Source of the DNA: a virus
Reading direction: 5' to 3' (one strand)
DNA: 64,000 bases
Virus record (IMG/VR): IMGVR_UViG_3300025519_000044
Span: 27,359 to 91,358 of that record
The notes below the pieces were generated by a model. That model was given only the letters and a program-made list of their open reading frames with translations, made no database searches and was not told the DNA's origin. The position numbers and the translations under genes were made by a program. Shown one piece after another: positions 1 through 64,000 of the stretch; within the stretch, counting starts at the first letter, position 1; the number at the start of each line of letters is the position of its first letter.

Positions 1-1
1 C

Positions 2-346
2 GTTATTGAGGCTGGTCTGAAAGAACTAATTCATGTCATGGCCGAAATGTTGGTACTTTACGGCGAGTTAGACAGCATACCAGAAATCGATGTGACGGTT
101 GACTTTGACGACTCCATTGCTGAGGACCGCATCCAGAACGCGAATTTCTACATGACACTAGTCGCAGCCGAACTCATGCCAAAGATTGAAGCCATTCAGC
201 GCATCTTTGATTTGACCGAAGAACAGGCGCAGGAATGGCTCAAGCAAATTCAGCAAGAGAGCACCCAACAGGTGCCACAGATGATGGAAAGCTTTTTGAG
301 CACAGCTGAAACAAGTATCCGAAACGTAAACAGGACGGGGAGATAA
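2..346 (+). CDS. Portal protein, C-terminal part (A118/SPP1-like); 5' end outside window
   Basis: Frame open from base 2; V.FDDSI..D motif; directly precedes minor capsid gene. Confidence 0.8.
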   Translation, partial: VIEAGLKELIHVMAEMLVLYGELDSIPEIDVTVDFDDSIAEDRIQNANFYMTLVAAELMPKIEAIQRIFDLTEEQAQEWLKQIQQESTQQVPQMMESFLSTAETSIRNVNRTGR

Positions 347-349
347 TCT

Positions 350-1459
350 ATGCTAACCCCAAACCAACTGGAACAGCTGGCAAAGCCCCTGATTGACATT
401 TACGGTCAACTGGAATCAGACATCATCAAAGCCATCGTGAAGCGTCTGGAGACAAAACAGGACGTGACAAAAGACAATATACTGCAATGGCAATTTGAGA
501 AACTGCGGCAACTTGGTGACCTGAATAAAGACGTGATAAAACTTATTGCCATGATGTCAGGGAGAACGGAAAAGGAACTTGAAACACTCGTGAAAGAGAG
601 CATGAAACAAAGCGTGCAGCCGATGGATGATTGGTTGAGCGGACTGGCGGCAGACGGGAAGGTTGACCAGGCACCGCCGCTTGACCAGGACACGCGCATT
701 TTCAATACGCTACTGACGTTTCAAAATCAAGCGAAACAAACGCTGAACTTAACAAATTCTACTATCCTAGCGAACAGCCATCAAGTTTATCGGGATATCA
801 TCTCACAGGCGACGGCAAGTGTTATGACTGGAATGAAAACACACCAACAGGCAGTGGCAGATACAGCGGCTAAATGGGCAGAGAAAGGCATTCCGGCACT
901 TGTCGATAAAAAGGGGAGACAATGGTCAATTGAGGGCTATATCCCAATGGTGATTAAGTCTGTGGCAAATAACGTGGCAAATCAAACGCAATTCGATCGT
1001 ATGGACAGCTATGGCGTGGACTTAATCGAAATCAGTAGCCATATCGGTGCTCGCCCGGGATGTGCTCCCTATCAGGGCCGTATATTCGACCGTAACGGGA
1101 AAAGCAAAAAGTATCCATCATTGGAGAGTACAACATACGGGCAGCCGGCGGGTATATTTGGGATTAACTGCCATCATCACCCATACCCGTACATCCCCGG
1201 TGTAAGCGTGAAGCGGTACGAACCGTACCCAAAAGAGGAAAACGACAAAGCCTATGAGCAAAGTCAGCAACAACGGAAGCTGGAACGGGATATCCGAAAA
1301 GCGAAGAACAAACTCAATGTCATGAAGAAACTTGGTAGAGAAGATGATATTGCAGCGGCCAGAAAGAAAGTACGCGAAAAGCAGGCAAACATGCGGGCGT
1401 TTATTAACGAAACCGGCATGACGCGGCGGTATGACCGGGAACAAATTATTAAAGGATGA
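350..1459 (+). CDS. Phage minor capsid protein (A118 gp4-like)
   Basis: SSH.GARP.CAPYQG and G.NC.H motifs; position after portal. Confidence 0.9.
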   Translation: MLTPNQLEQLAKPLIDIYGQLESDIIKAIVKRLETKQDVTKDNILQWQFEKLRQLGDLNKDVIKLIAMMSGRTEKELETLVKESMKQSVQPMDDWLSGLAADGKVDQAPPLDQDTRIFNTLLTFQNQAKQTLNLTNSTILANSHQVYRDIISQATASVMTGMKTHQQAVADTAAKWAEKGIPALVDKKGRQWSIEGYIPMVIKSVANNVANQTQFDRMDSYGVDLIEISSHIGARPGCAPYQGRIFDRNGKSKKYPSLESTTYGQPAGIFGINCHHHPYPYIPGVSVKRYEPYPKEENDKAYEQSQQQRKLERDIRKAKNKLNVMKKLGREDDIAAARKKVREKQANMRAFINETGMTRRYDREQIIKG

Positions 1460-1739
1460 TTGGCCATGAAATACGATGTGTGCACAAAAGAAAGAAAATT
1501 TGAAGTCGATGGTGTTGCTTACGTTTACTTTGAGTACGGTGTTCGATTTGCTGACGAGCTCGGAAGAACTTTGGCTTTGGTTCCGTTAAGATTATATCAT
1601 TAAGGGCGTGCAAGGCGAGTTCTACCCATGCAAGCCGGATATTTTCGAGCAATCCTACGAGACAACCGAATAGAAGGAGGTGATCCAACATCTCGGAGCT
1701 ACGCCGTTTATGTGGCATTTTAATCTAGGAGGGAATCGT

Positions 1740-1997
1740 ATGATGAATGCACTAATTCCGGATTGTTGTGAACAATGTGAAGGAAAATACCCGGACGGAA
1801 GCTATGTCGTACCAAACAGCAATAATGTCCCGGGTAGAATAGGAAAACCGGCACAGGTTTTAGCCTGCTGCAATGGTTGCTTTTATATCCTTGATTTTGG
1901 AGACGGTAAAGGATCGTGTAAATGGTTCTGTGAAGATGAACTAGAACCTGTAAAAAATATGGGCAATTTGGTCACAATGAATAGCCAGATGAATTAA
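1740..1997 (+). CDS. Small Cys-rich protein, possible SH3-like fold (moron)
   Basis: GGAGGG RBS before ATG 1740; 8 Cys; followed by terminator. Confidence 0.55.
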   Translation: MMNALIPDCCEQCEGKYPDGSYVVPNSNNVPGRIGKPAQVLACCNGCFYILDFGDGKGSCKWFCEDELEPVKNMGNLVTMNSQMN

Positions 1998-2002
1998 TTA
2001 AA

Positions 2003-2024
2003 TCGCCAATAGGCGGCTTTTTTA
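2003..2024 (+). terminator. Rho-independent terminator
   Basis: TCGCC-aata-GGCGG followed by T run. Confidence 0.55.
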
Positions 2025-2047
2025 TTGCCTAGAAAGGAGCGAAATAC

Positions 2048-2710
2048 ATGTTTAACCTTTTGCGATTAGACTTGCAATTTCATGCTGCGGACACCGGAGC
2101 AGACGGCGGCAGTGCACCGGGTGATACCGGGCGAGGGGGTGATCAACAAACACAGACGCAGCAAACCCAGCAGACACCATCGGCTCAACCACAGCAAACA
2201 CAAACGCCGCCTGCACAGCCACCGCAGCCTGAGCCACCAAAAGTGGACACAAAGGAGATCCGCAACAAGGCTCAGGCAGACCTTTTGAAAAAGCTTGGCT
2301 TTGAAAATGTGGATGCCCTGCAGGAAGTGCTGACTAAGTACAAAGAGATTGAGGATTCGCAGAAGACCGAGTTTCAAAAGCAAGCTGAAAAGCTGCAGGA
2401 ATTGGAAACGAATTTTTCGTCCGTCTCGGAAGAAAATGCCACTTTGAAAGCCCAGATCAGCGCCATGAAAGCAGGGGTGAAGGCGGATGCCGTGGAGGAT
2501 GTTGTCGTACTCGCCAAACAGCTTATTTCTGATGATGTGGACATGGATGCCGCCATAAAGCGAGTCTTGGAAAAATACCCACAATTCGGTCAGGAAGTCA
2601 CGGCGCAACAGCAGCAAGAACCCCCAAAACCGCAGTTTACGCAAGGCCAGCACAATCCCAGCCCACAGCAAACTGAGCTGGAAAAGTGGCTTGCGGCATT
2701 TAAAAAATAA
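2048..2710 (+). CDS. Capsid scaffolding protein
   Basis: LDLQFHA N-terminus, Q/P-rich linker, coiled coil, directly upstream of capsid gene. Confidence 0.85.
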   Translation: MFNLLRLDLQFHAADTGADGGSAPGDTGRGGDQQTQTQQTQQTPSAQPQQTQTPPAQPPQPEPPKVDTKEIRNKAQADLLKKLGFENVDALQEVLTKYKEIEDSQKTEFQKQAEKLQELETNFSSVSEENATLKAQISAMKAGVKADAVEDVVVLAKQLISDDVDMDAAIKRVLEKYPQFGQEVTAQQQQEPPKPQFTQGQHNPSPQQTELEKWLAAFKK

Positions 2711-2732
2711 AATTTTAGGAGAGTGATAGAGA

Positions 2733-3647
2733 ATGGCATCAGTAAACTATGCCGAACTGTATTTACAGGCACTTCAACAAAGATTCGTTGATGCCCTTAT
2801 GTTTAATGACCTTTACAATACGCCAAACAATGACAATATCAAATGGATTAATGCGAAAACCGTCCAAATCCCTCATATTGTTGTTGGTGGGTATCAAGAT
2901 GTTGCTCGTGATGCCGTAGGCGGTTATACTCGCCGCGCTGACAACGCATGGGAAAGCAAGACCTTGCAACACGATCGGGAATTCCGCACGCTTGTTGACC
3001 CGACAGATATCGATGAAACAAACCTTGCTTTAAGCATCGCCAATATTACCCGGGTTTTCAATGACGAGGAAAAAATTCCGGAACTTGACAAATACATGGC
3101 GTCAAAACTGTACACGGAATTTACCAAATATGGCGGTACTGCATTGACGGACAACATCACGGAATCAACTGTTTTGGGCATGTATGATGAACTGATGTAT
3201 GAAATGGATGAAGCTGAAGTACCGCAAAACGGACGTATTCTTTATGTGACACCAACGGTTTCAAAAGTGCTGAAAAACGCCGATAAAGTGACTCGTTTCT
3301 TGCAAGTGACGGATGCAGGTGGCGCCATTAATCGTAATGTTCGTTCACTCGATGAAGTTAAAATTGTAACGGTTCCATCGTCCCGGATGAAAACCATTTA
3401 CAACTTTACGGATGGCGCAGTTGCGGACACATCGGCTGCCCAAATCAATATGATCTTGGTCCATCCGTTATCGATCATCACCCCGATGAAATATGAATTT
3501 GTGTCTTTGAGTGAACCAAGCGCCGTAACAGGCGGCAAATACCTGTACTACGAACGCGCTTACTGGGATGTATTTGTGCTTGAACAAAAAGCACCTGGCA
3601 TTAAATTTGCGATCACACAACCTACTCAACAACAGTCAGGGTCTTAA
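2733..3647 (+). CDS. Major capsid protein
   Basis: L.HDR.F..VDP.DIDET motif, size and position. Confidence 0.9.
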   Translation: MASVNYAELYLQALQQRFVDALMFNDLYNTPNNDNIKWINAKTVQIPHIVVGGYQDVARDAVGGYTRRADNAWESKTLQHDREFRTLVDPTDIDETNLALSIANITRVFNDEEKIPELDKYMASKLYTEFTKYGGTALTDNITESTVLGMYDELMYEMDEAEVPQNGRILYVTPTVSKVLKNADKVTRFLQVTDAGGAINRNVRSLDEVKIVTVPSSRMKTIYNFTDGAVADTSAAQINMILVHPLSIITPMKYEFVSLSEPSAVTGGKYLYYERAYWDVFVLEQKAPGIKFAITQPTQQQSGS

Positions 3648-3695
3648 TAGAGGAGCTTTACGCTCCTCTTTATTATTGTAAGGGAGGCATAGACA

Positions 3696-3932
3696 ATGGG
3701 TGAAATTAGAGTGCGAAAAGAAAACCGCGTCCTAACCATTCCAGAAACACGCCTGCATGTTTATCTGCAAGATGGATATGACCAGATCGACGATGTCGGA
3801 AATGTCATTAAAAGGGCAACCGGTGGACGTATGGTTTCACTCGCCGAATATAATCGGCTGCTTGACCGTGTGGCGGAACTGGAAAATGAACTTGCAGCTC
3901 CAAAAGGAACCAAGCAGAAAAAGAGTGAGTGA
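3696..3932 (+). CDS. Small head-associated hypothetical protein
   Basis: GGAGG RBS; ORF in head module. Confidence 0.65.
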   Translation: MGEIRVRKENRVLTIPETRLHVYLQDGYDQIDDVGNVIKRATGGRMVSLAEYNRLLDRVAELENELAAPKGTKQKKSE

Positions 3933-4372
3933 CGATGAAATACATCGATCAGAATTTCTACACGAACGAATACGGCGGTACGCCAATCCAAGACGATAAA
4001 TTTGAGCAGATAGCAAACGCGGCGGAACGTGCGATCGACCAAGCAACCTTTTTCCGCCTGAGCGAAAAGGATTTCGCAAAGTTCGTTCCGCGGATTCAAT
4101 GGCTTGTAAAAATGGCAATATCCGCGCAGATGGAGTATTTTTATGAACTAGGCAGCCACACGGAAGCGGGCATGCAGACGGTACAAAGTGCATCAATCGG
4201 CGGGTTTAGCTTTACGGATCCGCAGAAGGACAATAAGAAAAACTTATTGCGGTCCGATGTTGCAATGGAATATCTTGCGCAAACAGGGCTGATGTACAAC
4301 GGCGTGGACGTGCGTGAAACGTCGTTTATTCCCTTTGTGGGACCGTTCAGGGGTGATTACTATCTTTATTAG
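3929..4372 (+). CDS. Head-tail connector/adaptor
   Basis: A..ID..T and S.SIG.FS motifs; gene order. Confidence 0.75.
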   Translation: MTMKYIDQNFYTNEYGGTPIQDDKFEQIANAAERAIDQATFFRLSEKDFAKFVPRIQWLVKMAISAQMEYFYELGSHTEAGMQTVQSASIGGFSFTDPQKDNKKNLLRSDVAMEYLAQTGLMYNGVDVRETSFIPFVGPFRGDYYLY

Positions 4373-4727
4373 ACCGATTCCACCTATTATGATGCCGCAC
4401 ACCGTACAGCTACATTCTTACACAGGTAGCAGCCGATATGGTGATTCATACGCGGATCCGGTCACGATCACACATGTTCGTGTTGTGCCAAAGTCTCAGC
4501 TAAAATTCGGAGCCAACGCTGAAACAATCGACTTTATATCTATGCTGTATATCGATGTAAACACGTCAAATCAAGTCGTGAATGGCATAGAACAGGATTT
4601 GAAAATTGTCCCGAAAGAAAAAGACAAGGTGACGTATGACGGCAAGGATTACATCATCAGTAACGCGAATGAGCTACTGGCCGGAAATGAAGTCCATCAT
4701 TATGAGTGCGAACTGAACGGGATGTGA
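4314..4727 (+). CDS. Head closure / minor capsid 1 family (start uncertain)
   Basis: C-terminal VHHYE.EL; A118-like gene order. Confidence 0.7.
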   Translation: MKRRLFPLWDRSGVITIFIRPIPPIMMPHTVQLHSYTGSSRYGDSYADPVTITHVRVVPKSQLKFGANAETIDFISMLYIDVNTSNQVVNGIEQDLKIVPKEKDKVTYDGKDYIISNANELLAGNEVHHYECELNGM

Positions 4728-4732
4728 ACAGA

Positions 4733-5086
4733 ATGATTAGCGTACAAGTCGATATCGGGAATATCCCTAAAAAAATCGATAAAGCGATAGCATACGGGCT
4801 ATACGTCACAAGCGAACAAGTGCGGAAAGATTGTAATTACTATATCCCAAAAGATCAAGGCACGTTGGAACGGTCATCTTTTCAGGCATCGGATTTGCAG
4901 CGTGGTGAAATTGTTTGGGATACGCCCTATGCGCGACGACTTTATTACCATCCAGAATACAATTTTTCTAAAGACAAAAACCCGCATGCTCGTGGCTTGT
5001 GGTTTGAAGAAGCAAAGGCAACACGTGGTAGTCAATGGAGAACCGTTGCACAGGAAGGAGTGAAACGGGGACTTGACAGAGAATAA
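4733..5086 (+). CDS. Minor capsid 2 family neck protein
   Basis: YIPKD.GTL..S, TPYARRLYY and WFE.AK motifs. Confidence 0.85.
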   Translation: MISVQVDIGNIPKKIDKAIAYGLYVTSEQVRKDCNYYIPKDQGTLERSSFQASDLQRGEIVWDTPYARRLYYHPEYNFSKDKNPHARGLWFEEAKATRGSQWRTVAQEGVKRGLDRE

Positions 5087-5501
5087 CGCAAACGAACTCG
5101 ATTTTCAGGACTGTATGATTGACGCAATTGAAGCAAATTGCAATCTGTTTGCACCTATCGATGTTCCAATCATCAGGATCAACGAGGACGGCACAGGCAG
5201 TGGTATCGCCTTCATGTTAACACCGATTGGCGAGGAAACAAGATACATGGATGGTGGCCGTGACAGGATGTACGCTTTTCAAATTAGTGCTCGCAGCCCT
5301 GACCAGCTACAAGTTTTAAACACATTATTCAGTATCAATAGGTTCATAGATGGGCTAAAAAGCGGAGATATCCAAAGCAAAAATGGAACATTTGAGTTTA
5401 TTAATGCCGTGGTGCGAAGCGTGCCGAATTTGGTGCAGGCCGACACTCACGGTTTTTTATATGTCTCAAATTTCGAAGCTGAACTTTTATTGAAGGAGTG
5501 A
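5073..5501 (+). CDS. Minor capsid 3 family / tail terminator
   Basis: Gene order before major tail protein; YMDG motif. Confidence 0.7.
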   Translation: MTENNANELDFQDCMIDAIEANCNLFAPIDVPIIRINEDGTGSGIAFMLTPIGEETRYMDGGRDRMYAFQISARSPDQLQVLNTLFSINRFIDGLKSGDIQSKNGTFEFINAVVRSVPNLVQADTHGFLYVSNFEAELLLKE

Positions 5502-5506
5502 TCTAA

Positions 5507-5986
5507 ATGGCTTTTAATCTGAACTATAAGAACAAGTTCGAGATTGATACCAAAGGCAACCTGGATCCGAACCAAATCGACGGCGCAACTTTTGAACCAT
5601 TGGCCGCCGGAATTTCAAGTGTAACACCATCACCGGGTGACACTACGGACAATACGGCCTATTACGATGGCGATGGCTTTGCCAACACAGATGTCACCGG
5701 GAAAAACTTTTCAATCGCATTCAGCGGCAACCGCGTAGAAGGGGATGCAGCCCAGGATTACGTTGCAAGCAAAGAATTCGCAATCGGCGACGACGTAAAA
5801 ACATTACTTCGCTGGACCAAATCAGACGGCACAGTTTTAGTGGCGCAAATTACGATGAGCGCAATCACCACATCAGGTGGTAATGCAAACGCAAAACAAA
5901 CATTTTCGTTCACGGCAAACATTAATGGCCTGCCAATAGTAACCGCGCCAACAGGCAGCGGAACAACAGAAACGACAGGGGCTTAA
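5507..5986 (+). CDS. Major tail (tube) protein
   Basis: YYDG.G, FSG.R..GD.AQDY and GG.AN motifs of A118-like tails. Confidence 0.85.
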   Translation: MAFNLNYKNKFEIDTKGNLDPNQIDGATFEPLAAGISSVTPSPGDTTDNTAYYDGDGFANTDVTGKNFSIAFSGNRVEGDAAQDYVASKEFAIGDDVKTLLRWTKSDGTVLVAQITMSAITTSGGNANAKQTFSFTANINGLPIVTAPTGSGTTETTGA

Positions 5987-6061
5987 TGAATAACACCATG
6001 GATGGCGATATTTCGCCATCCTATTTTTTAGCATAAAGGAGCATAAAGGGGAGAAATAATC

Positions 6062-6490
6062 ATGATTAAAATTGACCTAAACGAAACAAAAAAAGATTTC
6101 AGAATAAAAGATAAAACATTCACCGCCAACTTTTCGGATGACACGTTGCGCCATTATTTCGAGATTGGCAAGGAAATAGACAAATTGGATAAGGATTTTG
6201 AAGAAAAATTTCCAGACATTGAGAATGAACGAGATTTTGGAAAAGTAGCACAGGCCGTTATTGAAGCATTGCCAGTCCGGGCGGAATCCTACCAAGAATT
6301 TTTTGATGAAACCTTTGGCGAAGGATCCGGGGCCGAAATTTACGAGATTTGTGGAGAAAGTACGCCAAACATGAAAAAAGTATTTGATGCAGTATGGAAC
6401 GAGATTTTAAAACACATGGCGGGAATTGAAACGAAAGAAGAGACCACGGCCAAGAAATACATCAAGAATAAAAACATTCAAAGGCGATAG
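6062..6490 (+). CDS. Tail assembly chaperone
   Basis: Position; FD..FG.G motif. Confidence 0.7.
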   Translation: MIKIDLNETKKDFRIKDKTFTANFSDDTLRHYFEIGKEIDKLDKDFEEKFPDIENERDFGKVAQAVIEALPVRAESYQEFFDETFGEGSGAEIYEICGESTPNMKKVFDAVWNEILKHMAGIETKEETTAKKYIKNKNIQRR

Positions 6491-6496
6491 ATAACC

Positions 6497-7114
6497 ATGT
6501 TGAGCCTAAAACAGCCGTTAGAAAGCGAAATAGAAATAAACGGAAAAAGATATCAACTAGATTTATCTTTTGACAATGTTTTGCGGTGGTACGATTTGAT
6601 GAATGACGACGAAGTAAACGAAATTGGAAAAATAAATTTTGCATACATGATGTTTGTCATTGATTGTCCAGACGTAGACATAGACACAAAAATTGCAACC
6701 GTAAAGGCCATTTCAGAATATATCCAAGGTGATGAAGAAACCGGAGAAAACGACGATTCAAACAATACAAAAGAGTATTTGAGCTTTGAAAAAGATGCAG
6801 ATTATATCTTTGCATCATTCATGCAAGAATATGGGATTGACCTAATAGAGCAGCAGGGAAAGCTACGGTGGGAAAAATTTATTGCACTTTTTAACGGTAT
6901 GAGATCCGAAACGAAAATTAATCAAATAATCGGGATCCGGGCCGCAGATTTGCCAACCGGTAACAGCCCGGCAGAAATTGCCGAGCGCAACCGACTAATT
7001 GAATTAAAAGACCTTTATGCACTAGATAAAGAAGCATCTGTATCATTGCAGGAAAAAGCAATGGACGATATGTTTGAACGACTAGTAAAAAGCGCACAGC
7101 AAAACAAGAAATGA
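6497..7114 (+). CDS. A118 Gp15-family tail chaperone
   Basis: LSFDNVL, DA.YI.ASF.Q.YGIDL and L.W.KF.AL motifs. Confidence 0.85.
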   Translation: MLSLKQPLESEIEINGKRYQLDLSFDNVLRWYDLMNDDEVNEIGKINFAYMMFVIDCPDVDIDTKIATVKAISEYIQGDEETGENDDSNNTKEYLSFEKDADYIFASFMQEYGIDLIEQQGKLRWEKFIALFNGMRSETKINQIIGIRAADLPTGNSPAEIAERNRLIELKDLYALDKEASVSLQEKAMDDMFERLVKSAQQNKK

Positions 7115-7132
7115 AGGGGGTGAAATAGAAAA

Positions 7133-10100
7133 ATGAGCGATGGGAAAGTTGTAATAGACGTAGTGCTAGACGATACAAAAGTAAAATCCGACGTCGACAT
7201 TATAGAACGGCTGCTGCAGCATTTAGGCGAAAAGGCCGGCAATAACATGGACAAAAATTTTGCCAGCAATGCCAAAAAAATGGTGCAAGAAGCGGAAAAG
7301 GCCAGAAGTAATCTTGAAAAAGCATTCAACGAAAAAATAGAACAAAAAGTCGAAGTACGAGACAATGCCACCACAAAGGCAAAAAAAGTAGAAAACGACA
7401 TAAAAGACGAATTCGATAAAAAAATCGAGCAAAAAATTGATGTAAAAGACGATGCCACCAAAAAAGCGGCGCAGGTGGAGCGGAACATAAAAAATAAAGC
7501 CGACAATCCATTTAATTTTAAATTGGAAATTGATAAAGACACCATCAGTAGCATAAAAAAAGCGTTTGATACCGTGGACAAAGAAGCCGACGAAGCCGCG
7601 CAGCATGTTTCTGTTTTCAAAGGAGCATTTGCCGGTACGTTTGCTGCGAACATTGTAACCGGGGCTCTTGAACATGCAAAAGAAGGATTTAAAAGCATGA
7701 TAGAAGCCGGGATTGAATACAACGCAACGCAAGATAAAATGTTGGCAACCTGGAAAACACTGACAGGAAGCGCGACGCTTGGGAAACAAATGGTAGACAT
7801 GGTAAACAAATTTCAAAGACAGACCGGCTATGCAACGGAAACACTGGACGAAATGGAACAAAAAATTTACCACATAAAATCAAGCGCATCCGAAACAGAA
7901 ACCATGACAAAGGCATTTACAACATTAGGTGATGCCATGGGCCTTTCAAACGAACGACTGCTCGGCGTAACAGAGCAATTTTCGCAAATGATGGCAACCG
8001 GAAAAGCCTACACCGGAGATTTAAACATAATGACCAACGCATTCCCGGCATTTGGCGAAGCCCTGCAGGAAACGACTGGGAAGAGCATGGGCGAGTTGCG
8101 GAAATTGGCAAGTGAGGGCAAACTTTCGGCAAAAACAGTAGAGGATACATTAATTGAAATGTCGCACAAGTATTCAGATGCAACAGAAAATGCAAACAGT
8201 ACAATCCAAGGATTGTGGAGGTCCATAGAATCAAATTGGAGCCGATTGGCCGGGAAATTTGTACAGCCAATTTTTAATCTAAAAAAGAGCGGATTCAAGG
8301 ATTTAGAAGATTGGTTGGCAAGTAGCAAAGCCGATGAATTTTTCACCAATATGGGTGAAAAAGTTGCAGCAGTCGTAAGCAAATTAACAGATATGATTGA
8401 GTTTGTGAAAGATAACAAAGACATGGTACTGGGATTTGCGAAGGCATTTGGAATTTTGACGGCGGAAATTTGGACCATCAAAAAGGTGGCCAGCGTAGTC
8501 GAAGTGATAAACACATTAAGGGGCGGCCTGGGTAATTTACGCCGGGATTATGCGCTGACGGCATCAGCAGCAACGGCAATGGGCGACGCGGAAGTGGCGG
8601 CATCCGAAAAAGCAGCAGCAGCAGGGTCCGCAACAAGTAGAGCCGGAACTTCGCTGAATAAATTCCGAGGCGTTTTGAACATTGCAGGCGCAGGATTAAT
8701 CGCATTCGGCGGCAAATGGGGCATGATTGCTGGCATAGCAGCCAACTTTATCCCGGAAATTTTAAAAGCAGGAAGCGGCATTCTAAAATTTGGCGGACAA
8801 GCGCTCGGGGCCGTAAAAAATATGCGCTTTTTAGCCGGGGCTTTTGGCGATACCGGCGCTGCGATATTTGGATTAAGCAACCCAATTGGATGGATCATAA
8901 CGGCGATTGCAGCCGTAGGAACCGGCTTTTATTATGCCTATAAATATATAAAACCATTCCGTGAAAGCATGAATGACCTGGGCGACGATTTAAAGGGCAA
9001 TTTTACCCACGCCATGAACAAGGTAAAAGAATTTTTTGCAAACCCATTGGATTTGAAAATCAAATGGGATTCGAGCGTCAGCAAATCGGATCAGAAAGCA
9101 ATCGACAGTTATACAAAGCTAGTCGATAAAGCACAAAACAAGCTAGAGGAACTGGTTATAACAGGTAAAAAGATCGGAAAGCAAGACGTTTCCGACCTGG
9201 TAAAGCCTTATGAACAAATGGCGAAGCAGATCACAAAGCATTTCGACGACGCAACAAAGAGCGCAAAGAAGAACCTTAAATATTTAGATGGTCTAAACAA
9301 AGATGAATATAACGACATTCTGAAAAAGACCACAAAAGCCAACAATCAAAACAAAAAACAGGTTCAAAAGATCACAAACGAAATAAAAGACATATACGAA
9401 AATGCAGCCAAACACCACCGAAGCCTGACGGAAGAAGAGCAGGAAAAGGTGAACAAACTGCAAAACAAAATGAACACATATGCCGCAAAAAGCGTTTCAA
9501 AATCTGCGAAAGAGCAAACAGAAATTCTGGGCAAATTGAGAGATCATGCCGGGAAACTTAGCGCACAACAAGCCGCAAAAATCGTCGCAAATGCCAAAAA
9601 GCAAGAAGAGCAAACAATCAAACACGCAAAAAATGAGTATAAAGAAGCAGTTGACCAGGCAGAAAAGAAATACAAAGGAACAAAAAATTGGGCTGACGAG
9701 CAGTATTATGTGAATGGATCGATTTCTAAAAAGGAATACGAAGACATAGTGAAAAACGCAAAGCGGCAAAAGGACCAAAGCATTCAGCACGCAAAAGACC
9801 AGCGTGACGCCGTAATCGCACACGCCAAAACACAGCAAAGAGAAACCGTCGACGCAGCCAAGAAACAAGCGGAAGGACACAGGGACGCAGTCGATTGGGA
9901 AACTGGAAAAGTATTAAGTAAGTATGATAAATTCCGGGCCAGCTTTGCACATGTAATAAACAGCATTACCGGCTTTTTTAATAAAATTTTCGATAAAATC
10001 GGTCTTGGAAAAATCAATATTCCACAATGGAAACCGGCCGGATATGCACGTGGCACAAGCGGCACAACAAAAGACGAAATCGCATTGACCGGTGAAGAAG

Positions 10101-11257
10101 GATTCGAATTGGCACACAGCCCAGGAATCGGCATATATATCGTCGGTAAATCTGGTCCGGAATTGCGATATTTGCCAAAAGGAACTTCCATTTTGCCACA
10201 CGGACCGTCCATGCAACTATTAAATAAAATGGGCATAAAAGGATATGCAAGCGGAATCGGCGACTTTTTCACCGGATTATGGCACAAGGTAGAAAGCGGC
10301 GCAAAAACGGCGGTCGATACGATTTCAGATCCGGCAAAATTGATTTCGTACATCAAAGACAAGGTGGGCCTGAGCGAATTCCAAAACAGCTATACAGGAG
10401 CAATAAAGGAACTAGCGACAGGGCTTCCTAATGAACTATTCAAGGGCATTAAAAACAAATTGAAAGATGCATTTATCGTAAATCCAAGCGGATCCGGGGT
10501 GCAGCGATGGAAACCGGCGGTTGTAAGAGCGCTGGCCATGAACGGGCTATCTACAAGCGCTGAAATGGTAAATAAAGTTTTAAGGCAAATCGCAACGGAA
10601 TCCGGCGGAAATCCGTTGGCTGTGCAGCATGGATATACAGACATAAACACCATTACAGGCGACCTTGCAAAAGGATTAATGCAGACGATTTCTGCAACAT
10701 TTAACGCATATAAATTTCCGGGCCATTCCAACATTTTTAATGGGTTCGATAACCTACTCGCCGCATTAAACTATGCGAAGCATAGATATGGAAAAAATCT
10801 TTCTGGATTGGGCGAGGGCCACGGATATGCAGACGGAACGGAAAACTCGGTCGGCGGCCATGTATATGTAGCTGAAAAAGAGCCGGAAATCATAGAAACA
10901 AAAGATGGAAGAATTGCGATTGCAACCAGACCTACCAGTTTCGACGACTTTATGGCCGGAAGCAAAGTGACGCCAATCTCAAAATTAAAACGATATGCAT
11001 CCGGAACAGTAAGTAAAATCAATGATTTTATCGGAAGCGTAGGCCAGCCAAACGTGATGATGCCGATTACAGCTTATACGCCAGCGACAACAAGTGGAAC
11101 GGCAGCAAGCCAGCCACAAATTGAAATCACAATCAAGCCACAAACGATATACACGCAAGTAGACGGAAGGACCATTCAAAAGACCGTGAAAACATGGAAC
11201 GATTACGATACAAAGGTACGCAATTTCGCTAAAGGGCAGACAGGGGTGAACTTATAA
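7133..11257 (+). CDS. Tape measure protein with C-terminal lytic transglycosylase-like domain
   Basis: 1374 aa; [10 protein letters not shown] start; ESGGNP..GLMQ motif. Confidence 0.92.
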
Positions 11258-11258
11258 A

Positions 11259-12923
11259 ATGACAGCAACCGTACCGGAAAATGAATTCGGATTCCACTAT
11301 GCCGGGGTCCATTCACGCGAATTCAATATCCGAGTAATTGAAATCCACCGGAATGCAACTGGAACCATGACAGAGGAAACACAGGACATACCCGGCATGA
11401 GAGGTGATTTGTATCTCGGAGTAGACGAAAGAAGCAAGCCGATCCCAGTGGACATAGAAATTGTAGCCGATTCCCATGAGCAGCGGAACGAACTGGTCCA
11501 CCAAATCGCGGAATGGCTAAAACCGGTGGAAGATAATGAATTTGAATTAATATTTGATGATGAACAGGATTTTGTATATTACGCCCACGTTTCCAACATA
11601 GCAGAGATTACGCGCAGCCTATACAAAGGGCGTACAACGATAACATTCACTTGCTCGGATCCAAAAGCATATGGCGAATATATCAGCCAGGAAATAACCG
11701 AAAACCCAGCAACAATCATGCCGGATGGCATAGACGAATGCTATCCGATTTTTACATGCATTCCGCAAAAAGACGAAAGCATAATCGCAGTAAGCGACGA
11801 AGAAGGAAACTATGTATATATAGGTGAGGACGTAGACCCGGACACTGGTGCAGCACCGATTGACAAAGAACCGCGAATTTTACACGACAACTGCAATACG
11901 CTTGCCAATTGGGATAATATCACCAGTAGTAATATTACATTTGAGCTGGAAAATGGTGTCGTCAGCGGATCCGCAACATCAACAGCAAACACGCTCCGAG
12001 TAAACAGTTTCGGCAGCCATGTTAGCGGTAAATGGCATGGCCCAGTTTTACAACAAATGCTAACGGAAAGCTGCCCGGATTATCGTATAAAAGTACGGAT
12101 GTTAAATAACCAATATTATGCCAGGGCGCATGGAAAAATCGAAGTATATCTCTTGGATGCAAACGCGGCCCGAATTGGGAAATTAATGTTAAAAGATAAC
12201 AGCAACAGCAAAACCGTATATGCCCAGGTGGAAATTGGATCACATACCACACACCACGAAATCTATTACGGAGAAGGAACGGTCAAAAAAGGAAAAAAGG
12301 ACACCAAAACGATAAAAACCAAAAACGGCACATATAAAACAAAAGTAAACGGCAAAACAAAGACCGTACAAAAATGGAAAACTATTAAATTAGACGAAGA
12401 CCTGACGACTGACACTTTTACAAATTTTTTCGGATCCATTCAATTGCAGAAAATCGGTAACAAATACAGCATCGAAATTATGAAGCTAGACATTGACACG
12501 ATAAAACCATTGTGGTCAAAGCCTATTACAGCAACATGGACAGATACAAACGGCACATACAACAAAGCACTGGCCGGAGTTGCCGTATATATGGCGAAGT
12601 ATGACATCACAGAAGATACGACCGACCCGGTTACAAGCTATAAAAATAATGATTTGGCATTAACCGATTTGCAAGTTTGGAACATAATTGATGGCGGAAA
12701 CAGCGGCAGCACCGAACCGACGGTGATTGTACGTGCCGGTGATGAAATCAAAATAAATTGTGAAGATCACACCGTTTATAAAAACGGTGATATTTTTATG
12801 GAAAATGTATACATTGGAAGTAATTTCCTGACGATGCAGGGTGGAATTATGAAAACATTCGCATTCAGCCCGGACATAAGAGACGCCGAATGGTACATGG
12901 AGTACAGACCGACAAAGCCATAA
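11259..12923 (+). CDS. Distal tail protein (Dit) with inserted domain
   Basis: Follows tape measure; TF.CSDP motif; homologous to 49554-51230. Confidence 0.85.
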   Translation: MTATVPENEFGFHYAGVHSREFNIRVIEIHRNATGTMTEETQDIPGMRGDLYLGVDERSKPIPVDIEIVADSHEQRNELVHQIAEWLKPVEDNEFELIFDDEQDFVYYAHVSNIAEITRSLYKGRTTITFTCSDPKAYGEYISQEITENPATIMPDGIDECYPIFTCIPQKDESIIAVSDEEGNYVYIGEDVDPDTGAAPIDKEPRILHDNCNTLANWDNITSSNITFELENGVVSGSATSTANTLRVNSFGSHVSGKWHGPVLQQMLTESCPDYRIKVRMLNNQYYARAHGKIEVYLLDANAARIGKLMLKDNSNSKTVYAQVEIGSHTTHHEIYYGEGTVKKGKKDTKTIKTKNGTYKTKVNGKTKTVQKWKTIKLDEDLTTDTFTNFFGSIQLQKIGNKYSIEIMKLDIDTIKPLWSKPITATWTDTNGTYNKALAGVAVYMAKYDITEDTTDPVTSYKNNDLALTDLQVWNIIDGGNSGSTEPTVIVRAGDEIKINCEDHTVYKNGDIFMENVYIGSNFLTMQGGIMKTFAFSPDIRDAEWYMEYRPTKP

Positions 12924-12946
12924 AAACAGGGGGTGAATATTAGAAA

Positions 12947-15900
12947 ATGTATACTATTTTAGATCCAGATTTGAAGGTATGCGGATTTCTAAGCCTTGAC
13001 GGATCCCAAGGCTGCAAATTTTATGATGATTTAAGAACAACCATGATTGCAGACGATCAAGGCAAAGTTTGGAACGATACCCTACAAATTTCCGTACCAT
13101 ATGGGCATCGAGAAACGGAATTAATGAAAAACGGCTATCATTTGGCAGTACAGGGCGATGATGGCCGTTTTTATTGCTATCGTATCTATAATTACACCGA
13201 TTCAGCGGTCGGACCGGTACACGTAAAAAGCGTACAGGCCATAAATTTGTGTATTTGGGATCTAAACCATATAACCCTATCAGATAAAACATTCACGAAT
13301 ATTAAAAGTACAGATGCATTTAATTTCGTATTGCGCGGAAGCGGCTGGCAAATAGGTACAGAAAATTTCGTTGGTACAGCCGACTCGCTAGAATTTACAG
13401 CAGACCAAAAAGCACAAGCCGGATTGGATAATTGTATAAATGAATATGGCGTCGAGGTAAGGGCATATGTGGAAATATACGCCGGTCAAGTAGTAAACAA
13501 AAAGATTGATATTTTACAGGAATTAGGGGTTTCTCAGGGCCGTAGATTGGAATATAGCCGTGACCTGCAAGGCATAACCAGAACCGGTGACGATTCCGAA
13601 TTTTACACGCTTTTGCATGTATATGGGCCGGAAGACAGTGACGGAAATAAAATCACAATTTCGAGCATAAACGGCGGAAAAGACTATGTGGTGGACGACG
13701 ACGCAAACGATGTATATAACCACGGCGGACCATATTTAGAAGGCTATGTCGCAAGTGACAACATAAAGCAAAAACAAGCCCTTCTGGATTGGGGAAAAGA
13801 GCAGCTGCAGAAATACAATCATCCAAAATTCACATATACGGTGGATGTCGCCTATTTGGGATATTTACCGGGATTAGGCGACCACATAGAAGTGGTAGAT
13901 TTTTCAATGCAACCGGAACTGACGATCGCGGCACGAGTTTTGCAACGCGATATTTCAGAAGCAAATCCACAAAATACGAAAGTAACAATCGGTGAATTTG
14001 TGGAAGTCGTTGCCGTCACACCGGCGGACATCTGGGAGCTACAAGCAAAGGCAAGCCAAGCCCAGCAGGCCGCCGAAAAGGCTTTGCAATACAAAGTCGA
14101 AGCCTTTACGCCGGACGGTCTTGATTTTGCGACAAACACCGAACAAAAGCGCGTTATCATCCGGGTTTACGAAGGCACGGAAAATGTGACATACAGCCTC
14201 GACAAAGCGGCATTTGTTTGGCAAAAAATAAACGCGGATGGCACGCACGATACAGATTGGGAAGCCGCACATGTCGGAATAGGGAACATCATTACCGTCG
14301 GAATAGAAGTGGCAGGCTCAACTATCAGGTGCAGCATCGGGGACGCCACAAGCGCGCCCGTCCTGTTTGCAGAGGAATCTGATGCAGCCTATTTTGCAAC
14401 GTTACCGATGGACAATCCTAGCGATGATGTAAATACACATGTTGCCCAATATGCTCAAGTAGATGCTAAGAATGGCTATATTTATTGGTCGCAGGAGTAT
14501 TTCGGTAGCAAAAAGTCATCTAATGGAGGTTGGCAATCATTCAGCATTACAAGAACCACGTTAGATGGGGAGTTCGTTGACCAAATGTGGGTGATCGGCG
14601 GCGGGCACGGATCCAACTTTGGGATTGAGCACAGCGGATCCGATGTTTACATATGGTCGGCCATGATTAACACCAGCAAATCCACGCTAAACGGCACGAC
14701 ATATTGGGGCGTCGCCCGGTTTAAATACACGCCGGGGGCAATCGTAAAATACGGCGCATCCGGGGTAAGTTTTTATTCGTTCGGCAGCACGACCTACTAC
14801 CGGGTTAACTTTGATGAGAAAAACAACTACGTCCACCTGTCTAAAGGAGAAGCGACTTTTTACGTCTGCAAAACAACGGACATTAAAAACGGCGTTTTCA
14901 AACCTTTGTACACCATGGACGCAAGCGAGGCAGGATTTAACGGTTCCGACCAAACGTTTCAATCGTCATGTTTGGATTTTCCGTACGTCTATTTTTGCGC
15001 TGGCGACATGGACGGGCACGACCAGCGCGTTATGTATTGCGCAGACATCCGGAGCCGGAGCCTTGTTTACAAAATTGTTTACACGTTTGATAAGGGCACG
15101 GTTAACCAGATTGGCGCCTACAACGAGCCGGAAGCTATAAGCGTTTATTACGACACAGACGGCACAAAATGGCTGGTACAAGGATTTTCGTGGGGCAACG
15201 AGGACGCCGAGGACAGCCAACGAACAAACCAGCTGTTCCGCATAAGAGAGACGCAAAACAACAGCGCAGGTACAGACAGCGGATCCATTGTTGCGACAAG
15301 CCCTGATGTGGTGTTTACCAACGCTACACAAGTTGCAACCGATGCACAGGGCACAGCTACGCAGGCAGCGGCCACAGCTGCAGGAGCTGCAGAAACCGCA
15401 GGACAAGCACAGCAAACTGCCACACAAGCTGCAGATGCAGCCGGGCAAGCCCAAGCAACGGCACAGACTGCATCCCAGACGGCCACGCAGGCGGCGGCTA
15501 CAGCTGCAGATGCAGCACAAGCAGCACAGACAGCAATTACGACCGCCAACGGCAAAAACAAAGCATATTATGGTGCAACAACGCCAACCAGTCCACAATC
15601 CGGTGATATTTGGTTTGTCACCGATGCAAACGGTGAAGTAACGGCTATCCGGCATTGGGACGACACGCAATGGGTAGACGACGTGGATAATGTCGCCGTC
15701 CAAGAAGCAATTGATGAAGCCAATCAAGCGGCGGCCAATGCGCAACAAGTAGGCGAACAGGCGCAACAAACGGCCGAACAAGCCGCCCAAACTGGGGAAC
15801 AAGCTCAACAAACGGCGGAAGCGGCGCAAAATGCCGCAAATCAAGCTCAACAGGATGCAAATGTTGCTAAAACCCAAGCTCAAAGCGCTGTTGATACTGC

Positions 15901-18097
15901 AAATCAAGCGACACAAAGTGCGAACAACGCGAGTCAAACAGCGTCCGATGCGGCGACACAAGCCAGTAGCGCGTTGACACAAGCACAGAGTGCGATGGCA
16001 GAAGCGCAGAAAAAGGCGGATGCATCCAGCGTTTATACAAAAACAGAGATTGATGATGCGCTCGAGGGTTACGCTACCACGACCACGGTCAACACGCTTA
16101 CGGGGCGTGTAGACAGCGCAGAAACGGCTATTCAGCAAAACACCGATGCAATACAGCTTAAAGCCGATAAATCGACCGTTGACACGCTCACGGGTAGGAT
16201 TAGCACGGCAGAAGCAACTTTGACCGCGCAGGCTGACCAAATTGCAGCGCGAATCACTGAAGCAGATGCAGATGCTAAGTACGCCACGCAGACGGCACTA
16301 ACGGCTACTGCAAATAGTTTGACGAGCAATATTTCAGCTGTACAAACAAATCTCGATAACTTGAAAATCGGTGGTAGAAACTATTTAAGGGGAACGGGAA
16401 CGCCTAAATCCATTACTGCAACTAATGTAAATAACCAAACGTTCACACCTTACTATTTTGTAGGTAATTCTTCAGCCCCTATAATGGATAAAACTATAAC
16501 TGTTTCTTTTGACTGGGAAGTCACTGGCGTCGACTCGCCTTCTGGTGTATTCAGGGTTCAGGGGAGCAATCCTTGGCCGACCATTACTGATAATGTAACT
16601 TTATCATCAACAAATAAAAAAGGACATGTTTCACAGACTAGAACAATAACAGGTGACCCTTTCAGCGGAGTAAACTTTAGACTTGATAATGTAACTGCAG
16701 GGGCAGTTTTAACTATATCAAACATGATGATTGAACTTGGTAATAAAGAAAGCGACTGGACACCAGCCCCCGAGGACATGGCGACTCAATCCCAAATCAG
16801 CCAGCTGTCGGATGATATTAATTTACGCGTACAAAAAAACGATGTGATCAATCAAATTAATCTCAGTACCGAGTCTATTTTAATCGGTGGAAATAAAGTT
16901 CACATCACGGGACAGACCACCATTGACAATGCGGTTATAAAAGATGCAATGATCGATAGCATGACAGCCGACAAGCTTACGGCGGGCACGATTGACGCAA
17001 ATGTGATTACGGTTAAAAACATAAACGCCAGCAATATTGTGACGGGAACGCTAGATGCAAGCAAAGCCACCGTTACAAACATCGACGCGTCTAATATCAC
17101 CACAGGCACGCTAAACGCCGAACGTATTGCCGCCGGCTCCATAGATGCAAGCAAGCTGAACGTTATGTCCTTATCTGCACTTTCGGCAAATCTTGGAAGC
17201 GTAACAGCTGGAAATATTTCCGGTGTGAACATAAACATTGGAAATGGGAACTTTACAGTAGATACATCCGGAAACCTTGTTGCAAAATCCGCAAATATTA
17301 CAGGAACGATCACTGGTTCGACTATAAACGGTAGTGAATTTAATTCTTCAGGTGAAAATGGAGAAATCCATATTTACGATGAATTTATTGAGAGCTTCGA
17401 ACAAATATCTGACATAGAAACAAGCTTAGCCATTATCAGCAGTGGAAATTTTTCACAAACATATCGAGTAAGCTCATCAATATATAAAGAATCCTCGCTT
17501 GCTCCAGGTAGCTTGATGATATATGACATCAATAGTAGCGAGACAGATATTACCGGCGGGGAAATTACAACGGCACAAATCAATATCACATCGGGATTTA
17601 CGGCATCAAATGGAGGTGGAAGTATTATTTTAAAAAACGGCGATATTGTTGGAATAAACGCCATTTATTTAAACGATGCTGCCAATGTCGATAGTGAAGG
17701 ATTGATATTTCCGTGGTCAACATCAACTAATGTATTAGATGTTACACAAGCCGATTGTTTGCGTGCATATAACGGTAGATTATTATTAAACGGAGATGTA
17801 GTCCATACTGAAAAAAGCATGATGATTGCTTGCGGAACTGTTGCTATTACGCCAAGTTCTAGCAATACTCCGACTTATAAGACAATAAGTTTTGGGAAAA
17901 CATTCCCCATTGTTCCAACCGTTGTGGTCACACCTAATTCAACGGTACCAGGAACAACCGTAACGGGTTGGGCTGTAACAGATGTAACGACAACAGGATG
18001 TAAAATATGGGTTACTCGTACAAATACAACCAATACATGGTTAAGTTGGGTTGCTGTAGCTGATAATACAAATTGGACAGCAACGGCAGTAGGCTAA
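12947..18097 (+). CDS. Tal/tail spike-fibre fusion: baseplate hub, beta-propeller receptor-binding domain, coiled coil, carbohydrate-binding module, H-type-lectin-like C-terminus
   Basis: N-terminus homologous to 51244-53727, C-terminus to 53740-56403; GGGHG.NFGIE propeller motif; A/Q/T-rich repeats. Confidence 0.8.
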   Translation: MYTILDPDLKVCGFLSLDGSQGCKFYDDLRTTMIADDQGKVWNDTLQISVPYGHRETELMKNGYHLAVQGDDGRFYCYRIYNYTDSAVGPVHVKSVQAINLCIWDLNHITLSDKTFTNIKSTDAFNFVLRGSGWQIGTENFVGTADSLEFTADQKAQAGLDNCINEYGVEVRAYVEIYAGQVVNKKIDILQELGVSQGRRLEYSRDLQGITRTGDDSEFYTLLHVYGPEDSDGNKITISSINGGKDYVVDDDANDVYNHGGPYLEGYVASDNIKQKQALLDWGKEQLQKYNHPKFTYTVDVAYLGYLPGLGDHIEVVDFSMQPELTIAARVLQRDISEANPQNTKVTIGEFVEVVAVTPADIWELQAKASQAQQAAEKALQYKVEAFTPDGLDFATNTEQKRVIIRVYEGTENVTYSLDKAAFVWQKINADGTHDTDWEAAHVGIGNIITVGIEVAGSTIRCSIGDATSAPVLFAEESDAAYFATLPMDNPSDDVNTHVAQYAQVDAKNGYIYWSQEYFGSKKSSNGGWQSFSITRTTLDGEFVDQMWVIGGGHGSNFGIEHSGSDVYIWSAMINTSKSTLNGTTYWGVARFKYTPGAIVKYGASGVSFYSFGSTTYYRVNFDEKNNYVHLSKGEATFYVCKTTDIKNGVFKPLYTMDASEAGFNGSDQTFQSSCLDFPYVYFCAGDMDGHDQRVMYCADIRSRSLVYKIVYTFDKGTVNQIGAYNEPEAISVYYDTDGTKWLVQGFSWGNEDAEDSQRTNQLFRIRETQNNSAGTDSGSIVATSPDVVFTNATQVATDAQGTATQAAATAAGAAETAGQAQQTATQAADAAGQAQATAQTASQTATQAAATAADAAQAAQTAITTANGKNKAYYGATTPTSPQSGDIWFVTDANGEVTAIRHWDDTQWVDDVDNVAVQEAIDEANQAAANAQQVGEQAQQTAEQAAQTGEQAQQTAEAAQNAANQAQQDANVAKTQAQSAVDTANQATQSANNASQTASDAATQASSALTQAQSAMAEAQKKADASSVYTKTEIDDALEGYATTTTVNTLTGRVDSAETAIQQNTDAIQLKADKSTVDTLTGRISTAEATLTAQADQIAARITEADADAKYATQTALTATANSLTSNISAVQTNLDNLKIGGRNYLRGTGTPKSITATNVNNQTFTPYYFVGNSSAPIMDKTITVSFDWEVTGVDSPSGVFRVQGSNPWPTITDNVTLSSTNKKGHVSQTRTITGDPFSGVNFRLDNVTAGAVLTISNMMIELGNKESDWTPAPEDMATQSQISQLSDDINLRVQKNDVINQINLSTESILIGGNKVHITGQTTIDNAVIKDAMIDSMTADKLTAGTIDANVITVKNINASNIVTGTLDASKATVTNIDASNITTGTLNAERIAAGSIDASKLNVMSLSALSANLGSVTAGNISGVNINIGNGNFTVDTSGNLVAKSANITGTITGSTINGSEFNSSGENGEIHIYDEFIESFEQISDIETSLAIISSGNFSQTYRVSSSIYKESSLAPGSLMIYDINSSETDITGGEITTAQINITSGFTASNGGGSIILKNGDIVGINAIYLNDAANVDSEGLIFPWSTSTNVLDVTQADCLRAYNGRLLLNGDVVHTEKSMMIACGTVAITPSSSNTPTYKTISFGKTFPIVPTVVVTPNSTVPGTTVTGWAVTDVTTTGCKIWVTRTNTTNTWLSWVAVADNTNWTATAVG

Positions 18098-18114
18098 AAG
18101 AAGGATGGTTATAA

Positions 18115-18411
18115 ATGGATGTAGATAATTTTTTAGAACAGTTAAAAGAAAAATTAAAAAATGAAAATATCGTGAAAAATGTAGAGGACTTGTCTCTTGA
18201 CAAGTTTTCTACATTTGAAACTGACGGAAATGGTGAAAAAGTTGAGGTATCTACACAAAGTAGCTCATATTGGACTTATTTAATACCGATCATTGAAGCA
18301 CAACAACAATTGTTAGAATCGTATATCTCTCAATGTGAAAATTTAGTTTTAAAAGTCGCAGATTTAGAAATGCAAATCGCAGATATAAAACAAAAAATGG
18401 AGGCTGCATAG
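18115..18411 (+). CDS. Hypothetical, possible fibre chaperone
   Basis: Near-identical to 56420-56698; C-terminal coiled coil. Confidence 0.65.
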   Translation: MDVDNFLEQLKEKLKNENIVKNVEDLSLDKFSTFETDGNGEKVEVSTQSSSYWTYLIPIIEAQQQLLESYISQCENLVLKVADLEMQIADIKQKMEAA

Positions 18412-18412
18412 C

Positions 18413-18835
18413 ATGCAAGTAAAAATTGAAAATCAAAAATTAGCTCAATCTATTAATCTTTTATACAATCTATCTCTTAAAGGAAAACAATCTCGCCATC
18501 GCTCAAAATTTATTAAAGCTTTGCAAGAACGACTACAGGAGTTTGCAGCAGATGAAAAAGAATTGTTGAAGGAGCACTGTAATTTAGATGAGAACGGCAA
18601 CCCAAAAACAATTGAGAATGGTACGAAGTGGGATGTTAAAGACTTAGATGCTTTTGTTAAGGAAAAGAAAGAGTTATATGAGGAAGAGCGAGTTTTTGAA
18701 GGAGGCGATGCTCAGGAAATGCTCAAAACCGTTAAGGAGGTGTTGCTTAATTGCGATAAAGAATTTACCGGCGCAGAGGCTGAAATTTACGATTACTTGT
18801 GTGATCAGTTCGAAAAAGGAGCGGATGAAAAATGA
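18413..18835 (+). CDS. DUF1617-like phage protein
   Basis: L.GKQSR.R.KF and YDYLCDQF motifs; homolog at 56713. Confidence 0.7.
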   Translation: MQVKIENQKLAQSINLLYNLSLKGKQSRHRSKFIKALQERLQEFAADEKELLKEHCNLDENGNPKTIENGTKWDVKDLDAFVKEKKELYEEERVFEGGDAQEMLKTVKEVLLNCDKEFTGAEAEIYDYLCDQFEKGADEK

Positions 18836-19107
18836 GTGTTAAAATCCAGTTTACGAATATTAATCTTGCAAAAGACAATGAGGGCAATATTACCGGCGCT
18901 ACTGTCCCGGTAACAGTTACATCAGAAATCGGTGGGCAATATTTTTCTACGTCCGGCACATACACGCTAAAGCTGGACGAGCTGACCAGTACCGGGTTTG
19001 ACGCAACAAAATTTGAAAAACTATTGTCCCAAAAAACGGCGGAAAATCTGTCTGCTATGGTAAATGACCTAAACACAGATAACGCAACAGAACAAACGAC
19101 ATCGTAA
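18832..19107 (+). CDS. Hypothetical phage protein
   Basis: GGAG RBS; overlaps upstream stop. Confidence 0.6.
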   Translation: MSVKIQFTNINLAKDNEGNITGATVPVTVTSEIGGQYFSTSGTYTLKLDELTSTGFDATKFEKLLSQKTAENLSAMVNDLNTDNATEQTTS

Positions 19108-19129
19108 TGAGTTAGGGGGTGTGGATCCG

Positions 19130-19462
19130 TTGGAAGGATTGACCATGGATGAAAGAATCGAAAATCATGAAACGCGGATTACCGCCTTAGAAAAAAATTA
19201 CGCGGACTTGACCAACAAAATGCAGGCGGTAGAAACAGGTCAGCTGCGGATTGAAAAAACGTTGCTTGAAGAAGGAAAAGAACAGAAGAAGTTGATTAAC
19301 GAGCAGCGAGAAGAACAGCAGGAGCTTTTAAATAGGCTGCTGGAGCACACACTGAACATAAAGCGAAATAACAGCTATAAAAAATGGGATTTAGCCCTTG
19401 CCCTATTTGGCGGTGGGGGCTTAATTTATGCCTTAATAAGCTTAGTTGAAAGATTTTTTTAA
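19130..19462 (+). CDS. XhlA-like lysis/holin accessory protein
   Basis: Coiled coil plus C-terminal TM helix; AGGGGGT RBS suits TTG 19130. Confidence 0.7.
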   Translation: MEGLTMDERIENHETRITALEKNYADLTNKMQAVETGQLRIEKTLLEEGKEQKKLINEQREEQQELLNRLLEHTLNIKRNNSYKKWDLALALFGGGGLIYALISLVERFF

Positions 19463-19486
19463 CCATAAAGGGAAGGAGTGAACGCT

Positions 19487-20521
19487 ATGAAAGGGTTTGA
19501 CATTTACCATGGCAGCGGAAATGTCGATTTTAAAAAGGCATATGCTGCCGGATACCGGATTGTGATGGTAAAAGCGACAGAGGGCAAGACATTTAAGGAT
19601 CCAAAGTTTTCCGCAAACGTCAAAGCCGCAAAATCTGCCGGGTTTAAGGTGGGCGCCTACCATTTTGCCCGATTTACAAGCCCGGCGGTCGCCCGGCAGG
19701 AAGCGCGGTATTTTTATGGCGCCGTGAAAGGCTATCTCAAATACATGGATGAACCGTTGGTGCTGGATCTTGAGACCAACCATGCCGGCAGCCAGCTGGT
19801 CGCGTCCATGCAGGCGTTTTTTTCCGAGCTGAAAAAGCTTACCGGTCATAGGCTCATGCTCTATAGCATGGGTTATTTTTATCTCTCAAATTTAAAAGGC
19901 CATCATCCCGGTATCCCGTTGTGGTACGCCCGATACGCATCCAGTCCAATCGGTGTGCACAGCTATTATCTATGGCAAAAGTCGCAGAGCGGGAAGGTGC
20001 CGGGGATCTCCGCCTATGTGGACATAAACGAGACAGGCCCGGATTATCCGTCCACATTGCAGGCCGAGGTTAAAAAGGCGGCAGCTGCGGTTACTACTGC
20101 TAAAAAGGCGGCGTCCACAGCTAAGGAGACAACAACAAAGGCAGTGGCCAGGCCAACAACCGCGGTAAAAACGACGCCGTACTATGTAACGGCCGGCAAA
20201 TTAAACATCCGTAAGAGCCCGGGCGGGGACGTTATCGGGCAGCTTAACCACGGCGACAGGGTGCAGGTGCTGGGCATTTCTGCAGGTTGGGCAAAACTCA
20301 AATCGGGCAGCAACGTGGTCTATGTATCTGCTAAGTATCTATCAAAATCGCAAACTGCCACAAAGACGGCGCCGAAACCCGTTTACCACACGGTGGTACG
20401 GGGAGACACGGCGTCAGCCATTGCCAAAAAATACGGTGTCACGCTTGCACAGTTGAAAAGCTGGAACAAGCTTGATAGCAAATACACAATCTATGTCGGT
20501 AAAAAAATCCGCGTAAAATAA
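19487..20521 (+). CDS. Endolysin: GH25 muramidase + SH3b + LysM
   Basis: KATEG, GAYHF and LDLE motifs; LNIRK.PG SH3; C-terminal LysM. Confidence 0.92.
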   Translation: MKGFDIYHGSGNVDFKKAYAAGYRIVMVKATEGKTFKDPKFSANVKAAKSAGFKVGAYHFARFTSPAVARQEARYFYGAVKGYLKYMDEPLVLDLETNHAGSQLVASMQAFFSELKKLTGHRLMLYSMGYFYLSNLKGHHPGIPLWYARYASSPIGVHSYYLWQKSQSGKVPGISAYVDINETGPDYPSTLQAEVKKAAAAVTTAKKAASTAKETTTKAVARPTTAVKTTPYYVTAGKLNIRKSPGGDVIGQLNHGDRVQVLGISAGWAKLKSGSNVVYVSAKYLSKSQTATKTAPKPVYHTVVRGDTASAIAKKYGVTLAQLKSWNKLDSKYTIYVGKKIRVK

Positions 20522-20533
20522 GGAGGAAAAAAC

Positions 20534-21061
20534 ATGTTACACACTATTATTCAAGCAGTTTACGCAATCATTCTGGCAGGGATTCCGGCGGTGCTCGGTT
20601 ATGCCGGAAGATACGCAAAGAAATTTTTGCAATCGAAACACTTGGAAGGCATCGCCATCCGCGCGGTAAAATATGCAGAACAGTTAATGCCGGAACCGGG
20701 GCAGGGCGGGGAAAAGTACCGGGCCGCGTCTCAATATCTGGCGAAAAAGGCATATCAGCTTTTCAAAGTTAACCTGGAGCCGGCCGATATCAGGGCGCTA
20801 ATCGAGGCGGCGGTCAATGATCTCAACCAAGAACTTGCTACATTTGCAGACGCGCCGGCGAAAGAAGCTGTGGAAGACGATGAACCGGCCGAGGAAACGG
20901 AACATGCCGGGGAAGAAACAGCATCAGCAGATGAACAGGTACTCGGTGCAGTTGATGCAAATAATATTAGCGTAACGGCGGAAAACGTTGTTGCACAAGG
21001 AGCAAAAAAAGTCGGAGATATGACGCTGGAAGAATTGCGGGCGGCATTGGCGAATAAATAA
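20534..21061 (+). CDS. Holin, LL-H-like family
   Basis: N-terminal TM helix; AV.YAEQ, G.EK and IEAAV motifs. Confidence 0.8.
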   Translation: MLHTIIQAVYAIILAGIPAVLGYAGRYAKKFLQSKHLEGIAIRAVKYAEQLMPEPGQGGEKYRAASQYLAKKAYQLFKVNLEPADIRALIEAAVNDLNQELATFADAPAKEAVEDDEPAEETEHAGEETASADEQVLGAVDANNISVTAENVVAQGAKKVGDMTLEELRAALANK

Positions 21062-21100
21062 GCCGGATCCGGCAATACTAATGATCCACCAGGACAAATC

Positions 21101-21128
21101 AAAAAAGCCCTCGCAAATGCGGGGGCTT
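21101..21128. terminator. Hairpin terminator after lysis genes
   Basis: AAGCCCTCGC-aaat-GCGGGGGCTT; T tract on minus strand; conserved at ~59524-59549. Confidence 0.7.
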
Positions 21129-21155
21129 GAAATTTAAAAAATAACGTGATAATAT
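21127..21155 (+). promoter_or_regulatory. Sigma-A promoter of repeat-like RNA, copy 1
   Basis: TTGAAA-17 nt-TAATAT with extended TG. Confidence 0.75.
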
Positions 21156-21161
21156 CTTTTT

Positions 21162-21266
21162 AAAGGTATCGCGTCCTTTTAAAAAAAATGCGTGGATTGA
21201 AACTGTGAATTGGATATTTGAGCTAAGCCGAAACTGCCGGGGCTTATTCCTCGGCAGTTTTGCTTT
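21162..21266 (+). ncRNA. Solitary type I-C-like CRISPR repeat RNA (candidate RNA anti-CRISPR or crRNA-like guide), copy 1
   Basis: ATCGCGTCCTTTTAAAAAAAATGCG-TGGATTGAAAC (21168-21203), ~21 nt tail, terminator hairpin 21225-21265. Confidence 0.72.
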
Positions 21267-21268
21267 AT

Positions 21269-21315
21269 AAATAAGGTCGTAAAACCCCTACGCCTTTAGG
21301 CTAGTGGTAGTTCAA
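21269..21315 (+). mobile_element. Possible minimal IS200/IS605-family end remnant
   Basis: Follows TTTAT; hairpin CTAcGCC-ttta-GGCTAG; ends GGTAGTTCA; absent from block 2. Confidence 0.35.
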
Positions 21316-21336
21316 TTTTTAGCCAGAATTGCGTGG

Positions 21337-21729
21337 CTAAATATTTGTTTCCCAGGCATCCACAGTTGCTTTCATAGCTTCCATGGCATGTTTTTTTGTG
21401 GGAAAATGTTCTATGCCGGATTCCCCGTCATCGACATTGTAAGACGGAACTTCATCCGCATACGGATATTCCGGTCCCCAAGCGAAGAAGTAATTTCCAT
21501 TTTCGGCCTTCCCGACGGCGTAGGCCTCGCCGTTATTTGGGAAGTTGTCACGCAATTCAACGATTTCTAATACCTCCACTTTCAACTCCTCCTCTTTTTC
21601 CTCTACATATTTCCTCATCAATTGTCGGATGACTTCACTCTTGTTTTGCATCAGTGCTTCATTTACGCGGTCGAACCGATCAAGAAGGTCCTGATCAATC
21701 CTGTATTGCCTCGTACGTTTCACTTTCAT
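21337..21729 (-). CDS. Ribbon-helix-helix domain fused to acidic domain (Aca-like/Acr candidate)
   Basis: GGGAGG RBS; RTRQYRIDQDLLDRF..NKSEVIRQLMRKYVE pattern; homolog 60552-60944. Confidence 0.75.
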   Translation of the reverse strand: MKVKRTRQYRIDQDLLDRFDRVNEALMQNKSEVIRQLMRKYVEEKEEELKVEVLEIVELRDNFPNNGEAYAVGKAENGNYFFAWGPEYPYADEVPSYNVDDGESGIEHFPTKKHAMEAMKATVDAWETNI

Positions 21730-21766
21730 ACCTCCCATAACCAAAAAGATGGACACAACATGCGCA

Positions 21767-21795
21767 TTGACATGATAAAAGTTTGTGATTATAAT
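21767..21795 (+). promoter_or_regulatory. Perfect consensus sigma-A promoter driving the mini-array
   Basis: TTGACA-17 nt-TATAAT. Confidence 0.88.
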
Positions 21796-21800
21796 TAGTC

Positions 21801-21896
21801 CATGAACCATAACACAGGGTGTATTTAAATAGTATCTTTTTAATTAATTAACCTGTGCTATTTTTTATTGAACCGTAACATGAGATGTAAGGGAAG
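21801..21896 (+). CRISPR. Phage-borne mini-array (repeat-36 nt spacer-truncated repeat), I-B-like repeat family
   Basis: R1 21801-21830 CATGAACCATAACACAGGGTGTATTTAAAT; spacer 21831-21866; R2 21867-21889 ATTGAACCGTAACATGAGATGTA then degenerate. Confidence 0.78.
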
Positions 21897-21925
21897 AGGG
21901 AGCGAACATAAATCCGCTCTCTTTT
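21894..21925 (+). terminator. Terminator of mini-array transcript
   Basis: AGAGGGAGCG-loop-CGCTCTCTTTT. Confidence 0.65.
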
Positions 21926-22435
21926 CTATTTTTCCGGTTTCCCGAATTTTTCCGTAAGCGCAGTTTCTGATATAAACGTATAGGCGCCGTTACTTTTAAA
22001 ATGGCCATCCGGATAATCGGCGCCGTCTATCTCTTCCACCGATATGCCCCAAGTTTTTGCGGCATCCTTTGCTTCCCACACCTTAATGCCAAGTGGTTTA
22101 AAAGTTTTTCGCATTTCCCGGTACATTTCGTATGCTTCCGCGCGATTCTTTCGTTTGTTATTACGTTCTGCTATTATTTCCTTTATTTTATCGGCAGCCG
22201 CCAGAAACTCATCTTCATCTACTTCCCACGTTCCAACCGTTTTATAATCTGTTTGTAGTCTAGATTCGCTGTTGTCGAAAGTGGTTGACGGTAAAACCTC
22301 CCCAAGGCTGAATATGTAATCTTCCTTAACGGCATGTTCGACAATCGCAAATGCCTCGGCAGCTTTTGGTGTCCCCTTTACAAGCTCCGGGTAAACAGTT
22401 TCGGAATAAGACGTTTCTTTATACACAATTTTCAT
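21926..22435 (-). CDS. Hypothetical; acidic N-terminus, degenerate HTH-like C-terminus (Acr candidate)
   Basis: AGGAGG RBS; DAAKTWGIS..FISETAL..FG resembles winged HTH. Confidence 0.7.
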   Translation of the reverse strand: MKIVYKETSYSETVYPELVKGTPKAAEAFAIVEHAVKEDYIFSLGEVLPSTTFDNSESRLQTDYKTVGTWEVDEDEFLAAADKIKEIIAERNNKRKNRAEAYEMYREMRKTFKPLGIKVWEAKDAAKTWGISVEEIDGADYPDGHFKSNGAYTFISETALTEKFGKPEK

Positions 22436-22454
22436 TTTTGTTTCCTCCTAATTT

Positions 22455-22826
22455 TTATGCGTTTATTTTAGCGCCTTTAAATCTCCAAAACGCTTTTGTT
22501 ACCGGTGTATATGCGCCACGTTCTTGTGCCACAATAACACCGTTTTGCAATTCAAGAAACCCTTGTTCTTTACGGTATCCGGATCCTGTATAGTAATTTA
22601 CGTATAAGCGTTCCTTCCCGTATTTTGCCCAGTAGTTAACGGAATAGGAATCGCTCTTCATTACGGAATTGATGTAGGTTTCAACATCTTCCACCGTAAT
22701 TTCTTTTGCTTCTTTTGCCTCCTTCCATGCGAGCCGGAGAGATTCTGCAAAGTATTCCTTTACCTTTCCGCCAAATTTACGTTGCCCTGCTTTAGCAATC
22801 TCCCAAGCCCGTTTCATAACGTTCAT
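22455..22826 (-). CDS. Hypothetical, first gene of leftward operon (Acr candidate)
   Basis: AAAGGAG RBS; N-terminal ~38 aa shared with 61017-61406. Confidence 0.75.
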   Translation of the reverse strand: MNVMKRAWEIAKAGQRKFGGKVKEYFAESLRLAWKEAKEAKEITVEDVETYINSVMKSDSYSVNYWAKYGKERLYVNYYTGSGYRKEQGFLELQNGVIVAQERGAYTPVTKAFWRFKGAKINA

Positions 22827-22857
22827 TTCTCTTATCTCCTTTCCTTATCTTGATTTC

Positions 22858-22889
22858 ATTGTATCATTTTGTATGTACATTGTCAATAC
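22858..22889 (-). promoter_or_regulatory. Strong leftward promoter with overlapping imperfect palindrome
   Basis: TTGACA-17-TACAAT on minus strand; GTATGTACA-T-TGTCAATAC 22871-22889. Confidence 0.8.
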
Positions 22890-22965
22890 GTTTTTTGAAT
22901 TTTTTTATTGGTTTTTGAAAAAAGTGATCCCGCCAAAAAATCCCAAAAAATTTTTTCGAGGCCTA

Positions 22966-22994
22966 TAGACAAAATAAGCCAATTTTCTTATAAT
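22966..22994 (+). promoter_or_regulatory. Sigma-A promoter of C-rich sRNA, copy 1
   Basis: TAGACA-17-TATAAT; conserved at 62292-62320. Confidence 0.8.
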
Positions 22995-23000
22995 TTTGTT

Positions 23001-23090
23001 AGCAGGCGTTCCAATTGTCCATGTATTTGTAAAAAATACCCCCCTATGCCTGCACAAAAATAGAGCAGGTGGTTAGCCTGCTCCTTTTTT
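23001..23090 (+). ncRNA. Putative ~90 nt C-rich sRNA, copy 1
   Basis: Promoter; closing stem GCAGGC/GCCTGC; CCCCCCT stretch; terminator GAGCAGG/CCTGCTC + T6; no ORF. Confidence 0.65.
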
Positions 23091-23129
23091 ATTCATGAAA
23101 ATCCTCCCCATAATCGAGGAGGAAAATGC

Positions 23130-23732
23130 TTATTTTAAATTGATGTTTTCTGTTTCCGTACCAAAAGCGCCCGTTTGGACTTGTACTTTTAGATCAGAAG
23201 AATTAGCGACATCTTCGGACACATCAAAAACAACTCTGCCGCCCATTTCTGATCCTGGGTTTAGATCCTGCATGAAAAAGCTGTTATCAATAGATCCATC
23301 TTCTTTTTGGTTAGCCGACATACTTGCTTCCGCATCAGCTTCATATGTCTTAGATCCGAGCTTTAGCTTGAAAAAGCTCGAGTCAACCGTTACGGCTTCA
23401 TTCCCGTTATTCTTTACATTCAAATCTATGACTAAGAATGTACCGTTTGCCGTTTCCTGTAATGCTGATGGGCCAACCTTTTTAGTAGTTGAGGTTTTTG
23501 TAACCTTGTACTGCATGTCACCAACTTTAACAGTGTCGCCAATTTTATATTCTTTCTTGGATGCAGCTTTTTTAGGCGAGGAAGCAGTAGTACTCTTGCT
23601 ATCTTTAGAATCTTTTGCAGAATCGTCGTTCCCTCCATTTGAACCTATTGCCCCAGCGACAATAATTACAACAATCACCCAGAACCACCATTTCTTATAA
23701 AATGGTTTTTTAGTTTTTCCTTCTTTAGCCAC
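23130..23732 (-). CDS. DUF4352-type membrane-anchored surface protein (possible superinfection exclusion)
   Basis: KKPFYKKWWFW anchor; Ig-like domain with LNPG..G.VVFDV. Confidence 0.8.
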   Translation of the reverse strand: MAKEGKTKKPFYKKWWFWVIVVIIVAGAIGSNGGNDDSAKDSKDSKSTTASSPKKAASKKEYKIGDTVKVGDMQYKVTKTSTTKKVGPSALQETANGTFLVIDLNVKNNGNEAVTVDSSFFKLKLGSKTYEADAEASMSANQKEDGSIDNSFFMQDLNPGSEMGGRVVFDVSEDVANSSDLKVQVQTGAFGTETENINLK

Positions 23733-23901
23733 TCTAATTCCCCCTATATGTAATAATTTTCGGTATTATTATAACATAATTCCCTTACATAAAAACACAT
23801 TATTTTTTTATTTGATAAATATCCTCAAATTTTACCACCACCATCCACAGAAAAGAAAAACTGCAAAAGTGGCTGTCCGGGATGAATGCCCAGGTGCTCA
23901 C

Positions 23902-24147
23902 TTTTGCAGAAACAAAATGATTTTGCATTTATTTTGCATTTGGTTTTTTGCATATGCCTATAAACCCTTATATATCAGTCTTTTCCTATTATAAGTTCGA
24001 ATCCCTCCTGGGACGTCATTAGGTTTTAAATAGTTGAAAATAAAATCGCTGAACCCCTTGATACGACTGCATTTGCGGTCGTTTTTTTATTGTCCAGTTT
24101 GTAAAAGAATATAAGGGTTTTAAAAATTTTTTTGCACGGATTTTGCA
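23902..24147 (+). repeat. Integrase arm-type repeats TTTTGCA on both sides of the att core
   Basis: Copies at 23902, 23921, 23932, 23946, 24130, 24141; pairs 11 bp apart. Confidence 0.65.
23995..24018 (+). other. att core: 3' fragment of a tRNA (Arg-UCU-like)
   Basis: GTTCGAATCCCTCCTGGGACGTCA = T loop plus acceptor strand; no 5' tRNA half; next to integrase 3' end. Confidence 0.8.
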
Positions 24148-25271
24148 CGAAAAACATCCTCCATTGTGTCGTCTACAACTCTGGATTCCGCCTGTTCCAT
24201 TTCATCCAAAATATGCGAATAAGTTTGCAAAGTTGTCACAATATCTTTATGTCCAAGACGGCGGGAGATATATTTAATGTTAACACCCTTATATAAGAGC
24301 ATAGAAGCGTGTGTATGGCGCAAACCGTGGCATGTTATCTCCTTTATTCCTATTTTTTTGCAAAGTGTTCGTAATGTTTTATTAACGGCATTATTCGTTA
24401 CTGGATGCATTTTGGTGTTTACAAATACAAGATTTTTTTCATTGCGAAGGCCTGTCAGTAAAGCTTTTTTGTTTTGCTCCGTCTTAAGATTTTGTAACAT
24501 GTCCGCGGTGCCCTTGTCTATCGTTATTGTACGCTTGGATGCATAATTTTTTGTGTTGCTAAAGCCGTGTAAATCTTTAAAATCCCAGGTCTTATTAATC
24601 GTAATGGTGCGATTTTTAAAATCCACACAATCCCACGTAAGCCCCATAATCTCGCTAAAACGGGCACCGGTAGCTATCGCAAATAAAATGATATACCGGG
24701 AAATGTACCGTGGTTGTAAATTCTTCTTAGTTTCAACAACAAGCTTTTGCACGTCATTAAAATTCAGGTACTTCAATTCCTCTGATTTCGCATCTTTTTC
24801 CCCTTTAATAATTACCTTATATGTCGGATCCTTAAATATTATGCCGTCCTGTATCGCTTCTTGCAGGCACGCCTTTATATAGGTATGCCGTTTTTTTACC
24901 GTTTCCCGGGTGTGTCCCTTAGCAATTTCGTTTAAAAATTTTTGGTACATTACCCTGGTAATCTCTTTAAGCTTAACGCCTGCAAAATACTTTTCGACAA
25001 GCCTTACGGACCGTTCAATGTTTCTTTCATGCTCTATGTCGTACTTTCCTTTTTTGTATACCTCAAACCACGTCCGCATGTATTCTGAAAACAATTGATC
25101 GCCGGCTGAAATGTCCATCCCTACATGCAACTTTTTTTCCACTTCAGCAGCAGCCAGTTCGCATTCTTTTTTCGTCCGAAAACCGCCTTTCGTTTTGGTC
25201 TTATATTTGCCGGCATCTTTGTAAGACACACGATAGCGCCAACCATTGCCTAACTTTTGTATGCTTGCCAT
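24120..25271 (-). CDS. int: Tyrosine integrase
   Basis: N-terminal arm-binding domain; TGAR.SE, HGLRHTHAS, RLGH and Y catalytic motifs. Confidence 0.96.
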   Translation of the reverse strand: MASIQKLGNGWRYRVSYKDAGKYKTKTKGGFRTKKECELAAAEVEKKLHVGMDISAGDQLFSEYMRTWFEVYKKGKYDIEHERNIERSVRLVEKYFAGVKLKEITRVMYQKFLNEIAKGHTRETVKKRHTYIKACLQEAIQDGIIFKDPTYKVIIKGEKDAKSEELKYLNFNDVQKLVVETKKNLQPRYISRYIILFAIATGARFSEIMGLTWDCVDFKNRTITINKTWDFKDLHGFSNTKNYASKRTITIDKGTADMLQNLKTEQNKKALLTGLRNEKNLVFVNTKMHPVTNNAVNKTLRTLCKKIGIKEITCHGLRHTHASMLLYKGVNIKYISRRLGHKDIVTTLQTYSHILDEMEQAESRVVDDTMEDVFRAKSVQKNF

Positions 25272-25338
25272 TTTACCACCTTCCAGATATTAAAATAGGC
25301 GGGAGCTACCCGCCTAATAAAATGCTTGGCCAAACATT

Positions 25339-25977
25339 TTAATACTCAATTACATTTCTTTTCAGCTTGCCTATTATTCTTACATTATAGTTTTCATCCA
25401 GCACAATTGGCGGATAGTGTGGATTTTCACTTTGCAAAATTAAAGCATTTTCAGTCTTGTATACTCTTTTTAGTAATGCCTCATCATCTACAAGGACCGC
25501 GGCAATTTCTCCATTTTCTACCTCTTCCTGCCTGCGAATCAAGAGCAAATCACCATCCATTATACGGGCATTAATCATACTATCTCCTTTCGCTCTAACA
25601 TAAATGTATTCACCACCATTTAACCATTCACGTGGCGTTGCGACGTAACCTTCTATATTTTCGTAAGCAACAACTCCGTTTCCGCAAGAAATTTTTGCAA
25701 CAATAGGAAGCATGGCTATTTCAGATTTTCCTTCTGCTATGTTTTCGTTCTTATCTAAAAGCAAATCAGATTTGTTAATCTTGAAATACTCACTGATTTT
25801 TTCAAGTGCTCCAGCTCTTGGCATTTTTTTAGCATTTTCCCAGTCTGATATAGTCGATTGAGCGACACCGAGCGCTTCAGCTAATTCGCTTGTAGTTTTA
25901 TCGCTTTTTTCTCTATATTGTTTAAAGTTTTCCGCGAATATTTCTTTTATGTCTTTGCTAGCCAACGTTATCATCAC
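25339..25977 (-). CDS. CI/LexA-like repressor (HTH + S24 peptidase)
   Basis: XRE HTH; SCG cleavage site; GDSM and LKR motifs. Confidence 0.93.
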   Translation of the reverse strand: MMITLASKDIKEIFAENFKQYREKSDKTTSELAEALGVAQSTISDWENAKKMPRAGALEKISEYFKINKSDLLLDKNENIAEGKSEIAMLPIVAKISCGNGVVAYENIEGYVATPREWLNGGEYIYVRAKGDSMINARIMDGDLLLIRRQEEVENGEIAAVLVDDEALLKRVYKTENALILQSENPHYPPIVLDENYNVRIIGKLKRNVIEY

Positions 25978-25997
25978 CTCCCTTTATCTTCAATTAT

Positions 25998-26090
25998 ATA
26001 TGCTTTTTGCGATAATGCAATGCATTATGCAAAAAAAATATCGCAAAAAGAAAATTTTTTGTTGCAATATCGCAAAAAGCGATATATAAT
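25998..26090. promoter_or_regulatory. Genetic switch: lytic promoter and TATCGC-N5-GCGATA operators
   Basis: TTGCAA-17-TATAAT 26062-26090; full operator 26067-26085; partial copies ~26038 and ~25998-26014. Confidence 0.8.
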
Positions 26091-26112
26091 AGAGACATAG
26101 AAAGGAGGGAAA

Positions 26113-26376
26113 ATGATGGAAAGAATTCCAACGTATTTAAAAATGACGCTTCCTGCACTGCGCGTTAGACTTGGTCTGACACAGGAAGAGGCGGCAAAAA
26201 AGCTTGGAGTTACGCGCGAAACACTTAGAAGTTGGGAAAAGGATCCTTCTAATATTTCTTATAAGTACATGAAGAAAATTTCTGAACTGTACTGCATCCC
26301 ACTCGATTATATTTTTTTTGATAATCATATCGCTTTTAGCGATAAAGCCAAAAGTGAATTCAAGATTGCAAATTAA
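26113..26376 (+). CDS. Cro-like HTH regulator
   Basis: LTQEEAAKKLGVTRETLRSWE; divergent from repressor. Confidence 0.88.
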   Translation: MMERIPTYLKMTLPALRVRLGLTQEEAAKKLGVTRETLRSWEKDPSNISYKYMKKISELYCIPLDYIFFDNHIAFSDKAKSEFKIAN

Positions 26377-26389
26377 GGAGGGCATTTAC

Positions 26390-27175
26390 ATGGGAGAACT
26401 TGTTTTTATCCATGACAATACACCGGTTACTGACAGCTTGACAGTTGCTGAAGTTTTTGGAAAAAGGCATGACGCTGTTTTACGCGATATTGAAAATCAA
26501 ATAACCAAGCTCCAGGAAGCAGGTGAACAAGAATTTTCACTCCACAACTTTGAGGAGTCAACTTACACCAACGAACGCGGCCGGGAGTATCGAAAATACA
26601 ATCTTACTGAAGATGCGTTTACATTAGTTTCCATGGCTTACACAACGCCGGAAGCAATGAAATTTAAAGTGCGGTTTATCAAAGAATTTAAACGGATGCG
26701 TGAGCAGATTGAATTGGCGAACCAACCTTCTTACATGGTCGCTGATCCAATTGAGCGGGCGAAGCGTTGGATTGAAGAAGAACAGGAAAGGCAGAAACTG
26801 CAAACGGACAATTTAGTGCTTACCCAGCAGGTGAACGAACTGCAGCCGAAAGCGTCATATTACGATTTAATTTTGCAGAATAAGTCATTGCTATCCATAA
26901 CTAAAATCGCGAAAGATTACGGCATGAGTGGGATGGCATTGAATAAAAAGTTACATGAACTAGGCGTCCAATATAAGCAAGGCGATATTTGGCTGCTGTA
27001 TGCAAAGTACCAGGACAAAGGGTACACGCAAACAACAACGCATGTGATCGACGCTGATAAAGCACGAGTAAGCACCAAATGGACGCAGAAAGGCAGATTG
27101 TTTATTTACGCGTTGCTGAAAAATGAAGGCATTTTGCCAATCATCGAGCGTGACCAGGAAGGTGAGGCATCGTGA
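26390..27175 (+). CDS. Antirepressor (Rha N-terminus + KilA-C/ANT domain)
   Basis: DSL.VAE.FGK.H..VLRDI and WTQKGRLFI motifs. Confidence 0.9.
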   Translation: MGELVFIHDNTPVTDSLTVAEVFGKRHDAVLRDIENQITKLQEAGEQEFSLHNFEESTYTNERGREYRKYNLTEDAFTLVSMAYTTPEAMKFKVRFIKEFKRMREQIELANQPSYMVADPIERAKRWIEEEQERQKLQTDNLVLTQQVNELQPKASYYDLILQNKSLLSITKIAKDYGMSGMALNKKLHELGVQYKQGDIWLLYAKYQDKGYTQTTTHVIDADKARVSTKWTQKGRLFIYALLKNEGILPIIERDQEGEAS

Positions 27176-27411
27176 AACCAGAAGAAAAAGTCTGGTGGTC
27201 GATGAAGGACCTTGTAGAGCGCACCGGTCGCAGTCACGTTTGGCTGAAAGAAAAAATTTTACTCCGTCCCGAATACAAAAAGATTTTGGACTTGGAAAAC
27301 GGCGGCCCGGTTTATTATCCGCAGTCGCAAGGTGACAAATGGTGTTTTCTGGCTGACAGGATGGAAGATTTTCTTCATAAATATTTTGCCCAAATATTTA
27401 TGGGGAGGTGA
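27172..27411 (+). CDS. DUF771-like / excisionase-like protein
   Basis: WWSMKDL..W.KEKIL..VYYP motif. Confidence 0.7.
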   Translation: MKPEEKVWWSMKDLVERTGRSHVWLKEKILLRPEYKKILDLENGGPVYYPQSQGDKWCFLADRMEDFLHKYFAQIFMGR

Positions 27412-27502
27412 TCAGCATGTTAATAAAAGCAGGCGCCTGGACGCGGCTGACAGCGAAGCAGAAATCCATTTTGCTTATGGCATATGCCCTGGAGATATTG
27501 AG

Positions 27503-27670
27503 ATGAAGCAAAACCCTTGGGTGTGGACGAAAAAAGCGCAGGACAAAAAGTCCGACCGGATTGCCGGCGATCCCGTACCAATTGGATATCTGGCCGAAGG
27601 ATATAGCGAATACTATCCGCCGGCTTCATGGGTGCATAAGGGATATATAGAAAAAATTGAAAGGAGGTGA
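27503..27670 (+). CDS. Small hypothetical protein
   Basis: GGAG RBS; coupled to a 29-codon ORF starting 27417. Confidence 0.5.
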   Translation: MKQNPWVWTKKAQDKKSDRIAGDPVPIGYLAEGYSEYYPPASWVHKGYIEKIERR

Positions 27671-27676
27671 ACGCTG

Positions 27677-27889
27677 ATGACGAACGAGCAGAAATTGGAA
27701 ATCGTTAAAAAGGCGCTCGAGAAAGGCGCTACAATCAGAGTTTATTTGTACGACGACAAAACCCGTCGCGACGCGGATGAAACAATCCAGAAAATCTGCG
27801 GGTGCAAGGGGAAATACGGCCGCGGTAAAGAAACGAGCTGGATTGAAGTGAAAGAAGAAAATTTTTACGTCACATCATTTTTTGATTAG
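27677..27889 (+). CDS. Hypothetical protein
   Basis: AAGGAGGT RBS. Confidence 0.7.
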   Translation: MTNEQKLEIVKKALEKGATIRVYLYDDKTRRDADETIQKICGCKGKYGRGKETSWIEVKEENFYVTSFFD

Positions 27890-27981
27890 GAAAAGCCCCT
27901 GCTGGAACAGGAGCAAATTGGAAAGTGAACTTTGATGATAGTTTACAACAAACAAATAAATTTTGAAAGGGGAACAAACGT

Positions 27982-28542
27982 ATGAACGAACTCCAGCAAG
28001 CTGAATTGCAAGAATGGGAAGAACAGCCGGCGGAAGAACGCCAGCATTTTGAAATTACGAACATGGAAAGCCTGACCTGGGCTTTTAGGAAGCTAGCAGC
28101 GTACAAGGCAAAGGAAAATGAAATTGTAAAAATTGCACAGCAGGAACGGCAACGAATTGACGACTGGGAAGCGGAACAAAAGAAATCCATCCGGGGAGAT
28201 ATGGAATTTTTTGAAGGTCTGATCCAGCGGTACCACGCCAAACAGCTGGCTGAGGATCCAAAAGCAAAAACGATATCTACGCCGTTTGGAAAGTCAAAAA
28301 GTCGGACGAGCAAACCGGCGCCGGAAAAACAGGACGAAAATAAGCTGCTTGAATATGTTGTAGAAAACGGTCTGGATGAGTTTGTAAAAAAATCGGTTAA
28401 ATGGGGAGATCTGAAAAAGAATTTGAAAATAGCGGAAGTTGATGGGAAAGCGGTTGTTGTCGATACGTCAACCGGGATGTACGTTCCAGGGGTTGCAATT
28501 AAGCCGGAACAAACATCCTTTACCATCGAGGTGAGTGAATAA
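27982..28542 (+). CDS. Mu Gam-like host-nuclease inhibitor
   Basis: WA.RKL, K.ISTPFGK and W.DLKK motifs. Confidence 0.75.
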   Translation: MNELQQAELQEWEEQPAEERQHFEITNMESLTWAFRKLAAYKAKENEIVKIAQQERQRIDDWEAEQKKSIRGDMEFFEGLIQRYHAKQLAEDPKAKTISTPFGKSKSRTSKPAPEKQDENKLLEYVVENGLDEFVKKSVKWGDLKKNLKIAEVDGKAVVVDTSTGMYVPGVAIKPEQTSFTIEVSE

Positions 28543-29099
28543 TGGCTCAACAGCAAGGTAACAGAAAAGAAGCATTAAAAGACTATGTGGAGGTAAATGT
28601 TCGAGTAGAAAAATTTTGGGAAAAATACCCGGACGGCAGGATTGAAACAGAAATTATTAGCTGGGAAAACGGCGTTATCGTTATGAAAGCAAGCATCTAT
28701 AAAAATCTGACAGACAATATTCCAAGTGCAAACGGATTTGCTTATGAAAAGGAAGGCAGCACGTTCATAAACAAAACCTCTGCTCTTGAAAATTGTGAAA
28801 CATCAGCGGTTGGGCGTGCTTTAGCATTAATGGGATTTGAAATCAAAAAAAGTATCGCCAGCAAGGAAGAAGTGGAAAATGCAAAGTTACAACAAAATGA
28901 AATGGTGACGCCGGAACAGATTGGTGAGATAAAAACAAAAGCCCTGGAATTCGCACAGGCACGTAACCAGCCGCCGGAAAAAGTTTATGAAGCACTAAAA
29001 ATTACGAGCTTTGAAGAATTGACCGGCAGGCAGGCAATGGCGGCCATTAAGAAATTGGACAAGTGGATTAAAGCAGCATCGGAGAAACAAGGAGCATAA
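28542..29099 (+). CDS. Single-strand annealing protein candidate (Rad52/Sak-like)
   Basis: ENCETSAVGRAL..G motif; position in recombination module. Confidence 0.6.
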   Translation: MAQQQGNRKEALKDYVEVNVRVEKFWEKYPDGRIETEIISWENGVIVMKASIYKNLTDNIPSANGFAYEKEGSTFINKTSALENCETSAVGRALALMGFEIKKSIASKEEVENAKLQQNEMVTPEQIGEIKTKALEFAQARNQPPEKVYEALKITSFEELTGRQAMAAIKKLDKWIKAASEKQGA

Positions 29100-29112
29100 A
29101 GAGGGTGAAGAC

Positions 29113-29820
29113 ATGCATAAAAGCTATTATGCAATTATTCCAGCTGATGTAAGATACGATAAAAAATTACAGCCAAATGCAAAACTTCTTTATGGAGAAA
29201 TCACAGCGCTATGTAATGAAAAGGGGTATTGCTGGGCGGGAAATGCTTACTTCTCAGATTTATATGGTGTTAGTGATAGGACCATAAGGATGTGGATAAA
29301 TTCACTTGAAGAAAGTGGATATATCAAAAGAAAAATAATTAGGAATGCAAGTAAACAAGTCGAGCAAAGAATTATTACTATCGATACAGGAAAAAATCTT
29401 CCGCACCCTCCGGAAGAAAAGTTCCTACCCTTAGGAAAAAATCTTCCGCACCCTCCGGAAGAAAAGTTCCGGAAGAATAATACATCTATTAATAATACAA
29501 ATAATATACCTTATGTTGAGATAGTCACCTATCTCAACGATGCGGCCCATAAAAATTTCCGCCCAAATACAAAAGCTACACAAAGACTTATTAAAGCAAG
29601 GTGGAATGAAGGTTTTAGGTTAAAAGATTTTCAGACTGTTATAGACAAAAAAACAGCTGAATGGCTGCATGATACGAAAATGAATCAATATCTTAGACCA
29701 GAAACATTGTTCGGAACAAAATTTGAAAGCTATCTAAATCAAGATTATGTTACTGGCGACTCAAATACTCCTACCCGCCCGAAAGAATTTGAATACGACA
29801 TCAATGCTGGTGAGGATTAA
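29113..29820 (+). CDS. Replication initiator
   Basis: YYAIIPA.VRYD N-terminus; YLRPETLFGTKFESYLN C-terminus; internal iterons. Confidence 0.9.
   Translation: MHKSYYAIIPADVRYDKKLQPNAKLLYGEITALCNEKGYCWAGNAYFSDLYGVSDRTIRMWINSLEESGYIKRKIIRNASKQVEQRIITIDTGKNLPHPPEEKFLPLGKNLPHPPEEKFRKNNTSINNTNNIPYVEIVTYLNDAAHKNFRPNTKATQRLIKARWNEGFRLKDFQTVIDKKTAEWLHDTKMNQYLRPETLFGTKFESYLNQDYVTGDSNTPTRPKEFEYDINAGED
29388..29470 (+). repeat. Origin iterons: two 38-bp direct repeats followed by an AT-rich tract
   Basis: AGGAAAAAATCTTCCGCACCCTCCGGAAGAAAAGTTCC at 29388 and 29433. Confidence 0.85.
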
Positions 29821-31055
29821 TGTTAGCCGAAAAAGCACTCTTAGGAAGCTTTTTGAAAGAAAACTATCTGATTGCGGATACGACAGTTAGACCGGAACAA
29901 TTTGAAGACGCTAGAAATCAACGTTTATTCAACATCATGAGGGATTTACATAAAGAAAACAAAAGCGTTGACATCATTTCTTTAACCACTCTAGCGGATC
30001 CTGAAACATTTGGCGGCGTGTCGTATCTGAATGAAATTGAAAGCTATGCTAACCCGGAAAAGTATGAGGAATATGAGCAACTTATAATCGAGTCCTGGAA
30101 AAATCGCGAGAAAACAAACATCCTAACGGTTGCCCGTGAAGAAAATTGGGAGATTGGAAAAGTAATATCCAGCCTGGATGCTATAAATGAACAGCAAATT
30201 GACGACTATACGCCGATAACGGACGCCCTTGTAAAAATGTTTGAAGCGCCCTGGCAAAAAGAGCAAGAAAAGAAGGGCGTAACAACCGGTCTTACCAGGC
30301 TTAATCAAATGACGAACGGTTTCCAAGACGGAGAGCTGACAATTATAGCAGCCCGGCCAAGCATGGGGAAAACGGACGTAATGCTGCATTTTGCAAAGCA
30401 GGCTGGATGGTCTGGGCGTCTGCCAATTGTCTTTTCCCTCGAGATGTCGAAGGAGCTCATAACCAATAGACTGATAGCTTCTACGGGCCGTATAAACCGT
30501 CTGAAAATGAATAATCTGTCTGCCCTATCCGAAAAGCAGAAAAATGTTTGGTCAGCTGTCATCGGTAAAGTGGCAAATACAAACATCCAGATATTTGATA
30601 AGGCTGGCCAGACAATTTCGGAGATGCGGGCAAAGACCAGGAAACTAATGCATAAGTTTCCGGACCAAAAGCCGATTGTGTTTATCGATTATTTAACACT
30701 TATTCGGCCGGAACAGTTTTATGGTGGAAATGCGCACCAGCAGGTTACGGAGATATCCAGAAACCTTAAAAACATGGCCAAAGAATTTAACATTCCGGTT
30801 ATCTGTTTAGCCCAGCTTTCCCGGGCAGTCGAAGCAAGAAATAACAAACGGCCAATGATGTCCGATATCCGAGAGTCTGGGAGCGTGGAACAGGATGCTG
30901 ATTTAATCATATTCTTGTATCGAGAAAAGTATTACAACAAAGAAATTAATGACGACACGCTCGAGATTATATTGTCGAAACAAAGAAATGGCCCTGTCGG
31001 CACAGTTTTAGCACGATACAACGAGTTTACGGGGGTGATCGAGGATGAAGGTTAG
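29820..31055 (+). CDS. DnaB-like replicative helicase
   Basis: ARPSMGKT, IDYL, QLSR, SGSVEQDAD and KQRNGP motifs. Confidence 0.95.
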   Translation: MLAEKALLGSFLKENYLIADTTVRPEQFEDARNQRLFNIMRDLHKENKSVDIISLTTLADPETFGGVSYLNEIESYANPEKYEEYEQLIIESWKNREKTNILTVAREENWEIGKVISSLDAINEQQIDDYTPITDALVKMFEAPWQKEQEKKGVTTGLTRLNQMTNGFQDGELTIIAARPSMGKTDVMLHFAKQAGWSGRLPIVFSLEMSKELITNRLIASTGRINRLKMNNLSALSEKQKNVWSAVIGKVANTNIQIFDKAGQTISEMRAKTRKLMHKFPDQKPIVFIDYLTLIRPEQFYGGNAHQQVTEISRNLKNMAKEFNIPVICLAQLSRAVEARNNKRPMMSDIRESGSVEQDADLIIFLYREKYYNKEINDDTLEIILSKQRNGPVGTVLARYNEFTGVIEDEG

Positions 31056-31482
31056 GGATGTATACCAGGATGCCATCCGTTACGAAGAACCATTTATGGC
31101 TCATTACATCCATTGCTTGCTGTCGGACGGAAAAATCAATTTGGATGACGACGCGAGTAAGATTTTCCGGGCAGAAATTGATCAGGAAAAATTCCGGCAG
31201 TCTTATGAAAAGAACATCTTGGGAGTTAACAAGGTGAAAATATACTCGCTAAAGTTAAACAAAAACCAATTTGCTTTTATTTTCGCCGAAACCAAACAGG
31301 ATGCCATGATGTTTTTTCGGTCCAAGTTTAACCGTGATCCGGTAAATTGTTATGAATATGATATTGATTTTGGCCTTTTGCGCGGGAAAGAATACGTGAC
31401 ATTCCGGAGCCTACGCAAAGAGCACAATAAATTCCCATCCCTGGCGTTTATTTATGAAAGGAATATGGCCTATGGAATTTAA
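31045..31482 (+). CDS. Hypothetical protein
   Basis: GGGGGTG RBS; overlaps helicase end. Confidence 0.65.
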   Translation: MKVRDVYQDAIRYEEPFMAHYIHCLLSDGKINLDDDASKIFRAEIDQEKFRQSYEKNILGVNKVKIYSLKLNKNQFAFIFAETKQDAMMFFRSKFNRDPVNCYEYDIDFGLLRGKEYVTFRSLRKEHNKFPSLAFIYERNMAYGI

Positions 31483-31978
31483 ATACAGGCCATATCCAAA
31501 AGAGCGACAGCTTGGGAAAAAGCCGCGGAAAGGACGCAAAAAGAAAGGCGAAACAATAAAGGGCCGGCGGGTCCCGATGGCGTCGGTGCGCGGGAAAATC
31601 ACAAAGGAACAGTATAACCAGGCTTTACAAAAACACGGTGCATTTTGTTTTGTATGCGGGACGACCGAAAACCTGGAAGCGCACCATGTACGCTTTAAAT
31701 CTGCCGGCGGCCGCGGGAGATGGCGAAACATACGGTTTTTGTGCGCGGAGCATCACCGCGGGAAATACAGCCCGCACCAAAATGAGCAGCTGCGAAAAGA
31801 GTTGGAAAAACTGCACGAAAAGCTATATGGCCCATGGTTTTGGGCAGACAAATATGATCTATTCAAAGCCGGCCTGATCCCGAATACAACGGATGAAGAA
31901 TTTGAAAAATTTATGGAGGGAGAAGAGAAACATGATGAACAGAACAATTTTAGTGGGAAGATTAACAGCCGATCCTGA
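31472..31978 (+). CDS. HNH endonuclease
   Basis: C..C..HH..N..LC..HH pattern. Confidence 0.8.
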
Positions 31979-32354
31979 ACTTAAATATACGCAAAACGGG
32001 GTGGCAGTTGTGAATTTTACCTTGGCTGTTAACCGGCCATTTAAAAACAACGGCGAGCAACAAGCAGATTTTATAAATGTTGTCGCCTGGCGGAAAACGG
32101 CGGAAAACGTCGCAAACTATTTAAATAAGGGATCGCTTGCAGGCGTGGACGGCCGCATCCAAACGCGAAACTATGAAGGCCAGGATGGGCGACGGGTGTA
32201 TGTGACGGAAGTTGTTGCCGACCAGGTTTCATTCTTAGAGCCAAAACAGCAGGAGCAAAAGAAGAAAGAACCACGGTACACGTCGGACCCGTCGGATCCA
32301 TTTCAGCCCGGAAGTGAGACGATAGATATTAATGAGGAGGATCTGCCATTCTGA
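31932..32354 (+). CDS. ssb: Single-stranded DNA-binding protein
   Basis: [16 protein letters not shown] and C-terminal DLPF. Confidence 0.95.
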
Positions 32355-32488
32355 TGATGGATAGGGAAATGATGTGTTTTCAAATTGAGATGTTGACTAA
32401 TTACAACCGCGAGTATTTAGAAAACTTATCGGATGAAGAATTGGAAGAATTGTATCGGGAGAAGGTAGAACAGGTTGACAAAGTATAA
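32354..32488 (+). CDS. 44-aa hypothetical protein
   Basis: GAGGAGG upstream; LSDEELEELY; coupled to ssb stop. Confidence 0.5.
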   Translation: MMDREMMCFQIEMLTNYNREYLENLSDEELEELYREKVEQVDKV

Positions 32489-32879
32489 TGCCCGCAGGAC
32501 GTCCGTAGATGGGGTAAATTTCGATTCTAAATTAGAAGCCGACTATTTTATCATGCTGGAAGAAAAACGCCGTACAGGGCAAATACGGGCGTTTGAAAGG
32601 CAACCGGTATTTTTGCTGCAAGATAGCTTCAGGAAGAATGGCAAGACTTTCAGAAAGATAGAGTACCGGGCGGATTTTAAGATTATCCACAATGACGGGA
32701 CAATTGAAATCGTGGACGTAAAAGGCTATGAAACGCCGGAATTTAGGCTAAAACGAAAGTTATTTGAAAAGCGTTATCCATACACATTAACCGTTGTAAA
32801 GTATGTAAAAAAATACGGCGGATGGATCACAATGGATGAATATAAAAAGAGAAAGCGAGATGAAAAACGTGGCAAGTGA
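32475..32879 (+). CDS. DUF1064 family PD-(D/E)xK nuclease
   Basis: FDSK.EA, Y.ADF and DVKG motifs. Confidence 0.85.
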   Translation: MTKYNARRTSVDGVNFDSKLEADYFIMLEEKRRTGQIRAFERQPVFLLQDSFRKNGKTFRKIEYRADFKIIHNDGTIEIVDVKGYETPEFRLKRKLFEKRYPYTLTVVKYVKKYGGWITMDEYKKRKRDEKRGK

Positions 32880-33120
32880 TATCGAAATTTTAGGGCAGGA
32901 AAACGATACATTTACTTGTCCGGACTGTGGGAATAACGCATTTCATCTGAACGGAATTTTTACGAATAACGCATTTAAACATTTGAAGGTGTTAACAGTT
33001 GTTAATTGTGAAAGCTGCGGTACAAAATACGGAAATATGCAAAGCTTTGGGAAGGGATCGTACATCCTGGAGCCAGTGCGGATCCGATTTATTAATAACG
33101 ATTGGACGAAGATTTTATGA
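32860..33120 (+). CDS. Zn-ribbon hypothetical protein
   Basis: CPDCG and CESCG. Confidence 0.55.
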   Translation: MKNVASDIEILGQENDTFTCPDCGNNAFHLNGIFTNNAFKHLKVLTVVNCESCGTKYGNMQSFGKGSYILEPVRIRFINNDWTKIL

Positions 33121-33527
33121 ACCGCGCTGAAAAACTTGCGCAGCTTTACAAGAAGGCGAATGCACTAAATGAGGAACTACCAAAAGAATTAATGGACAAG
33201 CTTTCCATCTACGGACAGGTGCTGGAGATCATCGGCGGTCTTCACGCCGAATCCGTGAAAGCCTGGAAACTGGCAGAAGCCAAAAGGCGGGAAACAATCG
33301 CAAGCGCCATTGTTTACGGTGCTGAACTTGATGGTGTGACGTACAAAACAGCAAAAGAAAAGGAAGCGGCCGCGGAGGTGATCGGTGCAGAAGCAAGACG
33401 AAATGAAGCACTGGCGGAAGCAGAAGCGCAAAGATGGAGAAATGCTATGATCGCAGTCCAAGAAACCATTCAAATACTTAAGAAAAAATACGAGCATCTT
33501 ACCAATGTAGCAAAAGGAGGAATATAA
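33117..33527 (+). CDS. Hypothetical helical protein
   Basis: ORF coupled to neighbours. Confidence 0.65.
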   Translation: MNRAEKLAQLYKKANALNEELPKELMDKLSIYGQVLEIIGGLHAESVKAWKLAEAKRRETIASAIVYGAELDGVTYKTAKEKEAAAEVIGAEARRNEALAEAEAQRWRNAMIAVQETIQILKKKYEHLTNVAKGGI

Positions 33528-33531
33528 AAGG

Positions 33532-33714
33532 GTGGCATTTAATGAAATTGAACAGCGTAAAGACGAACTGAAAGAAAAATTGCTTGCACTCGGCTATTTT
33601 AAAACGGCTGATGGTAAGCAGCTGTATGAGCTATCTTTAAGCGAATTGGAAAAAGCGTACAAAACTATAAAAAGAGGTGATGCCTTTGAACAACAAAGTA
33701 ATTTTGGCAGATGA
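33532..33714 (+). CDS. FbpA-like small protein
   Basis: G.QLYELSLSELE..Y motif; AAGGAGG RBS. Confidence 0.7.
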   Translation: MAFNEIEQRKDELKEKLLALGYFKTADGKQLYELSLSELEKAYKTIKRGDAFEQQSNFGR

Positions 33715-33857
33715 TCGCAAGCCGTGGATGATAAAGGAAGATAGGGAAATGGTGTGCTTGACACACTGTTCCCTTTACAAAATATGTTCTAGCCGGCACG
33801 GGATGGATTGCAAGCGAATGGGCGGAACCGAAATACCGAAAGTGAGGGCTAAATAAT

Positions 33858-34073
33858 ATGTACCCGGTAACGTTACACAGACGGACTAAAAAAGAAATAC
33901 AGCAAGCTGTGGAGGACTTGCAGAAACGCGGATATGAACTGATTTCCCCTATTACGAACACGGGCGAATGGCGGAAGGATTTTGAATACACGGCGGATGG
34001 AAAAAGAAGATTTGCCGGCGTAAAGATGGTTAACCAATGGACAGCAAAAATGATGAAGGCGGTGAAAAAATGA
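33858..34073 (+). CDS. Hypothetical protein
   Basis: GAGGG RBS. Confidence 0.55.
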   Translation: MYPVTLHRRTKKEIQQAVEDLQKRGYELISPITNTGEWRKDFEYTADGKRRFAGVKMVNQWTAKMMKAVKK

Positions 34074-34465
34074 ACGCAATCTATACATGGCGAACAATAA
34101 AAGTTTTGGAGAAAGGATATGATATGAAAATTAGCGAATTAAACTATTTACTTAGAAGAGGAGTAGAAGAAAAGGACATTGCCAAATCATTAGACATGGA
34201 TCCTAAAAGCAAGGAATTCAAAAAACTAATTTACAACGCTAGGCACATGGGCAAACACTCCGAAAAAAGCAAAGTAAATATAACAATGGAAGAATATATA
34301 AATTTGCGAAAAAAAGGATTACAAGTACGAGAAATCGCGAGAATTAAAAATATTAAACTTAGAACCCTTCAATATTGGAAAAGTCGCCATGGCATACGGG
34401 ACAAGGATTTAATTAAACAAGGCATCCTGCCGAAAACGTGCCTTACACGAGGTGCAAAAAAATGA
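34070..34465 (+). CDS. HTH-containing hypothetical protein
   Basis: REIARIKNIKLRTLQYWK. Confidence 0.55.
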   Translation: MNAIYTWRTIKVLEKGYDMKISELNYLLRRGVEEKDIAKSLDMDPKSKEFKKLIYNARHMGKHSEKSKVNITMEEYINLRKKGLQVREIARIKNIKLRTLQYWKSRHGIRDKDLIKQGILPKTCLTRGAKK

Positions 34466-34601
34466 AGACACGCAAAAAAGGCGATAAATATCGTCCTGTC
34501 GTTACTGTGCTTAAGGTAAAGCGCGGACTGCCGACAAAAATTATGGTAAGCGGCCAAGAGTACGCGCTTATTCACAAAAATCAGTATAGGGGAGCGAGAA
34601 A

Positions 34602-34880
34602 ATGGCAAGGTTAGCAAGTTCAGATATCGCAGAAAAAATAATGATTATGATTGCTAGGAATCTAAATGCCCGTATTTCAAAAGGATGTGAAACATATGGG
34701 CAGACGCTGGATGACTGCCCGGATGATGCTTACGATTGGCAGCAAATGCTTATCGAAGAATTGCTGGACGGCCTGCAATATATGGCGAAAGAAAATGCCA
34801 TACTGCGTAAAAAATTGTCGGCAGAGATAAGGGAAAATTTAAAATTAAAAAGATTGTTGAGGAGGGAAATGAAGGAATGA
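34602..34880 (+). CDS. Hypothetical, MazG-like helical motif
   Basis: KG..TYG..DW..EELLD..Y; next to dUTPase. Confidence 0.55.
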   Translation: MARLASSDIAEKIMIMIARNLNARISKGCETYGQTLDDCPDDAYDWQQMLIEELLDGLQYMAKENAILRKKLSAEIRENLKLKRLLRREMKE

Positions 34881-35383
34881 GTATCAAAATTAAACGATTG
34901 CATCCGGATGCAGTGATTCCGAAATATGCACATGCTGGCGATTCAGGCTTTGACCTTGTCGCTGTGGAAGATGTCACTATCAAGCCAGGTGAAACGGTAC
35001 TCGTAAAAACAGGCCTTGCATTTGAAATACCAGCAGGATATGAATTACAGGTGCGGCCACGGTCAGGCATCACGTTAAAAACAAAATTGCGTGTGCAACT
35101 GGGCACCGTCGATGCAGGATATCGCGGAGAGGTTGGCGTGATTGTCGATAATATTGCCGAGGATCCGTTCGAAAATGTTGTGCCATATCTCTCGCATATT
35201 GACGGGAACGATTATCGGACGGACGGCGAAATCTATCCGAATGAAACGTACATCATCCGCAAAGGCGACAGAATTGCGCAAGGTGTTATTGCTCCGGTTG
35301 CTAAAATGGATTTCAAAGAAGTAGACAAATTAAGCGATACAGAGCGAAGTAACAAAGGCTTTGGAAGTACAGGGGTAGATTGA
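34877..35383 (+). CDS. dut: dUTPase
   Basis: GFDL, RPRSG, GTVD.GYRGE, RIAQ and GFGSTG motifs. Confidence 0.95.
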   Translation: MSIKIKRLHPDAVIPKYAHAGDSGFDLVAVEDVTIKPGETVLVKTGLAFEIPAGYELQVRPRSGITLKTKLRVQLGTVDAGYRGEVGVIVDNIAEDPFENVVPYLSHIDGNDYRTDGEIYPNETYIIRKGDRIAQGVIAPVAKMDFKEVDKLSDTERSNKGFGSTGVD

Positions 35384-35461
35384 AACAAAAAAAGACCAGG
35401 CTTTCCCTAGTCCGTAAAATATTTGTTCAGCTACCTATATTTTACACTGGGAGGGCTTGGA

Positions 35462-35905
35462 ATGGTAGACCAATTATCGTTGTTGATTCCCGAAATAGAT
35501 AGAGATGCCACACAAAAAAACGTCGAAAAAGCCATTGCAAAATATAGATATTACTCACTTCAAACAGAAGATGAGTTTTTGCCAAAGATAACAGCCAGTT
35601 ATTCCATGATTCCGCCGACAAACACAAATGCTTTTCACTCGTCCACAGAGGACTCAGCAATCCGTATGGCGGACTTTGAACGTGAGAGGATGGAATACAT
35701 TACCCGGTTTGCGAAGGCGGTAAATAGGCTTTCTCCGCGCGAGAGAGAGGCATTTATTCTAAAGTACATGGGAGATGAAGAACTTTATGATTATGAAGTA
35801 TACAACAAGCTAGGAATGGGAGAAACCTATTACTATACAAAGTTTAAGCCACGAATGTTTTATAAGTTTGCTATCGCAATGCGAATTGAAGTTTATAAAA
35901 AATAG
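35462..35905 (+). CDS. ArpU-family late transcriptional activator
   Basis: PKITASYS..P..FHS.TED motif; position before packaging genes. Confidence 0.88.
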   Translation: MVDQLSLLIPEIDRDATQKNVEKAIAKYRYYSLQTEDEFLPKITASYSMIPPTNTNAFHSSTEDSAIRMADFERERMEYITRFAKAVNRLSPREREAFILKYMGDEELYDYEVYNKLGMGETYYYTKFKPRMFYKFAIAMRIEVYKK

Positions 35906-35956
35906 GCGAGAAGAGTATACAGGCGGGTTTTTCATTATTTAAGGAGGGAGCGTTCT

Positions 35957-36259
35957 ATGACTAGAATATACGTTCGAGAGCATATAGGTAGGAGTGGTCT
36001 TTCAAAAAGAAATGGAGACATATTATACAAAGTAATAATGGATCATATTAAGGAAAATCAAAAAATTGTACTCGACTTTGCCGGAGTTGACGCATTTGCT
36101 TCTTTATTCTTTAATGCCTCTATTGGAAGATTGTTGAAAGATTATTATCTTGAAGAACTACATGAGAGGCTTGATTTTGTAAATTTGACACCTGTAGGAC
36201 AGAATACTTTAAGAAGAACAATAAAAAATTCGGCAGAGTATTTCGCAAAGACAAAATAA
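35957..36259 (+). CDS. Stand-alone STAS-like (DUF4325) protein
   Basis: LDFAGV....FFNASIG.L motif; AAGGAGG RBS. Confidence 0.75.
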   Translation: MTRIYVREHIGRSGLSKRNGDILYKVIMDHIKENQKIVLDFAGVDAFASLFFNASIGRLLKDYYLEELHERLDFVNLTPVGQNTLRRTIKNSAEYFAKTK

Positions 36260-36589
36260 AGAAAACGCGAATGATTTATAAAGAAACTGTGATGATCATT
36301 CGTCTTTTAACCTGATATTATTGTAGTATCGAAAGAATTAAAAATGCTGCGGAAACAGCATTTGGTGGTTCTGCCTCAAGCGTCTATCCATATGGATGGG
36401 CGCTTTTAATATACAAACGAGCGGTGGATGGGATATGAAACTAAATGAACGGTTATCAAACGAACAGCGTAAGAAGTTTCGTGCACATATGAGAGATAGC
36501 AAACCTCCATCAAGTATGCACGAATGGGAAGAATTAATGGGCATACATCGGGACATATACGAACGCAGGAGGGGAGCTATTAGAAGGAA

Positions 36590-36784
36590 ATGATGGACAT
36601 TCCAAGCGCGAGAATCAGGCCAAATCTACATGGCACAAAGGAAACGGATCATAAACCATTATCTGAAATGCATGTAACGGTTGACATTGACAGTAGCAAG
36701 CTGACACAAAAGCTTGATGCAATTGCTCGGCATGCAAAGGCACTGGCGGATGAGCTAAAGGATATTGATGCTGTGGATGATTAG
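36590..36784 (+). CDS. Hypothetical protein
   Basis: KL.AIA.H..ALADEL motif seen in Bacillus phage ORFs. Confidence 0.55.
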   Translation: MMDIPSARIRPNLHGTKETDHKPLSEMHVTVDIDSSKLTQKLDAIARHAKALADELKDIDAVDD

Positions 36785-37097
36785 GTACACTGACGAATCA
36801 GCCAAACAATTCTACGCATCATCAGCGTGGAGACGGTGCAGGAAGGCTGTGCTCATCCGGGACCATTATCTGTGTCAGGAGTGCTTGAGACGTGGCATCA
36901 TCACGCAGGCAAACATCGTGCACCATATTGAAGCGCTCAAGGATGCACCGGAAAAGGCGCTTGACATGGACAATCTGGAAACGATTTGTCCGGCATGCCA
37001 CAACAAAGAGCACCCGGAAAAGCCAGGCGGTGAGAAAAAACCGAAGCGGCGAAAAGATATTTTCAAATTTTACGCAAACAACGAGGTGATTGGGTAG
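36765..37097 (+). CDS. Packaging-associated HNH endonuclease
   Basis: FY.S.AW, RD.YLCQ.C, VHHI and C..CHN.EH; just before small terminase. Confidence 0.9.
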   Translation: MMLWMIRYTDESAKQFYASSAWRRCRKAVLIRDHYLCQECLRRGIITQANIVHHIEALKDAPEKALDMDNLETICPACHNKEHPEKPGGEKKPKRRKDIFKFYANNEVIG

Positions 37098-37237
37098 CCC
37101 CCCTGCCTCCAAAATCGAAAAGCCCGTCGTCATATAAACGGTGCGCACCTACCTTCACAATATTGCCGCCGATCAATATTTTTTAGCCGGCCAGTTCAGC
37201 CAAAATTTTCAAAAAGTTTACGAAGGGTGGTGATAAT

Positions 37238-37693
37238 ATGCCGACGCCAGCAAAAAATGCACGCTTGCAATTGCTCCAGGGCAACCCAGCAAAGAAAAAC
37301 ACCAATGAGCTAAAACGGCGGGCAGAAAAAGAAGAAAAAATGAAAATGAGCGCCGCGCATGTGAACCCGCCGTCGTGGCTTGATGAAACAGCTAAAAAGG
37401 AATTTAAACGTTTGGCAAAATTATTGTTGAGTGTTGAGCTGATCAATGAGGCCGACATCGGGCATCTCGCCATGTACTGTGATGCCTATTCACAATATTT
37501 AACGTTTAAAAAACAAATTAAAGAGAACGGGCTATGGGTTGGCGACAGGCCAAACCCTTTTATTTTGCGCATGAAAGATGCAGCAATGCAAATGCGATCT
37601 TTCGGATCTGATTTAGGGCTTTCCCCGGCTTCAAGAGCAAGATTAGCCATTAATCTAAGCAAAGATGAGGAAGATGACGACGACGATTTCTAA
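37238..37693 (+). CDS. Terminase small subunit (P27 family)
   Basis: PPSWL..A..E, YC.AY and LGLSPASR motifs. Confidence 0.92.
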   Translation: MPTPAKNARLQLLQGNPAKKNTNELKRRAEKEEKMKMSAAHVNPPSWLDETAKKEFKRLAKLLLSVELINEADIGHLAMYCDAYSQYLTFKKQIKENGLWVGDRPNPFILRMKDAAMQMRSFGSDLGLSPASRARLAINLSKDEEDDDDDF

Positions 37694-39470
37694 GCCTTTG
37701 CTGGAAATGAACTATTCCGAGCTTGAAGAATGGTGGGAAGGCTATCTTGCGGAGCAAAAAAGCTGGGGAGGCATTCTCGAGCAACCCTATCCGGAACTTT
37801 TAACAACATGGTACGCAGAAAGGCTTGTTGACGGATCAATTCCAGCTAGCAAAGAGAATATTCTGGCGGCAAAGCGGCATCTGCGAGATTTGGAGCGCCA
37901 GGGAACGGATGATTTTCCGTGGGTCTTTGATGAGAAAAAGGCGCATCGTCCGATTAGATTTATCGAGCAGAAATGTAAACCGTCAAAAGGCGACTTTGAT
38001 CGGTTGGTCCTTCAACCATGGCAACATTTTGTCATCGGCAATCTGTTCGGATGGGTGCATAAAGATACCGGGATCCGACGTTTCCGTGAAGGCCTGGTAT
38101 TTGTTGGCCGGAAAAACGGGAAAACAACGCTTATTTCCGGTTTATCGAATTATATGCTGGGCTTTGACGGCGAAAATGGTGCCCGTATTTATGTTTTGGC
38201 AAACGCCGAGCAGCAGGCGCATGAATTGTTTGACGAAGCGAAAGCGATGGTTGAAAAATCGCCTTATTTATCTAAACGATACAAGCCGCAGCGGTCCGTA
38301 ATCAAATATGACAAGACCTATTCGAAGATTGAAGCCAGGGCATCCGACAGTAAACGTCTTGACGGATTGAATACGCACTTAGGCATATTTGATGAAATAC
38401 ACGAGTTTAAGGATTTTAAGCTGATCAACGTTATTAAAAAATCAAGGGGCGCCCGTAAACAGCCATTAATCATATACATTACAACGGCTGGATATGTACT
38501 AGATGGCCCATTGATGAGCTATTACGATTCAGCGCATGAATGCTTAGAAAGCTTGGATGAAAATTTGGACGAAAGGACATTTTACTTTATCGCCAAATTG
38601 GACAAGACGGAAGAAGCTGATCACCCGGAACTTTGGATCAAGGCAAACCCGAACATTGGATTGATGGACTTTGTGAACCTCGTTTCCGACTGGAAAAAGG
38701 ACAGGAAAAGCCCACAAGAAAAGGCCGACTGGATGACAAAACAATTTAACATCTTTAGCGATGTTGACGAGCTGTCATTTGTTGATGTTGCTACGATAAA
38801 TAAGAACAACCGCGTGATTGATGTCGATACATTGAAAGGCCGCGTCTGCTTTGGCGGATACGACTTATCAGAAACGGAAGACTTCACAGCGGCTGTGCTT
38901 GAATTTCCATTGGATGACGGCAGCATATTTATTATGCATCATAGCTGGATACCGCAAGCCCGATATGATCGCGACAACAACCAGCCGCGATTGAGAGAAT
39001 GGGAGACAGCCGGAGATTTGACCATTGTGCCAGGTGATTACGTGAAATATGAATATGTATTTGATTGGTTTGTCGAGAAATCTCAAATCTATAAGATTAA
39101 AAAAATCGGATATGACAAGGCAAAGGCCTTATTTTTAAACAAGGCCCTAGAAGATTACGGTTTTGATACCGAAAAAGTTATCCAGGGATTTACAACACTC
39201 GGCGGGCCATTGCAAAACTTCAAGGAATTAATGCTTGATGGTAAAGTTATTTTCAACAATAGCAAGATTTATAGATGGTACTTGAACAATGTGCGGCTTG
39301 TAGAGGACAGGAACAAAAACTGGATCCCTACAAAGCAGTCGAAAAACCGAAAAATTGATGGTTTTGCGGCCACTTTGAACGCCCACACGTTTGCTATTCC
39401 AATGCTGATTAAGCCGGCAGGACCTGCGAAGGTTTCATTCTTCAGCGTTAGCGATCTCAAAAAGCTGTAA
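37665..39470 (+). CDS. Terminase large subunit
   Basis: GRKNGKT, DEIH, ITTAG and KIDG motifs. Confidence 0.95.
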   Translation: MRKMTTTISKPLLEMNYSELEEWWEGYLAEQKSWGGILEQPYPELLTTWYAERLVDGSIPASKENILAAKRHLRDLERQGTDDFPWVFDEKKAHRPIRFIEQKCKPSKGDFDRLVLQPWQHFVIGNLFGWVHKDTGIRRFREGLVFVGRKNGKTTLISGLSNYMLGFDGENGARIYVLANAEQQAHELFDEAKAMVEKSPYLSKRYKPQRSVIKYDKTYSKIEARASDSKRLDGLNTHLGIFDEIHEFKDFKLINVIKKSRGARKQPLIIYITTAGYVLDGPLMSYYDSAHECLESLDENLDERTFYFIAKLDKTEEADHPELWIKANPNIGLMDFVNLVSDWKKDRKSPQEKADWMTKQFNIFSDVDELSFVDVATINKNNRVIDVDTLKGRVCFGGYDLSETEDFTAAVLEFPLDDGSIFIMHHSWIPQARYDRDNNQPRLREWETAGDLTIVPGDYVKYEYVFDWFVEKSQIYKIKKIGYDKAKALFLNKALEDYGFDTEKVIQGFTTLGGPLQNFKELMLDGKVIFNNSKIYRWYLNNVRLVEDRNKNWIPTKQSKNRKIDGFAATLNAHTFAIPMLIKPAGPAKVSFFSVSDLKKL

Positions 39471-39474
39471 GGGG

Positions 39475-40707
39475 GTGATGGAAACGAAACTAAAAGATCG
39501 GATAAAACGGTTTTTCAAAAACCTTGTATCCGTACAATCAAATTTTTACTCAATCAATGATCTTTCATCATCCGATTTGTTTAATAACGTCGGAGAGCTT
39601 TCAGAGTCGATTTTCAGCGCGATCAGCAGGGTTTCCAATACATTTGCTAGCATGCCATTAAAACTGTATGATGGGTCCTATAATGAGCCCACAGACGTGC
39701 CGGCATATAATTTGCTAGTGAATGGGCCTAGATATTTTACCGGATTTGATTTTAGACGCGACATCGAGGCACTTAGGAACCTAAAAGGAAATGTGTATGT
39801 GCAAATTTTCCGGGATATTAACGGAAATATTGTTGATTTGGCGCTGGTTAAACCGGAAGCCTGCCAGCCTTTATTTGACGTGAAGACAGGCGAACTTTAT
39901 TATGCCGTATCGGCGATTGATAACGGTATGGTAAAAGAAACGATGTATATGCACTATACGCAGATGTTGCATCTTAAATTTCCTCGTTTTGGGTCTGTAA
40001 AAGGCGTAAATCCGATGCAATTGTTAAAAAATACAATTGATTATGATTTACAAGTGAAAAAAATTTCACTTGATCAATTAGTCGGAACAAATGAAGGGTT
40101 TATTGTCCATTATGACACCAATATGGACGAGGAGCAGCAAAAAGAAATTGTAAAGCGAATCGCACAGTTTTATAAAGACAATGGCGGCGTACTATTCGAA
40201 GAAAACGGCGTGACAATCAGCAGAATTGAACGCGATCTTGTTGACTCTAAACTTCTTGACGTTGACCAGGTCACGCGGTCAAAGGTCGCCATGGTTTACA
40301 ACATACCGGAACACTTTCTGGGCAATTCGAATGGATCATATAATTCGCTTGAACAATTGAATTTGGAATTTGTTACCGGCAATTTAGCGGCAACTATCCG
40401 GCAATATGAGGAAGAATTCAACAAAAAATTATTGACGGAAGCACAACGAAAAAAAGGCTACCATTTCAAGTTTAACATGAATGCTTTGCTAAGAGGCGAC
40501 ACAAAAACGCGTGGATCATTTTATCAAATCGGCATCAGAAGCGGATTTTTAACACCGAATGATGTCCGAATTTTAGAGGATTTGCCGCCTGATAATGATC
40601 CTAACGCTAATAAACTATGGGTTTCTGGAGATTTATACACCATAGATACACCAGCAACTGAACGGAAAGGAGGTGGATCAAGTGCCGAAAGCAAAACAGC
40701 CAAATAA
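39475..40707 (+). CDS. HK97-family portal protein
   Basis: LLRGD and TPN.VR..EDLPP motifs. Confidence 0.92.
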   Translation: MMETKLKDRIKRFFKNLVSVQSNFYSINDLSSSDLFNNVGELSESIFSAISRVSNTFASMPLKLYDGSYNEPTDVPAYNLLVNGPRYFTGFDFRRDIEALRNLKGNVYVQIFRDINGNIVDLALVKPEACQPLFDVKTGELYYAVSAIDNGMVKETMYMHYTQMLHLKFPRFGSVKGVNPMQLLKNTIDYDLQVKKISLDQLVGTNEGFIVHYDTNMDEEQQKEIVKRIAQFYKDNGGVLFEENGVTISRIERDLVDSKLLDVDQVTRSKVAMVYNIPEHFLGNSNGSYNSLEQLNLEFVTGNLAATIRQYEEEFNKKLLTEAQRKKGYHFKFNMNALLRGDTKTRGSFYQIGIRSGFLTPNDVRILEDLPPDNDPNANKLWVSGDLYTIDTPATERKGGGSSAESKTAK

Positions 40708-41401
40708 ATTTTGGAAAATGCAAGCATCCGGGGAAAATAGTGCGGATGTTTTTATTTTTGGTGAAATAACCACAAGTGGGTGGGAATTGGATGAGTCTGA
40801 TACGTCGGCCAGCACTTTTAAACGCGATTTGGATGCGCTCGGAGATGTGTCGACCATCAATTTGCACATTAACAGCCCGGGCGGGGATGTGTTTGACGGC
40901 ATCGCCATTGGAAACATGATTAAGCAGCATAAAGCACAGGTAAATTGTTATATAGATGGGGTTGCTGCCTCTATCGCAAGCGTGATCGCCATGAGCGGAG
41001 ACACTATTTTCATGCCTTCAAACGCAATGATGATGGTTCACAACCCGTGGTCATTTGCCTACGGAAACGCAGCAGATTTTAGAAAACAGGCTGACGATCT
41101 GGACCATATCGCAGACAGCTTGAAGCAAGTCTACCTTGAAAAATCCGGCGACAAGCTGGATTTGGAGACGATTACGCAGCTAATGGATGCAGAGACTTGG
41201 CTTTCTGCACAAGAAGCATTTGATTACGGTCTATGTGACAAAATTTTAAGTGCAAATCAAGCAGCAGCATCCATTTCCCAGGAATGGGCCGGGCGATATA
41301 AAAACGTTCCAAAGGCTCTTATTGATCCTTCCACAGAGCCAGAAAAACGGTCAGAAAGCAATTTGCTTGCCAAAAAACTAAAAGCATTAAAAGGAGAATG
41401 A
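40682..41401 (+). CDS. ClpP-like head maturation protease
   Basis: INSPGG, AASIAS, MVHN and ETWL motifs. Confidence 0.93.
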   Translation: MPKAKQPNKFWKMQASGENSADVFIFGEITTSGWELDESDTSASTFKRDLDALGDVSTINLHINSPGGDVFDGIAIGNMIKQHKAQVNCYIDGVAASIASVIAMSGDTIFMPSNAMMMVHNPWSFAYGNAADFRKQADDLDHIADSLKQVYLEKSGDKLDLETITQLMDAETWLSAQEAFDYGLCDKILSANQAAASISQEWAGRYKNVPKALIDPSTEPEKRSESNLLAKKLKALKGE

Positions 41402-41405
41402 TAAC

Positions 41406-42665
41406 ATGAACATTGAGCAATTAAGAAATGCCTGGATTGAAGCAGGGCAAAAAGTGTCCGATATTCAAAATCAAATTCAAACTGCCCTTGTGGATGATAG
41501 CATCACAGTCGATGCTATTAACGATCTAAAAAATAAGCTGGAGACAGCAAAAGCAAAACGTGATCTTGCGAAACAGCAACTAGATGAAGCTGAAGCAAAC
41601 GCAAAAAATCTTGAGCCGGCATCCGAGCCAAAAATTAGCCGCCAAGAGGTGCCAGAAAACATGGTTAAGCAATTTGCGAAAGATTTTAAGGACTTGATGA
41701 CCGGCAAATTCCAGCCGCAAAATGCGATCGGGTCAAGTCTTGACAGCGACGGGAACGGCGCGGGCTTAACAATTCCGCAAGACATTCAAACGAATATCAA
41801 TGCTTTGAAGCGCCAATATAATTCGCTTGAGCAATATGTTGGTGTAATTCCTGTTTCTACGTCGAGCGGATCGCGCGTTCTGGAAAAATGGACGGATGTA
41901 ACACCGTTCACAAATATTGATGACGAATTCGGCACAATCGGAAACAACGACGATCCGAATTTCACGCTGGTCAAATATATGATTAAACGCTATGCCGGCA
42001 TTTCTACGCTGTCGAATACGCTGCTTAAAGATACGGCTGAGCAGATTGTAGCTTACATTGAGCAGTGGCTTGCTAAAAAGCAAGTTGTGACGCGCAACAA
42101 TGCTATTTTGGCAGCACTTGATAAACTTCCGAATGTCCAAAAGAAAACGATTAAGGATATTGACGGGATAAAGGACATTTTTAACACCCAATTGGACCCA
42201 GCTTTGCGAGCTACTACAAGGTTTTACACTAACCAATCCGGTTTCAATGTTCTGGATAAGGTTAAAGATTCTGATGGACGTTATTTGCTGCAGCCTATGG
42301 TGGTTGCTGATTCTTTCGCACCGACGTCGCCAACTGGGCAAACATTGAAACAAGTTCCGTCCCTGTTTGGTAAGGAGTTGGTCGTAATTTCTGACCGGTG
42401 GTTGCCAAACGGTGGGACAGCGTCCAACCCAACATACCCGCTGTATATCGGCGACATGGCGGAAGCAGTTAAACTGTTTGACCGCGAAAGACTGTCACTG
42501 ATGTCTACAAACGTCGGAGCCGGGGCGTTTGAAACCGATACTACCAAAATTCGGGCGATTGACCGTTTCGATGTCGAATTGTGGGACACGGAGGCGATGG
42601 TGGTAGCATCCTTTGCCGGAATTGCTGATCAGACGCAATCAACATCCGGAACGACTGCGAGTTGA
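41406..42665 (+). CDS. HK97-family major capsid protein
   Basis: Delta coiled coil; G.TIPQD and RAIDRFD motifs. Confidence 0.93.
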   Translation: MNIEQLRNAWIEAGQKVSDIQNQIQTALVDDSITVDAINDLKNKLETAKAKRDLAKQQLDEAEANAKNLEPASEPKISRQEVPENMVKQFAKDFKDLMTGKFQPQNAIGSSLDSDGNGAGLTIPQDIQTNINALKRQYNSLEQYVGVIPVSTSSGSRVLEKWTDVTPFTNIDDEFGTIGNNDDPNFTLVKYMIKRYAGISTLSNTLLKDTAEQIVAYIEQWLAKKQVVTRNNAILAALDKLPNVQKKTIKDIDGIKDIFNTQLDPALRATTRFYTNQSGFNVLDKVKDSDGRYLLQPMVVADSFAPTSPTGQTLKQVPSLFGKELVVISDRWLPNGGTASNPTYPLYIGDMAEAVKLFDRERLSLMSTNVGAGAFETDTTKIRAIDRFDVELWDTEAMVVASFAGIADQTQSTSGTTAS

Positions 42666-42671
42666 TAAATA

Positions 42672-42986
42672 ATGGCTGATGTTGATATTTCAAATATCAA
42701 ACAGGCTTTACGAATTGATACAGACGCCGACGACGAGTTGCTTAAAGCGCTCTATTCGGCGGCGTCTGATTATATCAAAAAGGCTATCGGTGATGATGTC
42801 GACGGCTTTTATAATAATAATCCGAGGTTTGATTTAGCCGTTTTAATGCTGACAGATCACTATTACAAAACACGATCAGCAACAAGCGAAAAAGCATTTC
42901 AGGAAGTACCGTTCGGGGTTACATCTCTAATTCTGTCGCTAAAAGGTGATTATTATGTCTTACAGGACAACGGGGCAGCTGAATGA
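42672..42986 (+). CDS. Head-tail connector (gp6-like)
   Basis: K.ALRID..DD.L and HYY..R motifs. Confidence 0.88.
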   Translation: MADVDISNIKQALRIDTDADDELLKALYSAASDYIKKAIGDDVDGFYNNNPRFDLAVLMLTDHYYKTRSATSEKAFQEVPFGVTSLILSLKGDYYVLQDNGAAE

Positions 42987-43287
42987 CCGCATTACATTCG
43001 TGAAAAAGTCATCTGTACCGAATGCAAACGGCATACCGAGTTCAAAGCCTGTTCCAGTTTACAGCTGCTGGGCGAGTTTGGACACGCAAAATCTGAAAGA
43101 TATGCAGTCTACAGTTGGTACAGTCCTGGAAGATACAGTCACTTTTGTTATCCGGTATTTACAAGCTTATGAGATTACCAACAAGCTCCAAATATCTTAT
43201 AAAAACAAGCTATATAACATTATCAACATCGTGCCCGGAGAATATGACAAAGAATTTACCAATATCATTGCAAAGGCGGTGACGTAA
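42955..43287 (+). CDS. Head closure / head-tail adaptor
   Basis: L..RITF, CWA and F.IRY motifs. Confidence 0.85.
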   Translation: MSYRTTGQLNDRITFVKKSSVPNANGIPSSKPVPVYSCWASLDTQNLKDMQSTVGTVLEDTVTFVIRYLQAYEITNKLQISYKNKLYNIINIVPGEYDKEFTNIIAKAVT

Positions 43288-43763
43288 TGAGCGTGGAAGT
43301 CGATACGGGCGGCGTGGATGAGGTCCTGAAAAACATGGCCAGGAAAAGTGACAAGGTAAATCGGGAAGCCGTCAGAACTGCCGCAAAATACGTCGCTGAA
43401 AGACTGGAAGAAAACACGCCATATGAGGATGAAAGCAAGTACCGCAGCTGGAATGAGCAATTTAAGCTTGAAAACGAAAATGGCCAGGAACACAAGAAAT
43501 TTAAGCACATGAAGGACGATGTGCATGTATCTGTCGGGCGGGACGGTACAGCAACTGTGGGATATGGCCATGATACCTATTGGCGTGTTCATTTTGTTGA
43601 AACGGGGACAATGCGAACAGGGGGTATGGTAGATAAATCCGGAAAACGTCATTGGGGCGCAGGCATAGAGGGGCAACATTTTATCGAGCGGACGACGCAG
43701 GAAACGAAAGATGCCGCTTTTGACTTGATGGCTAAAAAAATAAAGAAGGCGTTCGGGCTGTGA
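43287..43763 (+). CDS. HK97 gp10-like neck protein
   Basis: VGY..YWR.HFVE.GT motif. Confidence 0.8.
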   Translation: MSVEVDTGGVDEVLKNMARKSDKVNREAVRTAAKYVAERLEENTPYEDESKYRSWNEQFKLENENGQEHKKFKHMKDDVHVSVGRDGTATVGYGHDTYWRVHFVETGTMRTGGMVDKSGKRHWGAGIEGQHFIERTTQETKDAAFDLMAKKIKKAFGL

Positions 43764-44143
43764 CGCTGCCAACAACAGAGGTCCGTGACCTATTGTTAGC
43801 TGATGAAAAGTTTTCTGCCATCATTCCGCCAGAAAAATGTTTTGCTCTGTTAATCCCAGAAGAATTTCAAACAGTCGAAAGTGCCCCTGTGGCTTTGCTT
43901 ACGCCTATATCAGGCGTTCCGTATGATTTTGCGAGCAATAGGCCCATTAGCAAACAAAACGCCGTACAGTTGCAAATATGGACGTCGTATGATGATGAAA
44001 ATCTAAACGAATTTGATGATATTCTGGCAAATATTATGGAGCCTGCCGGATGGTATGAATATTGGAGTTTTGGAGTGGTAAAAGATCCGACCATTGACCT
44101 GCTTGTTACAACATGGAGATTTCAAAAAATAACATACAAATAA
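43760..44143 (+). CDS. Tail terminator / completion protein
   Basis: Gene order; VQLQIW. Confidence 0.7.
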   Translation: MTLPTTEVRDLLLADEKFSAIIPPEKCFALLIPEEFQTVESAPVALLTPISGVPYDFASNRPISKQNAVQLQIWTSYDDENLNEFDDILANIMEPAGWYEYWSFGVVKDPTIDLLVTTWRFQKITYK

Positions 44144-44195
44144 AATCGAGTCCGCACTGCGGGCTCTTTTTATTAAAAAAGGAGAGTGTAAAAGA

Positions 44196-44780
44196 ATGGC
44201 AGTAGTAGGTTTTGATGCGGCTAAAATTAGCATTCTTGATGAAAATGAAAAAGTAACAGACACATTTACAATTGATAGATCATCCGGCGGTACAATTGAG
44301 GCCAATATTTCCGGCCTAGCGCCAAATATGAACGTTGTCTATGCATCTAACGTGCCGTTTTATGTAAGTGCTAAAGGAACAAGTGAAGTTAAATGCGAAT
44401 TGACCGTGGCTGATCTGGATGATCTGGGAACGGAAGCGGTAAACAAAATTTTGGGCCGCGAACAGGATTCCACAACTAAAATCACGAAAGTTGGCGTAAA
44501 TACAACACCGCCTTATTGCGTCCTGGAGCTTATTTCTAAGGACAAACAAGGAAAAGGCCTTTATCTTGGCCTGTTAAAAGGCAAATTTACATTTGACGGT
44601 GAAGATATTAAAACGTCGGATAACAACGGTTCTCAACTTTCGGAGGACAAAGTTACCATGCAGTGCATTTCTAGAAAAGATGGTTACATTTATGCGAAAG
44701 CAAAAGAAGCAGATGGGACCACGCAAGAGGATTTTGAAAAATTTATTATGCCGGCTGCTACTAGTCCTGCTGCTGGCTGA
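44196..44780 (+). CDS. Major tail protein (phi13-like)
   Basis: YASN.PFY and L.KGKF motifs. Confidence 0.88.
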   Translation: MAVVGFDAAKISILDENEKVTDTFTIDRSSGGTIEANISGLAPNMNVVYASNVPFYVSAKGTSEVKCELTVADLDDLGTEAVNKILGREQDSTTKITKVGVNTTPPYCVLELISKDKQGKGLYLGLLKGKFTFDGEDIKTSDNNGSQLSEDKVTMQCISRKDGYIYAKAKEADGTTQEDFEKFIMPAATSPAAG

Positions 44781-44836
44781 TGGCATGGCTGGGGTATCCC
44801 CAGCCTTTTTTAAAATGATGAAACGAGGGATGAAAA

Positions 44837-45139
44837 ATGGGAGTACGCTTAGAAATCACTGATCAGGAAACAGGAAGAACACAGGTCTTTAAAAAAGATT
44901 TTGTTAGTTTTCGAAAAACTCGTGAGGCAATGAAATTGCAAGTAGATATACAGGGAATGAACGAACTAGAAACATTTGACGCATTGCTTAATTTCGTTGT
45001 CGATCTGTTCGAGGACAAAGACCTTACACCGGATTACATCCTGGACAATCTACCGGCAGAAAGCGGAATGAACATTCTAACTGATGTCCTCGAGCAAGTA
45101 ATGGGAGTAGGGGAAAATGATGGCACGGGAAAAAAGTAA
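44837..45139 (+). CDS. Tail assembly chaperone (gpG-like)
   Basis: Position; ends in slippery GGGAAAAAAG. Confidence 0.85.
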   Translation: MGVRLEITDQETGRTQVFKKDFVSFRKTREAMKLQVDIQGMNELETFDALLNFVVDLFEDKDLTPDYILDNLPAESGMNILTDVLEQVMGVGENDGTGKK

Positions 45140-45306
45140 CGCCGGAAGAAGCCTATGAAAACATGAAAGAACTCTATCAAAAAATGATGGAAGCGGGATA
45201 TTCTTTCCATGACATTGACGAATCGGATTATTTTGGTGCTTTAGAAATGTTATCTTCTACACCTCGAAAAGTCATGTCCGCAGAAGATTTCTTCGATAGT
45301 ATCTAA
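45127..45306 (+). other. Programmed -1 frameshift site and gpGT-like extension
   Basis: G GGA AAA AAG before TAA 45137; -1 frame open to TAA 45304-45306. Confidence 0.82.
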
Positions 45307-45322
45307 GAAAGGAGGTTAAAAT

Positions 45323-48300
45323 ATGCCGCAAACTGGTAAGCCATTGGGCAGCATGGTTATTAAACTCGGCTTGGATGGATCAAAATTCACGGACACACTG
45401 GCAAATATACAAAGGTCCCTTAAAACTCAATTGAGCACCATGAGGGCAAACCTAAAAGTTTATGATGCTGTAGGTGACAATCTCGGTAAATTAGAAAATA
45501 ATTATAAAGACTTAAAAAGTACTATCGCCTTACTCGAAAAAGAAAATGAACATCTTACAGCAAGTTACAAAAAACATGTAGAAGCTGGCACCGAAAATTC
45601 AAAAGCAGCCCAAAACTTAGCGAAAAAAATAAATGATAATATACAAAAACAAGCACTTTATAGAAAACAATTAAGCCAAACAGAACGTGCCCTGGCTGAT
45701 GAAAAATCCGGCATGAATGATCTGCGGGAAGAAATCTCACGGGTTGAACAAAGTACACAAGCACTTGTCCAAAAAAATAAAGCAATGGGCCGGTCATTGG
45801 CCGCTAACAAAGAGGAATACAACGGGCTTAAAACTGTTATTGATAAACGAAACCAACTGATCGACAAAGAAAAGGCAAAACTGGCTGAACTCATCAGGAC
45901 TAAAGGCAAGGACGATTCGGCTACAGCAGATCAGCGCCTAGCTATCCAAAAATTAGAGGCTGCCCAGGCTGCCGCAATTGATAGATACAAGAAACTTGAT
46001 AGAGCAATTGGCAATTCTTCTGACAGAATGATTAAGTTTCAGGATAATTTGAGTAGAGCTCGTAAATCATTACAAAATACAGCCGATAAAATTTCAGCTA
46101 CTGGTCAATCAATCAGTAGCTTTTTTGGTGGGGCCACTTTAGCGATGGGCAGTGGGCTCGGATTGGCAACAAAGTCGGCGATGGACTTCGAAAGCCAAAT
46201 GTCAAACGTAAAATCTGTCATGGATCCAGACGATGCTAAAAAGTACGGAAAAGCATTGCAGGACTTGGCCATTACAATGGGCAGTAAGACAAAATATTCC
46301 GCCACAGAAGCAGCCCAGGGGATTGAAGAACTGGTAAAGGCTGGCGTTTCAACGAAGGACATTATGAATGGTGGGCTAAAGGGCGCGCTCGATTTGGCAA
46401 CAGCCGGAGAGTTAAGCTTAAAAGATGCTGCAGAAATAGCTTCTACAGCTTTGAATTCATTCAAGGATGATAATATTTCCGTAGCCGATGCGGCAAACCA
46501 ACTGGCCGGCGCGGCAAATGCATCCGCAACCGATGTTAGCGAAATGAAATTCGCATTATCCTCCGTTTCTGCGGTTGCCGCTGGCGTTGGGTTGAGTTTT
46601 AAAGATACTAACACAGCTTTGGCAGAATTGGCCCAAAACGGCTTAAAAGGGCAGGACGCAGGTACATCGCTTAAAACAATGCTGCTTAACCTTTCGCCGT
46701 CAACAAAATCGGCTGCTGATATGATGGATTCACTCGGGCTCGCAACTAAAAACGTTGGCGCTGCGTATCAATGGCTTGTTGATCGAGGTATCAAGCCAGC
46801 ATCGCATTCCAGCAAAGATGTAGATGCGGCCCTTCAAAAGTTAGCAAAAATTCAAGCCGGCGCCGGAGCATCAGCAAGCAAGGTAAAAAAAGAGTACCAA
46901 GAACTCGCGAAAAACTCCGGCTTTGCATCAAGCGCCTTTTACGATCAACACGGAAAGCTGAAATCTCTTTCAGAAATCTCCGGGTTACTTCATGACCGCC
47001 TGAAAAATTTGACGGAAGAACAGCGGCAATATGCACTTAAGACCATGTTCGGCACCGACGCGATCAGGGCGGCCAACATTCTATATAAAGAAGGTGCGAA
47101 GGGCGCAGATGATATGGCAAAGTCGATCAGCAAAATAAAAGCGAGCGAAGTTGCCGAACAGAAAATGAAAAATCTTAAAGGCACAATCGAGCAGTTGAAA
47201 GGAAGCCTCGAAACTGCTGGTATTACGATTGGATATGCTTTATTGCCGGCCCTGTCGAAAATCACAAAGGTAGTTCAGAAAGCTGTGGACTGGTTTAATC
47301 ATCTATCGCCGGCTACACAGCATTTCATTGCAATAAGCGCCGGGGTTGTTACGGTCAGTTTTGGAATTTCTGCAGCTATGGGAGCCATGACAATGGCAAT
47401 CGGTGGCGGAATATCTGCCGTCGCTCAACTTGTTGGTGGATTTAAACAGCTTGTTAAATTTAAAGGGTTTATAAGTGACACAGCAAGAGTGTCCGGAAGA
47501 TGGATTGGAATAATGACTAAAGCGGCATTTAATTTTGGAAAAACAAGTGCGATATGGGCAGCGCAGAGGTTGAAAATCCTCGCTGTCGCAGCAGCTCAAA
47601 AAGTAGCCGCGGGAGCTACAAAAGCATGGGCCGTTGCACAAAGGATTTTGAACCTTGCAATGAAAGCAAACCCGATAGGTATTGTGATTACAGCCGTTGC
47701 CACCCTTGCCATCGGTTTAGTTTCACTATATAAGCACTCGAAAAAATTCCGTGATTTTGTAAATGGAATCAAGCAAAAAGCAAAAGAAATGGCAAACTCG
47801 GTAAAATCTCACGTTTCCGGTATGGTTTCCGGCGTTAAGTCAAAATTTAGTAACATGAAAAATACCGCAGTAAAATTGGCTGGAAGCATGGCTAATCAGG
47901 TGTCAAACAAACATAGCTGGCTGAACAAACATACAAACGGAGCAGCTAAATCTATGTTTACCGGGCTGAAAAAGACTTATCATAGTGGCCATAAAACATT
48001 GGAAAACGCTACTCAAACCTTCAAACATTTGGTATCCGGTAAGTGGTCAAAACTCGGTGGAGACATCAAGAGAACAACAAAAAGTGCGCTTGATACTGCT
48101 AAAAACTATTATAAAAGCGGATTTAGCGCTTTAAATAAATTGACCGGTGGCAGACTTGGCGATATGTTTTCAAAAGTAAAATCTTTTAGCTCGAAAGTTG
48201 TCGGCATTTTTAAATCTTTGCCGCATAAAATTGCCAGCGGCATAAAAAGCGGCGCCAGAACAATAGCAAATGCCGGCAAACACGTCGGAAACTCATTGCT

Positions 48301-49561
48301 TAAAGCTATTGGCAAGCCGGTAAATGGTGTAATTAAAGGGGTAAACTGGGTTTTAAAACGGGTTGGCGCTAAACACCTTATTAAGCATTGGAACGTTCCA
48401 CAATATGCAAAAGGCACCGATGGCCATCCGCATGACGGCTTAATGATTGTCGGAGATGGTAACGGAGCTAACCGTAAAGAATTAATCCAATTCCCGAATG
48501 GAAAAACGTTCATTTCGCCAGATCGCCCGACCATGATGTTTGCGCCGAAAGGCACACAAGTTGTGGACGGCGATAACACCAAAAAAATAATGACTTTGGC
48601 AGGCATCCCAAAATATGCATCTGGGATTGGTTGGTTAAAAGACAAAATTGCCGGAGGATGGGACAAACTTAAAAATATTGGAGATAACATTTGGAAATAT
48701 GTAAGTCATCCTACTAAGCTATTAAACACGGTTGTTGAAAAATATGCTGGCAATTCAATCGCGAATTTGGCCGGTGCTATGAGAGGTATAGCCAGTGGAT
48801 CCGCCAAAATGATTATAAAGAATGCGGCAAGCTGGATCAAAAAAATGTTTGGCTCGACGGCAAACCCGTCCGGGTCTGGCGTCCAGCGTTGGAGGCCATA
48901 TGTCATCCGCGCGCTGGCCATGAATGGTCTGTCTACGAGCAAAGCAATGGTTAACAAGGTTTTGCGCCAAATCGCAACGGAATCGGGTGGCAATCCATTT
49001 GCTGTCCAACATGGATACACAGATATAAACACGATTACCGGGGACCTTGCAAAGGGCTTGATGCAGACAATAAGCGCGACATTTAACGCCTATAAATTCC
49101 CGGGTCACGGAAACATTTTTAACGGATTTGATAACCTGCTGGCGGCCCTTAACTACGCAAAACACCGTTATGGAAAAACATTAAGCGCACTGGGCAAAGG
49201 CCACGGATATGCCAAAGGTGGCCTTGTGACAACCGAACAGATCGCCAAAATCGGCGAGGGAAACAAGGCTGAAATGGTTATCCCGCTAACAAATAAAACC
49301 CGGGCAATTCAGCTCATGATGCAGGCATTGGCCATCCTTGGCGGGAACGGTTCTTCCGGGCCTTCCGCAGGTGGGAGCGGAGCAGTAACGGTTGATATGA
49401 CCGATACAAATAACCTGCTAAAACAATTAATAAATCTTGTAGCAAACATTGATCCGAATGTTTACCTCGATGGTAAAAAGCTATATGACAATAACAAAAA
49501 ATATAGCAACCGGGAGACAAATATAAGAAATGTATTTAAGGGGGTGATGTCCATTGGTTGA
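45323..49561 (+). CDS. Tape measure protein (TP901-type core) with C-terminal transglycosylase-like domain
   Basis: FE.QMS.V, T.YSATEAA and G..AGTSL motifs; ESGGNP..GLMQ. Confidence 0.93.
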   Translation: MPQTGKPLGSMVIKLGLDGSKFTDTLANIQRSLKTQLSTMRANLKVYDAVGDNLGKLENNYKDLKSTIALLEKENEHLTASYKKHVEAGTENSKAAQNLAKKINDNIQKQALYRKQLSQTERALADEKSGMNDLREEISRVEQSTQALVQKNKAMGRSLAANKEEYNGLKTVIDKRNQLIDKEKAKLAELIRTKGKDDSATADQRLAIQKLEAAQAAAIDRYKKLDRAIGNSSDRMIKFQDNLSRARKSLQNTADKISATGQSISSFFGGATLAMGSGLGLATKSAMDFESQMSNVKSVMDPDDAKKYGKALQDLAITMGSKTKYSATEAAQGIEELVKAGVSTKDIMNGGLKGALDLATAGELSLKDAAEIASTALNSFKDDNISVADAANQLAGAANASATDVSEMKFALSSVSAVAAGVGLSFKDTNTALAELAQNGLKGQDAGTSLKTMLLNLSPSTKSAADMMDSLGLATKNVGAAYQWLVDRGIKPASHSSKDVDAALQKLAKIQAGAGASASKVKKEYQELAKNSGFASSAFYDQHGKLKSLSEISGLLHDRLKNLTEEQRQYALKTMFGTDAIRAANILYKEGAKGADDMAKSISKIKASEVAEQKMKNLKGTIEQLKGSLETAGITIGYALLPALSKITKVVQKAVDWFNHLSPATQHFIAISAGVVTVSFGISAAMGAMTMAIGGGISAVAQLVGGFKQLVKFKGFISDTARVSGRWIGIMTKAAFNFGKTSAIWAAQRLKILAVAAAQKVAAGATKAWAVAQRILNLAMKANPIGIVITAVATLAIGLVSLYKHSKKFRDFVNGIKQKAKEMANSVKSHVSGMVSGVKSKFSNMKNTAVKLAGSMANQVSNKHSWLNKHTNGAAKSMFTGLKKTYHSGHKTLENATQTFKHLVSGKWSKLGGDIKRTTKSALDTAKNYYKSGFSALNKLTGGRLGDMFSKVKSFSSKVVGIFKSLPHKIASGIKSGARTIANAGKHVGNSLLKAIGKPVNGVIKGVNWVLKRVGAKHLIKHWNVPQYAKGTDGHPHDGLMIVGDGNGANRKELIQFPNGKTFISPDRPTMMFAPKGTQVVDGDNTKKIMTLAGIPKYASGIGWLKDKIAGGWDKLKNIGDNIWKYVSHPTKLLNTVVEKYAGNSIANLAGAMRGIASGSAKMIIKNAASWIKKMFGSTANPSGSGVQRWRPYVIRALAMNGLSTSKAMVNKVLRQIATESGGNPFAVQHGYTDINTITGDLAKGLMQTISATFNAYKFPGHGNIFNGFDNLLAALNYAKHRYGKTLSALGKGHGYAKGGLVTTEQIAKIGEGNKAEMVIPLTNKTRAIQLMMQALAILGGNGSSGPSAGGSGAVTVDMTDTNNLLKQLINLVANIDPNVYLDGKKLYDNNKKYSNRETNIRNVFKGVMSIG

Positions 49562-51230
49562 ACGAACGTTTAATTTCGGCGGCCTAGATTCTAAAAATGA
49601 TCTTGGCGTTATTGTTAATGACATCAGAAAATCTATCGGGCCCGAAATTACAGAAAATGTCCAGGACGTCCCCGGCATGGTTGGAAAAATATTTCTCGGT
49701 AACTCTTATGGTCAGCGCGTGGATGAAATTGACATTATTATCCCGGCTGATTCAAATGAGGAAGCGAGCAAGAAATTTCACGATTTAGCGACTGCTTTTA
49801 TTACGCTTGGCGACGATGAATATCCTATGGTTTACAGTGATGAATCGGAATGGGAATATTATGGCCATTTTAGCAGCATAACGAAACCGGAACGGATTAG
49901 CCAGGCTTCATGTTGGACCAAATGCACGCTTACCTTTTCCTGTAGCGACCCGAAAGGCTACGGCGAATACCAACAGCACGACATAACAACAAGCCCTATA
50001 ACGATCACACCAGACGGGACAGCGGAATGCTATCCCGTTTTTACATGCATACCGAAAAAAGACGTTACAAAAATCGCAGTGGTCGACCAGGACGAAAACT
50101 ATGTCTATGTGGGGTCAGATGTAGACCCGGATACCGGCGAATCGCCGGTGGACTTAGAGCCTAGAGTATTTCACGACGATTGCGCTACAATGGCAAACTG
50201 GCTATCTCTCACGAATGAAACGCTTACCTTTACACCTGAAAATGGAGTAATTGGCGGAAGCATGCGAACCGAAAATGACGCTTTAAAAGTTTCGCTGGAT
50301 AGCAGCGGACGTGTCTATTTTGGCGAACCAGTAAAAGACAAATGGCATGGGCCACTTGTGAAGCAGAATCTAAACGGACAATATGAAGATTACCGTGTAC
50401 GCATTTGGCTATGGAATAACCAATATTACCCAAGAGCCAAGGGAAAAGTTGAACTTTATCTATTAGATCAAGACGGTAAAGCGATTGGAAAAATTGGCCT
50501 AAAAGATAATAGTATCAGTGCAAAACCGATTTTGCAGGTAACTGTGTTTAATGGCGATAAATATCACAACATTGTATATGACCAAGGCAGTATTAATAAA
50601 AAGAAAACGACTACAAAAAAGATCAAGGTAAAAAACGGTACGAGAAAGGTAAAAAGCAAAGGCAAGACTAAAACAGAACAACTGTGGAAGACACTTACAC
50701 TGCCAGCTGATCCGTCCACAGACACCTATTCCAATTTTTACGGATGGATACAATTGGAGAAGATTGGAAATAAGTTTACGGTGCAGGCTATGAAATGCGA
50801 CAGCAAGCACAATCCTATGTGGAGTAAACCGATTACAAAGACATGGACGGATACAAGCAAAATTTATACGCAAAAGCTGGCCGCAGTGGCTGCGTATATA
50901 GCCAAATACGACATCCAAGAGGATACAGCTGACCCGGTAGTAAAGTACACAAATAACGGGCTGGCACTTAGTGATGTGGCTGTGTGGCAAATCATAAATG
51001 GTGGAAATAGCGGAACTTCCGCGCCAACGGTAATAGCAAGAGCAGGGGATGAAATAAAAATAAATTGCGAGGACCATACAGTTTATAAAAACGGAGCCGT
51101 GTACATGAAAAACTTTTATATCGGCGGGCAATTTTTTACCATGCAGGGCGGTGTACCAAAGTCCTTTGCATTTTCCCCGGATTTGACGGATGCGGATTGG
51201 TATTTTGAATTTCGCCCTACTACTCAATAG
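49554..51230 (+). CDS. Distal tail protein (Dit)
   Basis: Homologous to 11259-12923. Confidence 0.85.
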   Translation: MVERTFNFGGLDSKNDLGVIVNDIRKSIGPEITENVQDVPGMVGKIFLGNSYGQRVDEIDIIIPADSNEEASKKFHDLATAFITLGDDEYPMVYSDESEWEYYGHFSSITKPERISQASCWTKCTLTFSCSDPKGYGEYQQHDITTSPITITPDGTAECYPVFTCIPKKDVTKIAVVDQDENYVYVGSDVDPDTGESPVDLEPRVFHDDCATMANWLSLTNETLTFTPENGVIGGSMRTENDALKVSLDSSGRVYFGEPVKDKWHGPLVKQNLNGQYEDYRVRIWLWNNQYYPRAKGKVELYLLDQDGKAIGKIGLKDNSISAKPILQVTVFNGDKYHNIVYDQGSINKKKTTTKKIKVKNGTRKVKSKGKTKTEQLWKTLTLPADPSTDTYSNFYGWIQLEKIGNKFTVQAMKCDSKHNPMWSKPITKTWTDTSKIYTQKLAAVAAYIAKYDIQEDTADPVVKYTNNGLALSDVAVWQIINGGNSGTSAPTVIARAGDEIKINCEDHTVYKNGAVYMKNFYIGGQFFTMQGGVPKSFAFSPDLTDADWYFEFRPTTQ

Positions 51231-51243
51231 GAGGTGATAGCCT

Positions 51244-53727
51244 ATGTATCTTATACTGGATTCCGATCTAAACCCATGCGGTGTTTTAGATTTAAACGGC
51301 AAAGGCTGCAAGTTTTACGATGACCTGCGGTCTACTAAAATCGCAGACGACCAGGGCAAAATATGGGCCGATACGCTCGAAATCAGCGTGCCAACCGGGT
51401 ACCGGGAAACAGATTTTATAACATATGGCTATCATCTCCTTAAACAGGGCAATGATGGCTATTTTTATGTCTACCGCATTTACAACGTCGAAGATGGCGT
51501 GATCGGCCCCGTCCATGTTAAAAAAGCGCAGTGCCTTAATCTGCTTGCGTGGGACTTAACGCACAAAATTGTACCGGCAAAAACGATGGCCAACGTATCA
51601 AGCCAAGATTTATTTAATTATGTACTGGGGGGTTCCGGCTGGGAAATCGGCGAAAACTATTTTTACGGCGGAGCTTTTTCGTTTGAATTTTCTGCTGGTA
51701 ACAATGCCCAATATTGGCTCGATCAGCTTACAAATCAATTTAGTGCAGAAATCCGGGCTTATGTTGAGGTCTATAATGGCAAAATCATCCGAAAAGTGAT
51801 TGATTTTGTGGATGAACTGGGCGAATCTAAGGGCTACCGGCTGGAATACTCCCATAACCTGCAAGGAATTACCCGAACCGGCAGCGACCAGGAAATGTAC
51901 ACGAAATTGTATGTGTACGGAGGGCAAAAGCAGGATGGAACGCTGGCGTCCATTGCATCCGTTAACGGCGGCCGTGAGTATTTGATAGATGATGACGCAA
52001 ACGATCGGTATAATAATGGCGGACCATACCTAGAGGGGTACGTCGTAAATGATCAGATTCTAAACCCAAACGGCCTTTTGCATTGGGGCAAAGAGCAGCT
52101 AGAAAAATACAACCATCCAAAATACAATTACACCGTGGATGTCGCACATCTCGGCTATCAGCCAAATTTAGGAGACCATTTCCAGATTGTGGATTTTGAG
52201 ATGCAACCGGAATTAACAATTAGTGCCAGAGCTATCCAAATTGACGAATCGGAAGCAAATCCATCAAATAACAAAATCACGGTTGGCGAGTTTATCGAGA
52301 TTGTTGCCGTTACACCGGAAATTGTGCAGGACCTGCAGGCAAAGGCGAAAGCTGCACATGATGCGGCCGAAAAGGCAAAGGGGTACAAGGTAGAATATTT
52401 TACCCCGGACGGCACCGATTTTGCCGATACCACGAGCCAAAAGCGCATTATTGTTCGCGTGTATCAAGGAAAAGATGAAGTAACGTCCACGCTGGATCAA
52501 TCAGTTTTTGTCTGGCAGAAAATCAATCCGGACGGCAATTACGATCAGGAATGGGCCGATGCACATAAAGGCATGGGAAACGTGATCTCTGTCGGTATAG
52601 AGGTTGCGGGGTGCACAATCAGATGCAAGATAGATGATGGGGACCTGCCGAGTATCGACGTTTATTTTAAAAACGGCATTGATTTTGTCGTGGATGAGCT
52701 GGCGCAGGTGCAAACAGATGAAACGCTGTCCATCGCTTTTATTACGGATACGCACTATGCAACAGCATCCAAAAACGGCAACAATCTAAAAAGCCGCAGC
52801 ACGTTACACATGCAAAACGTTGCGTATCTGACCAATCGGGCAAAAATTGATCTCGTCGTCCACGGCGGCGACCTTGTTGATGGGGACGAGCAAAAAAACC
52901 TGATGCTAAATGACTTTGAGGACGCGGCCCAGTCCCTTTATTCCTCCTCTACTGCACCGGTCGTTTATCTAAACGGCAATCACGACGATAACAGCTGGTA
53001 TGCACATGACAATGATAAAAACCTGATGCGATCCGTCCTGCAGCCGTCCGAGCGGTACGCAATTCTAAGCAAATATATGGATCCGGCATTTATTCTTAAT
53101 CCGGCGGAAAAAGAACGACTATACGGGTATAAAGATTTCCCGGTCCAAAAGATCCGGGTGATCTGCCTGAACTCTTTCGATAACCCATATATCACGCAGA
53201 AAGACGGAACCAATAAATATCCGTCTCAATGGTCATCGGCGTTTAGGAATGCACAATTAAATTGGTTGGCCAATACGGCCCTGAAACTCCCTGACAATGG
53301 CTGGGGAGTTTTAATTTTTACTCATGCACCTTTGCAGGGCACGTTTAATTCGGATGCGCAGATTAACAGCGACATCCTGTATGGCATCCTGTCGGCCTTT
53401 GTAAACGGCACAGCATACACCGGATCCGGGACGACAGCAGACTACACCTGCAGCGTATCGGTGGACTTTACAGGCCAAGGCAAAGGGCAGGTGATTGCTG
53501 TTATTAGCGGGCACGTCCATTATGACAGCAGCATGACCAAAAACGGGATGCTGCTTATTCAAACGCTGGATTCACTGGCCCGCAACGATTACGCCGGCAA
53601 AATGCCAGACCGCCCGGTTATAACGCTAGAAGAAGATGCGTGGGATGTATTTACCGTCGACCGGGCTAGCCGAAAAATCTATGCAACCCGGTTTGGTGCT
53701 GGAAAAAGTCGGGTGTTTAGTTATTAG
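51244..53727 (+). CDS. Tal baseplate hub fused to calcineurin-like metallophosphoesterase
   Basis: TDTH, GGDLVDG, GNHD, TH and GHVH motifs in C-terminal half. Confidence 0.85.
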   Translation: MYLILDSDLNPCGVLDLNGKGCKFYDDLRSTKIADDQGKIWADTLEISVPTGYRETDFITYGYHLLKQGNDGYFYVYRIYNVEDGVIGPVHVKKAQCLNLLAWDLTHKIVPAKTMANVSSQDLFNYVLGGSGWEIGENYFYGGAFSFEFSAGNNAQYWLDQLTNQFSAEIRAYVEVYNGKIIRKVIDFVDELGESKGYRLEYSHNLQGITRTGSDQEMYTKLYVYGGQKQDGTLASIASVNGGREYLIDDDANDRYNNGGPYLEGYVVNDQILNPNGLLHWGKEQLEKYNHPKYNYTVDVAHLGYQPNLGDHFQIVDFEMQPELTISARAIQIDESEANPSNNKITVGEFIEIVAVTPEIVQDLQAKAKAAHDAAEKAKGYKVEYFTPDGTDFADTTSQKRIIVRVYQGKDEVTSTLDQSVFVWQKINPDGNYDQEWADAHKGMGNVISVGIEVAGCTIRCKIDDGDLPSIDVYFKNGIDFVVDELAQVQTDETLSIAFITDTHYATASKNGNNLKSRSTLHMQNVAYLTNRAKIDLVVHGGDLVDGDEQKNLMLNDFEDAAQSLYSSSTAPVVYLNGNHDDNSWYAHDNDKNLMRSVLQPSERYAILSKYMDPAFILNPAEKERLYGYKDFPVQKIRVICLNSFDNPYITQKDGTNKYPSQWSSAFRNAQLNWLANTALKLPDNGWGVLIFTHAPLQGTFNSDAQINSDILYGILSAFVNGTAYTGSGTTADYTCSVSVDFTGQGKGQVIAVISGHVHYDSSMTKNGMLLIQTLDSLARNDYAGKMPDRPVITLEEDAWDVFTVDRASRKIYATRFGAGKSRVFSY

Positions 53728-53739
53728 AGAGGTGAGAAC

Positions 53740-56403
53740 ATGACACTTTTAGGTAGCGTAGATATACCGTTTACAAAAAGTACAAAAATTGCAGTGGATG
53801 CAACCGACACAGCCGGGCAAGCAGCAACTGTTGCACAGCAGGCTACAGATACAGCAGGGCAAGCCCAAGCAACGGCACAGACTGCATCCCAGACGGCCAC
53901 GCAGGCGGCGGCTACAGCTGCAGATGCAGCACAAGCAGCACAGACAGCAATTTCGACCGCCAACGGCAAAAACAAAGCATATTATGGCGCAACAACGCCA
54001 ACCAGTCCAAAATCCGGTGATATTTGGTTTGTGGAGGATAGTAGCGGCAATGTGACAGCAATTAAGCATTATGATGGCACACAATGGATAACAGATGTTG
54101 ACAACACCGCACTTGAACAACAGATTAGTGCCGCACAAGCAGCCGCAGATAATGCGGCAACAGTCGGACAAGCCGCCCAGCAAACAGCCGCAGATGCGGA
54201 AGCCAGAGGGGACGCGGCGGCGAAAGCGGCAGAGGAAGCAAAGGATGCGGCAACAAAAGCCCAATCAGATGCCTCCAGCGCAGTTACAAGCGCAAATAAT
54301 GCAGTTGACACAGCAAACACAGCCAAACAGGTAGCGTCCGATGCGGCGACACAATCCAGCAATGCGTGGACAAAAGCCCAGGATGCAATGGCAGAAGCCC
54401 AGAAAAAGGCAGATGCAACCAGTGTTTATACCAAAAACGATATAGATAACGCGCTTAAGGGCTATGCCACCACGACCACCGTAAACACGCTTACGGGGCG
54501 TGTAGACTCTGCAGAAACGGCTATTCAGCAAAACACCAATGCAATACAGCTTAAAGCCGATAAATCGACCGTTGACACGCTAACGGGTAGGGTTAGCACG
54601 GCAGAAGCAACTTTGACCGCGCAGGCTGACCAAATTGCGGCGCGTATTACAAAAACGGATGCAGACGCAAAATATGCGACGCAGACGGCACTAACGGCTA
54701 CTGCAAATAGTTTGACGAGCAGTATTAGCGCTGTGCAAACAAATCTCGATAATTTGCAAATTGGTGGAAGGAACTTAATAAAAAATAGCGACTTTTCAAA
54801 TGGTTTTACAAGTTGGCGGGAATGGAATCCTGGTACATCTACAAACACAATCAGGGAAGTTATTTCGGACAACACAATGCCAGGATTTGAAAAAGTAGTT
54901 CGTTTATCTGCCGATGTTGCAACAAAAGGATGGGGATTTGCACAGGATTCAATTTCTGTTTTGCCAAATACCACCTATACCTATTCATTTTGGTATAAAT
55001 TCATAAGTACGTATGGTAAGGTTGCTATTCAGATTTCAAATGGTAGCGCTGGTTTTCCGACAAATTTTTATACTTATGCAGATAATCTATGGCATAGAGC
55101 GACTATAACCATTACTACCGGGGATAATGTTAAAGCCGTTAACGTTTACGCAGGCGTATATGACGCATCAAAATCTGGAGAAGTATATATCACTGGAACA
55201 AAGTTGGAGGTTGGCAATAAAGCCACCGATTGGACACCGGCCCCGGAGGATTTGGCTACTCAATCACAGATTAGCCAATTATCAGACGACATCAATTTAC
55301 GTGTGCAAAAAGGCGATGTGATCAATCAGATAAACGTATCCACAGAGGGCATCTTGATCGACGGCAAAAAGGTGCACATTACCGGGCAGACAATGATTGA
55401 CAATGCGGTTATCAAAGACGCCATGATTGACAGCATATCGGCTAATAAGCTTACCGCTGGCACGATTGACGCAAATGTGATTAACGTCAAAAATATAAAT
55501 GCGTCAAATATTGTGACGGGGACGTTGGATGCAAGCAAAGCCACTGTTACAAATATCGACGCGTCCAATATCACCACAGGGACGCTTAACGCCGCACGTA
55601 TTGCCGCTGGAACTATTGACGCGACAAAACTTTCAGTATCAACTTTATCAGCAATTAGTGCTAATTTAGGGAACGTTACCGCAGGTACATTAACGGGCGT
55701 CACAATAAATGCAGGTACATTCAATTCGTCTGGAGATCGCGGGAGTCTAACTATATCTCAAGATTCGATAATGACAACAAAAACAACTGTTTCGGGTTCG
55801 ACGACAACGATCGAAACGATTGAAACTTTTGGCGGAGCGATGCTATTTAATACCGAAGTTAATTCAACAATAACGAGTGAAACCTTGATAGATGCGGGAT
55901 CAGTAGGCGTGATTAATAATAATGGTTCCACTGATATTAACGGTGGATCAATCACTACATCGTCATTAAGTGCCGATACCATAATTGCCAATTTTTATGG
56001 TAATGGTATTTTGTTCCCATGGTCAACATCAGCTACTGTATTAGATGTTACGCAAGCCGATTGTTTGCGTGCACGTAATGGTAGATTATTATTAAACGGA
56101 GATGTAGTCCATACTGAAAAAAGCATGATGATTGCTTGCGGAACTGTTGTTATTACGCCAAGTTCTAGCAATACTCCGACTTATAAGGCAATAAGTTTTG
56201 GGAAGACATTCCCTATTGTTCCAACCGTTGTGGTCACACCTAATTCAACGGTGCCAGGAACAACCGTTACAGGTTGGGGAGTTACAGATGAAACAACAAC
56301 AGGATGTAAAATATGGGTTACTCGTACAAATACAACCAATACATGGTTAAGTTGGATTGCTGTAGCTGATAATACAAATTGGACAGCAACAGCAGTAGGA
56401 TAA
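53740..56403 (+). CDS. Tail fibre (coiled coil, carbohydrate-binding module, beta repeats, H-type-lectin-like end)
   Basis: GGRNL..NS and DWTPAPED motifs; matches C-terminal half of 12947-18097. Confidence 0.85.
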   Translation: MTLLGSVDIPFTKSTKIAVDATDTAGQAATVAQQATDTAGQAQATAQTASQTATQAAATAADAAQAAQTAISTANGKNKAYYGATTPTSPKSGDIWFVEDSSGNVTAIKHYDGTQWITDVDNTALEQQISAAQAAADNAATVGQAAQQTAADAEARGDAAAKAAEEAKDAATKAQSDASSAVTSANNAVDTANTAKQVASDAATQSSNAWTKAQDAMAEAQKKADATSVYTKNDIDNALKGYATTTTVNTLTGRVDSAETAIQQNTNAIQLKADKSTVDTLTGRVSTAEATLTAQADQIAARITKTDADAKYATQTALTATANSLTSSISAVQTNLDNLQIGGRNLIKNSDFSNGFTSWREWNPGTSTNTIREVISDNTMPGFEKVVRLSADVATKGWGFAQDSISVLPNTTYTYSFWYKFISTYGKVAIQISNGSAGFPTNFYTYADNLWHRATITITTGDNVKAVNVYAGVYDASKSGEVYITGTKLEVGNKATDWTPAPEDLATQSQISQLSDDINLRVQKGDVINQINVSTEGILIDGKKVHITGQTMIDNAVIKDAMIDSISANKLTAGTIDANVINVKNINASNIVTGTLDASKATVTNIDASNITTGTLNAARIAAGTIDATKLSVSTLSAISANLGNVTAGTLTGVTINAGTFNSSGDRGSLTISQDSIMTTKTTVSGSTTTIETIETFGGAMLFNTEVNSTITSETLIDAGSVGVINNNGSTDINGGSITTSSLSADTIIANFYGNGILFPWSTSATVLDVTQADCLRARNGRLLLNGDVVHTEKSMMIACGTVVITPSSSNTPTYKAISFGKTFPIVPTVVVTPNSTVPGTTVTGWGVTDETTTGCKIWVTRTNTTNTWLSWIAVADNTNWTATAVG

Positions 56404-56419
56404 AGGATGGTGGTTATAA

Positions 56420-56698
56420 ATGGATGTAAATAATTTTTTAGAACAGTTAAAAGAAAAATTAAAAAATGAAAATATTGTAGAAAATACAGAGGACTTGTCT
56501 CTTGACAAGTTTTCTACATTTGGAACCGAAGGGGATGGTGAAAAAGTTGAGGTATCTACACAAAGTAGCTCATATTGGACTTATTTGATACCAATCATTG
56601 AATCGCAACAACAATTGCTAGAATCGTATATCTCTCAATGTGAAAATTTAGTTTTAAAAGTTGCAGATTTAGAAAAAAGACTATCAGAAATAGATTAA
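56420..56698 (+). CDS. Hypothetical, possible fibre chaperone
   Basis: Near-identical to 18115-18411. Confidence 0.65.
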   Translation: MDVNNFLEQLKEKLKNENIVENTEDLSLDKFSTFGTEGDGEKVEVSTQSSSYWTYLIPIIESQQQLLESYISQCENLVLKVADLEKRLSEID

Positions 56699-56712
56699 TG
56701 GAGGTTTTTTAA

Positions 56713-57147
56713 ATGAAAGTAGAAATTGAAAACGGAAAATTAGTACAAGTGATTGATTTTATGTATGGGTTAAAGCTCGCACGTAAACATTCTCGTTTTC
56801 GTAGAAGATTGATAAACATATTAAAAGAAAAAGCTAGAATAGTTGAAGAAGATCGCATTGAGTTACTTAAAGAACATTCGAATAAAGATGAAAATGGCGA
56901 AGCAATCATCATTGACGGAAAATACGACGTTATAGACATGGTTGCTTTTAATAATGACTTGAAAGAATTATATGCTGAAAAAGTTGTCATTGAAGGTGGT
57001 GAGCATAATGAAATGATTCGTACGATTAAACAAGCGTTGAAAAAGTTTGAGGATGTTGAATATGAAGGGAAAGAATCTGAAACATACGATTATCTTTGTG
57101 ATCAATTTAAAGTTGATGAAAATGAAGAAGGAGAAGATAAAGAATGA
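56713..57147 (+). CDS. DUF1617-like phage protein
   Basis: Homolog of 18413-18835. Confidence 0.7.
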   Translation: MKVEIENGKLVQVIDFMYGLKLARKHSRFRRRLINILKEKARIVEEDRIELLKEHSNKDENGEAIIIDGKYDVIDMVAFNNDLKELYAEKVVIEGGEHNEMIRTIKQALKKFEDVEYEGKESETYDYLCDQFKVDENEEGEDKE

Positions 57148-57404
57148 AAATTACATTAACAGGAATCAATTTTAACTATTCAAACGGATTTGAATCTGAT
57201 TATACGGGGGTAAGTCTTAATTTTGTTAGTTCAGGAGCTACTTTTAATCTAAATGGCTATGTAACTGTGACTAAAGATCAATATATTGCAGCATCTGGAG
57301 ACTTATCTAAGTTAACCGACTTAATTAAGCAATCTGTTTTGGATAGTATTAACGGAGCCGATAGAACAGATGGTTCTCAAGGTCAAGCAACTACTCAGTC
57401 ATAA
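57144..57404 (+). CDS. Hypothetical phage protein
   Basis: AAGGAG RBS; same position as 18832-19107. Confidence 0.65.
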   Translation: MKITLTGINFNYSNGFESDYTGVSLNFVSSGATFNLNGYVTVTKDQYIAASGDLSKLTDLIKQSVLDSINGADRTDGSQGQATTQS

Positions 57405-57494
57405 TGCAAGTGATTAAATGTGGTGATTTTTTTATACCAAAAGGAGGCGGATCGAAAATCGATAGAGAAACAAAAAGACGGGGGCGTGGATTCA

Positions 57495-57827
57495 TTGGAA
57501 GAATTGACCATGGATGAAAAAATTGAGAATCACGAAGAACGAATTACTGCTTTAGAAAAAAATTACGCAGACTTAACTAACAAAATGCAAGCAGTCGAAA
57601 CAGGCCAGCTGCGGATTGAAAAAACGCTGTTGGAGGAAGGGAAGGAACAGAAAAAGCTTATAAACGAGCAGCGAGAAGAACAGCAGGAACTATTAAATAA
57701 GCTGCTGGAACACACGCTTAATATCAAGAAAAATAACAGCTATAAAAAATGGGATTTGGCTCTCGCTCTTTTTGGCGGCGGGGGCTTAATTTATGGGATC
57801 ATTACCCTAATCACAAAATTTTTCTAA
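57495..57827 (+). CDS. XhlA-like lysis protein
   Basis: Highly similar to 19130-19462. Confidence 0.7.
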   Translation: MEELTMDEKIENHEERITALEKNYADLTNKMQAVETGQLRIEKTLLEEGKEQKKLINEQREEQQELLNKLLEHTLNIKKNNSYKKWDLALALFGGGGLIYGIITLITKFF

Positions 57828-57842
57828 GGGAGCGAATGAAAA

Positions 57843-58223
57843 ATGAAATACTTATCCGATCTTAATTGGTGGAAACAGACAGCAACATTGGTAGGCGGGG
57901 TGCTAACCGCATTGATTGCCTTTTTCGGGGCGCTTAATGTACATTTCCAATGGTTAACTGCAGACTCGGTTAATGCCTTTGTATCGCTAATCGTGGCGGT
58001 TGGGGCGCTGTTTGTCGGGTCTTTGGCGACATGGCTTAATACTTATCTGACCAGCAAGAAAAAGGATGAAGCAACCACAGTGGCGATCTCTTACGCACAG
58101 GACGCTGCGGCCAAAGAGGATGCCGAATACGAAAAAATTAAAGCTGTCGTGGCACAAGTATTGGAGGCACAAGGTGTTACGTCCACAGAAGAAGAAACAA
58201 AATCGTCAGCAACTACAAAATAA
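57843..58223 (+). CDS. Holin (two TM helices)
   Basis: Two hydrophobic segments; W.NTY motif; before lysin. Confidence 0.75.
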   Translation: MKYLSDLNWWKQTATLVGGVLTALIAFFGALNVHFQWLTADSVNAFVSLIVAVGALFVGSLATWLNTYLTSKKKDEATTVAISYAQDAAAKEDAEYEKIKAVVAQVLEAQGVTSTEEETKSSATTK

Positions 58224-58235
58224 GGAGTGGTAAAG

Positions 58236-59483
58236 TTGAATAAGATCACGAAAACAATCGGTGCGCTGGCCCTATCTGCAGGGTTGGCGTTTTCTTTTGC
58301 CGGCACATCATTTGCAGCAACGCCAAATATTGATTTTATTGACGTAAGCCACCATAATGCTGAACAGGGCTTGCCATTATCTTTCTACCAAACTATGAAA
58401 GCTGGCGGCATTAACTCAGTTGTAGTTAAAGTTAGTGAGGGACAAACATATGTAGATCCTGCTGCATCTGTCAACGTGGCTAATGCTAAGCAAGCAGGAA
58501 TGATCGTTAACGCTTATCATTATGCGCATTTTACAAGCAATGCTCAAGCTAAATCAGAAGCCCAATGGTTTGATAAAAAGCTTAAGTTAGTAGGATTTGA
58601 TAAGCAAAAAGATGGTTATGTAGTTGTGGATGTAGAGGATGGCTCGCTTGAAAGTGTGGGTGCTAGCAATCTCACAGAATATACAAATACGTTTATCAGT
58701 ACGATGAAATCTTTAGGCTATTCAAAGGTAGATTTGTATACCGGTAACTCATTTTATAATACGTACTTAAAACCAGGTCAATTAGCAGTAGATAAACCTT
58801 GGCTTGCCAGATACCCACTTTATCCGGAAACAGGCCAGCCGACACCAGTCTGGTACAATGGACAAAAAGGGGCTTGGCAATGGTCCAGCACATACAAGTT
58901 TGCTGGGATTCCCGGCTACTTCGATGTAAGTAAAGATTATGCAGGTAAATACACCAACGTGGCCACAGTGGAAAACGCGACCAACACTGGCGTGGTTAAA
59001 AAGATCGGATCCTTGTCACTGGTGGATTACTTGAAATCAGTTGGAAAAGATGCGTCATTTAATGCAAGAAAAGCTTTGGCAGCACAATACGGTATCTCTA
59101 ATTACACCGGATCCGCTGCGCAAAACCTGGCATTGTTGAGCAAACTCAAAAACGGTGTGCAGCCAACACAAAGTACATCCACAACCACGACATACACGGT
59201 TAAGCGTGGAGATACACTGTCCGGCATTGCGGCAAAATACGGCACGACCGTGGCAAACCTGCAAAAATTAAACGGCATCAGCAACCCTAATAAAATTTAT
59301 GTGGGGCAAAAGCTTAAAATCTCCGGCAGTGCCCCTGCAAAGCAGTATTACACGGTTAAGGTCGGGGACACACTGTCCGGCATTGCGGCTAAATATGGTA
59401 CGTCTGTCAGCCGGCTAGCAAGCCTAAACGGTATCAAAAACCCCAACCTTATCAGGGTTGGCCAAAAACTGCGGGTAAAATAA
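58236..59483 (+). CDS. Endolysin: signal peptide + GH25 + 2 LysM
   Basis: DVSHHN, KVSEG, AYHY and DVE motifs; SFA-A cleavage site; two YTVK.GDTLS.IA. Confidence 0.92.
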
Positions 59484-59547
59484 GCCGGAGCCGGCAATAA
59501 TAAGAATCCACCAGGAACAGCAGAAAAGCCCTCGCAAATGCGAGGGC

Positions 59548-59576
59548 TTGAAATTTAAAAAAACCAGTGGTAATAT
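59548..59576 (+). promoter_or_regulatory. Sigma-A promoter of repeat-like RNA, copy 2
   Basis: TTGAAA-17-TAATAT with extended TG; boxes conserved, spacer diverged. Confidence 0.75.
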
Positions 59577-59582
59577 ATCCAT

Positions 59583-59685
59583 AAAGGTACCGCGTCCTTT
59601 TAAAAAAAATGCGTGAATTGAAACTGTGATTTGGATATTTTGAAGCTGAAACTGTCGAGATTTTATGTCTCGGCAGTTTTGGCTT
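59583..59685 (+). ncRNA. Solitary type I-C-like CRISPR repeat RNA, copy 2
   Basis: ACCGCGTCCTTTTAAAAAAAATGCG-TGAATTGAAAC 59589-59624; tail TGTGATTTGGATATTTTG; hairpin 59643-59685. Confidence 0.7.
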
Positions 59686-59992
59686 AAATCCACTCTTTAA
59701 TATATTTTGCTGTTTCTATCGGGATATAACTTGTTGAGGTTTTTTGATAGTCTTTAACCCACACAAAACGGAATATATTTTGAGCTGTAACCAACACTAA
59801 AGTGTCAATCTTATCTATAATAGCCTTTTTAACCTCTACTTCTTTTTCAATTCCCATTGTTTTCATTATTTCTTCAGTTTGCATTCTGTAAAGGATCTCT
59901 TTTATAAAATCTTCCGGGTAGTCTTTTTTTAAAGCTTCAATGTTTACCTTTCCATCAATTACATATCTGTCTGTAACGTCTTGTATTTTCAT
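59684..59992 (-). CDS. Hypothetical (Acr candidate)
   Basis: GGGAGGT RBS before MKIQDV. Confidence 0.65.
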   Translation of the reverse strand: MKIQDVTDRYVIDGKVNIEALKKDYPEDFIKEILYRMQTEEIMKTMGIEKEVEVKKAIIDKIDTLVLVTAQNIFRFVWVKDYQKTSTSYIPIETAKYIKEWI

Positions 59993-60039
59993 CTTTGATA
60001 CCTCCCGTTTTGATGTAAGTGGAGCGGGTATTATTCCGC

Positions 60040-60507
60040 TCATTTTTCTTTTGGATTGTCTTCCAGAACCGCGTTTTCTCTCTCTAAATCCTTTATAAAC
60101 TCAGCAAAACTATAGTCCCGACGATCGATGAAGTAGGAAGCATCCGTTTTGTTTTTGATGATATAATTTCTGACTTGTTTCATTCCTTTTCGTATTTTCT
60201 CGTGATACTCAGGCTTGTACTCATGCAACATGTAATCCAGTCTTTCCTGATACAATTCACCAATTACATTCAGGCGGATTGAGTTTGCCCAGGCTACCTG
60301 CTTTTCACTTCCTGTTAATTCCGGCAGGCCCATTTCCTTTGCCGTTTCTACTGCTTTTTGATTTTCTTCCGCCAATTTTTTCTTCCAACATTCTGGGCAA
60401 AGTTTTGAAAATTCCTTTTTTTCTTTCCAATCCCGGTCTTTCACGGGCCCGTAAATCTGCACCCTGCCAGGATGCCCACATGCATAAACGCCTTCATGCC
60501 ATGCCAT
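60040..60507 (-). CDS. Hypothetical with CGH..CPEC Zn finger and LTGSEKQVAWA motif (Acr candidate)
   Basis: AGGAGG RBS; motifs visible in translation. Confidence 0.75.
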   Translation of the reverse strand: MAWHEGVYACGHPGRVQIYGPVKDRDWKEKKEFSKLCPECWKKKLAEENQKAVETAKEMGLPELTGSEKQVAWANSIRLNVIGELYQERLDYMLHEYKPEYHEKIRKGMKQVRNYIIKNKTDASYFIDRRDYSFAEFIKDLERENAVLEDNPKEK

Positions 60508-60551
60508 TTTTATTCCTCCTAATTTTTTATGTAGCCCCGGTTAACGGGGGC

Positions 60552-60944
60552 TTATTTTACATCCCAGGCCTCTACAGCTTCTTGTAGTTCCGCCATGGCC
60601 TGTTTTTCCGTGGCGTGCCAGCTTATTCCGTTCTCTCCGTCCGGGATGTTGTATGACGGCACTTCATCGGCGTACGGATATTCTGGACCCCAAGCGAAAA
60701 AGTATTTTCCATTTTCGGCTTTTCCGACGACGTAAGCCTCGCCATTGATTGGGAAGTTGTCCCGCATCTCGATAATTTTTTCAACCTTCACTTTCAATTC
60801 CTCCTCTTTTTCTTCCACGTATTTTTTCATCAGTTGGCGAATGACTTCACTGCCATTCACCATCAGCGCGTCGGTGACGCGGCTGAACCTTTCGGCTAGA
60901 TCTACATCAATTCGAAATGTCCGAGTTGTTTTCATTTTTTCCAT
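60552..60944 (-). CDS. Ribbon-helix-helix fused to acidic domain
   Basis: TTRTFRIDVDL..F..SEVIRQLMKKYVE; homolog 21337-21729. Confidence 0.78.
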   Translation of the reverse strand: MEKMKTTRTFRIDVDLAERFSRVTDALMVNGSEVIRQLMKKYVEEKEEELKVKVEKIIEMRDNFPINGEAYVVGKAENGKYFFAWGPEYPYADEVPSYNIPDGENGISWHATEKQAMAELQEAVEAWDVK

Positions 60945-60967
60945 TCCCCCTCCTTTATCTTGATTTA

Positions 60968-61003
60968 ATTATACCATAAACGTATTTACATGTAAATACG
61001 TTT
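60968..61003 (-). promoter_or_regulatory. Promoter with perfect 26-bp palindromic operator
   Basis: TTTACA-17-TATAAT; AAACGTATTTACATGTAAATACGTTT 60978-61003. Confidence 0.85.
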
Positions 61004-61016
61004 TTTAAATTTTTTA

Positions 61017-61406
61017 TTAAATCAATTTGAGTACTTCTTCGTACTCAACGGCTTTCTTTTCGCCGTTTTCAACGATGAAGTATTCGCGGTTATCGCCCGA
61101 TTTCTTTTCATATATGCCGTTTTCTTCGATGTAATAGAAATCATAACCTGTTTTCCCGGAGTATGAACGCTCTTTTTCGTCGGCTTTAAGGAATTGACGG
61201 TCCAGTTTATATTTTGGATGGCGGCCGACGATTTTCGCGACGTAGCAGCTTTTGTAACCGACCATAACGGTTACTTTCACGAATTTTGGTTGTTTCACTT
61301 CTTGCCAAGCCATTTTTAATGCGATTGCGAAATATTCTTTTACTTTACCTCCAAACTTCTTTTGGCCTTCACGTGCAATTTCCCAAGCGCGACGCATAAC
61401 GTTCAT
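61017..61406 (-). CDS. Hypothetical (Acr candidate)
   Basis: N-terminus shared with 22455-22826; C-terminus unrelated. Confidence 0.75.
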   Translation of the reverse strand: MNVMRRAWEIAREGQKKFGGKVKEYFAIALKMAWQEVKQPKFVKVTVMVGYKSCYVAKIVGRHPKYKLDRQFLKADEKERSYSGKTGYDFYYIEENGIYEKKSGDNREYFIVENGEKKAVEYEEVLKLI

Positions 61407-61438
61407 TTTCCTTATCTCCTTTCCTTTATCTTGATTTC

Positions 61439-61471
61439 ATTGTACCATGTTTGTATTTACATGTAAATACA
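61439..61471 (-). promoter_or_regulatory. Promoter with 20-bp palindromic operator
   Basis: TTTACA-17-TACAAT; TGTATTTACATGTAAATACA 61452-61471. Confidence 0.85.
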
Positions 61472-61531
61472 TTTTTTAAAAATTTTTATGGTTTTTTTCA
61501 AAAAAAATATCCCGCCAACGAATGGGCGAGA

Positions 61532-62191
61532 TTACTTTTTCTTTTTCTCCAACTTGTCTAGGTAGGGCTGAAAATATTTTTCTTCGCCTTTTTTCCGTGC
61601 TTCGATTGCATCCTCAATTTTTTCGTACTCACCTAGATAGATCCTTTTTCCTTTTATACTTATTTGCGCTACATATTTTCGCCTAGCGCGACTGAAAGTG
61701 ACTCCTTTATGTCCAGTTGTGTTATCAGCACGAAGCTTGCTTTTCAGTAGGGACGTCATCACACCGTCTTTCCTAAAATTACGCTCGTTGTGTTCTCGCA
61801 AGCCCTTTGTTCTTTCGCGGCGATGACATCCGCAACTTTTTACGCCTCCCATGGTTAAATAAGTGGACAAAACATCTATTTCTTTACCACAATCGCATTT
61901 GCAATGCCAAACGGTTTTTTCTTGGGTAGCATGCTTTTTGTCCGATCTTCCTATTACCAATAATTTACCAAATCGTTTTCCAGTAAGATCAATAGAATTT
62001 TTTTTCGATGCGGACTCCCGTTGTAAACACCCGCATGACATTGTGTGTCCAGACCTAAGTGCTCTCATCTCTATTATTTTTTCGTTTCCACAGTCACATT
62101 TACAAAGAAACCGCCTCGTATAACCTCTCCTTTCCACTTCTTTTATTACCGTTAGCCGTCCGTACCGTTCACCTGTTATATCAATGGTCAC
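61532..62191 (-). CDS. AP2-domain protein with two Cys repeats (homing-endonuclease-related)
   Basis: Two D.TG.R.G.L..C.CDCG..SCGC repeats; N.TG.KGV..A.I..YLG..A..AR. Confidence 0.85.
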   Translation of the reverse strand: MTIDITGERYGRLTVIKEVERRGYTRRFLCKCDCGNEKIIEMRALRSGHTMSCGCLQRESASKKNSIDLTGKRFGKLLVIGRSDKKHATQEKTVWHCKCDCGKEIDVLSTYLTMGGVKSCGCHRRERTKGLREHNERNFRKDGVMTSLLKSKLRADNTTGHKGVTFSRARRKYVAQISIKGKRIYLGEYEKIEDAIEARKKGEEKYFQPYLDKLEKKKK

Positions 62192-62291
62192 TTTTCACAC
62201 CCTCCCAAAAAATTTTCACGTTTTCGATAATACAATTATATAACGAATAATTCTGCGAAAAAATCCCGAAAAAATTTTTTCAGGGGAGATA

Positions 62292-62418
62292 TAGACAAAA
62301 TAAGCAAATTTTCTTATAATTTTGTTAGCAGGCGTTCCCAATTGTCCATGTATTTTGCAAAAAATACCCCCCTATGCCTGCACAAAAATAGAGCAGGTGG
62401 CTGGCCTGCTCTTTTTTT
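62292..62418 (+). ncRNA. Promoter plus C-rich sRNA, copy 2 (RNA ~62327-62418)
   Basis: Near-identical to 22966-23090 although flanking genes differ. Confidence 0.65.
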
Positions 62419-62439
62419 ACGGATGGGAAGGGAGTTTCT

Positions 62440-62658
62440 CTAATCTTCCCACACGTCATCCATCAACTTTTCAATTTCTCTCTTCATTTCATCGGTGCGT
62501 TTTTTGTCAACTCGATATTCGCCGTTTTCATAAATCAATGCATCGCCTTCTTTGGCACTTATGGGCAACTTACTTCTTTCAATGTCAACTAGTTTCATGT
62601 TTTCATCTTCACAAACGGCAAACTTTTCTTCAAAATGGTCAATGATGTATCGCTTCAT
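62440..62658 (-). CDS. DUF3006 family protein
   Basis: IID.FE..FAV.E and LP..AKEGD motifs. Confidence 0.85.
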   Translation of the reverse strand: MKRYIIDHFEEKFAVCEDENMKLVDIERSKLPISAKEGDALIYENGEYRVDKKRTDEMKREIEKLMDDVWED

Positions 62659-62663
62659 TTAAG

Positions 62664-63800
62664 TCACCTCGGCGTAAAAGACGTTTGTGTTTTGTATGTT
62701 TTGCCTTTGTAACTTGCCAAGACATCCACTTTTACTTTATACCCCTTTGCTGCCCGGCTTATTTTAATAGGGAGTTTCGAGCCGACTTTCCCATTGTATG
62801 TCGTATTTTTTGACTTATAGTGGCAAACTGCTTTATATTTTGTGCCGTTGGGCAGCCCTCGGACCGTCAGGTAAATCGTGCTGTATTGTTTTGGTCTCGA
62901 GTTGCTTACAGACGCAGACAGCTTGTAAGATGATTTTGCCACTGTACTGGTGGTAGACGTGCTAACCGGTTTAGTGTTAAAACTCAAATTTTTGCCATCC
63001 GTGGTTGCCACGATCGTGCCTTGTTTATCCGTACGAAAAATCTTTACTTTAGCAGATTTTAGGCGATTAAGCGTGTCCGCTGTAGGGTGGCCGTAGCTGT
63101 TTCCTTTACCAACGCTAATTACGGCATAAGCGGGTTTAACAGCCCGCAAAAAAGCGGTACTTGTGGACGTTTTAGCTCCGTGATGACCAACTTTTAAAAC
63201 GTCCGATCGTAAATATTGTTTGGATTTAATCATGTCCGTTTCAGCTTTAAATTCTGCATCACCGGTAAACAAGAATGATTTCTTGCCATACTGTACCCGC
63301 AAAACAGCGCTGTTGTCATTTAAATCGCTGTAACTTTTTACCGGTCCGACGAATTTCGCCGAGACGCCTTTTACAGGCAAACTTACGCCTTTCGTAGCTG
63401 TTTTTGCTTTCAAGCCTTCATTTTTAACGGCTCTCAGCAAATTAGCATAAGTTTGGGTGCTGTTGGACACTTTTGGAGCATAAAAAGATTTGACTTTGTA
63501 TGCTTTTAAGACCTCGTCCAATCCGCCGATGTGATCGGCATCTGGATGTGTCGCGATCATCACTTCAATGTCACCGACATGTTGCCGTTTTAAATATGAT
63601 ACTACTTTGTTTCCGTCACGGCCGCCATCAATTATGATGTCCTCTCCGTTTGGTGCCTTAATATAAATCGAGTCACCCTGTCCAACGTTTATGTAGTGGA
63701 CATACATTTTCTTTGTTGCCGCGTCCGGGCTTTGTGGCAACGCTACCAAAGACAGCAATAAAGCGAGCGCAACTAAGACTTTAAACCTAAAATTTTTCAT
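62664..63800 (-). CDS. Secreted ComEC/Rec2-like MBL-fold metallohydrolase
   Basis: Signal peptide; VGQGD, THPDADHIGG, TGD and HHG motifs; GAGGTG RBS. Confidence 0.9.
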   Translation of the reverse strand: MKNFRFKVLVALALLLSLVALPQSPDAATKKMYVHYINVGQGDSIYIKAPNGEDIIIDGGRDGNKVVSYLKRQHVGDIEVMIATHPDADHIGGLDEVLKAYKVKSFYAPKVSNSTQTYANLLRAVKNEGLKAKTATKGVSLPVKGVSAKFVGPVKSYSDLNDNSAVLRVQYGKKSFLFTGDAEFKAETDMIKSKQYLRSDVLKVGHHGAKTSTSTAFLRAVKPAYAVISVGKGNSYGHPTADTLNRLKSAKVKIFRTDKQGTIVATTDGKNLSFNTKPVSTSTTSTVAKSSYKLSASVSNSRPKQYSTIYLTVRGLPNGTKYKAVCHYKSKNTTYNGKVGSKLPIKISRAAKGYKVKVDVLASYKGKTYKTQTSFTPR

Positions 63801-63950
63801 CTGCACCTCTCCCTTCGTGAATATTTTATATGAGAATTTTGGATATGCAATGGGTTTTTGAAAAAAATATGTAAATGCCTGCAAAAAAGAGCAGGCTTTC
63901 ACCTGCTCTTTTTTCTACTCAATACAGCTGGCTGGCTGTCATCTTTTGAG

Positions 63951-63990
63951 TTGTTGACGAATTGTTGACGAAATTCATCATTGTTGACCA
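63951..63990 (+). repeat. TTGTTGAC(G/C)A direct repeats, probable integrase arm sites
   Basis: Copies at 63951, 63962, 63981. Confidence 0.55.
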
Positions 63991-64000
63991 TTTTACTCCC

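Follow-up and report, generated by a model that had tools for sequence, protein, structure and literature searches.

Two candidate viral copies of cas-autorepressing crRNA-like RNAs in an island of temperate Heyndrickxia coagulans phages

Layout and occurrence of the island

The island studied here lies in the post-lysis region of a prophage, in a window of 64,000 nt (the whole stretch of viral DNA analyzed). All elements that an earlier note on this DNA had described, namely two CRISPR-like RNAs, leftward genes including an RHH fusion and a C-rich sRNA, were found within a few bases of where it had placed them. As it had also stated, the window is devoid of cas genes, and none was found up to 20 kb on either side of the island within the window. 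The same virus record also encodes a type IV-like csf operon that includes Cas6; its end lies 6.2 kb ahead of the window. A DUF4352 Sie-like gene adjoins the island.

Three genes are located on the - strand. The first, orf123 (22455..22826), encodes a protein with a Phage_Gp111-family N-terminus (Pfam PF07410, E 2e-18; phrog_8487) and a variable C-terminus. It follows a leftward promoter (22858..22886, - strand, TTGACA-17-TACAAT, 11/12) with an imperfect palindrome over the -35 box. The second gene, orf169 (21926..22435), is lineage-restricted; it belongs to no Pfam or PHROG family and gave only one 90% protein cluster, from H. coagulans, and no distant homologs. The third (21337..21729) codes for the RHH fusion, a CopG/Arc-like DNA-binding domain (Pfam RHH_1, E 7e-5) joined to a beta-rich C-terminal domain. 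Its PHROG matches are CopG-like and Arc-like repressors. We retrieved 86 homologs, the named ones from Heyndrickxia, Caldibacillus and Caldifermentibacillus, with H. coagulans or H. faecalis among the species names; a scan of the protein against genome contigs gave no match. The three genes had been described as one leftward operon. All of them are present, but they do not form one simple operon, because the + strand mini-array unit sits between the second and the third.

We searched the island ORFs for anti-CRISPR homology and for an informative fold (Pfam, PHROG and PDB fold search) and found neither. The AlphaFold models of the RHH fusion (pLDDT 77) and of orf169 (single-sequence, pLDDT 73) matched no PDB entry in Foldseek at E < 0.1, and a protein search (Atlas) returned only a weak HTH_59 lead (0.79). 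A protein anti-CRISPR part of the module is therefore not supported so far.

The C-rich sRNA (22966..23092, + strand) has its own promoter (22966-22994, 11/12), a bidirectional terminator at its end and a structured fold with a C-rich loop (23001-23092, z = -5.0). Copies were found in island 2 (see below), in contigs L004 and L008 and in one prophage remnant of the host-genus genome G442. The sRNA is conserved at the right end of the prophages and is not CRISPR-derived. We considered whether it mimics the second H. coagulans I-B repeat (GTTTGTATTTTACCTATGAGGAATTGAAAC) and rejected this, since the ATTGAAAC tag is absent.

A second island (59548-62418) has the same layout minus the mini-array, with an I-C-like RNA, an RHH fusion, a Gp111-like gene and the sRNA, in line with the earlier description. 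Its I-C-type RNA extends from promoter to terminator over 59548..59681 (+ strand, by alignment with island 1) and includes a repeat-like unit (59589-59624, tag TGAATTGAAAC) and a guide (59625-59640, TGTGATTTGGATATTT). The RHH fusion of this island (60552..60944, - strand) is 69% identical to that of island 1. The Gp111-family gene (61017..61406, - strand; Pfam PF07410, E 2e-28) shares 67% identity with the N-terminal 45 aa of orf123. Two promoters of island 2 have their -35 box covered by an 18-bp perfect palindrome, which is present in two copies in the window (60982-60999 and 61453-61470; 0.03 copies expected), whereas the palindrome of island 1 is imperfect. The first copy contains the -35 box of the RHH fusion promoter, and the second is a putative operator in front of the Gp111-family gene. 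A role of the RHH fusion as a regulator acting through such operators is plausible from these arrangements, and it is likely an autoregulator of the leftward promoters.

The mini-array recurs with the same spacer in four other IMG/VR contigs, with a single-base difference in one of them, and three of these four also carry the I-C-like RNA. The elements are thus not due to chance. The proposal of a conserved, exchangeable island is supported. An exact 24-mer of the I-C-like unit gave no match in IMG/VR, owing to single-base differences among the copies; a looser pattern retrieved three copies. No match to the island was found in a collection of 50,697 phage records, and an Rfam scan at gathering thresholds was likewise empty. 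The island is absent from all five representative genomes of the host genus, in which its BLAST matches are exactly the crRNA-like RNA (crlRNA) genes.

CRISPR systems and cas regulators of the host

The host is Heyndrickxia (Weizmannia) coagulans. Published repeats of this species comprise an I-B repeat (GTTGAACTTTAACATTGGATGTATTTAAAT) and several I-C repeats ending in TGGATTGAAAT or TGAATTGAAAT (PMC8954581). The lineage possesses I-B and I-C systems with repeats related to those of the island, as the comparison proposed earlier had required. Host spacers match these prophages at 86-100%, namely dozens of 385 I-B spacers and 11 of 146 I-C spacers, some of them inside the island. From the hits on this record we derived the PAMs: TTC in 9/11 I-C hits, and TCA (21), TTA (6), TCG (5) and TCT (3) among 42 near-full I-B hits.

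As a genome of the host genus we used G442, which was picked from a class-wide sample of 401 genomes searched with the SDF transporter of metagenome contig L136. Its marker protein is 99% identical to this transporter, which is encoded beside an I-B array on L136. Another genome, G242, had been guessed from its I-C repeat ending and was dropped as wrong. The Cas3, Cas5c, Cas8c and Cas7 proteins of G442 score above curated cut-offs. About 290 bp upstream of cas3, G442 carries a single-repeat crlRNA with the guide TGTGAATTGGAAATTT, which has an exact 16-nt match with a TTC PAM between the TATAAT box and the start of cas3. Guide and target covary across three species (G442, G440 and G441). In G442 they agree at 16/16 positions. 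G440 has an A at position 9 in both guide and target, and G441 has an A at position 2 and a G at position 13 in guide and target alike, with position 12 as the sole mismatch. The target (TTC plus the 16-nt site between the -10 box and cas3) was found in G442 and G441.

For the I-B system, the target evidence comes from one host locus with a cas6 promoter, metagenome contig L142. It carries cas6-cas8b-cas7-cas5-cas3-cas4-cas1-cas2 together with an array of the H. coagulans repeat, and a degenerate mini-array upstream of cas6 as the candidate I-B regulator. In the cas6 promoter, a site with a TCA flank covers the -35 box (TTTACA) and agrees with the first 11-12 nt of both the phage and the host guide. 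We sought this regulator in the five representative host-genus genomes and did not find it; these genomes seem to be without this I-B type.

The I-C-type RNA

The first RNA of the island starts from a TG-extended promoter (21127..21155, + strand, TTGAAA-17-TAATAT, 9/12 in the consensus scan), whose hexamers and spacing are kept in island 2. It contains one I-C repeat-like unit (21168..21203), with a 5-bp stem (CGCGT/ATGCG), an A/T-rich loop and an 11-nt tag (TGGATTGAAAC). The 3' 14 nt of the unit agree at 13/14 positions with the host I-C repeat GCGTGGATTGAAAT, and the host crlRNAs match as well. In contig L010 a G-to-A change in the unit retains the stem pair. The hairpin, rich in A and U, does not prevail in the fold prediction; Rfam CRISPR-DR9 aligns at 21166-21203 below threshold (22.2 bits, E 0.068). 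The unit is directly followed by a 16-nt guide-like tail (TGTGAATTGGATATTT, 21204..21219) and by an intrinsic terminator (about 21231..21262; 13-bp stem and U-run in the MFE and centroid folds). This terminator occupies the place of a second repeat and resembles that of the host crlRNA in G440.

The tail matches the guide of the host regulator at 15/16 positions, and at 14/16 in the variant of island 2 and L011 (positions 6 and 12 mismatched). Compared with the TTC-flanked site between the -10 box and cas3 of G442, the island 1 tail agrees at 15/16 positions, with position 12 as the sole mismatch. The phage guides differ from this target at position 12 alone or, as in the island 2 guide, at positions 6 and 12 only. 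These fall on the every-sixth guide positions that are flipped out in type I Cascades, which is established for I-E and is an assumption for I-C.

The earlier note had described this element as a solitary repeat under its own promoter, which it is, and had pointed to Racr. A plain Racr decoy would sequester Cas5c and Cas7 in aberrant complexes, and its tail would have no targeting role. A lone repeat-like unit behind a promoter of its own is indeed what is seen in SRUs and RacrIC1 (PMC10651486), and some sequestration would happen anyway as a side effect. But among the four phage copies the tail is invariant at positions 1-5 and 7-16, with position 6 the sole variable one, whereas the sequence beyond it diverges. 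Moreover, the host crlRNA and its target at cas3 are the only sites with at most one mismatch to the phage guide in the 3.5-Mb genome of G442, and the host I-C regulator has the same form as the phage RNA, a single repeat plus terminator. We therefore consider a plain decoy unlikely; the element carries a conserved host-regulator guide.

The I-B-type mini-array

The second RNA starts from a perfect sigma-70-type promoter (21767..21795, + strand, TTGACA-17-TATAAT, 12/12). Its first repeat (21801..21830) has a full 3' tag (ATTTAAAT) and a 4-bp stem (ACAC/GTGT), and agrees with the host I-B repeat at 22/30 positions. Its 5' half is nearer to the first repeat of the host regulatory mini-array (TGAACCATAAC). 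Rfam CRISPR-DR3 aligns at 21801-21830 with 33.3 bits (E 0.084), below the gathering score of 41. A 36-nt spacer (21831..21866) separates it from a second repeat (21867..21896), of which the 5' 22 nt are conserved. This repeat aligns with the second repeat of the host regulatory mini-array, and the 3' end is degenerate in both. A terminator follows (21894..21935; predicted 13-bp stem and U-run).

The spacer equals the guide of the host I-B regulator over positions 1-22 save 6, 12 and 18 (19/22). Positions 1-12 except 6 also match the TCA-flanked site covering the cas6 -35 box in L142. After position 12 a 1-nt indel breaks the register between guide and target, so that pairing is limited to 11-12 nt. 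A variant of the spacer in L010 and in strains of X3, X7 and X21 has a C at position 3, a seed position, and would pair less well with the cas6-promoter allele of L142. The mini-array is thus present and aimed at the I-B system, as had been proposed, but it copies the host regulatory mini-array upstream of cas6 rather than the repeat of an array.

Alternatively, the mini-array could guide the type IV-like csf effector of phage A itself, together with its Cas6, and silence the target without host Cascade. About 28 kb upstream, phage A encodes an HTH protein, csf1, a cas11-like gene, csf2, csf3, cas6 and a cysH-like gene, all without an adjacent array, and type IV systems are known to act by binding, without cleavage. 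However, csf2 is found in only one of the four other viral records with the mini-array, and csf2 is missing from two mini-array records rated 100% complete, one of which has terminal repeats. In addition, the phage Cas6 has no BLASTP similarity to the host I-B Cas6, whereas the mini-array is homologous to the host I-B regulator across repeats and guide. We regard this alternative as quite improbable. A use in conflicts between phages, in which the spacer would direct host I-B interference at competitors (superinfection exclusion), has precedents in viral mini-arrays of this kind (cited in 10.1101/2023.03.03.530964) and a Sie-like DUF4352 gene beside the island in its favor, but is highly improbable, as the exact spacer 22-mer occurs in IMG/VR only in the mini-arrays themselves with no protospacer in other viruses, the whole island has no match in the 50,697 phage records, and the spacer is fixed across phages and, at the positions given above, equal to the host regulator guide.

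Transcription of the island

Transcription was assessed from one raw-read run of a cultured strain (X21, stranded); reads of X22 were absent on this stretch, which therefore provided no test. The depth on the + strand rises from 5 to 40 and 118 just downstream of the I-C-type promoter, and from 54 to 229 and 455 past the mini-array promoter. RNA on this strand begins in the bin 21148-21221 and again at about 21800, with substantial read-through past the mini-array terminator to about 22250. Since standard RNA-seq loses small RNAs, only read-through transcripts are visible in X21. Both RNAs are thus covered by + strand reads in a cultured strain, in agreement with the transcription that had been predicted for them. 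On the - strand, the depth over orf123 is 170-426 and drops from 307 to 2 exactly upstream of the leftward promoter; the leftward mRNA begins at about 22850, in agreement with the predicted promoter. The C-rich sRNA showed low + strand depth.

Discussion

By its sequence, neither phage RNA copies the repeat of a CRISPR array; each is a copy of a host CreR-type regulatory crlRNA upstream of a cas operon. The proposal that the two RNAs address different Cascade systems of the host, one each, is supported by this homology and by the PAM-flanked targets in cas promoters. We consider it likely that the island is a counter-CRISPR module of temperate H. coagulans phages, with two viral copies of cas-autorepressing crlRNAs as its core. 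Most likely, these RNAs make the host CRISPR proteins silence their own genes.

CreR autorepression has been described for types I-B, I-E and V-A (Liu et al., 10.1101/2023.03.10.532045). The host elements upstream of cas6 (L142) and cas3 (G442, G440 and G441) resemble CreR in combining degenerate repeat(s) with a guide that partly matches a cas promoter. Unlike CreR, the host I-C regulators have a single repeat, and guide-target covariation points to their activity. Viral crlRNAs repressing Cas or CreT are known as Cracr, and I-B and I-C candidates have been predicted (main text of Liu et al., bioRxiv 10.1101/2024.10.29.618823). Going by that text, Cracrs are copies of host CreR/CreA regulators on mobile elements with degenerate repeats and their own promoter; their guides match a cas promoter and have the PAM-proximal part in common with the host regulator. 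The same holds here: both RNAs lie on a mobile element and have host-related repeats, a guide sharing at least nine PAM-proximal bases and a PAM-flanked target in a cas promoter, a likeness seen in sequence. Given the host-regulator homology and the cas-promoter guides, both appear to be Cracr-type viral crlRNAs. In the main text of the preprint, which does not mention H. coagulans, Cracrs that share an array are without exception directed at variants of a single type, and have two repeats. By contrast, our island covers I-C and I-B with a separate transcription unit for each, both within one 0.8-kb stretch, and the I-C RNA consists of one repeat plus terminator.

The I-B half has a close parallel in Clostridium, where host mini-arrays upstream of cas6 are copied in the phages c-st and phiSM101 (Shmakov et al., 10.1101/2023.03.03.530964). 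In both cases the host target, flanked by an I-B PAM, lies between the mini-array and cas6, and the phage spacer shares its 5' part with the host spacer. The repeat family of the mini-array, ending in ATGTATTTAAAT, forms arrays in many Clostridium genomes. Unlike in the Clostridium case, the host here belongs to the Bacilli, the phage spacer is longer than that of the host (36 vs 28 nt) instead of shorter, and the I-B mimic is paired with an I-C mimic. Racrs are RNA anti-CRISPRs made of solitary repeat units, often located beside acr genes, and include an I-C example, RacrIC1 (Camara-Wilpert et al. 2023, PMC10651486). The I-C RNA resembles them as a promoter-driven solitary repeat-like RNA in a prophage. 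Racrs sequester without guide or target, whereas the guide of this RNA is conserved and has a PAM-flanked target in the cas3 promoter region of the host, so that the RNA should retarget Cascade, not only sequester it.

For a regulatory role of both RNAs, we infer the following course of processing, Cascade loading, repression and any phage rescue. Host Cas5c would cut at the base of the weak I-C hairpin, leaving the tag UGGAUUGAAAC. I-C Cascade would then assemble on the 16-nt guide and bind the TTC-flanked site between the -10 box and the start of cas3. This match is presumably too short for Cas3 cleavage, so that the complex would act as a roadblock and switch off the cas3-cas5c-cas8c-cas7 operon. 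In the I-B system, host Cas6 would release the mini-array crRNA with the tag AUUUAAAU, which would guide Cascade to the TCA-flanked site over the cas6 -35 box and switch off the I-B operon. With strong, constitutive-looking promoters and transcription in a cultured strain, a resident prophage could be shielded from matching host spacers. The leftward genes are probably controlled by the RHH fusion via the predicted palindromic operators and may be further anti-defence cargo. An extended reading would make the island a multiplexed, modular immune-silencing cassette. Here, the dual mimics and the C-rich sRNA would be joined by the RHH fusion as regulator and inhibitor, like AcrIF24 beside I-F Cracrs, and the mini-array of phage A would also arm a Csf-Cas6 complex to silence the host I-B promoter even with host Cascade absent or repressed. 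We think it improbable that the island extends to all of this.

The island is most likely an example of a form of phage counter-defence described in 2023-2026; it is well documented and introduces no new principle, with two subtypes served from one location as a modest new twist. Both RNAs, the host regulators, the promoter targets with measured PAMs, the cross-species covariation and the selecting spacers are in hand. The sequence-level case is complete, so that in H. coagulans, a species with industrial and probiotic uses, experiments can address the hijack of cas autoregulation directly. The findings suggest that a single repeat plus terminator is a natural form of the I-C regulatory RNA, in host and phage, and that a single phage module can be equipped to counter two CRISPR subtypes whose distribution among strains is patchy. 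Genome editing with the endogenous I-B or I-C systems of H. coagulans may fail where strains carry such prophages.

Organization of the two post-lysis islands

The window is the final 64 kb of a 91-kb IMG/VR record and contains two temperate phage genomes (A and B) in tandem. In phage A, genes for a GH25-SH3-LysM endolysin (19478-20521) and a holin-like protein (20534-21061) form the end of the genome, just before island 1. A terminator precedes the first small unit of this island, which comprises a TG-extended promoter (21127-21155, + strand), a 36-nt I-C repeat-like unit (21168-21203, +) with the 3' end TGGATTGAAAC, a conserved tail and, according to folding, a strong terminator hairpin. The RHH-fusion gene (21337-21729, -) is followed by a perfect TTGACA-17-TATAAT promoter (21767-21795, +) and a mini-array consisting of repeat 1 (21801-21830), only one spacer (21831-21866) and a degenerate repeat 2 (21867-21896), all on the + strand, with a terminator behind it. 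Next are orf169 (21926-22435, -), a Gp111-family gene (22455-22826, -), their near-consensus leftward promoter (22886-22858, -) and the promoter of a C-rich sRNA (22966-22994, +). Both repeat units match CRISPR-DR families of Rfam, but only below threshold. Hence, the I-C-like RNA, mini-array, leftward genes, RHH fusion and C-rich sRNA that an earlier note had described are all present. The three leftward genes do not form the simple operon proposed there, because the rightward mini-array unit sits between the second and the third.

Island 2 (59548-62418), the terminal part of phage B, contains the same I-C-like RNA, an RHH fusion (69% identical), a Gp111-family gene and the same sRNA, with a gene for an HNH homing endonuclease (219 aa; 61532-62191) inserted between the latter two. 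The mini-array is absent from island 2. A third, partial copy at the start of the 91-kb record includes it. Between island 1 and the phage B integrase, a gene at 23130-23732 encodes a DUF4352 membrane-anchored protein with PHROG matches to Sie-like superinfection-exclusion proteins.

CRISPR systems of the host and their spacers

Homologs of the RHH fusion carry the names Heyndrickxia coagulans, H. faecalis, Caldibacillus and Caldifermentibacillus. According to a comparative paper, the I-B and I-C operons of H. (Weizmannia) coagulans are patchily distributed, and its repeats are GTTGAACTTTAACATTGGATGTATTTAAAT for I-B and sequences with the 3' end GCGTGGATTGAAAT, GTGTGGATTGAAAT or GTGTGAATTGAAAT for I-C (PMC8954581). 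Scanning JGI metagenome contigs revealed 15 arrays with the I-B repeat, one of them on a contig (L142, 13.7 kb in whole) that also carries cas6-cas8b-cas7-cas5-cas3-cas4-cas1-cas2. Host-genus genomes were reached via a transporter encoded beside an I-B array, which was found with 84% identity in one of 401 class-sample genomes and with 98-99% identity in two of four congeners of that genome. The published repeats, the L142 I-B locus and the I-C-type arrays present in five of five host-genus species confirm that the host lineage has both subtypes, as the earlier note had presupposed.

The I-C operon of the host-genus genome G442 is cas3-cas5c-cas8c-cas7, each gene scoring above its NCBIfam cut-off. 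This locus (L150 9869-15332), which is presumably regulated by a crRNA-like RNA (crlRNA; see below), is interference-only: the four genes are followed by a small array, and no cas4, cas1 or cas2 is present at the locus. An interference-only I-C locus has likewise been reported (PMC8954581) for strain H-1, in which both subtypes occur.

The metagenome arrays contain 385 unique I-B spacers, dozens of which match the 91-kb record (86-100%). I-B protospacers in island 1 are located at about 21096-21127, across the I-C-like RNA gene itself (21194-21228), at 22226-22257 and at 22669-22704; the terminator upstream of the I-C-like RNA gene is among the sequences matched. I-C spacers from two congeners match the record in 11 of 146 cases. 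A further I-C spacer, from an array of the host-genus genome G441 (L168, G441:C231 about 7017-7050), matches 22988-23020 with 97% identity, a stretch with the -10 box of the sRNA gene and its 5' end, and has TTC on the 5' side in the phage. The protospacer flanks point to TCA as the I-B PAM (21/42; also TTA, TCG and TCT) and to TTC as the I-C PAM (9/11).

The I-C RNA resembles a host regulator including its guide

In a search of the five host-genus genomes with the tail of the phage I-C RNA, only two sites with at most one mismatch, 276 bp apart, were found in G442. The first belongs to a small RNA that the host encodes about 290 bp upstream of cas3; this crlRNA consists of a hairpin followed by the tag TGGATTGAAAT and the guide TGTGAATTGGAAATTT, with about 37 more bases ahead of a terminator. 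The second, on the opposite strand, consists of TTC followed by the identical 16 bases and lies downstream of the -10 box (TATAAT) in a TTGCAG-17-TATAAT promoter and ahead of the cas3 start. Two more species (G440 and G441) show the same arrangement. G440 has an A at position 9 of both guide and target, while in G441 both share an A at position 2 and a G at position 13, their sole mismatch being position 12. Such paired changes are the covariation to be expected if guide and target work together.

The phage guides, TGTGAATTGGATATTT in island 1 and locus L010 and TGTGATTTGGATATTT in island 2 and locus L011, match the G442 target except at position 12, or except at positions 6 and 12. Position 6 (A or T) is the sole guide position at which the four phage copies vary, and beyond position 16 the sequences diverge; the phage tags include TGG and TGA alleles. 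In type I crRNAs, every sixth base is flipped out and unpaired, as established for I-E Cascade; we assumed the same for I-C and I-B. The mismatches at every-sixth positions therefore fit selection for Cascade-mediated recognition. The I-C hairpin itself is weak in the predicted fold.

The terminator of the phage RNA is similar to that of the G440 regulator, and in the five genomes a BLAST search with the island in full gave matches at host regulator genes. Thus, the guide, its target, the terminator likeness and these matches indicate that the I-C element is a captured host crlRNA rather than a captured array repeat. The solitary I-C-like element of the earlier note is real, but not as a repeat without a guide, as it keeps the 16-nt guide of the host regulator. 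A plain Racr, a decoy made of a solitary repeat, is disfavoured by a guide that is both conserved and uniquely matching.

The I-B mini-array resembles a second host regulator

Both best matches to the phage spacer in L142 lie upstream of cas6, within 250 bp of the gene. One, on the opposite strand, is a host mini-array. Phage repeat 1 has TGAACCATAAC in common with the first repeat of this host mini-array but not with the array repeats; the 28-nt guide of the host mini-array equals phage spacer positions 1-22 except 6, 12 and 18; and its second repeat has a degenerate 3' end, as in phage repeat 2. The other match, flanked by TCA, covers the -35 box of the TTTACA-17-TAAAAT promoter some 60 nt upstream of cas6. 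At this site, the one I-B promoter allele covered by the analysis, spacer positions 1-12 match except 6, and beyond a one-base indel the two sequences stay similar over the whole spacer. The arrangement in L142 and the phage is the architecture of Clostridium I-B loci and of phages c-st and phiSM101 (10.1101/2023.03.03.530964).

In a genome-wide scan, the ...GTATTTAAAT repeat family was found in large arrays in many Clostridium genomes. Isolated single matches to the I-B repeat pattern occur besides the arrays (L016, L017, L018, L027, L028, L034, L036, L044, L050 and others), which could represent regulatory mini-arrays of the hosts or similar mimics in prophages. A common island variant (L010 and the strains of RNA-seq sources X3, X7 and X21) differs at 21833, 21867 and 21890. 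The first of these is spacer position 3, inside the seed (AGCATC versus AGTATC in the window), where the change would weaken pairing with the L142 site; it may track another cas6 promoter allele.

Alternatively, the mini-array could guide a complex encoded by phage A itself, whose type IV-like csf-cas6-cysH operon lies at record positions 16418-21123. Two complete phage genomes that carry the mini-array but lack csf2 weaken this possibility; moreover, the phage Cas6 is unrelated to the host I-B Cas6 by BLASTP. A role of the spacer in inter-phage targeting is unsupported, because a search of IMG/VR with an exact 22-mer of it gave no protospacer outside the mini-arrays.

The csf operon (L173), outside the window, encodes a LexA-like HTH protein, csf1, a cas11-like protein, csf2, csf3, cas6 and a cysH-like PAPS reductase, with E-values of 1e-11 to 1e-21 that are all below NCBIfam cut-offs. 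No array adjoins it. It is unusual for a type IV-B-like set to come with a Cas6 of its own.

Expression of the island

Transcription was analyzed in one raw-read stranded RNA-seq run (X21) of a cultured strain carrying the island variant, with the strand convention set from the Gp111 gene; small processed RNAs are not visible in libraries of the X21, X3 and X7 type. The - strand mRNA begins at about 22850, at the predicted leftward promoter. RNA of the + strand begins in bin 21148-21221, downstream of the I-C-RNA promoter, and anew just past the mini-array promoter (about 21800), with read-through to about 22250. In this run, both RNAs are thus covered by + strand transcripts, as the earlier note would require. 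The sRNA is covered by low + strand depth, and the promoter gap (22850-22997) is without signal on either strand. The island is also covered by contigs of two further RNA studies (X3, X7), which alone is no proof of transcription.

In X21, RNA of the + strand antisense to the RHH gene and orf169 (21296-21590, 21814-22250) was at least as abundant as the sense mRNA. Therefore, read-through from both small-RNA promoters may damp the leftward genes, too.

Island proteins and the C-rich sRNA

The RHH fusion combines a CopG/Arc-like domain, a long helix and a beta-rich domain (model pLDDT 77); a fold search of the PDB with the model gave no match. Both leftward promoters of island 2 have their -35 box inside a perfect 18-bp palindrome (2 occurrences versus 0.03 expected), and an imperfect variant is found at the corresponding site of island 1. 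A role of the RHH fusion as an autoregulator is therefore plausible. Orf169 is restricted to H. coagulans (one protein cluster), without any family or fold match.

The C-rich sRNA is strongly structured (fold z = -5.0). It is conserved at prophage ends (22966-23092 and 62290-62420; L004 1385-1520; L167 about 1490-1680). The sRNA has a promoter of its own, a long stem that closes it and a CCCCCC run that is exposed, and it ends in a bidirectional terminator. In a G442 prophage remnant, a divergent copy has retained promoter, stem and C-rich motif; this motif may pair with Shine-Dalgarno-like G-rich sites.

A proposed model for the action of both RNAs

Based on their sequences, both RNAs are best explained as Cracrs, viral crlRNAs of the type described in 10.1101/2024.10.29.618823. 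Loaded with these RNAs, host I-C and I-B Cascade complexes would park on the cas3 and cas6 promoters via short PAM-proximal matches, which would be insufficient to license cleavage. The phage RNAs would also compete with immune crRNAs. The engagement of two Cascade systems postulated in the earlier note thereby gains support at the sequence level, from the guides and the PAM-flanked cas3 and cas6 promoter sites in host loci.

The principle of viral mimics of cas-regulating RNAs is already known (10.1101/2024.10.29.618823, 10.1101/2023.03.03.530964). New are an H. coagulans system in which the two host regulators and the two targets are identified, an I-C regulator of single-repeat form, and the placement of mimics for two different subtypes side by side. 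The co-encoded Cracrs within one array described in 10.1101/2024.10.29.618823 target variants of one type, whereas two subtypes are adjacent here. The H. coagulans case is well documented and directly testable.

What the first reader, a model, noticed from the sequence alone, without database searches (positions are those of the whole stretch)
21162..21266. Solitary type I-C-like repeat RNA with own promoter and terminator (copy 1)
Seen: TCGCGT..ATGCG stem followed by TGGATTGAAAC. Established: I-C repeats have the form GTCGC-stem-loop-GCG-TGGATTGAAA(C/T), and Cas5c cuts at the stem base leaving an 11-nt tag, which is reproduced here. The loop is lengthened (CCTTTTAAAAAAA). A 21-nt unpaired segment follows, then a terminator in place of a second repeat. 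Inference: a Racr-type decoy forming an aberrant Cascade, or a short regulatory guide.
Basis: partly seen in the sequence, partly recalled or inferred. Interest (0 to 1): 0.88.

Follow-up and report, generated by a model that had tools for sequence, protein, structure and literature searches.

The report
Phage mimic of host cas-silencing RNA
Two neighbouring prophages of the Heyndrickxia (Bacillus) coagulans group each carry a small RNA gene copied from the host's own type I-C CRISPR self-regulator RNA, which most likely makes the host's CRISPR complex sit on and shut off its own cas3 operon; this phage trick was described recently, so it is a well-supported new example and not a new principle.

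Summary
At 21127-21266 (+) there is a strong promoter, a degenerate type I-C repeat with an intact 11-nt handle, a 16-nt guide-like stretch and an intrinsic terminator. A second copy lies at 59548-59685, and five more lie in other phage records, three of them complete genomes without cas genes.

The new result is the target. Three Bacillales genomes carry a host psiR-psiS-terminator gene upstream of a cas3-cas5c-cas8c-cas7c operon. Their CRISPR repeats are identical to those published for Weizmannia/Heyndrickxia coagulans. The host guide pairs with a TTC-flanked site between the cas3 promoter -10 box and the ribosome-binding site, and guide and site co-vary between genomes.

The phage guide equals the host guide at every pairing position. 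The seven phage copies vary only at guide positions 6 and 12, the bases that Cas7 flips out. TTC plus the phage guide hits one site in a 3.5-Mb host genome: that cas3 site. Host I-C arrays hold about 30 spacers against this phage record.

It is therefore a Cracr-type RNA anti-CRISPR (Liu et al., bioRxiv 10.1101/2024.10.29.618823), not a plain Racr decoy. The scan reached the same reading before on other DNA (e1-5343623) and for copy 2 here (e1-6058303). No experiment supports it yet.

The parts
21106..21127 (+). Hairpin closing the lysis (lysin-holin) operon, overlapping the -35 box of the RNA gene
   Evidence: Read from the sequence. It is conserved in all group-1 copies, with a two-sided change in L012. 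The holin gene ends at 21061.
21127..21155 (+). Sigma-70-type promoter: TTGAAA, 17 nt, TGaTAATAT (extended -10). Inferred transcription start near A21162.
   Evidence: Promoter scan. The same boxes are kept in copy 2 and in L008, L009, L010 and L012. L180 has TTGACA-17-TATTAT instead. The start site is inferred, not mapped.
21168..21203 (+). psiR, a degenerate type I-C repeat. Stem 21170-21174/21188-21192, 13-nt A/T loop, 11-nt 5'-handle TGGATTGAAAC at 21193-21203. The Cas5c cut is expected before 21193.
   Evidence: The handle is identical to that of the host I-C repeats (PMC8954581 Table 4). The cut site is inferred from known I-C processing.
21204..21219 (+). psiS, a 16-nt guide TGTGAATTGGATATTT that copies the guide of the host cas-regulating RNA
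   Evidence: It equals the host G356 psiS at 15 of 16 positions, differing only at position 12. The seven phage copies vary only at positions 6 and 12. TTC plus this guide has one 0-mismatch hit in host genome G356, at the cas3 5' region.
21220..21233 (+). Variable linker between guide and terminator. The phage form is about 21 nt shorter here than the host gene.
   Evidence: Alignment A2. 7 of 14 positions vary among the group-1 phage copies.
21234..21266 (+). Intrinsic terminator (9-bp core stem extendable to 17 pairs, then a T-run). It takes the place of a second repeat and resembles (not scored) the host gene's terminator.
   Evidence: Folds. The consensus fold has a G-C to A-U compensatory pair in 3 of 7 copies. 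Aligned with the host terminators in A2.
59548..59685 (+). Copy 2 in the second prophage, with the same architecture. Handle variant TGAATTGAAAC (59614-59624); guide TGTGATTTGGATATTT (59625-59640), which differs from copy 1 at guide position 6.
   Evidence: The A variant of the handle also occurs in the I-C repeats of W. coagulans strain H-1 (PMC8954581 Table 4).

Best explanation
The element is a phage-borne copy of the host's type I-C cas-regulating RNA gene (CreR type), that is a Cracr-type RNA anti-CRISPR.

Proposed mechanism:
1. The RNA is transcribed from its own strong promoter.
2. Host Cas5c is expected to cut it before 21193, leaving the 11-nt handle.
3. Host Cas5c, Cas8c and Cas7 assemble on the handle and guide.
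4. The 16-nt guide pairs in 5-nt segments (positions 1-5, 7-11, 13-16) with a TTC-flanked site between the -10 box and the ribosome-binding site of the host cas3-cas5c-cas8c-cas7c operon.
5. The pairing is too short to license Cas3, so the complex acts as a roadblock and keeps the operon off. At the same time the RNA competes with real crRNAs for Cas proteins.

Shown here: the anatomy, the descent from the host gene, the unique target with its PAM, the selection pattern, and the CRISPR pressure on this phage. Inferred: transcription start, processing, loading, repression and any benefit to the phage.
For: 1. Host counterpart. A search of 401 Bacillales genomes with the element hit three genomes across the handle plus guide. 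In each, a psiR-psiS-terminator unit lies 300-480 nt upstream of cas3, Cas5c, Cas8c and Cas7c.

2. Target and co-variation.
- G356: guide TGTGAATTGGAAATTT, site TTC|TGTGAATTGGAAATTTA on the opposite strand, just before the RBS.
- G288: changes at positions 2 and 13 occur in both guide and site.
- G312: a change at position 9 occurs in both guide and site.

3. Phage guide. It is identical to the G356 guide except at position 12. Among the seven phage copies only positions 6 and 12 vary. The chance of that for two sites out of 16 is 1/120. Every sixth guide base is flipped out by Cas7 and does not pair (PMC11127173).

4. Specificity. TTC+TGTGANTTGGANATTT has exactly one 0-mismatch hit in the 3.5-Mb genome G356, at the cas3 site.

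5. Common descent. The alignment with the host gene extends through the terminator. L180 shares 18 of 19 guide-region bases with the host but has an unrelated G+C-rich repeat stem.

6. Selective pressure. Host I-C arrays hold 32 spacers with 4 or fewer mismatches to this 91-kb record, 20 of them with a TTC PAM.

7. Setting. The element is on complete phage genomes with terminal repeats and no Cas5c or Cas7c. It always sits just after the lysin or holin gene.

8. Precedent. Liu et al. define Cracrs by exactly these criteria and list I-C candidates.
Against: - No experiment exists. The RNA-library contigs that cover the element carry no strand or end information.
- The genome of the actual lysogen is not available, so it is unknown whether the phage's own host has this I-C locus or this exact site.
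- The repeat hairpin of copies 1 and 2 is weak, so Cas5c processing might be poor.
- Most phage-matching spacers lie in the arrays of a second, different I-C system ('system A'), whose promoter the phage guide does not match. Silencing 'system B' alone might not protect the phage unless the shared handle also makes the RNA a decoy for system A.
- The promoter scanner did not list the G356 cas3 promoter because its -35 box is weak. It did list the homologous promoters in G312 and G288.
Confidence: 0.8

Rival explanations
1. Pure Racr-type decoy. The repeat mimic only soaks up Cas5c and Cas7 into dead-end complexes, and the downstream 16 nt have no guide role.
For: It is a solitary repeat unit with its own promoter, as in Racrs, and RacrIC1 has been validated (PMC10651486). 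The handle is shared with both host I-C systems, so titration is plausible.
Against: The guide stretch is the best-conserved part of the element, with variation only at positions 6 and 12. It copies the host regulator's guide and matches a single TTC-flanked cas3 site. L180 keeps the guide while its repeat stem is replaced. Liu et al. separate Racrs from Cracrs by this very guide match.
Confidence: 0.1
2. Guide for the phage's own type IV-B effector. The RNA would be cut by the phage Cas6 at the 8-nt ATTGAAAC tag and would steer the phage complex onto the host cas3 promoter.
For: A Csf2-like (type IV Cas7) gene is present in this record and in G435, the record that holds L008. The last 8 nt of the handle equal the common Cas6-type tag (own knowledge).
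Against: Three other phage records carry the RNA but no Csf2 hit, two of them complete genomes with terminal repeats. The repeat is of the I-C kind, which Cas5c processes. The host regulator uses the same guide with host I-C proteins.
Confidence: 0.04
3. Inert relic: a piece of host CRISPR-locus DNA picked up by a phage and carried along without function.
For: Clear sequence similarity to a host locus.
Against: It is kept at the same post-lysis position in seven copies from diverged phages. Each copy has a strong promoter and a terminator with compensatory changes. Substitutions avoid the pairing positions of the guide. The linker is shortened relative to the host gene, as reported for other Cracrs.
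Confidence: 0.05

Closest known systems
Cracr RNAs (viral crRNA-like regulatory RNAs; Liu et al., bioRxiv 10.1101/2024.10.29.618823)
   Same: It is on a phage and outside any cas locus. It has a psiR with an intact handle and a psiS that copies a host CreR guide. Its target is at the host cas promoter with the cognate PAM. Its guide region is shorter than the host's. It sits next to another anti-CRISPR RNA, as in their multiplexed loci.
   Different: Their tested cases are V-A, I-E and I-F, and their I-C cases are predictions. This I-C case uses a single repeat plus a terminator, the layout they describe for V-A. I could not check whether it is already in their Table S2, because no supplement is held.
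Host CreR/CreA cas-regulating RNAs (bioRxiv 10.1101/2023.03.10.532045; PMC10120712)
   Same: The same guide, handle and terminator as the I-C regulator found here upstream of cas3 in G356, G312, G288 and metagenome contig L063. The logic of partial pairing is the same.
   Different: The phage copy lies outside the cas locus, has a different and much stronger promoter placed about 30 nt from the handle, a reshaped repeat loop and a linker about 21 nt shorter.
Racr RNAs, e.g. RacrIC1 of a Bifidobacterium prophage (PMC10651486)
   Same: A solitary I-C repeat mimic on a prophage that would act against type I-C.
   Different: Racrs are described as repeat mimics, with no guide role reported. Here the conserved, target-matched guide is the main feature. 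RacrIC1 is co-transcribed with acrIC5, whereas this RNA has its own promoter.

Membership tests
Cracr (viral crRNA-like regulatory RNA) | Encoded on a mobile element, outside any CRISPR-cas locus | tested here: met
   It lies between the lysis genes and the lysogeny genes/integrase. There are no Cas5c or Cas7c hits in five phage records, two of which have terminal repeats.
Cracr (viral crRNA-like regulatory RNA) | Repeat-like psiR that keeps the cognate 5'-handle | tested here: met
   TGGATTGAAAC against the host repeats' TGGATTGAAAT. Copy 2's TGAATTGAAAC matches the strain H-1 repeat variant.
Cracr (viral crRNA-like regulatory RNA) | psiS shares at least 9 PAM-proximal bases with a host CreR/CreA guide (the criterion of Liu et al.) | tested here: met
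   11 contiguous PAM-proximal bases and 15 of 16 overall match the G356 guide.
Cracr (viral crRNA-like regulatory RNA) | Guide matches a PAM-flanked site at a host cas (or creT) promoter | tested here: met
   A TTC-flanked site lies between the -10 box and the RBS of cas3. It is the only 0-mismatch hit in genome G356. Guide and site co-vary in G288 and G312.
Cracr (viral crRNA-like regulatory RNA) | Cas-dependent maturation, repression of cas transcription and relief of CRISPR targeting | not testable with these tools
   Only contig-level cover in RNA libraries is available.
Racr (solitary repeat decoy) | Solitary repeat unit on a mobile element, transcribed on its own or with acr genes | tested here: met
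   A single repeat-like unit with its own promoter and terminator.
Racr (solitary repeat decoy) | Acts through the repeat alone, with no conserved target-matched guide | tested here: not met
   The guide is conserved and target-matched.
Viral CRISPR mini-array for conflict between viruses | Repeat-spacer-repeat with a full-length spacer that matches other mobile elements | tested here: not met
   There is no second repeat. The guide has no PAM-flanked match in the window. A TTC-flanked target-pattern scan of viral contigs gave 11 hits; none has the cas3-type context by my partial filter, and most were not inspected.

The most novel reading that the evidence does not exclude
In the phages that also carry the array-less type IV-B module with Cas6 (this record and G435), the RNA could serve two effectors. 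Loaded into host I-C Cascade it silences cas3. Cut at its 8-nt ATTGAAAC tag by the phage Cas6, it would also programme the phage's own type IV-B complex onto the same host promoter. That would give an orphan type IV-B system a natural guide and a natural target.
Probability: 0.05. Interest if true: 0.85.

Novelty: new member of a known kind. Interest (0 to 1): 0.45.

Why it matters
- It supplies a clean type I-C case of a phage copying the host's cas self-regulator, a subtype for which only predictions were published.
- The host regulator, its target site, its co-variation and the phage copies are all in hand, in a bacterium used in industry and as a probiotic.
- The restriction of natural variation to guide positions 6 and 12 is an unusually direct sequence signature that the RNA is read by a Cas7 backbone.
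- The case shows that H. coagulans-type genomes run two I-C systems, each with its own regulator RNA, and that the phage mimics only one of them. This raises a testable question about cross-talk between the two systems.
- The neighbouring I-B mimic makes this a two-subtype RNA counter-defence island.

Tried and rejected
- **Exact 34-nt element pattern in viral contigs:** no hit. A looser loop-plus-handle pattern gave 18 hits, of which only L008, L009, L010 and L012 are true copies; the rest lie in a coding region of unrelated phages or are chance matches.
- **The one genome-contig scan (handle + TGTGA):** it hit mainly ordinary I-C arrays whose spacer happens to start with TGTGA (7 of 8 loci; the eighth was a lone chance match). 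It still gave handles for the genome searches.
- **BLAST against GenBank phages and PLSDB plasmids:** nothing beyond one chance match. No Rfam family matched.
- **Metagenome scan for the target site:** Only L063 is a true host locus, identical in guide and site to G356.
- **Laying RNA runs:** all four runs are contigs. In pure-culture RNA libraries of coded 'organism B', contigs cover 21110-23000 at a much higher contig depth than the lysin contig. Contigs show no strand, end or local level, and DNA carry-over cannot be excluded. An adapter-joined contig end near 21177 is not interpretable.
- **Mimic of the system-A regulator guide in the 91-kb record:** none found.
- **Apparent synteny of the MBL-fold gene at the window's right end with the gene upstream of the host regulator:** only 51% protein identity, so it was dropped.
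- **System-B array spacers:** they match the phage only weakly, with 5-6 mismatches.
- **Tool limits:** The lysogen's own genome could therefore not be examined.

Full report
**What is there**

The window is part of a 91-kb IMG/VR virus record. It holds two related prophage-like units about 38.3 kb apart.

In unit 1 the lysin (GH25-SH3-LysM, 19478-20521) and the holin (20534-21061) are followed by a hairpin. After the hairpin comes a self-contained small gene on the + strand:

- Promoter: TTGAAA, 17 nt, TGaTAATAT at 21127-21155.
- Degenerate type I-C repeat at 21168-21203. Its stem is only 5 bp around a 13-nt A/T loop, but its last 11 nt, TGGATTGAAAC, are a perfect I-C handle.
- A 16-nt stretch, TGTGAATTGGATATTT, at 21204-21219.
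- A variable linker.
- A strong intrinsic terminator at 21234-21266.

Downstream genes converge on the element. They are an RHH-domain protein, two small proteins, a DUF4352 protein and the integrase.

Unit 2 has the same gene at 59548-59685, again right after its lysin.

Rfam has no family for the element.

**Family**

Pattern scans of IMG/VR found five further copies:

- L008, L009, L010 and L012 are close relatives of copy 1 or copy 2.
- L180 is a distant one. It has a different promoter (TTGACA-17-TATTAT) and an unrelated G+C-rich repeat stem, but the same handle core, the same 16-nt stretch and a similar terminator. It also sits directly after a gene end and is convergent with the next gene.

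Two of the carrier records have direct terminal repeats, so they are complete phage genomes. None of the five records searched encodes Cas5c or Cas7c.

The consensus fold of the seven copies keeps the 5-bp repeat stem, with three pairs changed on both sides in L180. It also keeps a 17-pair terminator with one G-C to A-U compensated pair. In single-sequence folds the repeat stem of copies 1 and 2 is too weak to appear.

**The host counterpart and the target**

A search of 401 genomes of the order around a Neobacillus genome hit three genomes, G356, G312 and G288. The matches fell precisely on the handle plus the 16-nt stretch, at 88-93% identity.

In each genome the match is a repeat-like unit followed by a near-identical 16-nt stretch and a terminator. 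It lies 300-480 nt upstream of an operon whose products score as Cas3, Cas5c, Cas8c and Cas7c. I call this operon 'system B'. Its own small array has the repeat GTCACACTCCTCGTGAGTGTGTGGATTGAAAT.

The reverse complement of the host's 16-nt stretch lies between the cas3 -10 box and the ribosome-binding site, and on the guide-sense strand it is preceded by TTC. TTC is the PAM seen at most of the phage protospacers matched by the host I-C arrays.

| Genome | Host guide | Site after TTC | Relation |
|---|---|---|---|
| G356 | TGTGAATTGGAAATTT | TGTGAATTGGAAATTTA | full match |
| G288 | TATGAATTGGAAGTTT | TATGAATTGGATGTTT | positions 2 and 13 changed in both; mismatch only at 12 |
| G312 | TGTGAATTAGAAATTT | TGTGAATTAGAA... 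| position 9 changed in both |

A metagenome contig (L063) repeats the G356 arrangement.

The promoter scanner lists TTGAAA-17-TATAAT and TTGAAA-17-TATACT upstream of the site in G312 and G288. In G356 the homologous -35 box is weak and the promoter was not listed.

This is the anatomy of a CreR-type cas autorepressor (bioRxiv 10.1101/2023.03.10.532045).

**Link between phage and host RNA**

The phage stretch differs from the G356 guide only at position 12.

Among the seven phage copies the only variable positions in the 16 nt are 6 and 12, while 7 of the 14 linker positions vary. The variants are:

- Position 6: A or T.
- Position 12: T or G.

Class 1 effectors flip out every sixth guide base, which does not pair (PMC11127173). 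For two variable sites among 16, the chance that both fall on positions 6 and 12 is 1/120.

TTC followed by the phage guide, with N at positions 6 and 12, has exactly one 0-mismatch hit in the 3.5-Mb genome G356, and that hit is the cas3 site.

The alignment with the host gene continues into the terminator. L180 shares 18 of 19 bases after the handle with the host. The phage forms lack about 21 nt between guide and terminator. Liu et al. report the same trend of shorter guide regions for I-F Cracrs.

**Why the phage would need it**

Each of the three genomes has a second, different type I-C locus, which I call 'system A'. Its large arrays use these repeats:

- G356 and G312: GTCGCTCCCTACATGGGGGCGTGGATTGAAAT.
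- G288: the same repeat with one base changed.

These repeats, and the system-B repeat, are letter for letter those tabulated for Weizmannia (Heyndrickxia) coagulans strains MA-13, CSIL1, DSM1 and H-1. The same paper also reports two unrelated I-C loci and prophage-borne type IV operons in that species (PMC8954581).

Of the array spacers, 32 match the 91-kb record with 4 or fewer mismatches. Five have none, and 20 have a TTC PAM. Examples in the window:

- 18892-18924, 0 mismatches.
- 20860-20893 in the holin gene, 1 mismatch.

The phage group is thus under real type I-C pressure.

**Open point**

The phage guide matches the promoter of system B, while most anti-phage spacers sit in system A arrays. 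System A has its own, different regulator RNA on the minus strand between cas3 and cas5. Its guide pairs with a TTC-flanked site at the cas5 promoter, again with mismatches at positions 6 and 12 (and at 16). The phage carries no mimic of that guide.

Both systems share the 11-nt handle. The phage RNA could therefore also compete for system A proteins, or system B proteins might use system A crRNAs. Neither possibility can be tested here.

**Expression**

Four RNA libraries hold the region, but only as contigs. In two pure-culture studies of one coded organism, contigs spanning the element and the adjacent leftward genes have far higher contig depth than the lysin contig. This is at most a weak hint of expression in lysogens, because strand, ends and local depth are not available.

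**Alternatives**

- **Pure Racr decoy.** This does not explain the guide's conservation or its target match.
- **Guide for the phage's own type IV-B module.** This is unlikely as a general role. Only two of the five phage records have a Csf2-like gene.
- **Inert relic.** This is contradicted by the promoter, the compensated terminator and the substitution pattern.
- **Mini-array against other viruses.** The element has no second repeat and no PAM-flanked target in the window. The TTC-flanked target pattern gave 11 hits in viral contigs, none with a cas3-type context by my partial filter, and most were not inspected.

**Comparison with what is known**

The element meets every sequence-level criterion of the Cracr class, which already lists I-C candidates. 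It is a new, well-documented member and not a new kind.

The scan had reached the same reading for a look-alike in another genome (e1-5343623) and for copy 2 here (e1-6058303, where the target was not sought). The present work adds the host regulator, the target, the co-variation and the position 6/12 signature.

Noticed in passing
window 21769-21925 (+): A second promoter-driven CRISPR-like unit lies 500 nt downstream. After TTGACA-17-TATAAT comes a two-repeat, one-spacer mini-array of I-B type, with repeats ending in ATTTAAAT-like tags. Together with the I-C mimic it forms a two-subtype RNA counter-defence island. Copy 2's island lacks it.
   Followed up: partly
L202 7440-7560 (host genome G356, I-C 'system A'): Between cas3 and cas5 of the host's other I-C locus lies a minus-strand repeat-like unit with guide ATATATTATATGATTT and a terminator. 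The cas5 promoter region holds TTC|ATATAATATATAATTA, which mismatches the guide at positions 6, 12 and 16. This is a second, independent CreR-like autorepressor in the same genome.
   Followed up: partly
window 18450-20893 and many other places of the 91-kb record: Host I-C arrays of G356, G288 and G312 carry 32 spacers with 4 or fewer mismatches to this phage record, 20 of them with a TTC PAM. Some spacers are duplicated within the G356 array.
   Followed up: yes
window 21337-21729 (-) and 60552-60944 (-): A 130-aa protein is conserved in both prophages next to the RNA genes. It has an N-terminal ribbon-helix-helix (CopG) domain and an acidic C-terminal domain of no known family. It could be an Aca-like regulator, possibly fused to an inhibitor domain.
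   Followed up: partly
G000:C1:18132-18887 (outside the window) and G435:C1:34614-35435: A Csf2-like (type IV Cas7) gene lies on this phage record and on the record that holds L008. It scores below the family cut-off, at 74-82 bits. Three other carriers of the RNA lack it.
   Followed up: partly
window 59614-59624: Copy 2 and L008 have TGAATTGAAAC instead of TGGATTGAAAC in the handle. The same G-to-A variant is the consensus of the I-C repeats of W. coagulans strain H-1 (PMC8954581 Table 4). This suggests the mimic is tuned to host handle variants.
   Followed up: partly
window 62664-63902 (-) and 62440-62658 (-): An MBL-fold/ComEC-like protein and a small DUF3006-like protein lie at the right end. 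A 51%-identical MBL-fold protein and a similar small ORF lie just upstream of the host regulator RNA in G356. The similarity is too low to claim the same locus.
   Followed up: partly

Follow-up and report, generated by a model that had tools for sequence, protein, structure and literature searches.

What use a phage could make of a CRISPR-like unit that holds a single guide, and whose Cas proteins would handle its RNA, is the question raised by a short locus in a virus record of 91,358 bases from IMG/VR (G000). The window, by which we mean the whole stretch of 64,000 nucleotides analysed here, covers positions 27359-91358 of that record, and this stretch is present in public sequencing runs of metagenomes (bioreactor, compost, biogas and solid waste) and in RNA-seq of an isolate. 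A preliminary description of the locus, made from its letters, had listed a promoter, a first repeat (R1), a 36-nt spacer, a second, shortened repeat (R2) and a terminator, had named a Firmicutes family of Cas6-processed type I-B repeats, and had proposed that the RNA loads host Cascade either to repress a promoter or to attack a competing element. Here, we describe the anatomy, conservation, transcription and relatives of the unit, and weigh these and other uses of its guide.

The phage record and its host

In record G000 two different temperate phages stand one after the other, phage A (48,934 bp) first and phage B second. The two phages share an island of 1.5 kb at 97.6% identity and the A/B join runs through that stretch, which contains the unit, so that the unit occurs twice in the record. 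Reading G000 as a concatemer was rejected, as just these 1.5 kb (97.6% identity) are common to both parts; the tandem of two phages may be a cointegrate, a pair of tandem prophages or an assembly join. The final 126 bases of G000 repeat its positions 1481-1606. In the window, the unit is flanked by the lysin and holin genes of phage A on one side and by the integrase and CI-like repressor genes of phage B on the other, and such a post-lysis location is a classic place for cargo expressed in lysogens. Relatives of the large terminase subunit (TerL) reach at most 81% identity and are scattered across several families.

By its spacer matches, the host of these phages is Heyndrickxia coagulans. 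Spacers of H. coagulans strains 2-6 and 36D1 match records G001 and G004 and a 48,934-bp DTR genome, which has the length of phage A, and the IMG/VR host call for those spacer-matched records is B. coagulans (PMC8954581 Table S7). Two spacers of the GTTGAAC-type I-B array of strain 2-6 could be placed in G000 at 100% identity (16407-16442 and 16681-16715), with flanks that give the PAM 5'-TCA. Both fall on the winged helix-turn-helix (wHTH) gene that heads a type IV module of phage A, described below, one overlapping the start codon and one lying inside the gene. Cas-associated type I-B arrays with repeats of the same family as the unit are known from Weizmannia (Heyndrickxia, Bacillus) coagulans 2-6, H-1 and P38 (PMC8954581 Table 4), and the species also has type I-C arrays (PMC8954581).

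Architecture of the unit

All five parts of the unit lie, to the base, where the preliminary description had put them. Transcription would be driven by a sigma-70 promoter on the plus strand (21767..21795) with TTGACA at 21767-21772, a 17-nt gap and TATAAT at 21790-21795, which scores 12/12, is the sole perfect site within the 2 kb scanned, and predicts a transcription start near 21802. The first repeat (psi-R1, 30 nt, plus strand, 21801..21830) ends in GTATTTAAAT, forms the hairpin ACAC-AGG-GUGU, and keeps its 8-nt handle ATTTAAAT intact at 21823-21830, with a predicted Cas6 cut between 21822 and 21823. It is followed on the same strand by a spacer-like guide (psi-S, 21831..21866), AT-rich and promoter-like, whose 36 nt are within the 34-37 nt of host spacers, and by the second repeat (psi-R2, 23 nt, plus strand, 21867..21889), which keeps a hairpin (ACAU-GAG-AUGU) and is handle-less, the final 7 nt of a full repeat being absent. 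An intact handle in R1 and an R2 short of its last 7 nt are thus what the sequence holds, as had been claimed.

The unit closes with an intrinsic terminator (plus strand, 21893..21932) made of a 12-bp stem and a 10-nt loop (hairpin 21893-21926) and then a U-run, with a fold of -31.1 kcal/mol (z = -3.0); a simple terminator scan missed it because of the 10-nt loop. The stop codon of a convergent gene for a 169-aa protein (21926..22435, minus strand) overlaps with the terminator hairpin; this gene lies beside the unit in all six copies, and its product has no match in Pfam or PHROG. As R2 lies exactly 36 nt beyond R1, there is a second repeat at spacer distance, where Racr RNAs and solitary repeat units have none. 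Taken together, the layout supplies what a single Cas6-made crRNA would require: 8 nt of 5' handle, 36 nt of guide, and a hairpin tag of 22 nt at the 3' end.

The two repeats are identical to each other at just 16 of 23 positions. Both match the Rfam family CRISPR-DR3 (RF01316) in register, R1 with 33.3 bits over model positions 1-30 and R2 with 24.7 bits over positions 8-30, scores that are both below the RF01316 gathering score of 41 bits and of which neither alone is significant in a search of the whole window; on these alignments R1 and R2 are relatives of the CRISPR-DR3 family, not canonical array repeats. A compensatory change keeps the repeat hairpin (ACAC/GUGU in R1, ACAU/AUGU in R2). 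Compared with the published H. coagulans I-B repeat, R1 is identical at 23/30 positions and R2 at 18/23, or 19/23 in the version found in records G002-G004, and for such a pair of repeats at spacer-like spacing within the window the chance expectation is about 2e-10. Because the DR3 matches are in register, the identity to the host repeat is as given and a chance pair is this rare, the family that had been named is real. The preliminary description had also held that its reading would fail if no host repeat resembled R1 and R2; the H. coagulans I-B repeat resembles both.

When the pattern of R1 was searched against 185,579 species genomes, there were no matches, and a plasmid search with the repeat yielded solely a promoter-driven solitary repeat on a plasmid of C. 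tetani, to which R1 is identical at 27 of 28 positions. The arrangement of promoter, repeat, AT-rich tail and terminator, with no second repeat, was seen on that plasmid (NZ_AP026813.1; L137 1420-1590), in Clostridium phage CWou-2020a (L008 2485-2600) and in genome G391 (L116 1480-1660). A stem of the ACAC/GUGU variant is common to the CWou-2020a and C. tetani units. All three are candidate crRNA-like anti-CRISPR RNAs of clostridial or low-GC elements, as judged from this arrangement; the I-B-like units of CWou-2020a and of the C. tetani plasmid differ from the H. coagulans phage unit in that they lack the second repeat.

Conservation among related phages

Five IMG/VR records carry the unit (G000 and four more), with six copies in total in two types of phage genome, G001 and G003 being B-like and G002 and G004 A-like. 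The promoter hexamers and their spacing are invariant in 6/6 copies, and 4 of the 17 bases between the hexamers differ in the G002/G003 type. From R1 through the guide, R2 and the terminator stem, the sequence is invariant save for three positions, namely the opening base of either repeat and a single base of the guide. The guide itself is identical in four records; G004 and the strain used for RNA-seq have C in place of T at guide position 3. The terminator has an invariant stem and one variable loop base. In G002 and G003 an unrelated gene stands upstream and homology starts just before the -35 hexamer, which marks a recombination breakpoint.

The gene exchanged in G002 and G003 codes in the window for a 130-aa ribbon-helix-helix (CopG-like) protein, the C-terminal part of which has no assignment, and is divergent from the promoter (21337..21729, minus strand; Pfam RHH_1, E = 7e-5; PHROG CopG-like repressor). 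Further upstream is a second promoter-driven element (21127..21270, plus strand), a solitary type I-C-like repeat that has a stem, ends in GTGGATTGAAAC and leads into a tail and then a terminator; it matches Rfam CRISPR-DR9 with 22.2 bits (E = 0.1). A second copy of this solitary repeat, with one change in the handle region, lies at 59609-59624, so that it is found after the lysis genes in both phages. The I-C arrays of H. coagulans have repeats that end in GTGGATTGAAAT (PMC8954581). Together, the solitary I-C-like repeat and the RHH regulator would be in keeping with an anti-defence island directed against both CRISPR types of the host, I-B and I-C.

Transcription in a lysogen

Raw stranded RNA-seq reads of a cultured lysogen isolate, which carries the G004-type variant, were aligned to the stretch. 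Depth in one strand class is 45 over 21788-21813 and then rises through 133, 235 and 340 to ~490 over 21944-21969, falling to ~200 by 22050, and in the opposite class it is 35-45 over 21814-21995, a bias of roughly 10:1. Coverage of the biased class begins between 21788 and 21839, matching the predicted start, and by the usual library convention the transcript is a plus-strand RNA made from that start. The depth beyond the terminator suggests partial read-through. Outside 21762-22003 the depths of the two strand classes are nearly equal.

Neither 21802 nor 21823 was called as a sharp 5' end, RNAs of 66 nt are lost from libraries of this type, and parts of the stretch are present more than once in the sequenced strain; the reads therefore establish transcription of the unit, not its processing. 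At 21737-21751 and at 22003-22008 reads diverge into other sequence, from which it follows that the strain has further copies of the island with other flanks.

The type IV-B-like module of phage A

Phage A also carries an array-less, type IV-B-like csf operon, which is present once and lies outside the window (G000:C1:16418-21126; L064 1919-6627). It comprises genes for a LexA-type wHTH protein, Csf1 (2e-17), a 157-aa protein, Csf2 (1.7e-21) and Csf3 (1.5e-20), together with a Cas6 (Pfam, 6e-13) and a CysH-like PAPS reductase (1.5e-28). Relatives of the operon are found in 8 IMG/VR records, with Csf2 identities of 73-89%.

The preliminary description had inferred loading of host Cascade, and a Cas6 encoded in the phage offers another possible user. 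The csf module is present in two of the five unit-bearing records, in one of which (G002) a stop interrupts the Cas6 frame. In G003 and G004, which are complete phages, the unit is present and there is neither a csf operon nor a Cas6. Conversely, in the complete csf-bearing records G006, G011 and G012, no such repeat was found within 8 mismatches and no array at Rfam level. Between the Cas6 of phage A and a I-B Cas6 of this repeat family there is no detectable similarity (E = 2.1). The unit is thus not tied to the csf operon, and host type I-B Cas6 and Cascade therefore remain its likely users. Two RNAs above their Rfam gathering scores were seen in csf-bearing records, a type II hammerhead ribozyme in G006 (L088 2511-2581, 39.4 bits) and an RT-9 RNA in G011 (L091 2897-2988, 81.9 bits).

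A host regulator of the same design

A counterpart in a cellular genome was found in the Bacillales genome G249, which has a cas6-cas8b-cas7-cas5b-cas3 type I-B locus with the same repeat family as the unit. Upstream of its cas6 lies a predicted CreR-like mini-array (L128, G249:C29, about 18265-18077, minus strand) in which the first repeat has its handle in full, the AT-rich guide is 36 nt long, and the second repeat has no handle and bears the ACAC/GUGU stem. The putative target of this guide is 33 nt beyond the mini-array, is TCA-flanked and abuts the -35 hexamer of cas6, and the guide matches it at 11 of its first 12 bases, the sole mismatch being at position 6. From its sequence, the G249 mini-array follows the CreR-type design for self-repression known from the literature, and the phage unit has an identical anatomy. 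The shortened R2 had been read as a trimming by the phage to what one crRNA needs; since the host regulator in G249 is trimmed in the same way, it is not an economy of the phage.

Host I-B mini-arrays upstream of cas6, as in C. perfringens, have been found copied into the Clostridium phages c-st and phiSM101 (Shmakov et al. 2023, 10.1101/2023.03.03.530964). The unit shares the CRISPR subtype, I-B, with those host mini-arrays, and the G249 example has both its repeat family and its anatomy. It differs from the cases of Shmakov et al. in coming from a Bacillales (H. coagulans) lineage, and the host regulator with which it is compared here is the one in G249.

Search for a target of the guide

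In the 8 related H. coagulans phage genomes, which were built from loci, no protospacer was found, the best seed being 12 nt long and without a TCA PAM. Among the 50,697 phage records of INPHARED there was none either, whether full or wobble-tolerant. Scans of IMG/VR with an exact 25-nt pattern and with patterns that leave every sixth base free returned only the unit itself or chance matches, and a scan of JGI metagenomes with one pattern of the latter kind returned only chance matches in marine contigs of 28-38% GC; these low-GC contigs match by construction, and the last two scans excluded T at PAM position -1, so that a target with such a T may have escaped them in the metagenomes. From such mismatch-tolerant searches the preliminary description had expected a full hit in another phage if the guide served competition between phages, and no full match in another phage was obtained. 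The lack of a protospacer in the phage genomes, INPHARED, IMG/VR and the JGI metagenomes argues against an interviral weapon and lends the proposed attack on a competing element no support.

Two short matches within the island were rejected as targets because they have neither a PAM nor seed register: 11 nt identical to the -10 region of the adjacent I-C-like unit, and a partial complement of 13 nt that lies upstream of the RHH gene. On the host side, 1,665 Bacillales genomes (a nested and partly repetitive order-level sample together with families around six centres), none of which contained an H. coagulans-type I-B locus, gave no credible site in a cas or creT promoter. Seed matches beside an M20 peptidase gene in G040 and inside a membrane-protein gene in G360 look like chance.

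Interpretation

We interpret the unit as a gene by which the phage makes a crRNA-like anti-CRISPR RNA of the Cracr type, which would mimic a host mini-CRISPR that regulates Cas proteins, be processed by host Cas6 and be loaded into host I-B Cascade, a reading to which we give somewhat better than an even chance. Viral Cracr RNAs silence cas or creT and compete with crRNAs, and candidates of type I-B in Bacillota have been listed (Liu et al., 10.1101/2024.10.29.618823). The unit resembles them in being encoded by a virus outside any CRISPR-cas locus (in the post-lysis island, and in the complete phages G003 and G004, which have no cas genes), in its degenerate, host-like repeats on both sides of a spacer-like guide, in having its own promoter, in mimicking the repeat family of the host and in lying among anti-defence genes. 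What defines a Cracr is a guide that shares at least 9 PAM-proximal bases with a host CreR or CreA guide or that matches a cas or creT promoter next to a PAM; for the unit the likeness is one of anatomy, and such a target is a predicted one. The guide also differs in length, as the guides of I-F Cracr RNAs are shortened to a median of 19 nt (10.1101/2024.10.29.618823) and that of the unit has 36 nt, a full length that would also suit a cleavage-competent guide. It further counts against the Cracr reading that R1 resembles the solitary repeats of clostridial elements more closely (27/28) than it does the published array repeat of the host (23/30).

What we infer is that Cas6 processes the RNA, that Cascade is loaded with it, and which target it has. 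The unit would be transcribed from its own strong promoter, in lysogens included, and host type I-B Cas6 would cut at the base of both hairpins, giving an RNA of roughly 66 nt that consists of the AUUUAAAU handle, the 36-nt guide and a 22-nt hairpin tag. This RNA would assemble host Cascade, and the resulting complex would compete with phage-targeting crRNAs. Most likely, Cascade would be parked by partial complementarity at a TCA-type PAM on a promoter of the host I-B cas locus and would thereby lower the supply of Cas proteins. Of the claims made earlier for the RNA, use of host Cascade gains from the host I-B arrays and from the occurrence of the unit in complete phages without cas genes, which make host Cascade its most plausible user, with loading itself still a prediction. 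Repression of a promoter appears, by analogy, to fit the precedent at the G249 cas6 promoter and the Cracr literature, with a target in H. coagulans that is a predicted one. Repression or competition is more probable than attack, with host Cascade as the likely user.

Rather than steering Cascade to a promoter, the RNA could act as a pure decoy in the manner of Racr RNAs, soaking up host Cas6 and Cas7 or building a Cascade that targets nothing, with a guide that has no target. Racr RNAs are promoter-driven phage mimics of repeats that probably compete for Cas6 and Cas7 (Camara-Wilpert et al. 2023, PMC10651486), and the strong promoter, the repeat mimicry and the lack of a target in the collections searched would all suit a decoy, as would the finding that a non-targeting crRNA alone lowers interference (PMC10651486) and the Racr or SRU form of the neighbouring solitary I-C-like repeat. 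However, for a decoy the 36-nt guide would be superfluous, as would a second repeat placed exactly at spacer distance, and both have been kept, the guide being near-invariant even in phages with recombined flanks; the published SRU finder also separates units of repeat, spacer and partial repeat as mini-arrays (PMC10651486). The second repeat and the conserved guide set the unit apart from Racr RNAs, and it can therefore make a complete crRNA, not only an aberrant subcomplex, so that we regard a pure decoy as unlikely. Slightly more unlikely is a guide for interference, by which the crRNA would arm host Cascade-Cas3 against a competing phage or plasmid and so exclude superinfection. Its full length of 36 nt and intact handle are those of a working guide, and cases are known in which a mini-array on a virus targets its viral relatives (PMC6858448; review, PMC11656645). 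The unit is like those virus-borne mini-arrays in being a viral array of one spacer that would use host Cas proteins (Medvedeva et al. 2019, PMC6858448) and unlike them in that their spacers match related viruses, whereas the unit has no viral match in the collections searched: neither the 8 related phages, the 50,697 phage records, IMG/VR nor the JGI metagenomes (T at PAM -1 being excluded in the last two scans) held a match to the guide, which is moreover very AT-rich and promoter-like.

That phage A has an array-less csf operon with its own Cas6 as well as the mini-array could mean that this Cas6 processes the unit and that a Csf complex uses the product, which we consider very unlikely. 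Co-occurrence fails both ways, with the unit alone in G003 and G004 and the module alone in G006, G011 and G012, the Cas6 frame of G002 is interrupted by a stop, and the phage Cas6 shows no similarity to a I-B Cas6 of the repeat family (E = 2.1). It is likewise highly doubtful that in phage A the distant mini-array is the missing guide of the csf operon, or is shared by host Cascade and the Csf complex; if it were so, the mini-array would be the first defined crRNA for a type IV-B system. There is, lastly, the scant chance that the unit has no function linked to CRISPR, being either the remnant of a captured array end that is decaying or some unrelated small RNA. The degenerate repeats (16/23 to each other) and their scores below the Rfam gathering score would suit a relic, against which stand a perfect promoter with conserved hexamers, the compensatory change in the hairpin, the exact spacing, and a unit that is expressed and has been retained in two phage lineages.

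The Cracr reading places the unit among phage RNAs that turn the Cas proteins of the host against its own CRISPR system. The use of RNA as an anti-CRISPR has already been described, and the unit adds a Bacillales type I-B example to a recently described class. Its setting is unusual, with a mimic of the I-C repeat in the same island, a type IV-B-like module with a Cas6 in phage A, and host I-B spacers that match the first gene of that module perfectly. H. coagulans can be cultured and is in industrial use, its strains include some that have the matching I-B system and some that lack it, and RNA-seq of a lysogen already exists. This system could therefore serve to test the interplay of RNA anti-CRISPRs, phage-borne Cas modules and host immunity.

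Follow-up and report, generated by a model that had tools for sequence, protein, structure and literature searches.

Immediately after the lysis genes of two Bacillus-type tandem prophages stands a small RNA gene, running from its own promoter through to its own terminator, in which a solitary CRISPR-like repeat is followed by a short spacer-like tail. The question that it raises is whether this tail guides a host CRISPR complex to a particular site, or whether the repeat acts by itself, as a decoy. The window, by which we mean the whole stretch of 64,000 nt that was analysed, makes up the final 64 kb of an IMG/VR virus record of 91 kb; it contains two related siphovirus-type prophages, arranged head to tail ~38.4 kb apart, with a large terminase ~60% identical to Bacillus phage terminases. 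Each prophage carries one copy of the cassette on the + strand, namely, copy 1 (21127–21266) and copy 2 (59548–59685), and, in each, a single repeat-like unit occupies the intergenic gap that follows the lysis genes. Judging by sequence comparison, the cassette probably specifies a phage-encoded type I-C crRNA-like RNA, that is, a Cracr-type RNA anti-CRISPR of temperate Heyndrickxia coagulans phages. Its parts are as follows:

59528–59547, + strand: hairpin at the end of the lysis operon, GCCCTCGC-AAAT-GCGAGGGC; within the shared cassette, abutting the −35; kept in 7/8 copies
59548–59576, + strand: sigma-A-type promoter, TTGAAA-17-TGnTAATAT, with extended −10; 9/12 matches, TG present
59587–59624, + strand: degenerate type I-C repeat (psiR); weak AT-rich hairpin, then an 11-nt handle
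59625–59640, + strand: spacer-like 16-nt tail (psiS), TGTGATTTGGATATTT; tail positions 6 and 12 at 59630 and 59636, respectively
59643–59685, + strand: intrinsic terminator or 3′ hairpin with U-run, up to 19 bp in copy 2; z = −5.3
21127–21266, + strand: copy 1 of the cassette; promoter 21127–21155, psiR 21166–21203, tail 21204–21219, terminator ~21230–21262

The promoter of copy 2 comprises the −35 hexamer TTGAAA (59548–59553), a TG dinucleotide (59568–59569) within the 17-nt spacer and the −10 hexamer TAATAT (59571–59576), which would place the transcription start near 59583. Copy 1 has identical hexamers and spacing (−35 at 21127, −10 at 21150), and in both copies the promoter sits 10 nt upstream of the repeat, within the 250 bp by which RNA anti-CRISPRs (Racrs) are delimited. 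An initial annotation of this DNA had read the differences between the two copies as selection acting on RNA features, and the differences that it listed are borne out: the −35, extended −10 and 17-nt spacing are kept, with 5/17 spacer bases changed; the repeat carries two differences, T/C near its 5′ end and G/A in the handle; the tail of copy 1, TGTGAATTGGATATTT, departs from that of copy 2 at position 6 only (position 17, beyond the tail, differs as well); and the pair-preserving changes in the terminator comprise one compensatory (G-C to A-U) and two single ones (C-G to U-G and G-U to A-U).

Within the psiR of copy 2, the hairpin CGCGU...AUGCG (59591–59613) leads into the handle TGAATTGAAAC (59614–59624); the corresponding handle of copy 1 is TGGATTGAAAC (21193–21203). 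In the window copies this hairpin is weak, at −4.5 kcal/mol against −9 to −13 kcal/mol for host repeats, and its register is ambiguous. The terminator of copy 2 has its core stems at 59649–59660 and 59668–59679, and abuts the stop codon of a convergent gene (59684–60043). A canonical CRISPR array or mini-array has at least two repeats and a spacer of ~34–36 nt; there is no second repeat inside the cassette, and the terminator hairpin begins 18–27 nt past the handle. The handle of copy 2 is only 18 nt away from the 19-bp hairpin, so that the complex may hold as few as three Cas7 subunits.

The block shared by the two copies is ~200 nt long and its flanks are non-homologous, the upstream neighbour being a holin for copy 1 and a GH25-LysM endolysin for copy 2; the cassette is, therefore, a discrete module. 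Its position is the same in all phages checked, right after the lysis genes, the preceding gene encoding a holin, a GH25-LysM or an Amidase_3-LysM protein. Moreover, a metatranscriptome contig (run X18) joins window position 59556 to 59704 with TA between them, indicating a close relative in which the entire cassette is missing, as are the last codons of the convergent gene, and, therefore, that the cassette is an accessory element; run X15 has a matching loose end. The window contains exactly two occurrences of the 28-nt pattern of handle plus tail, where 100 shuffles give an expectation of 0. An Rfam scan of 58000–61000 gave sub-threshold chance matches only, blastn searches of phage and plasmid collections with the cassette, and with handle plus tail, returned no related sequence, and sequence searches of the literature did not find the tail. 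Two metatranscriptomes from solid waste yielded RNA contigs over parts of the cassette, which, being contigs, are no evidence of transcription or of where an RNA begins and ends; in two RNA runs from isolates, coverage is confined to the endolysin parts of a relative.

Six more distinct copies were recovered when IMG/VR and metagenomes were scanned with sequence patterns: L003, L005 (the same as L009), L006, L010, L018 and L023. Together with the two of the window, this gives eight copies for comparison. Four of the six are closely related to copy 1 or copy 2, and L006 is a mosaic, its promoter being of one type and its tail and terminator of the other. In L018 the repeat is shorter, at the canonical 32 nt, and forms the stem CGCAU/AUGCG. 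The phage that carries L023 is more distant, and there the cassette follows an Amidase_3-LysM endolysin; the promoter (TTGACA-17-TATTAT) and the strong stem (CACGCCC/GGGCGUG) are different, while the tail is identical. A mini-ORF, MRELKL, starting at an ATG within the repeat, was considered and rejected, as it has no ribosome-binding site and there is no ATG in L023.

Several other matches were set aside. Two from the pattern scans (L007 and L011) were judged to be chance, as were the two matches from a scan of IMG/VR with host repeats, both of which lie in coding DNA. A repeat-anchored scan of genome contigs picked out a 15-nt I-C repeat end, TGCGTGGATTGAAAC, in a Ruminococcus MAG (L008:1924–1952, − strand), 29 nt upstream of a ptsH-like start codon; this too is probably a chance match, since the scan pattern is expected to yield a few. 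An unrelated phage contig (L031:5404–5426, − strand) has 23 nt of identity, covering TTGAAAT and the whole tail, in antisense orientation between or within structural genes; ahead of it come a GC hairpin and a stretch that resembles the handle and contains a 6-nt insertion, promoter and terminator are absent around it, and it may be due to chance (P roughly 0.02–0.04) or be a relic.

Across the eight copies the tail varies in only two columns, position 6 (A/T) and position 12 (T/G, with G in L018), the other 14 being invariant. Beyond it, all 12 of the positions 17–28 after the handle vary, and the handle itself varies at −11, −9 and −1, giving the forms TGGATTGAAAC, TGAATTGAAAC, TGGATTGAAAT and CGGATTGAAAT. 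Bases 6 and 12 of a guide are those flipped out by type I Cascade, and the chance of two variable columns of 16 being exactly this pair is 1/120, for a pattern that rests on two substitution events only. The initial annotation had predicted that variation among homologs would cluster at 6, at 12 and beyond 16, which is where the six added copies place it. Part of the conservation is ascertainment: L018 and L023 were retrieved with a pattern that fixed positions 1–5 and 7–11; two scans in which positions 1–6 or 6–16 were left free found no further tail variants. Copies 1 and 2 were not ascertained by their tails, and between them 1/16 tail positions differ, against ~30–50% of the neighbouring promoter spacer, leader and linker (P ~0.003–0.03 versus the tail).

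The hairpins covary: three different repeat stem sequences share the same geometry, each ending exactly 11 nt before the tail, like real I-C repeats. Folding places a hairpin and then an 11-nt handle ending ATTGAAAY, as expected of a type I-C substrate, in 8/8 copies, with the qualification that an alternative hairpin register in both window copies gives 9 nt rather than 11; the real repeats were folded likewise. In the consensus fold, handle and tail are unpaired, and support is for the terminator only, at 14 pairs of which one is compensatory. Across the copies, conservation is higher in the tail than in the repeat stem. At window positions 21173 and 59594, both window copies have a stem G (CGCG) where 5/5 close relatives have A (CGCA); the shared G weakens and shifts the repeat hairpin, and may reflect gene conversion between the tandem prophages.

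This pattern bears directly on the reading of the cassette as a pure decoy RNA anti-CRISPR, or Racr, whose repeat would bind Cas5c and Cas7 in aberrant, non-immune subcomplexes, the downstream sequence serving as a length spacer and terminator. There is much in the cassette to recommend it: like the Racrs described, RacrIC1 among them (Camara-Wilpert et al. 2023, PMC10651486), it is a solitary, intergenic repeat on a mobile element, here a prophage, with its own promoter; it resembles the repeat of its probable host in both sequence and fold, has a type I-C flavour, and adjoins small genes of no known function under an RHH regulator. In addition, a target for the tail was found neither in the window nor in seven phage records nor in IMG/VR. 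A decoy, however, needs no fixed tail, yet 14 positions are held constant while the next 12 vary and the changes within the tail fall only at 6 and 12; nor does it call for a tail whose conservation exceeds that of the repeat stem. Racrs have been described as acting by sequestration alone, whereas here it is the sequence after the repeat that is the more conserved and that has the guide-like pattern, and RacrIC1 is co-transcribed with acrIC5, whereas the cassette RNA has its own promoter and terminator (PMC10651486). A fixed tail with variation at 6 and 12 is more readily explained by a short Cascade guide than by a decoy alone, and we hold the decoy to be a real but distinctly weaker possibility.

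If the RNA is indeed a guide, the strong stand-alone promoter would give rise to a transcript of ~100 nt, starting a few bases before the repeat-like hairpin. Host Cas5c would cut at the 3′ base of the hairpin to leave the 11-nt handle, the 16-nt tail, a short linker and the terminator hairpin, the last of these presumably substituting for the missing second repeat. The RNA would load into the host type I-C Cascade, and thus compete with immune crRNAs, and the tail would pair via positions 1–5, 7–11 and 13–16, with positions 6 and 12 flipped out. Its putative target is a TTC-flanked site in a host promoter, reading TTC and then TGTGANTTGGANATTT; likely candidates are the promoters of the I-C cas operon, of a toxin guarded by CRISPR, or of a defence gene under I-C supervision. 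As 14 base pairs would be too few to license Cas3, the site would be repressed and not cut. A more particular version has a truncated I-C Cascade silencing a hitherto unrecognized CRISPR-supervised defence gene or toxin of H. coagulans, the GGATT and GAATT handles of the prophages giving coverage of two co-occurring host repeat variants; pinned down to this extent, the proposal is unlikely.

The idea of such a guide is not new, as both viral Cracr repressors and host type I-C crlRNAs have already been described (10.1101/2024.10.29.618823, 10.1101/2024.12.27.630466). Viral Cracrs consist of a single psiR, a psiS and a terminator, and repress cas or toxin promoters while soaking up Cas proteins; there are 219 candidates, type I-C and Bacillota among them, those tested being of types V-A, I-E and I-F, not I-C (preprint of 2024–2026, 10.1101/2024.10.29.618823). 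The cassette resembles them in being virus-borne and outside CRISPR-cas, in its single psiR, short psiS and rho-independent terminator, in adjoining candidate anti-defence genes, and in a short spacer that implies a smaller effector complex. Cracrs are defined by a match of at least 9 PAM-proximal bases, either to a CreR/CreA spacer of the host or to a PAM-flanked site within the promoter of cas or creT, and it is by layout that the cassette is likened to them. The host type I-C crlRNAs, which repress Nezha, Gabija and ‘CRISIS’ defence genes, offer a parallel in their single psiR cut by Cas5c, their 11-nt handle, TTC PAM and 3′ hairpin in place of a second repeat, and in a complementarity of ~16 nt (16 bp) with mismatches concentrated at 6 and 12 (10.1101/2024.12.27.630466). 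They are, however, chromosomal, with known targets, and sit between the cas3 and cas5c genes of the cas operon, whereas the cassette is found on phages after the lysis genes. The degenerate mini-CRISPRs CreA and CreR (Li lab, 10.1101/2023.03.10.532045) likewise use a partly complementary crRNA-like RNA to make Cascade a repressor without cleavage; they are encoded by the host, usually with a pair of degenerate repeats, and their role is to guard the CRISPR locus or autoregulate it, whereas the cassette is encoded by a parasite.

A seed search of the window and of seven related phage records found no TTC-flanked target for the tail. Scanning IMG/VR for TTC plus tail returned 49 matches, in clusters of related coding sequences from unrelated phages of 29–63% G+C; cas context was found for none of the 49, and they look like chance. 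These searches also weigh on the notion that the RNA guides host Cascade in phage–phage conflict or phage self-regulation, binding or, with longer pairing, cutting a rival phage or a phage promoter. Phage mini-arrays directed against rival viruses are known, and copy 1 has an I-B-like mini-array with a single spacer 500 nt away; a matching site is, however, absent from the seven related records, the IMG/VR matches are scattered, and the conservation ends at 16 nt, too short for interference, all of which makes this use of the RNA highly improbable.

Just as improbable, in our estimation, is that the RNA is a Cas-independent sRNA, its tail acting as an antisense seed on an mRNA of host or phage and its likeness to a repeat a relic, or, in a variant, that it is a guide for a type IV complex of the phage itself. 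The tail is unpaired between two hairpins, as are many sRNA seeds, and there is a type IV-like cas7 gene in the same virus record; neither the 6-nt periodicity of the tolerated changes nor the exact 11-nt handle after three different stems would, however, be expected of an antisense sRNA. Use of the RNA by type IV genes of the phage was rejected, as the Csf2-like gene concerned is absent from the complete phages G003, G004 and G005, which carry the cassette (it is absent also from G006). That gene (G000:C1:18132–18887, before the window) matches TIGR03115, a type IV Cas7 model, with E = 4e-22, below the curated cut-off.

The claim of the initial annotation that the RNA is a sequence-specific silencing guide, and not a pure decoy, is thus partly supported: it is strengthened by the tail pattern and by the identity of the L023 tail despite another promoter and stem, with the want of a TTC-flanked target in the phage records and IMG/VR on the other side, and it is as yet unproven. 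Should the RNA prove to be a guide, it would be a clear type I-C case of a phage RNA turning host Cascade into a repressor, with support that is comparative rather than by guilt of association. The 16-nt tail would then be a probe for a promoter supervised by the H. coagulans I-C system, possibly that of a new CRISPR-guarded toxin or defence gene, and handle, 16-nt guide and hairpin could together serve as a minimal I-C CRISPRi guide scaffold. H. coagulans is a probiotic and an industrial producer of lactic acid that resists genetic manipulation.

Within the 91-kb virus record, neither host DNA nor a Cas8c gene was found. The host is probably Heyndrickxia (Weizmannia, formerly Bacillus) coagulans, as suggested by the handle match, the I-B-like mini-array, the Csf2-like gene, the habitats of the runs and the CRISPR systems of this species: W. 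coagulans has I-C and I-B systems, and there are type IV cas operons in the prophages of strain DSM 1 (PMC8954581). Its I-C repeats end in GTGGATTGAAAT, or in GTGAATTGAAAT in strain H-1, and the cassette handle is the same as this 3′ end except for the last base, C/T (PMC8954581 Table 4). Indeed, the G/A pair that separates the handles of copies 1 and 2 also separates GTGGATTGAAAT from GTGAATTGAAAT. Compost, food fermentation, plant material and bioreactors are the sources of the DNA runs in which the stretch occurs, as would fit H. coagulans.

The mini-array itself (21767–21925 of the window, ~500 nt from copy 1) is promoter-driven and has one spacer; nothing equivalent is present in prophage B. 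Its first repeat ends TGTATTTAAAT, with ~23/28 aligned bases matching the W. coagulans I-B repeat (PMC8954581), and its second repeat is degenerate.

Both cassettes are followed by leftward operons of small genes (21337–22826 and 59684–61406), in a layout typical of acr-aca loci. Each includes an RHH (CopG/Arc-like) regulator (21337–21810 and 60552–60944) and a PF07410 Gp111-family protein (22455–22826 and 61017–61406), along with ORFs that belong to no family; no known Acr family was matched among the small genes of these operons.

Additionally, one contig that is filed as viral (L004:1–14002) is a complete type I-C locus, in which cas2-cas1-cas4 and cas3-cas5c-cas8c-cas7 occupy opposite strands. 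The locus lies between two arrays of different repeats, with the stems CACTCC/GGAGTG and CACCC/GGGTG, respectively, both of which end GTGGATTGAAAC.
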